Below, one piece after another: positions 1 through 64,000 of a stretch of DNA of 64,000 nt. The stretch spans positions 31,124,001-31,188,000 of the forward strand of contig NC_059437.1 of the NCBI RefSeq assembly GCF_021028975.2. Direction: 5' to 3'. Source of the stretch: Sphaerodactylus townsendi. Taxonomy: Eukaryota. Every line of letters starts with the position of its first letter. Within the stretch, counting starts at the first letter, position 1. The translations under genes were made by a program, and so were the position numbers. Under the pieces are notes generated by a model. It saw nothing but the letters and a program-made list of their open reading frames with translations, was not told the DNA's origin and searched no databases.

Positions 1-245
1 TCTTCTTGAAGGATATGACCCAAGCGGAAGTATGTGTTTGTTTGTTTTTGTGTTTTTTAAAATACACTCAAAGGTGGGGTTAGGGATTTTTTTTGTTGGT
101 TTTCTTTGTTATTTTTTGTTAATTTTGTCATTAGGTAATTGAATGTCTGTATTATCGGTACTGTAATATCAATGTTATCGTCTGTACCTTGAAATTTCTT
201 TATATTGCGATTAACACATTAATAAAAAATTAAATATAAAAAAAG
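1..245 (+). mobile_element. 3' end of a poly(A)-tailed retroelement (L1/Tx1-like)
   Basis: T-rich 3'UTR followed by AATAAA and an A-rich tail at about 220-244. No coding part is visible. Confidence 0.45.
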
Positions 246-3200
246 TTTCCACCCTAACACAACACAACAGCCAATCAGGACGAGGAAGAACAGACCCGCC
301 GAGCAGATCACGTGTTCGTGTGGACTGTTACATTGTTTGAAACCGTGGTAGACATTGAGGTCTTCACTAGACACACGCTGAAGTGGGGAGGAAGAAACCG
401 CCATAAAAAGGTGCTGTTTCTTTTGAAACTGGGGTGTATCCGGCTTAATTTCTCAGTGGGGAATCCACCCTAGTCATCTCATCCTTTTGAGAAGGTAACT
501 TTAAGCTGTTGCTATTTCCTTCTTGCTTTCCTGCCAACAGTAATCTGTTTGCTGCCTTTACTGTTTAAAGTATAGGTGATGGTGCACCAGGAAGGCAGTT
601 TGCCCACTTGTTTGCTCTGTTGGCTTCTGCGCAGTTACTGCTTGCGGTGCGGTTTGCAGTGAGACTTTCCCGTGGTTTTCTGTGTACAGGGAAGTTCTGC
701 TACAAAGTGTCCCCAGCCATGCCGTGCCATGAATGCACAGCAAACAAACAATTTAAGGGGTGTGTGGCACCTGCAGGGCTGACCTTCTTCACCCTGACTT
801 TGCCTCCCATAGCTTCTGCTTCGGACAGACCGTGGGCCAGCCCATAAAGGAGGGACCTGCCTGGGTAGCCTGCTCACGAAGTGCTGCTGCCTGCATAGCT
901 TCCAAACTGCCATTTGCCCCAGCCCCAGCCCCTCCCCCACCCACCCACCCACCCACCCACCCACTATGGCTAATGGATTGTGGGCCTGTAGCTTATTCAC
1001 AGCAGGAGCCCCAGGACTTGGCCGAGGGCTCTGGGGCCCTGCAGGTATCCCTCCTCCCTGGTGGCCCAGGTACCCCACAGAAGGCTCACATTTATATCCA
1101 GGGGTTAATTCCTTCTCCTCCACCTTGCAGGGCAGGAAGAGCAGTTGTGTGGGTGGGAGAAGGTGACAAAACCTGATGGAAGGGAAATGCATGCTGATTC
1201 CCTTCACAGGGGAAGTGAGGCGGGAAGAAAAGTCACACTTTACTGGGTTTAAAAACAGCAGGGCTTCTCTGCCCTGGACTACGGTGAGTTCAGAAGAGGA
1301 CAAAATTTATCCGTAACTCAGAATCTAACCCAGGCCCTTACTGCACAGGCCATCTAACATGGTATAACAACAGGATATAACCTGTTGTGGGCGGGAGCTT
1401 CGCACAGTTCCTACCCTTGCATCTGGTCTGCCCTGGTTTTTCCACCCCAACCCAGCATAAATGAGAATGGGGAAAGTGTGACTTTTCCTTCCCTTCTCAG
1501 GGAAGGCTAAGAGAATTTGGATGCATTACATTTCCTCCAGGTTTTCCAGCTCCTCCCTGCCTCCCCCTGCCTACACAACAGCTCTTCTGGCCAAGACTGA
1601 ATGCATCGTTTTGTTAAATTTTTGCACTGCAGGTATGTCAGTAATGCAATATACCCATGAAACTGACATGGTCTATTGCATTACTGATAGACCGAAACTG
1701 GCGCCACAAAAAAGTAAAGGTGGGGAGGCAGCAGGCAACCTCCCCAGAGGCAGATTGAATGAAAATGAAAAGGAAGCAGTGGTGGTGGTGGGGGGGGGGG
1801 AGGGGGGAAATGGTGGTTCAGATTAGCACAGCTAAGTATGCTTTGGAGCAAGAGATTTCCCCTGCAAACAGAAAACCGGAGAAAACTACACTGTGAAGCA
1901 AACAGATGCATCACAGCCAGTAAGTGCATAAACTAGGCTAATGTTCTGCTGGCCTAATGAAAGACTAGATCTGCACCTGTTTAGCTTCAGTGACTCACCC
2001 TGGATTCTCAGGCCTTTCACTGGCCTCAGAGGGCTTGCTCAGAGTCCTGAAGGGTATGGTGGGATATGAAGAGCCAGAGGCTCTCTGCTCCAAGTGTTGG
2101 AATGGAGCTTTCCAGGTCTTTGCAAAGGTGTTTACACACGGCTATCACAGAGTGGCTCTTGCTTCAGCTAGGCTTGCTATGTAAGGTGAAGCCTGCCATT
2201 GGCCAGAATACCATCCTCATTGCAAATACTTCTCTTTGCATTCTCTCCCCCACACAGATAAAGCAGATAAAAGACAAGTGGAACTCAAAAGCAATTTAAA
2301 CAGCTGCATATGCAAAAGTGATGGAGAGCAGCACTTATCTACATTTCCAAGGAAGGAAGCCCCGCTGAATTCAACTGGACTGACTTTCTGCACACACGTG
2401 CAGAAAGGTGGAATGACTGTTACATTTGGCTTCTGGTCCCACTATGCAAAGCAGCAGTGGAGATGGTGGCACACAAGCCACCTTTCATTTGGGTACAGAG
2501 CATATCCAGAATTATCGGGGTGGGTGCAGAGATTAGAGTTCACAAGCCAGCATCCCCAGTATTGCCAACCCAATTATTTCAAGCTAAAGGTATTTTTAGC
2601 TTGGGGGGAAGGGGTTCCCCTTTACTGGAAAAAAAATCCCAACCTTATTCAGCAGAGCCAATTCATAAGCCTGCTGCCAAAAAAAGCTAAGATTCATTTT
2701 TTTTTTTGCTCTTGGAGCAGTCCATGCCCTTGTGGGCTCTCTCGTGGACTTGGGAAATGGGGGGAAGGGCACTGGAGCTGAACGCTTGATTCCAGCATTC
2801 AAGTGCTTCCCCACCACTGTTTCCCAAGTGTCCATGGATTTGGAAGATGGCAGCAGGGTGGAGGAGCACTTGGACTCCAAAATTTAGATCAAGGCCACCA
2901 GCAGAGGTGGGGAGAACTGAATACTGAACTTGTCATGGCTGAGCTGAACATTCAGGTCTCCCCGACGCTACAGGTTTTCAGGTCCTCGAGGATTTGGGAT
3001 GTAGTGGGAACTTCTCAAGTACATGTGACTTTCGATAAATTTCGACAAAAAGCCAAGTGAACCCGATGGGCTTTATGTTGGCTTTATTCATCTTTACCTA
3101 AAATTTCTTGGTTTTTAAAACCTGAGCCTGACATTTATCAAATTAAATGAAATTGTACTCACCCCTATTTCAGCCCCTTATTTAATGATTAGCAATATGG

Positions 3201-3544
3201 TTAGCATGTTTTTATTTGTTTTGAAAATGTATAATAATAGGTATTGTGTGTGTATTATTATTATTGACTATATATACACGCGCTTTTTTATATCTCTAAA
3301 TATATACACACACAAATACATAAATCTCTCTCTCACACACACACACACACACATGCTCTCCAAAACTGCAGAGAATAGGAAGAACACGCATAAAAATATG
3401 GGTGTTGTTCTTCCTATTCTCTGCAGTTTTGGAGAGCAATATTAGATCTAATGGGCTTAAGAACAGGAGGGTAGATTTCTATGGACTGGCAGAAGAAAAT
3501 TCCTAATGGTGATAAATAGCAGTTCGACAGTAGAATTAAATGTG

Positions 3545-3748
3545 CCACCTCTGGTTGGGAAATTCCCAGAAATTTGTAGGGAGGGAACCTGAGGAGGTGA
3601 TGGATTGGAACTCATCAGGGATATGATGCTACTGAGTCCATCTTCTAAAACAGCCATTTCTCCAGGGGAATGCATCTCATCTCTATAGTCTGCAGATCAG
3701 TTGCATTCTGGGAGAACTCCAGGGCCTAACTGGAGGTTGGCAACCCCA
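3545..3748 (-). repeat. Abundant dispersed non-autonomous repeat (AGGGTTGCCA...TGGCAACCC family)
   Basis: Shared core CAGAGATCAGTTCCCCTGGAGAAAATGG-like sequence. Also seen at about 12120-12285, 17258-17420, 28699-28870, 31385-31575, 37545-37667, 41610-41795 and 44575-44670. Confidence 0.7.
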
Positions 3749-4419
3749 TGGAATCGTTACTTAGTGTGTAGGTAGCCATTCTCTTTCTGGTGGCCCTGAA
3801 GAGAGGCTGGGCTGCCATCTGTTAACAAATGAATGAATTTCCTGTATTGATTGTGGGTTAAACTAGAATTCTGTTTATTGGTTGTGTATTTATCTGTTTT
3901 TAATACTGTTGTGTGATTACCGGTATATTGGAAGTCTCCTGACTGCAATTATTTAGTTCATTTATACCCTACCTTCCCCCCCGCCCATGAACATGCAAAG
4001 CAGATTACATTGTTCTCCACCTTGTGAGATAGGTTAGGCTGACAGTGTGTGATGGATCCAATCAGCTTCCATGACAGAGTGGAGATATGAAACTGGGTCT
4101 CCCAGATCCTTATCTAAGCCTCTAACCATGAAGGTTCTCTTGACTTCTGCTCCAGATTTCTAGATGTGGGAAGTATCCATGATGCAAAGATTCTCAGAAT
4201 CTTTAATTTTTCCAGGAGGTTTCAGCTTTGATTGGCACATATCTTGGGAATGCGGAACTTGTTTCCTAATTCCTGGCACAAAGATCTAAACCAAACTAAG
4301 CCCAGATGTATTGATAGTTACTTATAGAAAAGTTTCTTCATAAGTCTGTAGTAGTTTCTAGATCAAATCAAGCCTAGTAGCAGAAATGACTGTCATATTT
4401 CAGTTACAACATGAGAAGA

Positions 4420-4617
4420 CAAAAGTCACTGGAAGAAACAATAATACTAGGAAAAGTTGAAGGCAGCAGGAAACGAACAAGACCCCACATGAGATGGATT
4501 GATTCAATAAAGGAAGCCATGGTCTTCAGCCTGTAAGACCTGAGCAAAGTTGTTAGCCATAGGATGTTTTGGAGGTCATTAATTCATAGGGTTGCCATAA
4601 ATTGAAGCAACTTGACC
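4420..4617 (+). mobile_element. RTE/BovB-type LINE 3' fragment
   Basis: Translates as SLEETIILGKVEGSRKRTRPHMRWIDSIKEA, the RTE ORF end. Confidence 0.8.
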
Positions 4618-5058
4618 ATTTCTCAGGCAAAAGCTTTCTTCCTAAATGGTAAGTACAGGAGGAACAGGAAGATAGCCAAGGATGGGGGTGAGGTATCTCA
4701 AATTCCTCATGCATCCATATATGCTACTATGGGAAATGGAATTTAGTCAAGGGCATATGGGTTCAAAAGTCTGTTTCCCACTTGAGCAGCTCCAAGATCT
4801 TTGCTTCTGTGAACAGTTTCAAAGTGAAAACATACTTTATCATTTTCAAAGCCACCAAAAGTCCTTCCAGAAAATAAAACGGCATTGGCTACCACAGTGT
4901 TCTCAGTTGGTTCTTTGCAACTCTCTTGAAATCTAGTAATCCTCAGTATGCTCTGGAAAGAGTGATACACATCTAAAGCCAGCCAAGCTTAGCTGGATTT
5001 AAGCATCTGGCTGGGAGATGAAATCTGGCTGGGAGATCTGGCTGGGATATGAAATCTG

Positions 5059-5133
5059 AGAGTAGCAGAGTGCTGGACTAGACGGACTCTGGTCTGATCC
5101 AGCAGGCTAGTTCTTATGTTCTTATGTTCTTAT
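5059..5133 (+). mobile_element. CR1 extreme 3' fragment
   Basis: gagtagcagagtgctggactaga...(TTCTTATG)n. Confidence 0.8.
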
Positions 5134-6772
5134 CTCAGTTTGAGCCATGAAGTTTTCTTATACTGAGTCAGCCCACCGGTCTGTCCCTGATTGGCAGCAG
5201 CTCTCCAAGCAAAGAAAGGTCTTCCTCGAAAGCTTTGTTGCGTGATCCATTTTTTAAAACTGGAGATACTGAGGCTTGAACCTGTAGCATTATGCATTGA
5301 AAGGCTGCACTTCCATTTCTTGAGATACTTCCAGTTTCCCTCATGTGGTTCTCTGTCCATCTTCTAGTTAGTGCAGTACACAGAGCTGTTCTTCTGGTGA
5401 TGCAAGAGGGTTTTTTTCCCTAAACTTGATGAGCTTGCATTGCAATAATCTTAATGTGCAAACCTGTCCAGCAAAGGCAAACTAGATGTGGTAGAAACCA
5501 AAGACATTAGACAATGGATGCTTTATCCTGATAGATCACCCAGCAATGAACACACGCTTGTATTGGGCTGCCGTTATGACACAGAATTCAAGGATTTATC
5601 CGTCTTGTGCAATAGTGACTACAGTTTGGGTTCATTTATGCACATGCACACTTTGATTTTGTTTATAGCACTAACCACAAACTCAGCGTGCAAAACAGAA
5701 ACAGAGATTTCTGGGTGTAGTATTGGCAAATGTAACAGAAGCACACATGGAGCCCAACACAACCCACAACCCAAGACAGCTGAGTTTGGTATATGGGTGG
5801 TGTGGAAGCCTGACTCCCTGCGAAAGCGCACTGCAGTATTCTTGGGTCCCATGATGCAACTGATGGATGCAGACAACAAACTGTAATGGGACCAATCAGA
5901 ATAATCAGGGATAAATTCATCTTGCGTACAAACTCCTGAGCCACCAGTTCAGCAAAGCCTTGCTATTTTCTTTTTCTTTCACTTTTTGCAGGTTGTTCAA
6001 TCCCTCTCTCCAGTATATTTTTATGTATTTTTATTTGTGTATTTATTCCATTTATATCCCACCCTACACCAAAGTCACAGGGCGGCTTACATAATAGGGT
6101 TAAAAGCCCCACTAAAACCATACCATCTTAAAAACATAAAACATTAAAAACCACCATTAAAACATTCTTTAAAAACAATCCATAAAAACATCCATTAACA
6201 ATCCCCACTCCACCCTTCAGCTGGCATCGAGACAGGAGACCCTGGAGGTCACACATAGGGTGAGGCAGCTGATTATTTTTCTGTGGACAAGAAACCATGC
6301 ATGGAAGGTGAGAAGGAAACAAGCTTGATCAAACTCCTTCATCAAATATAGGATGAAGCTCCGTCAGGCTGTGCGAAGCAGGCAGGGAAGGAGAAAGAGC
6401 TTAAGCTAAAGGCCTTGCAGTTTGGGATCAGTTTGGGATCCGCTCGCTCCCACTGAAGCCATTCTTCTTTGATCTAAGACTCAAGAAAGCTTGACATCTT
6501 CCCCCATAGGAGTGTACACGTCTGCCCCTTGCAAGGATTTGACAGCAGATCTTGAGGATGGGTTTCTGATCTGGGCTGTAAAAAAGGAATGGGGGTGAGC
6601 TTCTTCCCAGCTCCTTTGGGGCAGACTCTTGTTTCTGGGCTGGTTCCAACTGCTCAATGCCATGCTGCTGGCATGGGGATGGGAGTACACTGCTTCCAAT
6701 GAACCAAAAAGAAAGCAAAAAAACCCCCTAAGAGAATGCAAATTACACAACAGAGAAATCCCCCTGTAAACT

Positions 6773-7165
6773 CAGAGGTGGGATCCAGCAGGTTCTCACA
6801 GGTTCCCAAGAGTAGGTTACTAATTATTTGTGTGTGCCAAGAGGGGGTTACAAATGGGTGATTTTGCCACATGATTTTTGCCTTAGTTACGCCCCTCCTC
6901 TCAGCAGTAGCGCACAGAACTTGAAGCAGTCTAGCAGGAGGTGCACTGGTGTGCGTGGCAGCCTGTGCCTGCGTGCAATTCATTTCCCGCCCAAGGACTG
7001 CCGCAGCGGCTGCATCCTTGCAACAGCCCCGCCCAGGAATGCCCCGTCCCCGGAATGCCCAGCCACGCCCCCGTTGTGCCCAGCCCAGCCCCATTGGTGC
7101 TACACCACAGTTTGAATCCCACCACCATGGGAACCTGTTACTAAAATTTTTGGATCCCACCACAG
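6773..7165. mobile_element. hAT MITE of the same family as 8727-8918 (longer, opposite orientation)
   Basis: CAGAGGTGGGATCCA...TGGATCCCACCACAG termini and shared subterminal sequence. Confidence 0.78.
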
Positions 7166-8698
7166 TGGGGAGCTAGGCTCTTTCCAAAACTGCCACCTCC
7201 TTAGGGTTGATATTCAGCATCCCATTTGGGTGGTTTAGACAATCAGGAAATGCATCAGCTGAAAAGACAGAAATCAACTGACAAAGAGCTCAGGCCACCA
7301 GGAATTTTCCCAGTGGAAGCAAGGACACAGAAGGGGTTTTCCTATGGAGTGGGATGAGAACCTGTCACCGTTGCACAGATTGCTTCAAGTGTTGCTGGGA
7401 AGTTACATTTTGACATCAGACTCAAAGTTCAACATGTATTCAAAAGATGGCGAAAAAACACTCAAAACTATGATGACATGCCTCCTTCAAAACCTAGTAA
7501 GAGCATGATACATTTGGAAGCTGGCTGGACTTTGAGTCAGGATGATGGCTATGATTGTGTTGTGTTGCAACCTCCCCTGTTCTTCCTCAAAAGAGCTCTC
7601 AGCATTTTAGTTGTGGTTCCCATGTGGTCCATTTCCCACCCAGTCATCCTGCAGGGCCAGGCTTGCTTACAAACCGCAATAAAATTGCCATTGGATCTCA
7701 TCAGATCCATCCCTGGTTTCATGCCATTAACATTCCTGTATATAATGGCCAACATAAAGAGAAAGTTGCTACGACCTATATCTCCTTGCTAGATGAAATT
7801 TAGAGGGGAACTTCTTGGGAAAAAATGGACACTGGTCTACCTTTTGAATGACCACAATGAAATTCAATGACATATTAAGGTATCCTTCAAGTTATCATAA
7901 TACTAGGAACATAGCCTGCTCATGCTCCCTCTCCGTGGGGCTGTAGTCACGGGCCACAATGCCATGGACCTGAGAGATAGAAATGTGCAACGTTGGCTGA
8001 ATATGGAACCCTACTGGAGATGCTTCCATTCTTTTGAATCTGACTTTTGGAGGTTTGATCTGGGAATTTCACTGGGAGCATAAACAGAACAGGATATACA
8101 CATATGAAGCTGTCCAGAATCAAGTCAGAGTATTGGCACATCTAACTCCCTTTCTCTATTCCAAAGGCAGCAGCTCTCCTGGGTCTTAGGTAGAGAAAAA
8201 TATTTTCTAATACTTGCCACCTTAGGGACAAACTAGACATTAGAGAGTTCATCTGTCTGACCCCTGGATGCCAATGCCATTGTAGAGCTGAATGTGACCA
8301 TTTAAAATTGTCCTGAGGCACCCACATGGGACCAGTCAATCTTCTCTCCCATGCCTTCCCAATGACGAAGCAGCCCCCCAACACCTCTTTTAGCATTTGA
8401 AAACCCACAGTTAGGGGAATAAATCAACCTGGTCCTGCTGTGCTGTGGGCCTGGTCAGTATCAGGCCCTTATAATACTTTCAATGGCCTAGTTCAGCCCA
8501 AAAATTGTGTTGGCCTCTGTACATCAGAAACCATAATGTCTAGATTGGCCCTGAGATCATCCAGTTGGTTGAACTTGGAGCCTGCAGCATGTAAGGTAAG
8601 TGTTCTGCTCCCATATTTTGTGTGCAAAGCATGTTCCTTGCCAATAAACCACAGCTGCTTCCCTAATCTTATAAGAGAAGCCCTTGATCCATCTAGAT

Positions 8699-9084
8699 CA
8701 GGGGTTCTCAACCTGTGGGTCGCAACCAGTGGTGGGATCCAAAAATTTTAATAACAGGTTGCAATGATGGTGGGATTCAAACAGTGGCGCCACCGCACAC
8801 ACGCACCTCCAGTCCCTATTGGGCAGGGAGGTTGCTTTAGTAACCCCTTCTTGGCACTCAGAAAAAATTAGTAACCACTTATAGAGAAGTGGTGAGAACT
8901 GGTTGGATCCCACCTCTGGTCGCGACCCCTTTGGGAGTCGAACAACCCTTTCACTGGGGTTTCCTAAGACTCTGTGCATCAGTGTTCTCCATCTGTAAAA
9001 TGGATAAATGTTAGGGTTGGGGGTCACCACAACATGAGGAACTGTATTAAAGGGTCACGGCATTAGGAAGGTTGAGAACCACTG
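8699..9084 (+). mobile_element. SPIN (Space Invader)/URR1-like non-autonomous hAT element
   Basis: TIRs CAGGGGTTCTCAACCT and AGGTTGAGAACCACTG with a perfect 8-bp TSD ATCTAGAT. The internal sequences GTCGCGACCCCTTTGGGAGTCGAACAACCCTTTCAC and GGGGGTCACCACAACATGAGGAACTGTATTAAAGGGTC match the recalled SPIN MITE consensus. Confidence 0.85.
8727..8918. mobile_element. hAT MITE nested in the SPIN element
   Basis: TIRs CAGTGGTGGGATCCA and TGGATCCCACCTCTG; TSD GTCGCAAC/GTCGCGAC. Confidence 0.85.
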
Positions 9085-11421
9085 ATCTAGATCAATATTG
9101 GGGCTCTCCAGAGTCTCGGGTAAAGAAGGGTCTCTCCTATCTATCCTCCAGTTGGAGCAGCCAGGGACTGAACCTGGGATCTTCTGCATGCTTGCTAAGC
9201 AGTTGCTCTGTCTCTGGTCTGGGCACCTTCTCATTCTGTAAATATGCACAAGATGTCCCACACCAAACAATATAAGGAAATAGTAACTATTAAGGGCACT
9301 TAGGGCAGACATGCCTGAAAGGAGCAGCCTGTGATGGAAAGAGGATGACACACTGGCAGTCCCATAAAAACAAACCACAATGAGTTTGTGATGTCATCAG
9401 TGCCAAAAGTTTCTACCTAGATACTTGGCTGACTGTTGCAGGGGAATCCTACTTAAAGCAACCTCTGCTTTCTCTTCCACAAGTGATACCGGTTGTACTG
9501 AAAATGTATTGGGCTATTTTTGTTCTCTGGGCCCATCGAAAACGTCCATGGCCTCTGCACATAAACTTATGTTAAAATCAATGCATGCCAAGTGTGTTCA
9601 GTGTGGGTGATGCCTAATTTCAACACAGAGAGTGAGAGAGAACAGAGAGAAGGTGTGGTGGATGCTTTTGGTCCACACCCTCCACTCTTCTTTCCCTTGA
9701 GTTTCTGCTATTCCACCTGGGCACCATTAAGATAATCTGTTTAGTGAACTGAAAAAAAAATCTGGACTCCATCACAGCATTTCCATCAGCTTTGAAGAAA
9801 GTTCCACTCACAGAGTTAATCGTTGAGTACATTTAAGAGGAGAAAAGGGACCTAAACTCCGTGCCAAAAATGAGTTACACCATTCTTTGCCTTGTGATAA
9901 AAGACTACCAAGATGGCTCATGTCCAGGCTTTTCTCTAAGGGTTTTTTGTCACCTGGATTAAAAGTCCTTAGAAACACCAAGTGAGCCAGCATTCCTAAG
10001 AAATCACAGAGTTGATGAGTGATGCATACCAGTCTTATCTAAGACATTTGGAAGAGGCCAAAAAATTAGGTTATTGTCTAGCAGTGACTTAGATGTGCCA
10101 CGAGCCCTTCTGGACAATGGGATGGGGTTCACTTTGGTGACTTAATATCTCAGCCTCTCATTCTAGTGTCCAGTCAGCAGTCTTGCCAGACAGAATGCAA
10201 TCTGCCCACTGTGATTTCAGCACCTATCGGGAGTGGCTCTCGGCTTGCTTTTGCCCAAGGAAAGAGTAGGAAGCATGTGTTTGCCTCTTTCCTCAGCCCC
10301 ATGCTCTTAATTATATGTCAGCCCCAGCTTCTGTCTGATGGGTATATGAAAATAACAGTCACAAAGGGAGATGGCGACACATCAGGGTACAAATTAAGCA
10401 CCTACTTTGGTGTGGATCTGCGGAGCTGGCACATTCATGCTATCCTTCTTTGACTTCTCTGGCCTGACTCTGAGGCTGAGGTGCCACAGCAAGTCCAGGA
10501 AACACATCTTGCAAGGTGTGTTCACAGCACTGCCAAACATCTGGTTGGCAGAAACAGAAAGGGAGGGGGAGAGGCCATGGGCAAAGCACTCTGGGTAATA
10601 TTATTCAAGACCTCTCAATGTGGTCTGAGAGGGATGCCTAATTTAGTGCCTGGTTGACCAGCTGCCATTGCTGCCTTCCATTCAAAACACCCACCTGATA
10701 ATTTATTGATTTAATTCTTTCTCCAAAATAAATGACAGTGTTACTGTCAGCAAATTCAGAGCACAGGTTGGTTAACACTGGATCCTGTCATAAAATGTCG
10801 AGGTTTCTTGTGGGAGAAGGCATTACCTAAAGAATAGGGCATGCCTCCCTCACAAAGTCTACTTGCCAATATCCAAGGGCCACCCCACACAGTGGGTTTA
10901 ATTTACCTCCATTCTTCCTTCTGGCTATCTTTTCCGGGGACCTGAGCTGGCTTTTAGCTTTATGACATTGTATTGACCTCATTAACTACCTCAAGCAAAG
11001 CAAACAATGAAATCATCCACAGAAAATCCCTCTGGGGAAAGATTGGGCATTACCTCCTTGCTCTCCAGGCGTGAGTCAGACCTTTGCAGACTCTTAATTA
11101 CTATCTTCAGCTTGTTTGGTCTCCCCCTGTCCCCATGGTAAGGAAAACCAGTCACTGCACTTCACTACAAAACTTCCTGGGGGGTTGATTAAGGCTATGA
11201 AGATAAGTCAAATCTAGCAGTTTGATTGAAACCCATTGGGCTGGCAAAATGGTGCCCTAATTAATTGGGAAATATATTCCCTTTGTTAAAAGGTAATCAT
11301 TTATAATCAAAGCTGCCCTTTTAGGAGAGCCATAACTCTTCTCAATGAGGGTTCTGCCATGGCCTATGCCCAGAATTATCAGCTTCTAATTAGGAAGTTA
11401 CTGGAGATTTGGGAATGGAGC

Positions 11422-11517
11422 CAGGGTTATATTGATGCATGGGCACTCTAGGCAGTTGCCCAGGGGCCCCATCACCATAGGGGCCCCATGATAAACTATG
11501 TATGTTGTGATTTGCTG

Positions 11518-11563
<46 letters not shown>

Positions 11564-12115
11564 CAAACAAAACTATAAATACTTGTTATTGGAAAATGGA
11601 TATTTACTATGTGTTTTACTAAAGATAATGAGTGATATTCATGTTAATTTTTCTGATAGCAAGCAGACATGGGCATTCGCCTTTGATTTAGTATCGCTGT
11701 CACCTCTGCAACCACTTGTGCATGTGGGTATCTCAAGAACTACATTAAAAGGGGCTTGGCCAAATTTATGGAGGAGAAGTCGATCTATGGCTACCAATCC
11801 TGATCCTCCTTGTTCTGAGATTGCAAATGCCTCAGCAGACCAGGTGCTTGGGAGCAGTAGCAGCAGCAGAAGGCTATTGCTTTCACATCCTGCATGTGAG
11901 CTCCCAAAGGCACCTGGTGGGCCACTGCGAGTAGCAGAGTGCTGGACTAGATGGACTCAGGTCTGATCCAGCAGGCTCTTTCTTATGTTCTTATATAACG
12001 TTAAAAGCATATCTGTTAACATCACTTCAACTCACGTGTCTTAATAGCAATGATTGACAGGGACTCCAGTGCACTGCTTTGCCCGGGGGCCTATAATGCT
12101 GTTAAAAGGGTCCTG
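11422..12115. mobile_element. hAT element containing (AATC)n (11518-11562) and a CR1 fragment
   Basis: CAGGG...CCTG termini with TSD AATGGAGC/GATGGAGC. It is inserted into an AGGGTTGCCA-family repeat. Confidence 0.6.
11740..11995 (+). mobile_element. CR1 3' fragment
   Basis: Same 3'UTR as 23447-23700, ending in TTCTTATGTTCTTA. Confidence 0.85.
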
Positions 12116-12789
12116 GATGGAGCCTGGGAAGAGTGGAGTTCTGGGAGGAAGGGGAGCTCAGCAGGGATGTGAGGCCATAGATCTCACCAACATGGCTATT
12201 TTCTCCAAGCGGCCTGATCTCTGTAGACTGGAGATCAGTTGTAATTTTAAGGGAATTCCTGGCCTCACCCAAAGGTTGGCAACACTACCAGCACAAGCCT
12301 CATTTTTTTAAAAAAAGAATATTTTTCTTCAAAAAGTTTGTTGTATTCATATGCAAGTACATGCATTATCAAATGAACAATTTATTTAATTGAATGAAAC
12401 CTATGGATTTCCTAATCTAAGTGGCAATGCCGGGTTAAGTGCAGTGATGTTGAGTCTACTCATCCCTGGGCTTTAGAATAAACGAATCCTCCAGATGTCT
12501 GAATAGGGTGAGATTGGGGGGGGGGGGAGAGACTTGGATTAGGTCCTGTTAAGCAGTCTGCGGTCAGTTTCCTGCTCTTGGCCTTGTGGGCAAAGTTTCA
12601 TGCCATTGTCTAGAACTGTGGTTCTCAAATCTTTTATATCTTATGTCCCACCAATCATACTGTTACAGATTCTGGGTTCAACTATGATAGAAACAAAAAA
12701 GTACTTTTGCCAAGTAGGATATTTACATATTTACAGGAACTGTGATGTAGTAGTAGCAGTAGTAGTAGCAGTAGTAGCAGTAGTAGTAG

Positions 12790-13076
12790 TAGAAGAAGTA
12801 GTAGTTTGATTTTATTCCCCACCTTTTTCTCCTTCAAGGAGACTCAAGGTGGCTTACAAGCTCCTTTCCCTTCCTCACCCCACAACAGACACCTTGTGAG
12901 GTAGGTGGGGCTGAGAGAGTTCCAAAGAATCTGATTAGCCCAAGGTCACCCAGCAGGAATGTAGGAGTTGGAAACATCTAGTTCACCATATAAGCCTCCA
13001 CCACTCATGTAGAGGAGTGGGGAATCAAATCCAGTTCTCTAGATTAGAATCCACCTGCTCTTAACCACTACACCGT
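12790..13076 (-). mobile_element. CORE-type SINE with (GTA/GCA)n tail (12747-12805)
   Basis: Reverse-strand match to the same family. Confidence 0.78.
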
Positions 13077-13769
13077 ATTGGCTCTCTTAAAAGTTCAGAG
13101 TTGCAGAAGCACGTGTGATAAGCTCTGGCAGATAGGGTCAGCAAGAAGCAGCACATCAAAGAGATCTGCTGGTGGGCCAGGGGAACGGAGGATTAGAAGA
13201 AACACCAAAGTGTTCAAGGTTACTACTAGCATGCTAAAATTGTCACAGATGGATAATGCAATTTATCACTCTGCAATCAGCAGGTTGAAATATTGCATGC
13301 GCAGCTGAGGGTCACTTATTCCAAGATTTCTAAGAACTATCGTAATATAAGTATCATGTTTGTGAAATATATCCATGATAAATTTTGGTAAAGTTCATAA
13401 TCTCGTGCTCATTTAAGTCCCCACACCCCTTCCCAGCATTCATCCTGTCCCACATTGCATAAATCAGGATCTCACTTCCTGGAATGTCCAAAATTCTTCC
13501 ATTGTGCATTGTATAGAGAGGACTTCAACCAGGAATGTGCCAACAAGCACCTCTTAGTCTGACACTGCTGGTCATCATATCAAAAAGCACTAAGATGGCA
13601 TTCTCTTGCAGAATGGGGAACAAATTAGATTTAGCTTCCTCAGACTGATGGACACACTGCCAAGAAGTGAAGAGGCTAGGTTCTGGTGGATACAAATAAT
13701 TCTGCAGGGCCTGTAAGATCAAAATGTTCTGCTGGGCTTATGGCTCCGGCTGCCATGGATTCACTACAT

Positions 13770-14204
13770 CAGGGGTAGGGAACCTGAGGCTCGAGAGCCG
13801 CATGCGACTCTTCTGCCCTTGCACTGTGGCTCCACGAGCTGAGCCGCCGGCCCTATCCTTGCCCACCCTGCAGGCAGCAGGGCGGGCGCACCAACTGCCC
13901 ACAGTCAGCTGGACCGCGCCGTGGGCTTTCCCTCTCGCCCGCCCCGCCCGGAGCGGGGCGGGTGCTTTCCCAGCGGCCAGCAAGGCCAAGCCACCGGCTT
14001 CATCCTTGCCCGCCCTGCAGGCAGCAGGGTGGGCGCATCCATGTGCTTCTCAGAATGAGCAGAGTAAAAGGTTAAAAAAACCCTATATATATAGTTTTAT
14101 CTTTATTTTAAATGTCAAAAATTATTTGCGGCTCCAAGTGTTTTCTTTTCCCGTGGAAAATGGGTCCAAATGGCTCTTTGAGTGTTAAAGGTTCCCTACC
14201 CCTG
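13770..14204. mobile_element. hAT (Charlie-like) MITE
   Basis: Perfect 16-bp TIRs CAGGGGTAGGGAACCT and a perfect TSD CACTACAT. Internal ~45-bp direct repeat at about 13845 and 13990. Confidence 0.9.
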
Positions 14205-14747
14205 CACTACATCATGCTGTCCCCTGAGTCTTGTGTCCCCCTCCTTTCCCCTCCCTGAAAGTAATAGATCATATAATGGGGTGGGATTGATAATTATAAT
14301 TTGGGCTATTTGAGAGTTCTTGATATTTTAGCTGCCATCTATGAATGTTTTAATGTTCTGATTATTTATCAGTTAAATTGGAAATTGTTTTATGATTGTG
14401 ATTTGTAATTATGTGTGTTAGTTGCCCCGAGTCTGAGTGTAACCGGGGAGTGTGGGGCATTAAATCTTATACAATCATCAATCAATACAGTAAATAAACT
14501 GATGGTTGTAAGCACTATGATATTTACCCGTGTGTTTCCACATGCCACTTGCTTCGCCCCCAAACCATCTCTTCCCTCAAGCAAAGAGCTATATTGACTT
14601 TCTGGTGGAAATGGGGCCCACAATTTCCCCCATTCCCCACCAGTGCTGCGCAGGTGTGGGGGGAGGGGAAAAGATGATGTCACTTCCCAAGAAAAAAGAG
14701 ATGTGACATAATTTCATTGAGTTGATACTGTAGGATTTGCCCAGATA

Positions 14748-14901
14748 NNNNNNNNNNNNNNNNNNNNNNNNNNNNNNNNNNNNNNNNNNNNNNNNNNNNN
14801 NNNNNNNNNNNNNNNNNNNNNNNNNNNNNNNNNNNNNNNNNNNNNNNNNNNNNNNNNNNNNNNNNNNNNNNNNNNNNNNNNNNNNNNNNNNNNNNNNNNN
14901 N
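14748..14901. other. Assembly gap (154 N)
   Basis: Run of N. Confidence 1.
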
Positions 14902-16089
14902 GCCTAACAGCACAGTGCCAGCATACCTCATCCTCCAATTCCTCTGACAAGCTTCTGGGTGCAGCGGGTAACGTTTCTTTCCAGCACCTCACTGAAGATG
15001 AAGATGCTTCAAAAGAACACTGAAGGCATTTGTCTTTGTGTCTGCCAAGAGCACCCATTCCTAATCAGCTGCCTCCCTACTAGAAGGATGTTTGGTTGCA
15101 ACCGCCCAACATTTCATGATTATCCCCAGCACCCTACGGCAGCTGCTTTGTCATGGCACCCACTCGGCACCCTCAAAATGTCAAAAGTATCCACAGGTGC
15201 AACATGTCTAGGGACCTCTGGCTCATGGAATGATGCACAGTCCCCAAACAGAGCTTGCCAGAGGCTGGAGAGACAAGAAGGGAACAAAGATGAATAGTTT
15301 CTGGGTATTTAGCCTTCATTTCTTGTACTTCAAAGCAGGTGTTCCCAAATCACAGACAACCCAAGACATTCTGTTGAGCATGACAGAAATTCTCAGGGGG
15401 ACTCTATCATCACAATGGTGACAAACTTAAATATTGATTGCTTGTAAGCTCCTCAGGGTAGACCCCAATCCTCTTGCATTCTGAAGAGCCATTGTACACT
15501 GATGATGCTATAGAGATAAAGAAAGTAGGATAGGAATGTTCTATCCTTTATTGGTGCCTGAAATGAGCACCCTAATGGTAGAGCTGGCCCTGACCCCAAT
15601 TCAGAGGCCCAGCTTTCTCAAGTACTTCCTGCTTCTCCCCAGGGGATAGAAAGAAACCACTGCAGCTGTGCAGTTCATCCATCCAGGATATCCCCAGTGT
15701 TTCTGCCAGGGCTGGTCCTACCAAAGGGAAACAATTTGGTGACCACTTTGGGCACATTAAGGATACAATTCTATGTTGGTACTTGATCAGCTATTTACAG
15801 TTCTAAGCAGACATTTGTGTTCCATTGACTTCAATGGACTGAGAAGGGTGTAACTCTGGTTAGGTCAGTTCATATTGTACTCCATACCTTTGGCTGCAGA
15901 GTTGGTGTGTGGGTGGTAACCACTCATTACAATTTGAACCTTTCGCATTGACTGGGGAGCTACTGTCATCTGTACGGTCAAGGTGCATCTCAGGATAGTT
16001 GATTTGAGTTCCATCTATCCATGCCAGGAATTCTGTGGTTTCTATAGAACTTGTTTTTTAACTTATGGGTATGATTAAACAGATTTAAT

Positions 16090-16275
16090 AAACCAGAGAC
16101 TTGTGGCATCTTAAAATATAATAAAAATTTATTCCTGCATAAAGCCCCCTTCTTCAGACCGTATTGCATTATTGATGAAGTCGAATGCATGAAAACTTAT
16201 GCTGAAATGAAATTTTGTTAGTCTTTGAAGTGCCACAAGACTCATGTTTATTTTTGTGGCAAGAGATTAACACCC
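16090..16275. mobile_element. Penelope-like terminal-repeat remnant
   Basis: Inverted ends ttgtggcatcttaaa...tttgaagtgccacaag and the gttagtcttt motif, as recalled for reptile Penelope-derived short elements. Confidence 0.45.
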
Positions 16276-16967
16276 CTCCCCTTCTGGAATCATTATCATG
16301 TTACAACTGAACCACCACTGATAATATTTTTGTAGGCTTTCCATGATTAATTTTGTTTCATACATTGTGTGCTTTGATTACTGCTTAAAAACAAATGAGT
16401 CATTGAGGGTTGGCCCAAGCCACTGAGCTTATGCATACTTTGGAGGTTCAATTTGGGTAAGCATGTAAATAAGAAACCCCAAATTACTGGAAATGTGAGA
16501 TCACACACTCTCTCTCTCTGTTGGTAGCCACTGACTGTGACTCAACCTTCTCACCTGCTTGTGGCAAAGGATTATTCAAGTCCAAAGAGAATAAGAAGAA
16601 ACACACCTGGTATCTGTGTGGTGCATCAACAGGAACTTTGCCAGTCTTCCTAGCTAAGTGAGGCTGCAAGATTTCTAGGTTGGGGGGAACTCTTCCTCCT
16701 CAGATGGAGAGCTTTCAGTTCTCCCTTTTGATTTCTAAGAATGAATTGGTTTAGCCCAGGAAGGTGGGGAGGAGGATTAGTGAATGGGAAAGAGTGGAAG
16801 GAGTCTCTCTGCTAAGGAACTTCCTGCAGCCTGATGGGGGGAGTCTTGCACTCCTAGCCTAGGGTGCCCAAAATCCCTGACCTGACCATGAGCTGAAGGC
16901 TTGTTTCCGTGATGTCCGCTTTGTTCCTTTGACATAGGGTTGGCCAATCTCCAGGTGGGGTCAGGAG

Positions 16968-17256
16968 AGCCAGCATGGTGAAGTGGTTAAGAGCAGATGG
17001 ACTCTAATCTGGAGAACCAGGTGTGATTCCCCACTCCTCCACATGAGCAGGGGAGTCTTATTGGTACACTAGATTTGTTTTCCTACTCCTACACATGAAG
17101 CCTGCTGGTTAACTCTTAGCTAGTCATTGAAACTCTCTCAGCCCCATCTACCTTACAAGATATCTGTTGTGGTGAGAGGAAGGGAAAGGCATTTGTAAGC
17201 TGCCCTGAGTCTTCGTACAGGAGAGAAAGATGGGTTATAAATCCAAACTCCTCTTG
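16968..17256 (+). mobile_element. CORE-type SINE splitting a copy of the AGGGTTGCCA repeat
   Basis: A/B boxes and CORE are present. The host repeat resumes at ctggaattacaactg. Confidence 0.75.
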
Positions 17257-18330
17257 TTCCTGGAATTACAACTGCTGTCCAGACTACAGAGATCAGTTCC
17301 CAGAAAAATGATAACTGATGGACTCTGAATCCATGAAGGTTCGTCCTCTCCCCGAACACCACTCTTTCCAGGCTCCTCTCTCAACCTCCAGGTGTTTTCC
17401 AATCTGGAATCAGCAACCCTATTTTTACAGGAAGAGTACATTGGAAGGATCTGGCAAGAAATGGGTGGGATGAATTGATTCACTACAAGAATATGTTGCT
17501 TAACTGAATTCATAGACATTTTTTGTTGCAGGTGTCCGTCCTTTGTTGCACCTGTGTGTTTAGCAATATAAATCTTCTTGTATCATAGTGCATGTTGGAG
17601 GGTTTTGACTTTAAAAAGTTTATTTAACTTGCATTGTTTTGCAAGTTCCATTCCTAATTCAGCCCCTTAAGACTCACACAGGCTGAAGTTATATGTTGCC
17701 TGAACAAGAATACTTGTACTACTAACCTCCAGGTGGATTGTGCAAAAAGACACCTGAATAAAGTTGTCTCATGAATCATCTTTGTGCAAGTGTGCTTTAT
17801 TAATAACTCTCACTGGCTGATTACATACCATGTGCCTGCTGGGGGCAAATGCCCGTCGCAGAATGGACCTGTTCCCTCAAGCCCCACTTTGTATGAACCT
17901 GTTTCCTCAAGCCCCACTTTCACTTCCCATTCTCTTTGTGGCAAGCGAGACCACTTTTAGCACAACTTTTAATTATCTTCGTCGCCAAAGCAGGGAAATT
18001 TGCCCCAGACAAATTTTGACCCAGACATCTTTCCTCCACCCACAGCCAGTCTTCCCTCTCCTTCATGCCATTTTGCATGCCTTCCCCCTTGCACAACAAA
18101 TTGCCATTTTAGACAAATAGATTTTAGCACAAATATTGCATAGCTGTTCATTCAGTAACCTGATTTAGTGGGCTTAGAAGGAATCTGGTGGAATTTGCCA
18201 ACAATCTTGGAGAAAGGTGTCCTGTCCTTTTAAAAGGTCCCACCTGGAGCATGGCAGCCATATTGGTTGCAGACAAATGTACTGTTCTGTGAGAAGCCCA
18301 ACTGAGTAATCTGGGCTGCAGACACATTGA

Positions 18331-18471
18331 GGCTCATTCCACACATGCAGAATAATGAACTTTCAAACTGCTTTCAGCGCTCTTTGAAGCTGTGCGGAAT
18401 AGCAAAATCCACTTGCAAACAGTTGTGAAAGTGGTTTGAAAACGCATTGTTTTGCGTGGGTGGAAGGGGCC
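18331..18471. mobile_element. PIF/Harbinger-like palindromic MITE
   Basis: ggctcattccacacatgcagaataatg...tgcgtgggtggaaggggcc. Confidence 0.7.
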
Positions 18472-19554
18472 TCAGTGTATGTAGGAAGACTGGTGCACAG
18501 ACATACACCACTAAGGAAAAAACTAGGCATTTTATTCATCAATGGTGGCATTATTTGCTCAAAAAAGATTGATCCTTTGGCTTTAGAGGCTTCTTGGCAG
18601 AATGAATAGGCTAGGTGTGGCACCACCAGAATCAGTTGCCTGGCAAGGAGGCATATAAAGTTCGTCCCATGAGCTAACTCAGGCTGTCCACAAACACACC
18701 TTTAAATATGACATTCATTACATTTCCTCTTTTAAAAGTAGTTGGTAATGTTTCTAAGCTTAGCTTGCTGTGAGACACTGGCCAGTTATGCACTGTGAAT
18801 TTCCCGCAACCTCAAAAAGAATTGGCTGGGGAGGCTGTGTGTCAGGGCATGTTTGGCATTATTACCCACCATCCTGTTTGCAGCAGGGCAGGCATGACCC
18901 ATCAGCTGGCTTTTTGCATGTATCAGAGTGTGTGTGTGTGTGGGGGGGGGATGTTTCACAGGTTCTCTATTGCACATGGGTGCTTTATTTTTTAATATAA
19001 TATTTAATTTTTATCTTTAATCTTATCAATAGATCGATCTGTCAATCTATCGATAGATTGACATTTAAAAGGTGAACTATTAATTAAAGGTCCTGAAAAC
19101 GGCCTATGTACACTTTGGCCAAACATCATGCTAAAAGTGGATTTGCTTGCCGCAAAGAGATTGCAAAGGGAAAGCCAAGCTAGAGAAAATATGTCTACGC
19201 AAGAAATCTTGCTGTGGCAGACATTCACCTCCACCACACAGTGAACACCTTGTACATAATTGGGCACTGAAGTGACAGCCTTGCCCCACTCCCACTTGCC
19301 TGATTCACCAACTGCACTGCTAAGGTGCCACGGGACTTCAATGTAAGTGTTCTACTGAAGACTAACACAACTACCCTCTGAAACTGCCAGTATGCCCTGT
19401 GACCTCACCTAGCCAATAAGGACAAAGATGCTGGGATGAAAGACAGCCAGCGTGGTGTCATGGTTAGAGTTTTGGACAAGCATCTGAGAGGTCCAGTTTG
19501 AATTCCCATTTGTGTGTGATCTTGGGCCAGCTGCACACACTCTTCCTAGCAGAA

Positions 19555-19818
19555 GTGGCGTAGTGGAGGAACCAGGTTTGATTTCCTGCTCTGCCGCTTG
19601 AGCTGCGGAGTTTATCTGGGGAATTCAGATTAGCCTGTGCATTCCAACACACGCCAGCTGGGTGACCTTGGGCTAGTCACAGTTCTTCGGAGCTCTCTCA
19701 GCCCCACCTACCTCACAGGGTGTTTGTTGTGAGCGGGGAAGGGAAAGGAGTTTGTAAGCTTCTTTGAGTCTCCTACAGGAGAGAAAGGAGGGATATAAAT
19801 CCAAACTCTTCTTCTTCA
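19555..19818 (+). mobile_element. CORE-type SINE inserted in or after an older SINE head (19446-19550)
   Basis: gtggcgtagtggaggaaccaggtttgatttcc...gggtgaccttgggctagtcac...ctcttcttcttc. Confidence 0.8.
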
Positions 19819-20899
19819 GATAAAGACCCAGATACCAATGAGTTGCTTTATATTAAAAATTATATTCATTCATTCATTCTATCTGGTCATTCAGGCTCAT
19901 TCATTCTGCTCCTGTTCGCTTCATATTTGTTTTGTTTTGTTCGGTTTAATATAATCTTTTCCTATCCCTAAGGGCTCTGGGTGGTGTACAAATTAAAACA
20001 AACACATCCATATACCCCTATTAAAATGTTACATTTTAGTTAAAACAAGCTAAGACATCCAAACTAGCTAAAAGGGTAAGGTAACATGGAGGAAAACAAT
20101 AAACTCTGTACTGCACTGTTACATATTTACAGTTTTCTCAGCACATGGCTATCTTAGTGCTCATCTGCCTGAGAACAAAGGAAACAGGTTAACTTTATAA
20201 CTTCTGGTATACGTGCACATATTCAAACTGGCCAATAGCTAATCAATAGGTCAGGTCATTAGAATGGGACCTCAACATCCTGTTTACACACAAACAGATA
20301 GTTAACACTTTCATGAGTGGTTGTGACAGACACTTGCAAATACCAACACCAGCTTACCTCATCGGGCTGATATGAGGATCAAATGGAGAAGAAGAGAAAG
20401 AAGTTAGTTACTTTGGGGTCCCCATTGGGGAGAAAAGGGGAGGTATAATTGAAATAAATACATTTCTGCCTACAGAAGTGCCCCTTGAGCAAGAGGGAAG
20501 GAAACCAAGACGTGGGAAGCCTGACAGCAGTCCTGCCCCCTCTTGGCCATTATCTCCAGAATGAAAAGAGAAAATAAGGATGAATTGAATGAATGAAATT
20601 CAGAGAAAGGCTACTGCAGTTTCAGTCCATTGGTTATCCTTGTCTGTAGACAAATTCCAAAAACAAGAATATGTTTTTTTCAAATCAGGCCCACCCAAAA
20701 TATCACCAAAAAAGTGTGAGCTCTCTAGAACTCACCAGAGTGGATTAGACTTGAGCAAAAACAAAAACAGTAAAATTTGGATTCAGAGGCTTCTGGTTTT
20801 AAAATTATAAACCCAACCCCCCCCCCCCCCAAACCCTGAATATCTGATTCACAAAACCTGAAAATATTCGGGTTTCCCACCCCAAAATTCAGGTCCGTT

Positions 20900-21260
20900 T
20901 AACATTATGGGGATTTGTTTTGCTGTTTTTCAGTTTTCTGCCTGTAGGGGATGCATTTTTAAGATAGCAGCATCAAACTTGCCTGGTGGCTTTGGGGGAG
21001 TCTCTTGATGAGACTACCCAAGTTTGGTGAAGTTTGGTTCAGGGGGTCCAATCGTGGTGCCCCCCCATCTCCCATTGTTTTCAACGGTTTCTAATGGGAG
21101 ATGGGGGCTACCCCTTTGGGGGTCCTTAAAATTGGATCCCCTGAACCACACTTCACCAAACCTTGATGCTCTTATCAGGAGGGTCTTCTAAAGCTACCCT
21201 GTAAGTTTGGTGCATCTCCCTTGAAAAATTCACCCCCTACAGCCACTCCCAGAAATCACC
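20900..21260. repeat. Dispersed repeat with internal inverted repeat (MITE-like)
   Basis: gtttggtgaagtttggttcagggggtccaa (about 21022-21051) pairs with ttggatcccctgaaccacacttcaccaaac (about 21132-21161). Confidence 0.5.
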
Positions 21261-22824
21261 CAGATTCTCCTATTGAACTGACTTGGCTCCATTACAGCCA
21301 ATTGGGGAATTTCTGGGACCACATACCACTAATTGACAGCCCCCCACCACCACTGAGTTCTCACCCAGTGATCAAGGCAGAAGTCAAGTGAAAAAGGGGG
21401 AGTTCAAGGCAGGGGGCAGGGTAGAAGGAGGAAGAGAGACACGGAGAGCAATTGAGCCAGGGGGTAGGAAAAGAAGAGAGGTGCAGAGAATGATCAAGGC
21501 AGGGGCTGCCGGGGGCGGGGGGAGGAAGAGAGGCTCAGAGAACAATCAAAGCAAGGAGCTGGGGGAAAGAGGACAGGTACAGAACTAGCTGGGGGGTGCA
21601 AACTAAGCAAGGGAAGATGCCCAGCACACCATCTTCCTCTGGTCCACAGAGGTGCTGCCAGCAGAAGTGACAGTCTGCCACCCCTTTTCGCTTGCAGCCC
21701 AGGGCAGCTGCCCCCTTCCCCCAGATCTGGCCCTGTAGCAGGCTTGTATCCATTCCAAGGAAGGGAATGCCAACATAACACCAGTGACTATACAACTTAC
21801 CGTAGCTATCGTTGTATGTTTTATTTCTTTTCTTAGTTTTCTAATACATGGTGGTATGTTGACATAGTCCTCCAATGCCTTGTGAATTGAGATTCTATTT
21901 AAAGATCTTTTCCTTTGACTGTGTGGTCAACATTCTCACCCAGGGCTGACGTCTTCTTTTGTGACTTACAAGTCACCTGAAAGAGGGTTGCACAATCATT
22001 CGTCTTCAGATACAAGGAAATGGAAGCTGTTGTCATCGAGAGCTTTGAAACAATGATCAAAGAATGGAACAGTAAACAGTCTCTTTTACATATTTTATTT
22101 TAGAAACTGTAAAAAAAATCTTCTCTTCTCTCAACCATATATCGTTTTGGAAGCCGTTTGCAAAAAGCAACAGAACAAAAGCAACCACTCACCCCACATA
22201 TAACACAGAAGTGCCCTCAGTTCATAACTCCCCAAAGGATACTTTTTAAGGGATACTTTCTTTTGGTTCTGCCTTATCTAATTAACTTTTAATCTGTACA
22301 ATGTCTTAGTTCTTAACCTACACTCACTCCCCCCAACCCATCCAACTTTCCCAGTGATCCTGGAATGCTCCTGTCTAACTCGTGAAGTTCCTGACCTGAA
22401 TTCTAATAGCACCGGAGGATTCCAAGGCATTTGTTCTCTGGGCAAATAATGTGCTCAAAACTACTTTCTCTGCCTGTAGAAGGTATTTCTGTCTTCACCT
22501 TATGAATATTTAATCCCTTCTCACGTTCTCCTTCACCTTAAGGCTGAACTATGAAAGAGAGCTGCAGTTCACAGACATTAGTGGGTCAGAAGGGCAAAAT
22601 AGAATGGCTTATGGGGACACGGCAGACTTTGCAGAAAACAAACCAACAGGCAGTCGGTATCCCCATGTTCCTTGTTTGCAGAACCCATTTAGTGTTAAGC
22701 TGAGAACGTGTACACGTGCCTTGAAAATTAGCTCATAATTCAGAATGATCAGCATTTTGAGCAGTTTTACATCTGTGCTTTGGCAGTGTTCGGTATGGTG
22801 CATGGCCATGTGTTGGGAATCTTA

Positions 22825-23358
22825 CGCCCTTTCCGCACAGGCCAAAAACGGCGGCCTGGGGACAACAAAAATGCCGTCCCCAAGCCGCCGTTCGCACAGG
22901 CGGCGCTGCTGAAACACAGCAGCGCTGACCTGGCTCCCCTTCCCCTCCCTCAGGAGGGTGGTGTTTCAGGCCACCCTCAAACAACTTCCGCTTAAAGGGT
23001 AGTTTTTTGAGAGTAAACGAGGGTGTTCCCGGCTGGCAGTGCTGGTGCTAACAGCACCGCCTGTGGAATGAGCACGCTTGTTGTTCCGTCCTCCCACTCT
23101 TACCTTGTCAGCTGTCAGCCGCTTCTGCTGTCCTCCTAAGACCCTCCCTCGCTGTCCTCTGACCCCTCGGAGGACAGCGAGGGAGGGTCTTAGGAGGACA
23201 GCAAGGCGACGACAGCGACAAGGTAAGTGGGAGATGGACGGGGAAGAGGCGGCCTCTGCTGGGACCGCTCGCATGCTTGCGTGCGAACGGCCTCCACCCC
23301 CACGCCGGCAGAATTCTTGCCGGTGTGAGGGTGCATAGAGGCCCGTGCAGAAAGGGCC
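22825..23358. mobile_element. PIF/Harbinger-like MITE with a central 33-bp perfect hairpin
   Basis: TIRs GCCCTTTCCGCACAGGCC and GGCCCGTGCAGAAAGGGC; 3-bp TSD TTA; CpG-rich. Confidence 0.75.
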
Positions 23359-23446
23359 TTAGCTGTGATAATAATATCACACTCCTTATAAGGGCAGAGT
23401 TTGCACAATAATGAGACAGAGGCTTACTGAAATACAGTTAACTTAC

Positions 23447-24390
23447 TAAGAACATAAGAACATAAGAACAAGCCAGCTGGATCAGACCAAAGTCCATCTA
23501 GTCCAGCTCTCTGCTACTCGCAGTGGCCCACCAGGTGCCTTTGGGAGCTCACATGTAGGATGTGAATGCAATGGCCTTCTGCGGCTGTTGCTCCCGATCA
23601 CCTGGTCTGTTAAGGCATTTGCAATCTCAGATCAAAGAGGATCAAGATTGGTAGCCATAAATCAACTTCTCCTCCATAAATCTGTCCAAGCCCCTTTTAA
23701 AGCTATCCAGGTTAGTGGCCATCACCACCTCCTGTGGCAGCATATTCCAAACACCAATCACACGTTGCGTGAAGAAGTGTTTCCTTTTATTAGTCCTAAT
23801 TCTTCCCCCCAGCATTTTCAATGAATGTCCCCTGGTTCTAGTATTGTGAGAAAGAGAGAAAAATGTCTCTCTGTCAACATTTTCTACCCCATGCATAATT
23901 TTGTAGACTTCAATCATATCCCCCCTCAGCCGCCCCCTCTCCAAACTAAAGAGTCCCAAACGCTGCAGCCTCTCCTCATAGGGAAGGTGCTCCAGTCCCT
24001 CAATCATCCTTGTTGCCCTTCTCTGCACTTTTTCTATCTCCTCAATATCCTTTGAGATGCGGCGACCAGAACTGGACACAGTACTCCAAGTGCGGTCGCA
24101 CCACTGCTTTATATAAGGGCATGACAATCTTTGCAGTTTTATTATCAATTCCTTTTCTAATGATCCCCAGCATAGAGTTTGCCTTTTTCACAGCTGCCAT
24201 GCATTGAGTTGACATTCCCATGGAACTATCAACTAAGACGCCTAATCCCTTTCCTGGTCTGTGACTGATAGCACTGACCCCTGTAGCGTGTATGTGAAGT
24301 TTGGATTTTTTGCCCCTATGTGCATCACTTTACATTTTGCTACATTGAACTGCATTTGCCATTTCTGAGCCCACTCATCTAATTTATCAA
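23447..24390 (-). mobile_element. CR1 LINE, 5'-truncated (ORF2 C-terminus plus 3'UTR)
   Basis: ORF 23642-24148 encodes EKVQRRATRMIEGLEHLPYEERLQRLGLFSLE..RLRGDMIEVYKIM, the typical CR1 ORF2 end. 3' octamer tail (TTCTTATG)n at 23447-23470. A frameshift is present. Confidence 0.93.
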
Positions 24391-24766
24391 ATTACTATAA
24401 GGGAAGGGAAAACTTGGAAACAAAACAAGAAAATATCTTTCTAACAGGGTAGCTTACCTTGCTATTACATGGCTAACAAACTACTGGGGAGCATGTTCAG
24501 AGAGTAACAAAGGAGATATACCTATTGCCTACTGCAGACCTGCATGTAGACCTGACTGACCAATGAGGGTCAGTTACCTGATTACTGACTTCTAACCTCA
24601 CTAACTAATTAGCATGCACAACATTAACTCCTTCATTACTGGCACTTGCCAGATTACAACACCATGGCTGATTCATCCTCAGTATTTGCTAGCCTGGGTT
24701 ACATATGACCCATGGTCATCATGGGTAGGACATGAACCATTGAAAATCAATTATATCAAGACAGCG

Positions 24767-24890
24767 TAAGAACATAAGAACAAGCCAGCTGGATCAGACC
24801 AGAGTCCATCTAGTCCAGCTCTCTGCTACTCGCAGTGGCCCAGCAGGTGCCTTTGGGAGCTCACATGCAGGATGTGAAAGCAATGGCTTT
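24767..24890 (-). mobile_element. CR1 3' fragment
   Basis: taagaacataagaacaagccagctggatcagacc..., matching the 3' end of the 23447 element. Confidence 0.85.
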
Positions 24891-25748
24891 GAAAGCAACA
24901 CAAAGCGTGTTGGTTTTGTGCCCACACCATCTGTATCATTTACCACTCGGCAGCGTTCACTATGCTGCTGTGGGCACAGAAGTGAGTGGATCAAACTGCA
25001 GTTCCCAAGTGGCAATGTGAAAACACTAAAATCCAATTGATGCAACTGCAGGGCGGCTAACAAACTTAGCTGTGGGAGTCAAGCACATGGACAGAACACT
25101 GGACAGACAAGCTGTGCAGCTTCTCCCACCCCAACAAGACTGGGACAGCCAAGTAAACCACCTTGTTTGTGGACTGAGACAATTTTAGAGAGATCAGGTG
25201 CACTGGTCAAAAAGGACGGAAGAGCAGCACCAGCAAAGGGTTTTTAGACTCAGCAGACACTAAGTTAGCCCCAATGCATGCACAATTTGTTTGCTTAGCT
25301 AATCTGAATGGGCAAGGTTAGAACTGAAAAAAAAAGCCACCCAGCAATTAAGTGCTTCATATATTAGACCAGGGATGGGTAAAGCATTATAAAACAGTGC
25401 AGGGGCAGAACATTTTAAATCTAATTTAAAATGTAAAAAACGAATTAAACGTTCTTTCACATTTCGAAATTCTTTGGCAATTTGTGAACAAAATGCAACC
25501 TGAATACGGGGTTAAGTAAGCATTTGTGATGACATCCGATTGGTGTAACAATAGTCCAGAATCTCCTGGGAGAACTTTCCCCTCCACAGTTTCTAAATCA
25601 CGTTGCACGACTTTATACCACTGGAGTTCTTGCCACAATTGTGATCCCACACTAAAGATTTGGCTGCCCTCTAGTGGTAAACAGGATGAAAACTTTAATC
25701 TGTCCCTGCAATTTTAGCCTGACAACTCAGCGCCTGCTTGTTCTAGCC

Positions 25749-25894
25749 CAGTGGTAGCGAACCTTTGGCACTCCAGATGTTATGGACTACAACTCCCATC
25801 AGCCCCTGTCAGCATGGCCAATTGGGCATGCTGGCAGGGGCTGATGGGAGTTGTAGTCCATAACATCTGGAGAGCCAAAGGTTCGCCACCACGG
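25749..25894. mobile_element. Fully palindromic hAT MITE
   Basis: Near-perfect ~70-bp-arm inverted repeat; TSD TTCTAGCC/TTCTAGCA. Confidence 0.85.
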
Positions 25895-28872
25895 TTCTAG
25901 CACATCTCAGGTATAAGGTTCATCTCATACAGCAGTTTGAGGAATGTAGCTGATTGTATTCATGTGTCAAGGGAAGAAACGAACTGGGTTGAAATGTGGA
26001 AACAAGAACGTAAAAAATGAGTGTTGCCTTGGGGTGTAGTGTAGTGCCATGTTTCCAGTTTATTTATTTATTTATTAGTTAGTTAGTTAGATTTTTATAC
26101 TGCCCCATCCCCGAGGGGCCAAACAATTCTTGAAAGCCTACAAAAAGGGCAAGAACACAACAGCCCTGCTGTTTTTAAGGGTGCTTGAATACCCTGTTCT
26201 TTGATGCTCCTTCCTTGCTGGCACCACCCCCTGGGCCTCAATGGTCACGCCACGTTCAGTCCCCAGGATTGCATACTCTTTACCACAGTCTTGTGCTTAG
26301 TTCCTTCCTTAATAGGGCCCTGACTTTTCTGAGGCAAGACCCAGAAGGGGAATCTGTTAGTATTTTTACAAGTGCCTGCTTCATTCAGTCAAGCAAGAGT
26401 TAACTGCTGAAGTTACCTGCCTAGAATCATATGAACTTCTTGAAAGATCTCTCCTTCTTCAAGAAAAAGAGGAGAGACAGATACCCAGACTGAGCACTTA
26501 CATAGATAAAGTTCCGATATTTAGTATAAATTCATTTGTTTACTAGTAAAGTTTTACAAAACAACTCACTTGCATCTCTGCCCTATTATTTACTCTACTA
26601 ATTCACTGCAATACCAACAGAATCCTTGTTTTGGACCCCACCCTGGACCAGGTGCAAGCTGGGCCATGTTCTCAGTACATCCTAGGAAATACAATGGGGT
26701 GGAGACCAATGCTGACCAAGAATGGTCAGCAAACATGAAAGAAGAAAAATTAAAGACCTTCCCAAGAGATGCTCTTTTTGATTGGAGCCAAATATGATTC
26801 ATCCAAAGCAGAGAAAGATCTATTTTAGACAATGTCTAACATGTCCTAGTAACCCTGATTTGAACAGCTGGATGAATTATGCCTTGACTAATTGTCCTGC
26901 CAAATAAGGAGACTTAACCACAGCAAGGGGAGCCAAACTCCTGTGGAGAAAATATTTTTCTTTCCAATAATTGAGAATGTTCATTCTGAGTAAAGAAGCT
27001 GAGAGCATATTCAGGATTCCAGCTTGATATACCAGTGCTTGGACTATCAATGTTTATCCTAAAAATAAATTGTACAAAATGTCTCTTACAGTCACTTTTA
27101 ACACATTTAAAAATCACTACAAATTGACATTTCTTTTGTGGGGTTTTTGACAGGGGGTGGGGTTGTACAGAAAACCGGACGAGTGAATGCCAGTTCATTT
27201 AGTTCAGCCAGGAAATAAAATAAGGATCTGGTCCTGTTTAAGCATTTTATTTTAAGGATCTAACAAGATATTATGTAGAACCTGTGACTCTCCTTCCGCA
27301 CATGCAGAATAATTCACTTTCAGTCCACTTTCACAATTGTTTGCACAGTAAAATCCTGCTGCAAAGTGCATTGAAAGTGAATTGAAAGTGGATTATTCTG
27401 CTGCATATGCAGAAGGATCCTAAGTCTCTGTAAAGATTGTGGTAAAAGTTTCAGCTCTTCTCTGGTTCTTGCCATAAGACTGTGGAATGGACCAGGAAGG
27501 GGTGGCAATGTGGGAATCCCCAGCTTTTTTGATTTGGGTGTGCAGTTACTTATCCTTTGGGCTGGCCAACACCTGGCCTCATCTCTGGTTTGACCCTGGA
27601 GACTTTGCACTGCTTGAGAATGCTTGTAATGATTTCACCCTGCTGGGATCCTAACAGTGGCGGTTGGAAGCGTGTTTGGAAAAGAGATATTAACTAAGAA
27701 ATGCTTAGTGTCTCAGTTCCAGCAAAGCTTGTTTGCATGCTGTTAATAATATCCTGCCAATAAACCAGCTGCTGAATCCAAGAATCTGGTTATTCCAGGG
27801 CTCCAGACAGTCTCTCCCTTCTCCTCTTCCTTGTAATGTGTAGCTGAACACAAGACATGGTGGGACACTTCCATGCTGATGCTCAGTAAACTGCGTTGTG
27901 GGTGGGGCAACTGACAGTTGGATGGTGTTGTTTACTTGGATGGTGTGAAGAAAAGGAGGGCGACACAGACCAGAGGCCGCTCTGCACTCCTGTGCCTTTT
28001 ACTTACACCCTTCAATGCTTGACAAGGTCCCCAGCCTTCATTTGATGAATTTTAAAGTTCATTGTTGCCCAAATCTTGTTTTGAATTGCTGGTTAGGTCA
28101 TGCTTGCCTTAGTTTCCCTTTTTTTTAACCAGCTTGTTTGTTGAGTGCTGTGTGAATGTCAAGTTTCCTTTGTCTACCCCTCTCAACCTTCAGTCTCCTC
28201 TCTTGCTTAAATTAGGCCTGTCTGCCCATAGAGGCTGGGATAGAAGGGCCTCTTGGCAGCTCCATCAGCCCATCAGTTGAGAATGGTGATGAAAATCAGA
28301 ATTCACCTGTCACCCACGGCTGACTGCAGAAAGTATCTAAGTGTTGCTGACAAGAAAATTCTGGTTTTCCTTTGATATTTTCTCATGTTTAATATTTTTA
28401 TTATCAGTTTCTGCCTAGGATTTTCATCATATTCTGCTGCCTACCTACGTTCTATATTGGTGATGTTATACAGTTTGACCTTTAGATAATGATGGCTGCT
28501 TTTTGCTCCTTAAATGGTAAGATTTTATAAGCTGCTGACTGCCAGATGGTGATAGTGCTACAAACAATTTTTATAGGTTTTTAAGATTTATAACTGGCTC
28601 AGGGCTAGGTTTGGGTAGTGGAGGGAAAGCATTCAGGTGAGAAAGAGTTCTCCATTTCCCAAGAAGGAGATCCCATTTAAACCAACATCCTCTTCCAGTA
28701 GGGTTGCCAACTTCCAGTGAGTGGCTAGAGATCCTCTGGGATCATAACTGATCTCCAGATGACACAGATCAGTTCCTCTGGAGAAAATGTCAGCTTTGGA
28801 AAGTGGACTGTAGGCCACTGCAGCTCACTGAGACCCCTCCCTTCCCCAAACACTGCATTCCCCAGACTCCAG

Positions 28873-29330
28873 AGGGGTATAATGGTTAAGAGCAGGTGGA
28901 ATCTGGTCTGGAAAACTGGGGTTGGTTCCTCACTCCTCCACATGAGCTGCAGACTTTTATTATGTGAGCCAGAATTGTTTCAATATTCCTACATTCCTGC
29001 TGGGCAGTGGCGTAGCGCCAAGGGGACGGGGGTGATGGCCTGGGTATGCGCTGGTGCGGGGATGAGGCGGGGTCATTCCAAGGTGGGGACAGGATGGGGG
29101 TGTGGCAGGGACATGGGGCACATGTGTGCCCTGGGTGCAGTTCCCCCTCACTCTGGCCCTGCTGCTGGGTGACCTTGGGCTAGTCCCAGTTCTCTCAGAA
29201 CTCTCTAAGCCCCGTCTACCTCACAGGGTGTCTGTTGTGGGGAGAGGAAGGGAAAAGAGATTGTAAGCTGCCTCGAGTCTCTTTTCAGGAGAGAAAGGCA
29301 AGGTATAAATCCAAGCTGTTATTCTTCTCT
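28873..29330 (+). mobile_element. CORE-type SINE interrupted by a hAT MITE
   Basis: Head ggtataatggttaagagc; the CORE resumes at 29162. Confidence 0.72.
29005..29161. mobile_element. hAT-type MITE
   Basis: CAGTGGCG...GGCCCTG termini with a perfect 8-bp TSD CTGCTGGG (28997-29004 and 29162-29169). Confidence 0.75.
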
Positions 29331-30641
29331 TCCCCCCCCCCCCCAAAAAAAAAACTCCAGAAATTTCCCAACCTTATCTTCCAAACAGCTGCCAGGAAAG
29401 TGTATTTAGGAAGCCTCAGCAGGGTACAGAATCTGCGTTAACCCTTTGTAGTTAAACCCCAGCAAATGCTACTCAAAGAACCCTTGTCTTTCAGCTGTTG
29501 TCAGGATTGGTCCCTTGCTGAAAAGGGGACAGAGTTGCTTGACTGTGAGGCAAATGGGCAGAATCTCTTCTACAGTGACACAGCCCTTAGTTATGTGCTG
29601 ACAGACTGTCACTTCAGGATTTCATGTTTTAAAATAAAGCGTGGAATGTGGAGATATGAGGAGAATTCTTGAGAAACTCCGCTCTCATATAGACGAGCAA
29701 GTTTCTAATCCTGATTGCTGCAATGGTATGACGTGAGAGTGGGTGCGCAATCTGGGGTAGAATCTCCAAAGCTCGAGGCAAGTGTTGTAAAATTCCAGCT
29801 GCCAGGCTTCATCGCCCCGCAAAGCTGTTTGTGCTTCTTCAAGACAGGCAGATCGTATGGACTTTTCTGCACATTTTAATCTGTTTGATGTGTATAAATT
29901 ACACAAGTTGCAGAATCAGGGTGTTCTTGGTGCGGAACTAGAACTGTGTTTTCATTTTATTGCAGATTACTTAAGATGAATCACACCGTTGCACTCAGAA
30001 AAATGCCTGTGGGACTATCACACAAGTTTAGCACTCTTAACGCCCACCAAAATCAACAGGCTTCCACAGACCTAACCGTATACTGCTGGATTGTGGCCAA
30101 ATCTACAAAGCAGTGGTGGGGAGGGAGGTGCTTTGGGAAAGGGTCATCATTTGAATAGCTTTCTTTTCAGGCAATGACGGGTAAGGAGGAGCCAGAGGGA
30201 GAAACTATCCAGCTGGTCTTCTGTTTGTGGTGAAGCTTAGTTCTTCCATGAAATAAATCAAGACAAACTGAACAGGCCTCTTGAGCAAAGCCAAGATATG
30301 CTGAGGCTGCTGTGAAGGGATTTATGAGTGATGGTGGGGAGGGGGAACATGCTGTCCCAAGCAGTATTTACTAGTACACACACATTAGACAAACAAGTAA
30401 CTTTGCTGATCATGTGAAACTTCCCCCATTATGGCAACTTGTTGTGTTTCCTGTGAGTGCTGTACTTGAAGTACTGTAAACAGATGAATTTGTAAAAGTT
30501 TACAGGGCTTCTTTCATAGGATTGTCAAGAAACCTGCTCTACTTTTGAAGACAACACTTATTTTTTTACTCAAACTCTGTGTTTTTATGAGTGCCGCACT
30601 AGAAGCAGTGTAAACAGATGAATTTGTAAAAGTTTATAGGG

Positions 30642-30778
30642 CCGTGGTGGCGAACCTTTGGCACTCCAGATGTTATGGACTACAATTCCCATCAGCCCCT
30701 GCCAGCAGGGCATGCTGGCAGGGGCTGATGGGAATTGTAGTCCATAACATCTGGAGTGCCAAAGGTTCGCCACCACTG
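30642..30778. mobile_element. Fully palindromic hAT MITE (same family as 25749)
   Basis: Near-perfect inverted repeat with a perfect TSD TTATAGGG. Confidence 0.9.
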
Positions 30779-32431
30779 TTATAGGGCTTCTTGAAAGGAT
30801 AGTCAAGAAATCTGCTCTACTTTGAAGACAATTTTTTTTTCAGTCAAACCCTGTGTTTTTATATTAAAACAGTCGTGATTACCTTTAATTTATGTGCTGT
30901 TGAATGTCCCTTGTTGACACTGGATGGCTTGCATCTGAATGCGTGAACTGGTTCCACTGGAACATTTACGTGCTTCAAAGTCCTCATATTTATTGAACAA
31001 AAACACCAGGACTTTGACTCAAACATTCAGTGGAGTTTTGTGCCTCCTAAATGTATGCTGGCCTTTTCCTGCTTGTGGCGATGATCTGTGAGGAAAAAAA
31101 CATCTTCAGCCTCTCCCCTCCCACACTCACCCATCAGGTTTGCTTCCTCCAACTGTCAGCAGGTGTTGGCAGGGCTGGACCAAGGATTTTGGGTGCCCTA
31201 GGCCATCTATGACTTTGGCACCATCTCCCCTTCAATGTAGAGAAAATGAGAACTCTGACATGAACACAGTAAGAATGAAAGTAGATATGCTCCTGAAGAA
31301 GCCCTCCATGTTCCTCCATGTTCGATATAGGAGACCAGAGTCCACAGATATGGAGACATGAGAAGCCAGTTGGAATTGTCATCTTCCAGCTGGTGGCTGG
31401 ATTTCTTCTGGAATTCCAACTGGTCTCTTGCAGACAAAGATCACTTCCCCTGCAGAAAATGGGTGCATTGAAAGGTTGGCTCTACGGCATTATATCCCTC
31501 CAAGGTCCCTCCTTCCCCAAACCCGCTTCATGTCCCAAATCTCCAAGAATTTCCCAACCCATAGCTGGCAGCCCTACAACCCAAGCTTCCCTTCAAGGCT
31601 CCTCTTGTCCTTTTTTGTGTCCCTCAAAACCTGACGCCCTGGGCAACTGCTTAGATTAGCCTAACGTTTAGGACCACTCTGGCTATTAGTTCCATTTGAG
31701 AAATCACATTCCTTATGTCGCTGCTTGTAATTTTTGCAGTGTAGCCAACAGTGGTTCCACAGGGAAGTTTGAAGAAGCAAAAAGTGGCACGGGGGGGTGG
31801 GGAACCAAAGCCCCTCCTGCTTTCACATTTGTGAGTCTGGGAGACATAAAACTCAATCTGAATGTCTAACTCAAAGCCTCATTGCCTGGAAACGTGAGGA
31901 CTTTATAACCTGTGAATTGGCCCTTTGGCAGTTTTGCCATATGATAGATAGACCAACATTGGTTTCAATACTTAAAAACTGCTTTAACTTAGACTCATTG
32001 AGATTTTTAAACTTATTTGAACTACCTGACAGTTATTTCTCAGCAAGACACTTCAAGCTCATGAAGGGAAAGAGTGCACAGAGTATTCTATCTTTGCCAC
32101 AGACTGTCATGTAAAGTCTTTAGATATAAGTTTCTGCATTCCAAATTTCTCTCCTCCCCTTAGCATTAAAAACGCTGTACTACCTTAAATGCATAATGTC
32201 ATTGAATGTGTAATGTTTTTCAGATGTTTCTTAGTAATAAATCACACTCCTGGTTAAACAAGAATTAATATATGACAGCCATTCATTCCAAAGGACTGCA
32301 GATCCCCAAGGAAACCAAAAACAAGAAATCTTCAGTGGACAGTTTGTTCTAGAAAACAGGCAAGAGAGAATCCAAGAAAGAACAAAAGAGAGAAGGAGAA
32401 AAGTCCTCTTGTAATAACTTCCAGATGCGGC

Positions 32432-33571
32432 TCAAGAAACCCACAATGGGTGAGTTTGCAGCCTTCCAGAGTCTCCTTCTCTGTGTTTGGCATCCTTCAG
32501 GGTGTCAGTGTCTTTAATTGAGCTACTTTTGCTTGAGAGGAAACCTTGCCTGTTGCTGTTGAACTGATAAAGTCTTAGCTTAAACAAATGTTGCAATTTG
32601 TCCTGGAACTGGCTGCCAATTAAATAATATAAAAGCGGGTTGATGCAGCTGTTCGCAAATCCCATGGAGATCCCAAATGGCAGGGCTGTGTCAATGGCAG
32701 ATACAATCCAGCATTCGTTGATCACGTGCATCCAGGTCAGGGCATCCAAGAAGGTCAAAACGTGGAACGGGAGCCAACAAATGAAGAAGGCCACAACTAC
32801 AGCGGCTACCACTTTTAACACGCGGTCCCTTTTTTGCTTGTTCTTCCCCAAACCTCTGGCTTTCATCAAGTGTACCCGTATCTGGATGTAGCATGTGGCT
32901 ATGATAGCCATGGGTATCAGGAAACCAAAAGTGTTCTTCATTAAGGCTGTCCCTGCTGACCATTCAGAATATTTCTCATTTGGAAAGGCCATGACACAGG
33001 CAGTCACATCCAAATCTTCAATGTGTTGGGTATCTCGGAAATAGAAGGTGGGCAGAGTGGTCAAAGCAGCCAGACTCCAAACAAGCAGTGCAGTAACAGA
33101 AGCCCGGTGCAACGTCCGTTGCTGAGACTGAAGTGGATGGACAATTGCCTGGTAGCGGTCCATGCTCATGCATGTAATGAAGAAGATGCTTGCAAACATG
33201 GTCAGGCCCAAGACTGAGCTGCAGAGTTTGCACATCATTGAGCCAAACAGCCAATTATATCCATAAGCGTAATAAGTGGCCCAAAATGGCACTGTGACCA
33301 GGGTCAACAAGTCTGCTGTGGCTAAGTTGACAATGTAAATGTTGGCCACAGTCTTTAGATTTTTCTGTTGACACAGAACTAAAATCACTAGGCTGTTTCC
33401 CATCAGTCCAAAGATGAAGAGAATACTGTAGAGTACAGGGATTAGCACAAACTGGTAGCTGGAGAATTGGACAGAGCAGTGGGACCAAGAGGAGACATTG
33501 GTTGGGAATACATCGGGATCTTGAAGCGTCTGTTCCATGGCACTGATAATCGAGTCGTTGCTGGTGTGCAT
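32432..33571 (-). CDS. AGTR2: Type-2 angiotensin II receptor (class A GPCR), 379 aa, single coding exon
   Basis: Seven hydrophobic segments with the motifs GNSLV, LATADL, MSMDRY, CWLPFH and NSCINPLLY. AT2-specific stretches match recalled human AT2: FYFRD, ACVMAFPNEKYSEWSAGTALMKN and FHVLTFLDAL. It lies downstream of PLS3 on the same strand, as in mammals. Confidence 0.96.
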   Translation of the reverse strand: MHTSNDSIISAMEQTLQDPDVFPTNVSSWSHCSVQFSSYQFVLIPVLYSILFIFGLMGNSLVILVLCQQKNLKTVANIYIVNLATADLLTLVTVPFWATYYAYGYNWLFGSMMCKLCSSVLGLTMFASIFFITCMSMDRYQAIVHPLQSQQRTLHRASVTALLVWSLAALTTLPTFYFRDTQHIEDLDVTACVMAFPNEKYSEWSAGTALMKNTFGFLIPMAIIATCYIQIRVHLMKARGLGKNKQKRDRVLKVVAAVVVAFFICWLPFHVLTFLDALTWMHVINECWIVSAIDTALPFGISMGFANSCINPLLYYLIGSQFQDKLQHLFKLRLYQFNSNRQGFLSSKSSSIKDTDTLKDAKHREGDSGRLQTHPLWVS

Positions 33572-35600
33572 GTTGCCAACTGATCGGAAAGTGGCTTTCT
33601 TGAGATCTTTTGGGAAAACCTTTCACCTCACATAGTCCAATTGCTATTTTTTGAGGGAGAAAAGGAAATGCATTAGAACTGTGAACTGTGTGTTTGTGAA
33701 GCATATTCTCATTATTCTCAGTTAACTGATGGGAGAAACTGAAGCTCTAAACTGTCGGAGACTCTAAACTGATCTTTGCATCAAGAGACTGTATACACTC
33801 AACACTGGACATTGTGTTCTGATTACACTTTAGCAATGATATGCAACTGGGTTGTCTTGTTGCTCAGGAAAATCCAGTTGCAAACTGTTAGTCTAGCTGT
33901 AAGATCCAGCAATGCGTGGCTCCAGGCAGAGTCTTGGAGTTCCAGCATTCTGTCAAGCTGTCCATCACAGCTGGTAGAAGCATTTCTGGGGCAAAAATGA
34001 AAGCTTCTCAGTATTGCCTGCACCGCTGTTCATGACTTCAAAATGACTGTATCAAACGACAGTATTTTAGAAAAATTGAAGGCAACCAAGATTATAGAGT
34101 TTCCTTCTCCACATAAATTTGTCTAGCATCCAATCTGCCTAAATTTTACATGCCAGGTGAAGGACATTTTATTTTCCATGGATTTTAGTCAATCTGGCTA
34201 ATTTGATGGATCTGTTAGTTGGATTTTGCTTCTCTCTGTTTCCCCTCTGTTTATTTTTTAGATGTTAGAATAATCTTTATAAGTTTTTTAATGAATTATA
34301 AAATCTTCTAGAAATGCCTTTAATTTGAAGAAGAGAAGAAGAGTTTGGATTTATATCCCCCCTTTCTCTTCTGTACGAGACTCAAAAGGGCTTACAATCT
34401 CCTTGCCCTTCCCCCCTCATAACAAACACCCTGTGAGGTGGGTGTTTGACGTAATTGCACCCTTGCTTTTAGAATTATTTTTTTTTGTAATGTGATTGCT
34501 TCAGATTGTGTATTTTATGGTGATTTGTAATTATTGGTAGTTGCCTTCCAAGCCATGCTGATGAATGCAGGATAAACATATTTTAAAAAATTAAAGTTGC
34601 ATTTATATAAAAATATAATTACTGTTTGTAGTAATACAATTTAGGAACTAATTATAGTAATTTAAATTAATTTTAGTTTTTGTACGTCCAATGTAGGATT
34701 AGCCCTTGTATGGTTAAGCACTGGTATTTATTTTTTTATTAAGAATGAAGGTTCAACAGAGATCTAAAATGTTGGATTTGCTGTCAAGTAGTATATTTCT
34801 TAGTAAACTGGTGATGGATTCTAGAGGAACACTTTTAGATTAGTCAAGGTTTGACATTTCTTTGATTTGATGTGAGACCTCTGTGACAAAGCGTTCCTCT
34901 AACTTTGCTTAACCGCCAATTCACCAAAGAAATGTTATCAAATGTCCAATTTTTTTGCCATGACCAGAATTATACACCCACCCCCCATCCTAGATTGTGT
35001 GGCTATTTGTGTAGAAGTGATCAAGCCACATTTTAATACTATGGTGAAGTCCCCTCCCCGCCACACACACCATGTTGTATTCTGCCCACCAAATAAAAAA
35101 TATTCATTAATTTAAAGAGATGCAAGAGACAGAAGAAGAATCAATTGTTCCATTTGATCATCATGAAGTGATTCTTTGTTATACTGCTAATCATATACAT
35201 ATGTTTCTTTCTTTACATACTGTTAGCACCAAAAGAACCTTCTGTGCAAAACTGTTTATATTAATGTCTGTGTACAAAAAGCACAGCAAAATGTTCATTT
35301 AAGATGAAAATATTTTCAGCCTTTTGCTTTGTTTTTGTAATAAAAAGTGCCAGTATATAGGGTTGCACTGAATTTGACAGATTCTCTCCTCAGGACTTGA
35401 AAGAACCCTGCAAGGTTCTGGCATTTAGTCCTGGTGAGTACCAACATTTAAAAGTCCTTTAAAAAATCAGTTTGAAGCAAGAACCAGAGAAAATATCAGT
35501 TACCTTGGCAATGTTCCAGTCTGAGCGGTGCGCAGACCCAGTTGTGTATTTCCAAGTTCGCTAAAACGCCAGTCTCTGCTTTCCTGTATTACTTTCCACA
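33572..35600 (-). other. AGTR2: Probable AGTR2 5'UTR exon/intron structure
   Basis: Minus-strand pyrimidine tract plus AG (ttccttttctccctcaaaaaatag) gives an exon start at 33643. A candidate donor CCAAG|GTAACT lies at 35504/35503. Mammalian AGTR2 has non-coding 5' exons. The boundaries are inferred. Confidence 0.35.
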
Positions 35601-36775
35601 CAGAGTGCTGCTAATGTACATAACTGAAAAGTCCATCGAAGAGATTGTGCCCAGTCTGAGGGAGTAAAATATTTTGTTAGAGCATCCTCCTCCTCCCGAG
35701 AACACGTGAGCTTAGGCAGAGAGCCTCACAAAAGGACTTCATGCACATCACCAGCCAGTGTTGTTTTTCCAACCACCAAGAGTAGACGAGAGGATTGGTA
35801 GATTCATACATCTCTCTGACCAACCACTGGGATCAGTGCTATCATATGGGGAGGGCATGAAGCCAAGGCTTTCTCAGTACAGCTGCTTCTTTCTTTTTCT
35901 TTGTTGAATGGATTTTTAATATCGGTCCTTCACTTTGAAAAAAAAAAAAAAGGAAACAATTTTAGCCCTTAAAGATGCAACGTTACACTCAAAAGCGGGC
36001 AGATGATGTTTGCTTAGTCTCAGAAGCCAGAGGGAGGACGTTAAGTAGTTCTGTGTTTGGGGAGGCTTTCTCTGGCTCCATAAATTAATGAAATCCCAAA
36101 AAACCACGGGAAGCTTTGGAAAAATGTTGAGAAGAATAAATCTCAAGGAAGATGGAAGTTTCAGAGAGAACTGTCTGAGCAATGTTTACTAAAAAGACTG
36201 TAGAGGGTTAGTTGTCAAAGACGTTTGGAACTGTGCCAAAGGCCCAGCTGTGGTGTCTTTTCTTTCATAACTGGAATGGTAACTGTGTGGAATTTGCAGA
36301 GATTGCTCACTGAAAGTTTGGGTGAGGAGAGAGATGTTTGAAGAGTCCATTCCTGTAGAAAAGAGACCTCCAGTGACAAGTATGTGTCATTGTGGGTACA
36401 ACCAAACTATTCACCTGCCCACCCATGCATAAGTGCAACAATTTCACTGCCAAGTAGTGGACAATTCACATGGCACACTGTTTTCCCACTAGTTAACAAA
36501 GGACACAATTCAGTAGGGATTTCTCCCCTGCAAATCTCACCCAGAGGAGCTGTTATATTCTCCTGAGTCTCCCATTCATTTCCATGAGGCTGGTGCAGAA
36601 CAATTTCCCACCAGATTGTTTCCCATGAGTTCAGTTCTCCTTCTGCCACCATGACCTACCACCCAAATGTGTCTCCTGTTACCTCCTGGTGACATTATCT
36701 CTGCTGCCCATTTCTCAGCCAACCTCTGGAGCTTGATCTGCCAGAACTGCTTTTTTCAGTGGCGTAGGAGCAGCA

Positions 36776-37098
36776 GTGGCGTAGGAGGTTAAGAGCTCGT
36801 GTATCTAATCTGGAAGAACCAGGTTTGATTCCCAGCTCTGCTGCCTGAGCTGTGAAGGCTTATCTGGGGAATTCAGGTTAGCCTGTGCACTCCCACACAC
36901 ACCAGCTGGGTGACCTTGGGCTAGTCACAACTTCTCGGAGCTCTCTCAGCCCCACCTACCTCACAGGGTGTTTGTTGTGAGGGGGGAAGGGCAAGGAGAT
37001 TGTAAGCTCCTTTGAGTCTCCTGCAGGAGATCCAAACTCCTCCTCCTCCTCCTCCTCCTCCTCTTCTTCTTCTTCTTCTTCTTCTTCTTCTTCTTCTG
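36776..37098 (+). mobile_element. Full-length tRNA-derived CORE-type SINE (Squam3-like)
   Basis: A box gtggcgtaggaggttaagagc, B box ggtttgattccc, CORE gggtgaccttgggctagtcac, and a (TCC)n(TTC)n tail. Confidence 0.85.
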
Positions 37099-37261
37099 GA
37101 CATGGTTATCACCAGGCTGTCCCCTGAAAATTATAGCGGGTACAGCTGATGTCAGATTGCCCATTGTGCCCACTGTGGCTTGGGAAATTCCTTGAGAATA
37201 GGAGGAGATGCTTTGGGAGGGTCAGGTTTGTGGAAAGTAGTAGTAGTAGCAGCAGCAGTAG

Positions 37262-37541
37262 TTGTTGTTGTTTGAGGAGTTTGGATTTATACCCAGCCTT
37301 TCTCGAGGCAGCTTACAAACTCCTTTCCCTTCCTCTCCCTACAATAGGCACCTTGTGAGGTAAGTAGGGCTGAGAGAGTTTTGAGAGAACATGACTAACC
37401 AAACGTCACCCAACAGGAATGTAGGACTAGGGAAACCAATCTCGTTCACCAGATAAGAGTTTGCCGCTCATGTGGAAGAGTAGAGAATCAAACCGGTTCT
37501 CCAGATTAGAGTCCACCTGCTCTTAACCACTACATCATGCT
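37262..37541 (-). mobile_element. CORE-type SINE
   Basis: Reverse complement of the same family, tail-to-tail with the 36776 copy. Confidence 0.8.
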
Positions 37542-38439
37542 GGGAGGGAGGTCAATAGGGATGTGACGGCATAATCCACCATCTGAAGCTGCCGTTTTCT
37601 TCTTTCTGTACAGTCTGGAGACAGCTGTAATTCCAGAACCTCAGGTTCTGGTCTTTGGTAACCCTATAGCAGAGGCATAGCTGTAGAAGCCAACTGAAAA
37701 GATGGCAACCACATCATCTGCATGTACAGAAAGAGCACTTCCTGTAGGTAGTGTAAATTACACGGTTGTTCTGCCTGAGACTTTTGTGTATGCTAATATT
37801 AAACAAACAAATAAGGACACTACTAGGGTTCCCTCCCTGAACTTGCAATTCCTATAATTCTCTGCATCAGTTATTCGTGACTTAAATACTTGCAAGAGAG
37901 CACCAGGAAACATACTGGTAGACATCATGGACCTTTAACCACAGCACAAACCAGAGTCGAACACACTGTTTTGTAGTTCTTGCACGGAATATTTTTCAAG
38001 TTTCTCCCCCATTTTTTCTTTTTGTTTGCTGCTATCTGTAGCAAGCTTTCCAACTCCAGAGGAAAACTCAGCTGGTCTAACCATGAAACATGATCTGCCA
38101 GGGAGATGAAAGAGCTGCACAAAACAGTTCTTCTTCCAGATGCCAAGCGGGGACTTTTTCAATCTTTCACTAGAAAGATGAGGTTTCTCCAAGGTTTGGC
38201 TTCCAAGGCTGCCAACCTGACATGTCTTCAGTTCATTAATCATACACTGTCCCCTTCACTTCTCCCCACACTTCATTTATCTACCACCCTAACTGATAGA
38301 ATGGAATTAAAAATATGCCTCTTGAAAGGACGGGATCCTGTTGTCTGGGGTCATCCTGTTCTCATGCTTTTCTTACTTCATCCCAAGAAAAAGAACATTC
38401 AAAAATAGATGATGGTGTTCTCATGGCTTTAATAGTTCA

Positions 38440-39007
38440 TTTATTTATTACTGTATATATGGTCAAGGGCACAGACTTTCCCGGAGGGGTGTGGTAGGTC
38501 CCTCAGATGTTATGGGGACCACCAGAAAGGGGACTACCAAAGGGCACCACACCAACATCCCTCCAAAGGCCCGGTGGAACAACTCAGTCTTACAGGGCCT
38601 GTGGAACTCACCAAGGTCCCGCAGGGCCCGGACAGCTGGAGGAAGACAGTTCCACCATGCCGGGGCCAGAGCCGTAAGGGCTCCGGCCCAAGTAGAGGCC
38701 AGCTGCATCATTGAGGGGCCGGGGACCACCAGTAAATTGGCCTCCGCCAAGCGCAGAGGCCAAACCAGGACATATGGGGTAAGACGGTCCTGAAGGTACG
38801 AGGGTCCCAGCCTGCGTAAAGCCTTAAAGGTTAGCACCAACACCTTGAAAGTGATTTGGAACTCAATCGGAAGCCAATGCAGGCGGTGCAACAGAGGGCG
38901 AATGTGATCTCTAAAGGCACCCCCTGTGAGCAAACGGGCCAGCGCATGTTGGACCAGCTTCAATTTCTGAATCAGCCGCAAGGGAAGGCTCGCGTAGAGC
39001 GGGTTAC
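38440..39007 (-). mobile_element. L2-clade LINE, 5'-truncated
   Basis: ORF 38463-38981 encodes KLKLVQHALARLLTG..RDHIRPLLHRLHWLPIEFQITFKVLVLTFKAL..LGPSYL...APAWWNCLP, a characteristic L2 ORF2 C-terminus. Confidence 0.88.
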
Positions 39008-39010
39008 AAA

Positions 39011-40298
39011 ACCTTGGTTACTCTTTAAGATACCCTAAGCCTCTTCCTTGTTTATCATATTTGACTTTACAATTTACAGATCTCTGTAACATGTCAACTG
39101 GAAAGCAACTAGGCTGACATTTTGTTTCCGGTCATCATTGTGAGAGGGGGAGGAGAGCTGGGAGAGGAAGGAAAGTTGTCCATGAGGACAAAGATTTGTA
39201 CCAGTGAGGAAAGATGCAACATTTAGTCCCCAGAACGTATTTGGGGCGGGGAGTGCAAAGAGGTTTTTAAAAACTGATTTTTCTCTGATTTCCCACCAAT
39301 CTTATCTAAGTTGTTTCTAAATCAGCAAACCTGCTTCAAACAGCAGATTTTTTCAGGCTTCCACAGAGAAATTAATTCTTGAATGTGGCTTCTCTGGTAT
39401 GGAATCTGCCAAACAGTGCAGTGTTTCACAATGTTCTGGCATGGTTGTCAAATCGTACTCTTGAGTTTAGGAACTCCTTGGCATGCCAAATCTTCAATGT
39501 GGAATCCAGATGCTGGACATACTTGCAGGCTTTTCCTTGCTGTTTTTTAGGGAAATGTGGAAAAGAGACTATTAAGAGGCCTCTTTAAGATATTTCACCA
39601 CTGAGACATTTCAGTTCTATTCAGGATTATTAAGATGCTGCTGTCTTGAAGGTATAACAAGCCATGGCAGCGGGCCATAAATCTCTGCACTGCAGCAAAG
39701 GTACATTCCTTCAATCCTCATTGGACTCAGTCCAGTCCACATATTTCTACTGGAATTGGCCTGAAACAAAGGTGATTTCTCCAGTAGTTTGTAATATTCA
39801 GACCTCAACCCTCTTTTGTTCTCATTTCAAGGGTGTTCGGTAGAAAAATGTCTTCTTGGTTTAGGTAGACTTCTGTATGGTGGTTTCTGCACAGCCCAAA
39901 TATAATGGGCTAAGGAAGCTATTTATTTCGTTTTGGGAAAGAACTTCGCACAGGGCTCTTCCCCAAAATGGGTTCAGTCCGTTATATTTTCCTCAGCCTG
40001 GTTTTTACAAAAATTGCTACACTTGCAATCTTTTTAGAGAAACCAAGGGAGCCACAGCAACTGGACTGTTTGCAATCGCTTCCCAGAGGGGTGAAATTTC
40101 CAATGCAAAGGCAAATGGGAAGTTATTACTGTATATAAGGTCAAGGTCACAGACTTGCTGATACCCTTTGAACCTCATGAAGCATCCCCCACAAACTACC
40201 TTGGTTAATCTTTAAGATGCCCTAAGCCTCTTCCTTGTTTATCATATTTAACTTTACAGTTTACAGATCTCTGTAACATGTGAACTGGAAAGTAACTA
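39011..40298 (+). repeat. ~100-bp direct repeat pair (39011-39111 and 40198-40298)
   Basis: accttggtta(c/a)tctttaagat(a/g)ccctaagcctcttccttgtttatcatattt...actggaaag(c/t)aactag, with about 6 mismatches. Confidence 0.85.
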
Positions 40299-41076
40299 GT
40301 GTGCTGTGCAGAAACCACCTATGTTTTGTTTTTTAATTGGGAGACAACTATCTGTAAGTTTTGGCAGTAGTGATATTTTGGATAGCGGGGAATAAATAAG
40401 AATAGAATCTCCATCTAAAACCTATATTGAAACTGAGCTCTCTCTTTTTTCAGATGCTTTATAGGAAATATTTCCTCTGACTCCAGGCATGGGTAGGAGA
40501 GTGGAGGAGTGAGATATGAAGGAGAGGAACGGAATGGAAGAGGAAATGGCATGAACAGACCCCTTGGCTTAGGAATGCATAGAATTTGACCCCAAAAGAG
40601 AAGGAGTCACTGAAGAGCTGTGATGAAAAACTAGAAAATTCCACTGCAAAGATAGTTGGAGCCTTTCAGATCTATGCAGGGGTATTGTTTGGCCTGTTTA
40701 ATATGTCAGCTGTGGGGGGCATGCAAGCCTGTCAAATCAGTATCTCAAGCTAAACATTGTGATCTGTTTATGCCAAGGAGCCCTCTGGGGCTTGTGTTTT
40801 CGCCAAGGCTCCGAGAACAGATTGAGTGGATGCCTGGTTTTGGACTGCAGACCCCTTCTGCTGCACGCTGAACTCCAGACTTGCCCCTTAGTGAGTAAAT
40901 AAGCAACTGTCTTGCTCATACCACAAGCGTGGCTGCAGTCACAGCAGCTGAGCAGAACATCACCCACTTGAGAGCTGCAGGCCTATTATCCTGCCATTGC
41001 AGCTGGAACTTGTATTTTTGTTGTAAGGTGGGATACAAACAAGTTTCACTCCCAAATGCTAGAATTTCCAAACTCC

Positions 41077-41078
<2 letters not shown>

Positions 41079-41132
<54 letters not shown>
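41079..41132. repeat. (GA)n microsatellite
   Basis: Direct reading. Confidence 0.95.
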
Positions 41133-41134
<2 letters not shown>

Positions 41135-42334
41135 TGTGTGTAATTCTCTTAAGTATTCTACACATGATAGGAAAATGTTTATCTATCAATAGTGGAAAAT
41201 GCCACCTTATCAGTCTGAGGGTATGCAAAGGGAGAATGCTGTGTGCCACCTGCCAACCAATAAAATTCTGGGGAAGAGAGAATACTAAGGATCTATGGAG
41301 AATGACCACTGGTATTGGCAGTTTCATAGAAGATAGGTCTACAAAAAGCTACTAGCAATGATAGCTGAATGGAACCTCCATGGCCAGAAGCAGTGTATCT
41401 CTGAGTACCAGATGCTGAAGACAACAGGGAAGGCTTGGTAGATGGGCTTCATGCAAGGCTTTCTATGAGAAAAAATGATACTACAAAAGGACCCTGCCCC
41501 TGCAAGGAGGGACAGAGAAAAAGCCTGCTAGAAAAAAAGAGATGTTGTGGCATCCTCTTGTCTGTCCAAACAGCCCCACTCTACCTCAGTTTGGCTAGGC
41601 ACTACTCTTCTTGCCAATCTTGCCATCTTCCATGAGGGGCCTGGAGATTTCCCATAATTTCAAATGATCTGCAGAGATCAGTTCTCCTGGAGAAAATAAC
41701 TGATTCCGAGGGTGAATTCTATGGCACCACATCCTTGCTGAGATCCCTCCCCAAATTCTGACCTTCCCAGTCTGTGCCCCCAAATCTCCAAGAATGTTCA
41801 TTTCAATCTTTAGGTGACAGCTGAAGACAGTTTTGTTTAGGGTCACATTTGATTAATTTACTGGCAGTCCTAAATGGTGATTTTAAATTTTGCAGTTCTT
41901 GGCCATCTAGAGATCAGCTGTAATTCTGAGAGAACTCCAACCAAGACTTTGTGATCCCCAACCCCCCTTCAACTTCAGTCCACTCCCCACACACGTTTCT
42001 TTCGACTAGGCATCCTTCCGGCTGGAAGGGGGAGAAAGACTTTTGTGTTGAATTGTCTACTAATTCATTTGGGCCTTAAAATTTTGGATCATCAAATTCT
42101 TTTGTTTAAAAGAGTCTGTTATTTTCTCTTTGGGGAAGGAATTGTGGAGATGGATCAGAATGTCTATAAAATTGTATTTAATCAAGAAACATGGAAGTTG
42201 TCTGAACCAAAGATTTGAAGAATCAAAATGGTTTCTGTGTGAAGAGACAGCAGGTTTGCTTGTCTCCAACAGGTCAGAGAAGCCTGTTTCTTAGTGAATA
42301 TGCAGGCAAGTACAGATAAACATCTTTAAGGTCT

Positions 42335-43195
42335 TGTAACTACAGGTTACTATGTGACAGAAGCCATATAAATTTATGACTTTGTTTTTCTGGGTTAGAA
42401 CCAGCAATAGGGGATAGCTAAATCAATGTGATTAGTTAAATAAGGAAAAAGTGTTTTTCTATATAGTTAAATGAACACAGAAATGATAATGAGAGATTCA
42501 CATGTATTAGTATTTCACTATAATTCTATTGTGTTAGAATCAATATTTGTAGAATCATTTTGAAATGAAAAGGGAAGTTTTATGATCCTAAGGAATGCTG
42601 CATAGCTTAAGGATATATCTCTCTCTCTGGGAGAAACTTAGAAAACGGGTTTTTCTTGGAAACAAGAAAGACAGCAAGTTAGTTTTATTGCTGCCCCTTT
42701 GCATATGGGCAGAGAGAGGGCACGCGCTAACAGCATGAACAGAAGGAATGTGAATACGTAGAATAAGAGGCTGTCTTACTGTGACCAGGAGACAGATCTA
42801 TCCAATGGGATTTGAAAGTACATGCTTGTAGCACGTGAAAGAGGTATGGATTATAATACGTGAAACTTAAGGGGATGAACTGTATGACGTCTGTATTCTG
42901 TATCTATAAAGACTGGGGTCTTATAGAGGGTGTGCCTCTCACTCAAGAGCACCCGGAAGGGGGCGTGTCTCTCACTTGAGAGCACCAAGGCGTGCCTCTC
43001 CCTCGGGACAGTTCACCTTCTGTAACTTTCTAAATTCTGTGTCTATAAAATTGGTCCTTTTGTATCAAGGGTGTGCCTCTTACCCTTAAGGGGACACCCT
43101 GGTCAGATACTTATGCTGTCCAGTAAATTTATCTTCTGTTTCAAAACTGCTTCTTGGGTGTTTTCTAACTTTAAGTTTTTCTTAAACTAATTCAG
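42335..43195 (+). mobile_element. Probable ERV-type LTR (boundaries uncertain)
   Basis: TG start, AT-rich U3-like region and TATAAA at about 42905. Repeated GTG(C/T)CTCT...CACC hairpins, an AGTAAA poly(A)-like signal at about 43122 and a T-rich U5-like tail ending CA. No clear TSD. Confidence 0.45.
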
Positions 43196-44124
43196 CTGTG
43201 TAGGACCAGAAACGCAGTCCTGGCCCCACAGAATCATTGACAGGTCTGGATGGTTCTTTATGGATCCACTGACCAGTCAGGAACTTGGAGCCTTAAGACA
43301 GCTATCCACTGCCTAATGAACTGCTATCCTGGTGTGGATGGGCCTTATTTTAAAGGGGGTACCCCTCTGCCTAGTCTGTTGGGAAGGACTTGGCTGCCTG
43401 AGTTAAACAAAGATTTGTCAGAGATTCCTTGACTCCACAGTTGCTAGCCTGCCATCTCCTGGACTGTTTGTTGAGGACTGCAAAAAAGCAGTGAGAAGAG
43501 GCTGTGGGCAACCTGAATCGGTGATGGCGCTGTCGGCTCTGGATTGGGAAATTCCTGAAGATTTAGTGTGGGGGAGGGGGACCAAAGGCCAATTATTTGA
43601 TAGCCAATTAATTGGCTACCAAAGGCCAATTATGCACAAGGCATCTGTTGCGCTTCGGGGGCAAATGTCTGTTGCAGCAAGATGTCTTGTATGAACGCAT
43701 CTCCTCAAGCCCCACTTTCACTTTCTAGTCTCCCCACGGCAAGCAAGACCACTTGTAGCACAAATTTAATTTGCTTCACCCCCAGAGCGGGGAGATTTTT
43801 CAGTGAGCACAGCTTTGACCCAGACCTTTTCCCTTTGCCCACAGCCAGCCTGCCTAGTTCCACTCTACCCACACCTCGCAGTGCCATTTGTGCCTTGCCC
43901 CGTTCCATGTTGCTGGCTCTTTCCAGTTTCTCCAATGCTCATTTGGATATATCAATGTATCAGTATAACGGAGTTGGCTTTTGCAAGGAACAGCACAAGC
44001 AGGGTCAGTTTCTGGCTCCAGCCCATCTCCCACACTTTTAAAAAACTTTTTTTCAGACAAGCCTCTTTTTTGAAACTAGCCTCTCTCCCGCCACAGCAGA
44101 GAGAGACAGTGGAGGAGCAGGAGC

Positions 44125-44307
44125 AGCTGTGGGGGCGGGGCGGGGGGTTTCAGCTGTATAGTATTGGGACTGAGTGTTATGAGATCTGTGAGACCAGGGA
44201 ACCGAGGCCCCTTAAGACTGTTGGGGGGGGGGACTGGGCTACCTCTAAACAGAGGAATGCAAGGAGACCACACTCCCCACTGTACAGCTAAAAGGCCCAA
44301 GGTAAGT
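44125..44307 (+). promoter_or_regulatory. Candidate promoter and non-coding first exon of the NYX-like gene
   Basis: Tandem GC boxes GGGGCGGGGCGGGG at about 44131-44147. A perfect donor AAG|GTAAGT lies at 44301/44302. Possible acceptors are ttttctag at 45128 and ctctag at 45419. Confidence 0.35.
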
Positions 44308-45376
44308 GTTCCATGACTTATGGGCCATAGAGTCAGCCCTCCAAAGCAACCTTTACTTGTTTGTTTGTTTTTCATGTAGTTTCTCATATGCAGATATTAA
44401 AAAAGTATTGATACAATAAATCTTAAAATCAGTCCCTAAAAACCACTATTCAGTATTGCTCAATCAGATTCAATGAAATAAATTGCAATAACTGAAAACA
44501 TTACGCAAATCACAGGCCATGATCTATAAAACAGGACAGAGAAGTTTTACAGTGTCACATCTAGTCTTACAGTCTCAGCCACTTTCTCCAGGGAAAGCAA
44601 TCTCTGCAGTCTGGAAACCAGTTGTAATTCTGCGGGAACTCCAGGACCCACCAGGAGGATGGCAACCCTGCCAACTAGCTGCCTTAGCTGAGCCAGAAGC
44701 CAATGCGGATTACAGAAGCAGATCAAGAGCAGGTTAAGGCTCTGAAGTACAAATTTAGATGGCCTCTAGTGAGAGGCAATTAGTTTGGGTAAAGAAAAGT
44801 GCTACTAACTCAATGTCTAGATATGCCCCTTACCTTAGTGAGATAGATCTGCATTATTTTGTATCTCATAATTTCAAGACATCAAAAATACAGTTTCTAA
44901 TACACCAACTACATGTTGGGCTTCCTTCTCCCATCCGTGTAGTAGCAGCCCACACAATCATAGATGCAATATCCCAGACCGTAACTGCCTTATCCAAAGG
45001 AGGAGGGGTACAGCTTTTTCCATTTTTGTGCAGTGGTCTTTCGAGCAGGCACTAGCAATTTTCTCAACCTTCAGGCTCTATTCGAAATCTTCAGTGTCTC
45101 AGTGCAACATATAGCCTGGTTTTTCTAGATGTCTTTACCGTTGCATGGCCCTCTCTGCCCTGAAGTTCTGACTAGCATCCATCCTGGCTCCTCACAACAT
45201 GCTGGATCTCATTTGACTAAGAACTTTATCCCTGCCAGCAGCCATAAGCTCCCTTGAGTTCATTTCCTTTCTGTAAAAAAAACCTTGTCATTCCTCCTGG
45301 GTCCGTCCTCCTTCTGCTGTTTTTCAAAAGAGCTGCACGGCATTTTTGGTGATGCTCTTTAACCTATGCCAAGATC

Positions 45377-46636
45377 ATGCTGTTGCTATTTTTCCTTTCT
45401 CTTTTTGCTGGTCCTCTAGAGTCTGGACTGGACACAAGCCCCTGTGCCTGTCCACCCATGTGTAAATGTTTTTCTGATGCAATTATCTACTGTGGCAGAG
45501 CTGGACTCAGAAGCCTCCCGACAGACATCGTCGCTTCTACCATCTCTCTGAACCTGTCCGATAATTTTTTGCGTATCCTGGCTGCTGATGCCTTTGGCAA
45601 CCTCACTTTTCTGAGCAGCCTCTGGCTGGATCACAACAATCTAACTTTCTTGTACCCAGGTGCATTTAAGTCACTCTACAATCTGAGGGTGCTGTACCTC
45701 AGTAGTAATTCTCGACTGACCTACCTTCATGCCAACACCTTCCAAGGCCTGGACAACCTCGTCAGCTTGGACTTATCCCACTGCAACCTTTTCGAGATCC
45801 ACCCGTTCATATTCTCCCACTTGCCCTCTCTGGAAGTGCTCGACCTGACTGCCAACAACATGCACTACATCCCACAAGCTTTCCGAAGCTTGACGCGTCT
45901 CATGAGGCTGTCTCTGGAGAGGAATCACATCGAAGCCATTGGCAGGGACTCATTGAAGGCCATGAGAGCGCTGAAAGACTTGAATCTCCGCAAGAATCGA
46001 ATCTGGACCATCCATCGTGATGCCTTTCTCAAACTGGACAGGCTCTGCATGTTAAATTTAGGGCACAATCACCTCTCTGATTTGCCTAACCAGCTTTTCA
46101 GTGGATTAGCCCAGCTCAGGACCATACGTCTCGAGGCAAACAGATTCACCAGGATCAACTGCTCCTTTTACGGCCTGCGCAGCCTGAGGAAGCTGTACTT
46201 GAACAACAACCACATCATGTTCATTGCAGAAGCTGCATTCTCACCTTTGAAGGAACTTAGCTTTCTTCACTTAAACAGGAATAACCTGAGCTACCTTTCC
46301 AGCCGCCTGCTCATGGAGCTACCCAAGCTGAGATACGTCTTCTTGTCCCATAACCCCTGGGAGTGTGATTGTGGAATGTTGTGGTTTGCCACCTGGATAC
46401 TGACCTACCAAGGGATGATTGAAGGCATGCACTGCACAATTCCTGAGGTTCGCAACGTGTCGTTGCTGAGCCTCTTTACGAACGACGCCTTAGCCACCTG
46501 CTCGCCTCCATGGGGGGTAATAGAGGAGGATGCCTGTGAAGGGCCACACACAAATGGAGCTTTTCCTTCATCTGCCGCTTCTGGGATAATACTTTGCTTC
46601 CTGTTTACCTTGAAGCTTCAGCTCTCAGCTGTTTAG
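45377..46636 (+). CDS. Nyctalopin-like extracellular leucine-rich repeat protein, 419 aa: signal peptide, LRRNT, 11 LRRs, LRRCT, predicted GPI signal
   Basis: Uninterrupted ORF with a hydrophobic N-terminus (MLLLFFLSLFAG) and LRRNT CACPPMCKC...YC. Eleven LxxLxLxxN repeats are followed by LRRCT NPWECDC...C...C. The tail TNGAFPSSAASGIILCFLFTLKLQLSAV resembles a GPI-addition signal. Motifs parallel recalled human NYX: CGRAGL/CDRAGL, HNNLTFLYPGAFKSL/HNNLSFITPGAFKGL, LTYLHANTF/LRYLHARTF, LDLSHCNLF/LDLAACRLF, ERNHIEAI/ERGRIEAV. Confidence 0.9.
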   Translation: MLLLFFLSLFAGPLESGLDTSPCACPPMCKCFSDAIIYCGRAGLRSLPTDIVASTISLNLSDNFLRILAADAFGNLTFLSSLWLDHNNLTFLYPGAFKSLYNLRVLYLSSNSRLTYLHANTFQGLDNLVSLDLSHCNLFEIHPFIFSHLPSLEVLDLTANNMHYIPQAFRSLTRLMRLSLERNHIEAIGRDSLKAMRALKDLNLRKNRIWTIHRDAFLKLDRLCMLNLGHNHLSDLPNQLFSGLAQLRTIRLEANRFTRINCSFYGLRSLRKLYLNNNHIMFIAEAAFSPLKELSFLHLNRNNLSYLSSRLLMELPKLRYVFLSHNPWECDCGMLWFATWILTYQGMIEGMHCTIPEVRNVSLLSLFTNDALATCSPPWGVIEEDACEGPHTNGAFPSSAASGIILCFLFTLKLQLSAV

Positions 46637-48211
46637 TCCTTTATGTGGACAACCAGAGACAGCCATAAGTTAATGCTTGGAAAAACGGGTCTTTGTTATC
46701 TGTACTCTGACAATTTAAAAAATGGAATGGATTTATCCTTTGGGGAAAGTTCAGGAGTTCTTTTTTTTTTAAAGACTGCGGTTAACTTCAGACATCCAAA
46801 TGCAATTAGCACTGCAGGTACCGGATACTAATCTCATTGTTATTTTAATTGGGGAAGGAGAGCAGGCGGCAGGCGTACTAAAACCAGTCAAACTGACTTA
46901 CATATCAGGCTCAGGGGCTTTAAAAAGGGGGGTTTGGCTGTGGATGTTTGCAAACTGCCTGGCTCTTGTGAGATGCCACTTTTATTCCCTGGCAGACTGA
47001 GGGTACCTAGCTGGGTGGCAACAGTCACAGACTGCCCTCAAGAAAGTGGCAATGCAGGCTCAGAAATATCACACTGTATGCTTTTTTTAAGGTGCTCTCT
47101 GAGGGACAAACAACAACTTTCTCACCTGTAAATTATTATTTTTTAAGTGACTTTGAGTAGAGAGGTGGATTGGGACCATAGCAGCAAGGGAAGGTTAATT
47201 CTTCCAAGAAAAATCACTCTCCCAACTGCTTTTACATCTACAAATGACAGGTGCAATACATTTGCCTTTTCCACTATTAGGTTTTATAGCTGCTTGGAAA
47301 GTTTTCACTTGAGAAAGTCCAACAGCAGAAAAAGTTAACCAGCAGTCCTCTGCCCCCAGTGTTATGGCCCCAATCCAATTTGGTCCCAACTGCTAAAACT
47401 GTATGGGTCTAACTGGATGCCCGCCCGCGCCCAGCCAGATTAGTTCACACCAGAATGATGAGGCCTTGACTAAGCAGTAGAATCGCACACTTTCTGTGCA
47501 CAGGGTCCCAAGTTTAATTCCCAACATCTCCAACTAAAAAAGGATCTCAGGGGGCAGGGTTGCAAAAAAAAATAATCTAGGAATTTGGGTTCTGCTCTGT
47601 AGAGCATGATGTTGTCTCTTGGGATACCATCAGCCTTAGTAAAGTCTGAAAGGTATAGAGTGCAGGATATCTTTTAAGTGCAAACCGGGGGGGGCGGGGG
47701 GAGGTTCTTGATTTGTACTAAACCAATGTGTTTAAGAAGAAAAAATTGTGATACGCTGAGAGAAAACAAGATCAAGCGGCATGAAAATAGACTGGGTACA
47801 GCCCTCTAGCTCCAATCTGAGCCGCAGAAGGGCATTATCCCAAGATATTCACAGCTGATCTTTTAAAAAAACACTGAAATGCAGCTGGGACAGAGGAATT
47901 GCCAATTTACATTCAACAGCAGTGCTGGGGGTAGGAGTGTTCAGTTTTCTTCCTGCCTGAGCTATTTTCTGGGTCAGACATTCCTGAGTTGCAAGGGGGG
48001 AAATGCTAACTACGTTTCAGGGTGTTTTAAAGCCAAAAGCTCAAAAGCATATCTCCAGGGAGAAAGTGGCACTTAGATGTTTTCATGTTGATCCATGGGC
48101 AACTCCATGGTCCTTAGAGAGATACTAGCTGCCCCCACCCCTAGCTTTCCCAAGTTGCAATTCCTGCTATTTCTCAGTGCCCCCCTCCCAACTAGAATCA
48201 TAGACTCAAGA

Positions 48212-48821
48212 GGCCCCTTCTGCACATGCAGAATAATACACTTTCAATCCACTTTCACAATTGTTTGTGTAGTCGACCCACGCGGTCAGCGTAAGAACGA
48301 GACGAGACGCGGAGATAACATCTGGTGGAGATCGCCAGCAGCGGGAGACCGGAGGTCCGTGTTCCTAGCGAATCTCCCGTCTGCCGGTTCCTGGCACCTT
48401 TTATTGTTACTCTATCGGGGGCGTGTATAAGGGAGGACTGGGGGGAGTTCCGGGAGAACGGGAGGCGGGAGGTCGGGAGATCATCATGTGATGTATGATC
48501 TCATCTGGCTACGTGCGGAGAGGAGCATACGCGTCTGAGCCTAATCCTCACCTGGGGGCAAGGCCATTGTCCCTGCGCCCGGTGATTGAGTCAGACAGTT
48601 CATGACCCGTGACTCATGGGGGGATGAGGAGTGGGGGTGCGATGCGACCGGCAAGGCCGCAGGTCCGTTGGCGTCCCAACGTTCTACTACGGCACTGCTG
48701 GGTCGGCAGTGCACTACTACAGTTTGCAAGTTGATTTTGCCATTCCGCACAGTAAAATCCAGCTGCAAAGTGCATTGAAAGTGGACTGAAAGTTCATTAT
48801 TCTGCATGTGCGGAAGGGGCC
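48212..48821. mobile_element. PIF/Harbinger-like MITE split by a solo LTR
   Basis: TIRs GGCCCCTTCTGCACATGCAGAATAAT and ATTATTCTGCATGTGCGGAAGGGGCC. Related copies at 18331-18471 and about 27290-27420. Confidence 0.78.
48268..48721 (-). mobile_element. Solo LTR (454 bp), apparently young
   Basis: TGTAGT...ACTACA inverted termini and a perfect 5-bp TSD GTTTG (48263-48267 and 48722-48726). Minus-strand AATAAA at about 48400. CpG-rich. Confidence 0.85.
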
Positions 48822-49780
48822 ATGGAGTTGGAAAAGGGCCATAGAGGCCATCTAGTCCAATTCCCCGCTCAGTGCAGGATCAGGCTAGAGCATCCCTGAC
48901 AAGTGCTTATCTAGCCTTTGCTTGAAGACTGCCAGAGAAGACATCGCCACCTCTCTAGGCAGCTGATTCCACTGTTGAACTGCTCTCACTGTAAGGAAAA
49001 AAACACCCTATTATACAGTCAGTACATTTCCATTTGTAATTTAAACCATTAGTAGCAACGGTTCATCTTTCTGAACTGGTATTTTCATGTTGTTTCCTCG
49101 CTCTGGACTGCAACGCCCATTCAAGGTCCACCAATATCACCAGATCCTACCTCCTAAGCCCCAGTGGATGCCTGTTTCTGCATGCAGTTCTTTTGCCTGG
49201 TGGATGAGAATGTCTTAGAAAAATGAGGCTCAATTACAATCCAGGTTAATTTTTTAAAATGCCACCTGCCCCATTGCCGATTTCCTCCAAGTAGAGAGAC
49301 AAATTTCATCAGGGAATGTGACCTTCCATTCCACAGGCTGAGCTGCCAAGATGTCTTGAAGCCTGCACATTCCCTCCTGACAGCTGTCAAGACAAACCCA
49401 GTGCATTGCAATTACAGATAAAGAGAAGCTGCTAGACCAGAAAGGTATCCTTTTGGCGGCCTTAAATGCTGAGGAGCAGCTCCCCCTGGTGCCCCAAACA
49501 GCTAATTGTGGCAGGATCCACCTTGGCCCAAATCAGTCTCATGCACTGTATTCACCTGCAGCCTTCAGCCCCACTCAGAAAGCAAGCCAACCAACATGTC
49601 AGGAAGGGGTCATGTAGGAAGGGGAATTCCCACAGGTGCAGCTTTCCTTGCTTCTGCGTGACAAGATGAGCCTCCCATAATCCCTCTTCCCTTGCGCAGC
49701 AAGCAAGACAGCCTCATCCTCCTTTGCCTTGGGTGACGGTGGGCTAGTGTAGGAACACAGTGGAATAGTGGGGTTCGAAC

Positions 49781-50184
49781 CAGTGACGTAGCTATAGATT
49801 TTTTAATGGGGTGGGTTTGGGGGCGTGGCCATGCCCCCACTCACCCCTGGGGGCGTGCCCACGCCTCCCCAAGCTCTGTCCCCGGCCTCAGTGTTTCAAG
49901 ACCAGGGAAAGCAGCCTCCTCTGCACCCCCCCCCCCAGCTGGGAGCCCAGCCAGCAGCCCCTTCTTCCCTCCCCTCTGGGGAGAAGAGACTGCAGTCTCC
50001 AGTCTCAGAGAGCTGCTTTTATAAGCACTGAGGCCAAGGGCAGGGCTTGGGAGGCGTGGCCATGTCCCCAGGGGTTGGTGGGGGTATGGCCATGCCTACC
50101 TAGCCCCACCCCCTGGCAGTGGGGAGCTTTGGACATGTAATGGGGGGGTTGAACCCGTGAGCCCCCACCTTTCCTACGTCCTTG
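49781..50184. mobile_element. GC-rich hAT MITE
   Basis: CAGTGACGTAG...CTACGTCCTTG termini; TSD GTTCGAAC/GTTCAAAC. Confidence 0.75.
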
Positions 50185-50462
50185 GTTCAAACAGTTCCTT
50201 TTCCAAATCTTTCCTGTATCTTCTCTGCCCAATGAAGTACCCAGAGTTTACCCCCCCACCACCTTTCCCCCATCATTTCTGGGTGAAGTTTTTCTTCTAG
50301 ACATCCTCCAAGATCTTCCTTCACCAGGCCCCAGAGAAAAGTTCTGACTCTTTACAAGCTGATGTAAGTTCTACGTGGTCACCATTTTAAAACTCCAGGT
50401 GTGCTAAACAGCAGAAGTGCTTTGTTAGGGCCATGAACAATTTAGGGCAAGGCTAATCTGTA

Positions 50463-50648
50463 GATTCAATAGAAAAGACAATAATGGTAAGGAAAGCTGA
50501 TTGCAGCAAAAAAAAAGGAGGAAGACCCAACATGAGAGGGATTGACTCAATAAAGGAACCCCCAGTCTTCAGTTTGAAAGAGTTAATGATAGGATGTTTC
50601 AGAAATCATTAAGTCACAGGGCCGTTATAAATTGGAAGTCACTTGATG
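50463..50648 (+). mobile_element. RTE/BovB-type LINE 3' fragment (second copy)
   Basis: Homologous to 4420-4617 (gaaaagacaataatg...agacccaacatgagagggattgactcaataaaggaa). Confidence 0.75.
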
Positions 50649-51049
50649 ATATATAAACACACAAGTGTAGCATTTGAAAGAGACCCTCCACTGGGTGGCC
50701 CACCAGAATCAGATCCTTCAGTGAAATGACCTCTAACCTTCTGTTGACCTGTTATATACCATACTGTGGTGATGATCCTTCTAGGGATATTGCAGGAATG
50801 TTTGGCATCAGATTTCTTCTCCTTAGACAGTATTTTGAGAACCATTTTCACACCTCATGTGGCCACGTCTCAAAGAAAACCTATCCTTTCAGATAACCTT
50901 TTACAGCAGGCCTGAACGCCCCCCTCCCCTGAAAGCCAAGAGGAAGCAGCTTTGTCTAAAATTACCCATTAGGCTAAACTACAGTTTAAACCTGACTTGA
51001 GCTACAGCAGCCTGATGCAAAGAGATGGGCTGACAGAAATCAAAACTGG

Positions 51050-52748
51050 CCTTATTAAAATGATTTTATTTCGTCTGTTCTTTTGCTGTCATATTACATT
51101 GCTTGGAAGATCCAGGGAGAGCAACAGGACCTGAAGAATAGCTAACAGCTTGCCAAAGCTGAAGTACACTTGCTCCTATGGATAAAATGTGTTTTTTTTT
51201 CTTTGGTGACAACATTTCCTTTTTATTTGTTAAAAAAATACTTTCTTAAGTCTCGGCACATTCCGCTCTTCAAGATACAGGTCCCTAACATTTGTGGTCC
51301 CATCCATCCAAGGCCTGGTCCCATCAATCAATCACTTCTCATACGCTTTCACATACTTCTAATAACACTTTAAATAATTAAAAAAACCAGAGTTAACAAG
51401 GAGTTTTGTTGGGCAGATCATGGAAAAAAATGAAATAAAAATGATCTCGGCAAACAATAGACCAAAGCTACGGTACAAAAAAAATTGCATTCGTTCAGTT
51501 CTGTGGATTTAATTAAGCCGTTGGCAATGCAGTGGCCTTGGAAAGTGATACTTCTCACACAAAGAACTTTTTTTATAAAAAGGACATAGCAAAAATAAAC
51601 TGGCTATGCTTATGTCTGTAAAGTAATCAAAGATATTGCTGGGTTGTACAGAAGAAAAGAGCAGCACCATGATTGAAGAATACTGCAGGAAGACTAGTCT
51701 TTGGAAGTATTTCCCCTGCCCTCCTCTCTCAGTCAGACACACACGTATACGCAAACACACGATCTACACCCTTGGACATCTGTGCCATGGCCAGAACTGT
51801 GCGTATGTCGAGGCATTGCAGGAGTGCAGAAAAGCCAAAAAACATGGTTACCGGGCACACAACTCCCACTTCCTGAGAATCAAAGCTTTAATTATTTAAG
51901 TTTCTCCTCCTCATAGCTGCAAGGATAGTTTGGAAGTGAGCGAGTGATGACCGCTTGAAATCTCAGAAGCCTGAAAGGAGGCTCAGTAAGATTTCCAGTT
52001 ATTGTGACGGTGTGGGGTAGGGGGCAGGTGAACTTCAGGGTCTTGCATAGGTCCCTGTGACTAAATTAAGCAAACTAGTTAAAACTGCAGAATAAGTTAT
52101 GCCGAATAGAAGGTATGCAATGGCCTGATTTGGATCATGCATGTAGGTCACAGAGTTCTAAGGTTTTGCAGCACAGAACATGGTTTACGCACAGTCCCAG
52201 CTAAGACCGTTATACAAATCGAGGGGCAGCAGATTCAATTAAAATTCAAACCCATCCACGTGCTTGGACCATGAGATTTTTTTTCTAAAGCTTTGTTTTA
52301 ATTTGTAAGAATAGAAGAGCGAGATGTGTCATTCTAAACAGTGGTGCCAGCCACCTCCAGCAACCCGCCAGAGAACTGAGCATCTGGGGGTGGGGACAGG
52401 AAGCTTTGGGCACTATTCTGACAAACTGCTCCAGGAAGCTGTTCTGATCTGGATGCAGTTCCCTGGGCACATGAGAAGACAAGCCCAACGAAGTGTCAAT
52501 GCAACTCGGAACGCCACAGAAGGAGAGGTTCTGTGAGACAGCACTCTCCCCCTCCTCAGAAATCCCCATTGCATTCCTGCCTTGCAAAGCATAACGCAGA
52601 GTCCTTTTCTTAAAGACAAACAAAACAAAATAAACAACCACTTGGACAGTTCTTTAGGGCTGACAGCATTTCAGCCTGAAAACAGCTGATCTTGCAAGAC
52701 ACGAGCCGAGGAGTGGGAGGCTTGGGTGCTTTGGTGTAGAACTTGGTT
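51050..52748 (-). other. PLS3: PLS3 3'UTR with candidate polyadenylation signals
   Basis: Repeat-free AT-rich stretch after the stop codon. Minus-strand AATAAA at 51222-51227 and 51065-51070. Confidence 0.55.
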
Positions 52749-57737
<4,989 letters not shown>

Positions 57738-58460
57738 CTAAACAGGCAGGAATAGCACAGTCAGCCAAACTGCAGGGATATTTATTAGCCTTCTGTTTAG
57801 AGCTGATCTTCATTTCTATGTGTCGTCAACAAAGTAACCTCTTCCCAAGGGAGACAATGCAAAGCTAGATCCTGAGGCTTGGGCTTGTATAAACCATTTT
57901 TACAAGGAAAACCCACAACAAAGTGATGTTTCCCCACACTCTTTCCCTGTTATAAATGTGTTCTTATCAAGAGAGATGGTTTTCTTAAAATCAAAGTGTT
58001 TTTATGCTGGCTTTCCATCCTTAACAGACCTTCAAGGTTGCTTATACAAAGGATTAAAAAGCCATATACAATAAAATCTCATAAAGTGAAGATGCACTCA
58101 TGCGAGAATTTTCCATCATTGTGTCCCGTTCTCATATATAGGGGTGAATTTAATAAGAAAGAGCAAACATAAAAGAATTACACGGTGACATTTTCCCAGA
58201 AGATATGATGGCACAGAACTATTCTCAGAGGGCATCCCTATTTGTTTTCAAGATCAACCATTTCAGGAAAGTACTACGGTGCATTTATTTTTAAAAAGTA
58301 TAAAATGATGCATGTGTGGAGAAAGCAAAGAGAATTTTCCTTCTCTCTTTTCCCTATAATATTGGTTCTTGGGTGCATCCAATAAAGTTGATGGGCAGAT
58401 TTAAGGTAGACAAAAGCAAGCATTTCTTGATGCAATAGAGAACTCGCTATCACATGATGT

Positions 58461-58603
58461 NNNNNNNNNNNNNNNNNNNNNNNNNNNNNNNNNNNNNNNN
58501 NNNNNNNNNNNNNNNNNNNNNNNNNNNNNNNNNNNNNNNNNNNNNNNNNNNNNNNNNNNNNNNNNNNNNNNNNNNNNNNNNNNNNNNNNNNNNNNNNNNN
58601 NNN
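58461..58603. other. Assembly gap (143 N)
   Basis: Run of N. Confidence 1.
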
Positions 58604-63669
<5,066 letters not shown>

Positions 63670-63685
63670 AGTAAAGGCCAATAAG

Positions 63686-63687
<2 letters not shown>

Positions 63688-63778
<91 letters not shown>
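63688..63778. repeat. (GATT)n microsatellite
   Basis: Direct reading; adjoins an L2/SINE-type tail at about 63785-63830. Confidence 0.95.
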
Positions 63779-63780
<2 letters not shown>

Positions 63781-64000
63781 CGTAATTTTATCTCGCTCTT
63801 TCCCAAAGGGCTCAAGGCAGGTTACAATAAGTTAAAAACAGTAAAACATTAAATAAAACACTTAGACATTAAAACTATTAAAAGCACCGACAACATACTA
63901 ATGCAGTTAATAAATAGATTAATTATAAAAATGTTCATAGAATGAAACAGATGGCGACTAGAAGACTTTAAAAAGAAGGTGACAGACTAATGGAGAAGAG

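Follow-up and report, generated by a model that had tools for sequence, protein, structure and literature searches.

The NYX gene, which encodes nyctalopin and is mutated in CSNB1, lies beside DDX3X and CASK. Human nyctalopin is GPI-anchored and GPI-released, and mouse nyctalopin has a helix (PMC3317652). The protein is located on the dendrites of ON-bipolar cells, and both it and presynaptic LRIT3 are needed to place TRPM1 (PMC13224074). A 2025 SLRP phylogeny recovered a Nyx clade (88.8/93) in which two paralogues, Nyx1 (98.3/99) and Nyx2 (100/100), are sisters (PMC11917481). Nyx2 was represented there by five proteins, from the coelacanth, Xenopus tropicalis, Podarcis muralis, chicken and a tinamou, and all five species also have Nyx1; Nyx1 only was recorded in the mouse, wombat, sharks, gar, bichir, teleosts and a caecilian (24 of the 25 Nyx1 rows). 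The sections of that paper examined give the name and tree position of Nyx2 and contain no locus, anatomy, expression or function. Here, a gene of the gecko Sphaerodactylus townsendi was investigated in a 64-kb stretch of DNA (the window, to which all positions refer), and we found that it is almost certainly the orthologue of Nyx2 and the sister paralogue of nyctalopin. Nyx2 is already known, since its orthogroup was named in PMC11917481 (G3 2025) and the protein is annotated in the S. townsendi genome; because gene and name already exist, any claim of discovery falls.

The Nyx2 coding sequence occupies 45377-46636 on the plus strand as a single exon, recognized from its reading frame and orthology. 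It begins with an ATG at 45377, ends with a TAG at 46636 and encodes 419 aa with zero internal stops. Measured from stop to stop (427 aa), this frame is the longest of the 30 frames of at least 120 aa in the window, followed by AGTR2 (396 aa) and a frame of 223 aa. The AGTR2 frame is an intact single coding exon at 32432-33622 on the minus strand, whose best PDB match is AT2R (395 bits, vs. 266 for AT1R). The 3' exons of PLS3, identified by comparison with human plastin-3, lie at 52752-58460, also on the minus strand and convergent with Nyx2; the last exon is identical to human plastin-3 at 43 of 44 positions and is closer to it than to LCP1. Thus, the position between AGTR2 and PLS3 given in the preliminary description, rather than one beside DDX3X and CASK, was confirmed by both neighbours.

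Several other properties of the window were recorded. Of three RNA runs of a related species, two gave a low read depth over the AGTR2 frame. A 5.1-kb block of PLS3 exons is repeated at 53417-58460 and 58604-63669, flanking an N gap (58461-58603); the copies share 95.2% identity with 94 gap openings, the second contains frame breaks, and the repeat is probably an assembly artefact (a false duplication). A second N gap is located at 14748-14901. The frames at 23642-24187 and 38463-39017, both on the minus strand, resemble the ends of LINE reverse transcriptases, which we take to be CR1-like and L2-like. Short interspersed repeats occur repeatedly, at about 12800, 17000, 19600, 29200 and 36800-37500, and Rfam gave zero matches within the 64-kb window.

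The anatomy of the predicted protein can be read along the plus strand. A predicted signal peptide of about residues 1-17 (45377-45427) was recognized by hydropathy and by a Met and hydrophobic run whose position is common to relatives. The LRRNT cap, Cys25-x3-Cys29-x-Cys31-x7-Cys39 (45449-45538), was defined by Pfam and an alignment of 43 sequences, LRR1-11 at residues 55-317 (45539-46327) by repeat layout, alignment and AlphaFold2, and the LRRCT cap at residues 318-375, Cys330-x-Cys332-x20-Cys353-x21-Cys375 (46328-46501), by repeat layout and alignment. The alignment also delimits a short stalk of low pLDDT in AlphaFold2 (46502-46552), which carries a fifth invariant cysteine, Cys387. The last part (46553-46636), recognized by pattern only, is a GPI-like signal with the candidate omega site N393, a spacer and a hydrophobic end followed by the stop, leaving no cytoplasmic tail. 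The hydrophobic termini comprise residues 1-15 and 400-414, and the small-residue triplet N393-G394-A395 stands 26 residues before the C-terminal end; both signals were called by inspection of sequence pattern and hydropathy, and the product is accordingly only a predicted GPI-anchored protein. The ORF product matches LRR_8 in Pfam (E 1e-69). Its 11 full repeats, of 24, 24, 25, 24, 23, 24, 24, 24, 23, 24 and 24 residues, are completed by a cap strand, Cys136 occupies the Asn-ladder place in repeat 4, and sequons are present at N59, N75, N88, N261 and N303. AlphaFold2 predicted a regular LRR solenoid (pLDDT 82.9, 250 residues at pLDDT of at least 90), in which stalk residues 356-402 are unmodelled. 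An intact 419-codon frame with a signal-like N-terminus, cysteine caps, 11 LRRs and a GPI-like tail had been proposed from the start, and the frame and repeat analysis bore it out; the 25-residue repeat 3, the Cys in repeat 4 and the 23-residue repeat 5 are exactly as first noted, and the 23-residue repeat 9 is an addition to that account.

The identity of the gene was investigated by homology searches and phylogeny. The best 80 of 685 matches form one family, mostly labelled 'nyctalopin-like', with E-values of at most 8e-51 and identities of 40-100%; its members come from lizards, turtles, birds, crocodilians, frogs, salamanders and the coelacanth. Beyond them, within the best 120 of 685, stand generic LRR proteins of 25-36% identity. 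Three family members are the Nyx2 accessions of PMC11917481 from coelacanth (XP_014351734.1, P0059), Xenopus (XP_004917450.2, P0031) and Podarcis (XP_028571718.1, P0129); its chicken and tinamou accessions were not found among the matches listed. A quick tree with SH-aLRT support was built from 38 family rows and 11 outgroups, with no Nyx1 and with long-branch warnings for the outgroups. The gecko protein groups with those of other geckos, within a clade that also contains the coelacanth, Xenopus and Podarcis Nyx2 (98 SH-aLRT); the branching of the family approximates the species tree, and six of the family rows group with the skink, birds and toad. The outgroups IGFALS, TRIL, CHADL, VASN, TSKU, LRRC32, LRIG and TLR5 fall outside this clade. 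Such a phylogeny had been proposed in the preliminary description, and the family is indeed one clade apart from the 11 other LRR proteins, in a tree that holds no Nyx1.

The link to nyctalopin itself comes from the published tree of PMC11917481 and from a skate Nyx1 fragment shown there. Compared by eye and without gaps, residues 119-213 of Nyx2 are identical to it at 44 of 95 positions, and the fragment likewise carries a Cys in its repeat 4 and has 23 residues in its repeat 5 (PMC11917481). No full Nyx1 protein was present among the listed matches of the word-based searches or of a profile search, in which 147 of 150 rows were giant multi-LRR proteins. An ESM Atlas search with Nyx2 returned generic chordate LRR clusters only, and PDB sequence and fold searches gave generic LRR matches, with no nyctalopin entry among the matches listed.

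The taxonomic range of the family is narrower than first suggested. Among the best 80 of 685 matches there was no mammal, snake, caecilian, ray-finned fish or shark label; because the search is word-based and a match requires about three shared 5-mers, the lack of mammal, snake, fish and shark matches is weak evidence of loss. Snake proteins are absent among the matches listed and many lizards are present; for the same reason, loss in snakes is possible but unproven. The gene had been described as a poorly characterised paralogue kept in non-mammalian vertebrates. The paralogy with nyctalopin stands, while the range must be restricted to the lobe-finned fish and tetrapods in which the gene was seen. 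The lack of a functional study also stands, as none of Nyx2 or 'nyctalopin-like' was found in the full-text literature (subscription papers and supplements lay outside its scope), but the implied novelty does not, given the orthogroup name in PMC11917481.

The alignment of 43 Nyx2 sequences revealed strong constraint. Cys136, 262, 330, 332, 353, 375 and 387 are invariant in 43/43 sequences, and the LRRNT residues Cys25, 29, 31 and 39 are kept in every sequence that covers them (39, 42, 42 and 42 of 43, respectively). Conservation is highest in repeats 3-5, where the gecko protein is identical to the coelacanth at 44 of 72 positions (61%) and to chicken at 53 of 72; in the signal region, the corresponding values are 1/22 and 3/21. 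Exposed concave positions of repeats 4-10 are 90-100% conserved across the 43 sequences, with D132, S134, S179, E181, N203, R205, G229, H230, A254, N276 and N277 near-invariant. This is the pattern expected of a selected binding surface, and the concave face may be regarded as a putative one. The nyctalopin cap motifs of PMC3317652 contain nothing that corresponds to Cys262 or Cys387, and we infer that these two form a disulfide bond.

Database models of this family differ in several respects. A record labelled S. townsendi is 99.7% identical to the ORF product over 379 aa. The annotated protein of this genome (P0002) begins at Met28 and lacks the signal peptide. Three other annotated gecko proteins (P0003, P0004 and P0005) likewise begin at Met28 without it, and a further gecko protein (P0145) retains it. 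The signal-coding DNA (45377-45457) is pyrimidine-rich with AG at its end, and in these features it is like a splice acceptor; at 45366, just 5' of the start, there is an ATG in another frame. The idea that the signal peptide is merely an intron pyrimidine tract was rejected, for an in-frame Met and hydrophobic run stand about 23-25 residues ahead of the first cap Cys in lizards, turtles, birds, axolotl and Ascaphus, an equal spacing from lizards to axolotl. Alternative splicing may nevertheless occur in this region. The practical point is that gecko gene models omit the Nyx2 signal peptide. Labels of the orthogroup vary with species (nyctalopin, IGFALS, FLRT1-like, RTN4RL2 and LRRC70), the leatherback record is flagged 'LOW QUALITY PROTEIN', and axolotl is represented by six nearly identical 'nyctalopin-like' proteins (408-412 aa; the P0029 cluster) on contigs of equal length, which may be tandem copies or isoforms. 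The label 'nyctalopin' on Nyx2 in several databases can confuse NYX orthology.

Counterparts of the gecko gene are expressed in the retina or eye of chicken and frog, according to bulk data linked to Nyx2 by name and species. In the chicken atlas, LOC101749694 ('nyctalopin-like', without a high-quality human alignment) belongs to co-expression cluster 13 with NYX, TRPM1 and LRIT3, and embryonic retina is the peak tissue for 259 of the 260 genes of the cluster (PMC6081845). Cluster 13 also contains AANAT, and GPR179 and VSX1 were assigned to other clusters (PMC6081845); it is therefore a general retina cluster and gives no pointer to bipolar cells. In chick retina/RPE, the baseMean of LOC101749694 was 315 and 340, about a third of that of NYX (1081 and 1080), with LRIT3 at 1053 and 1035 and pinopsin at about 1 (PMC10767138). 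In whole eyes of the leopard frog, a transcript matched to Nanorana nyctalopin-like had a baseMean of 54 (NYX 200, TRPM1 172) and was unchanged at metamorphosis (padj 0.41; PMC9238225). All these data are bulk (retina/RPE or whole eye), and the links LOC101749694-XP_015133920 and XM_018556702-XP_018412204.1 (P0030, Nanorana) were drawn from gene name and species rather than from sequence comparison. Three RNA runs of a related species gave depths of 0, 0.3-1.2 and 0 over the bins of the Nyx2 ORF, and the run with signal has depth in 30/30 bins, so that these runs do not demonstrate expression in a gecko. The chicken gene is not mentioned in four small supplement files of a chick retina single-cell atlas (PMC7837701). 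The eye expression suggested at the outset thus agrees with published supplementary tables (PMC6081845, PMC10767138 and PMC9238225), where it had lain unremarked.

By analogy with nyctalopin, we give about even credence to the proposal that Nyx2 is a GPI-anchored retinal synaptic scaffold that works in the same manner, probably in a subset of ON-bipolar cells. In such a mechanism, Nyx2 would be made by retinal neurons, probably some ON-bipolar cells, would be located at the photoreceptor synapse, would bind an LRIT-type LRR protein on the presynaptic side and would help to position a TRPM1-type channel complex. Because the protein has no cytoplasmic part, it could act only as a scaffold or co-receptor; the earlier suggestion of an auxiliary subunit for a TRPM or GPCR complex is plausible. 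Points against a nyctalopin-like role include the caps and repeat 9, in which Nyx2 departs from Nyx1, the moderate support for the node uniting Nyx1 and Nyx2 (88.8/93; PMC11917481) and the cerebellum cluster of one chicken gene model described below. Moreover, the ON pathway of mammals is built without Nyx2, and the core mechanism thus does not depend on it.

The alternative that survives best, though we think it rather unlikely, keeps Nyx2 in the retina and outside the signalplex, as a GPI-anchored adhesion or recognition molecule with its own ligand on photoreceptors, horizontal or OFF cells, glia or RPE. Bulk retina/RPE data cannot separate these cell types, and the Nyx2-specific caps, short repeat 9 and additional Cys262 and Cys387 would suit a separate ligand. 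Chicken nyctalopin-like also varies over the day more strongly than NYX (p-adj 1e-12 and 6e-11 vs. 2e-3; PMC10767138), as do many photoreceptor genes. However, daily variation is seen in 50-58% of all genes of the same retina/RPE set (PMC10767138), so that this rhythm is not diagnostic, and the odd block of repeats 3-5, the most conserved part of Nyx2, is common to Nyx1 and Nyx2. It is improbable that the main role lies in the brain, with Nyx2 as a cerebellar synaptic organiser (e.g., of an mGluR-TRP complex) and the retina as a second site. Its basis is ENSGALG00000042318, an Ensembl model of the same NCBI gene (PMC10767138), which belongs to cluster 11 of the chicken atlas, where cerebellum is the peak tissue for 238 of 279 genes (85%; PMC6081845). 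The RefSeq model of this gene is nevertheless in retina cluster 13 (PMC6081845), and two overlapping gene models can split reads artificially.

A role at pineal or parietal-eye photoreceptor synapses, one of the options first raised, is weaker still and very improbable. The mammals, snakes, caecilians and teleosts, which have no label among the best 80 of 685 family matches, are lineages that lost pinopsin (PMC12836464). But crocodilians keep Nyx2 (P0042 and P0075) with neither pinopsin nor a pineal complex (PMC12836464), and this retention makes a pineal role weak; chick retina/RPE expresses nyctalopin-like where pinopsin is near 1 (PMC10767138), and gar, bichir and sharks have Nyx1 only (PMC11917481), though non-teleost ray-fins keep pinopsin (PMC12836464). 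Finally, the variable database labels and one 'LOW QUALITY' turtle record might suggest that the gene is the true NYX moved by translocation, a copy in decay or a member of another LRR family (IGFALS, FLRT, RTN4RL or LRRC70), but this is hardly credible when Nyx1 and Nyx2 are both recorded for chicken, tinamou, Podarcis, Xenopus and coelacanth (PMC11917481), repeats 3-5 remain conserved to the coelacanth as the signal region does not, and the family is one clade separate from the 11 outgroups (FLRT and RTN4RL were not among the proteins of that tree and were compared with Nyx2 only by fold matches of 24-32% identity).

The vertebrate genome duplications left numerous paralogue pairs shared between the NYX region and the PLS3/AGTR2 region, a pattern into which an ohnologue would fit. 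The parts of PMC8040251 consulted gave no support for such an origin at the Nyx2 locus, and an ohnologue origin of Nyx2 and Nyx1 is at present a lead only. Lamprey proteins are filed under Nyx1 in PMC11917481; the Nyx1/Nyx2 split would then be very old and would need losses in sharks, ray-fins and mammals. The alternative is that Nyx2 is a faster-evolving later duplicate. A bolder hypothesis, which we consider doubtful, is that an ancient genome duplication gave rise to Nyx2 as the twin of nyctalopin, and that in a cone ON-bipolar class, perhaps also in the cerebellum, of amphibians, reptiles and birds it assembles a glutamate-to-TRP synaptic complex of a second kind. In this view, it was lost in mammals and snakes as their retinas simplified, and a Cys262-Cys387 bond would fold the stalk onto the solenoid and alter the geometry of partner binding. 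In any case, Nyx2 has a name but no functional study, has long been under constraint, and is the sister of a gene for human night blindness. If it is truly a second nyctalopin, it would offer a handle on how the cone-rich retinas of birds, reptiles and frogs wire more kinds of ON synapse than those of mammals, and a natural comparison to map the nyctalopin surfaces that bind LRIT3 and TRPM1.

Compared with other known systems, the nearest solved folds to Nyx2 are RTN4R, a GPI-anchored LRR co-receptor, LRRTM2, LINGO1 and IGFALS (Foldseek, 24-32% identity); the likeness is a generic LRR one, and these proteins differ in repeat numbers and caps. The class IV SLRPs (chondroadherin and tsukushi) are secreted, and like Nyx2 they are extracellular LRR proteins with an LRRCT-type cap; they were grouped together with it by PMC11917481, whereas in our quick tree they fall outside the Nyx2 clade. 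Nyctalopin likewise has 11 LRRs between cysteine caps, and its signal peptide and GPI-type end (PMC3317652) are matched by the predicted ones of Nyx2; chicken NYX shares one retina cluster with nyctalopin-like (PMC6081845). Nevertheless, the N-cap is Cx3CxCx7C in Nyx2 and Cx3Cx3CxCx6Cx3C in nyctalopin, and the C-cap is CxCx20Cx21Cx11C rather than CCxCx19Cx23C (PMC3317652), with the CxCx20 spacing in 42/43 Nyx2 sequences and the fifth Cys in addition. Repeat 9 of Nyx2 has 23 residues and the invariant Cys262, in contrast to 24 residues without Cys in skate Nyx1 (PMC11917481). Nyx2 also differs from nyctalopin in its 419 aa with a short stalk and in not being seen in mammals. As for the locus, Nyx2 lies between AGTR2 and PLS3 and nyctalopin beside DDX3X and CASK. 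The Nyx2 of PMC11917481, 'nyctalopin-like' in RefSeq, is the same gene as the gecko ORF, and only the species differs.
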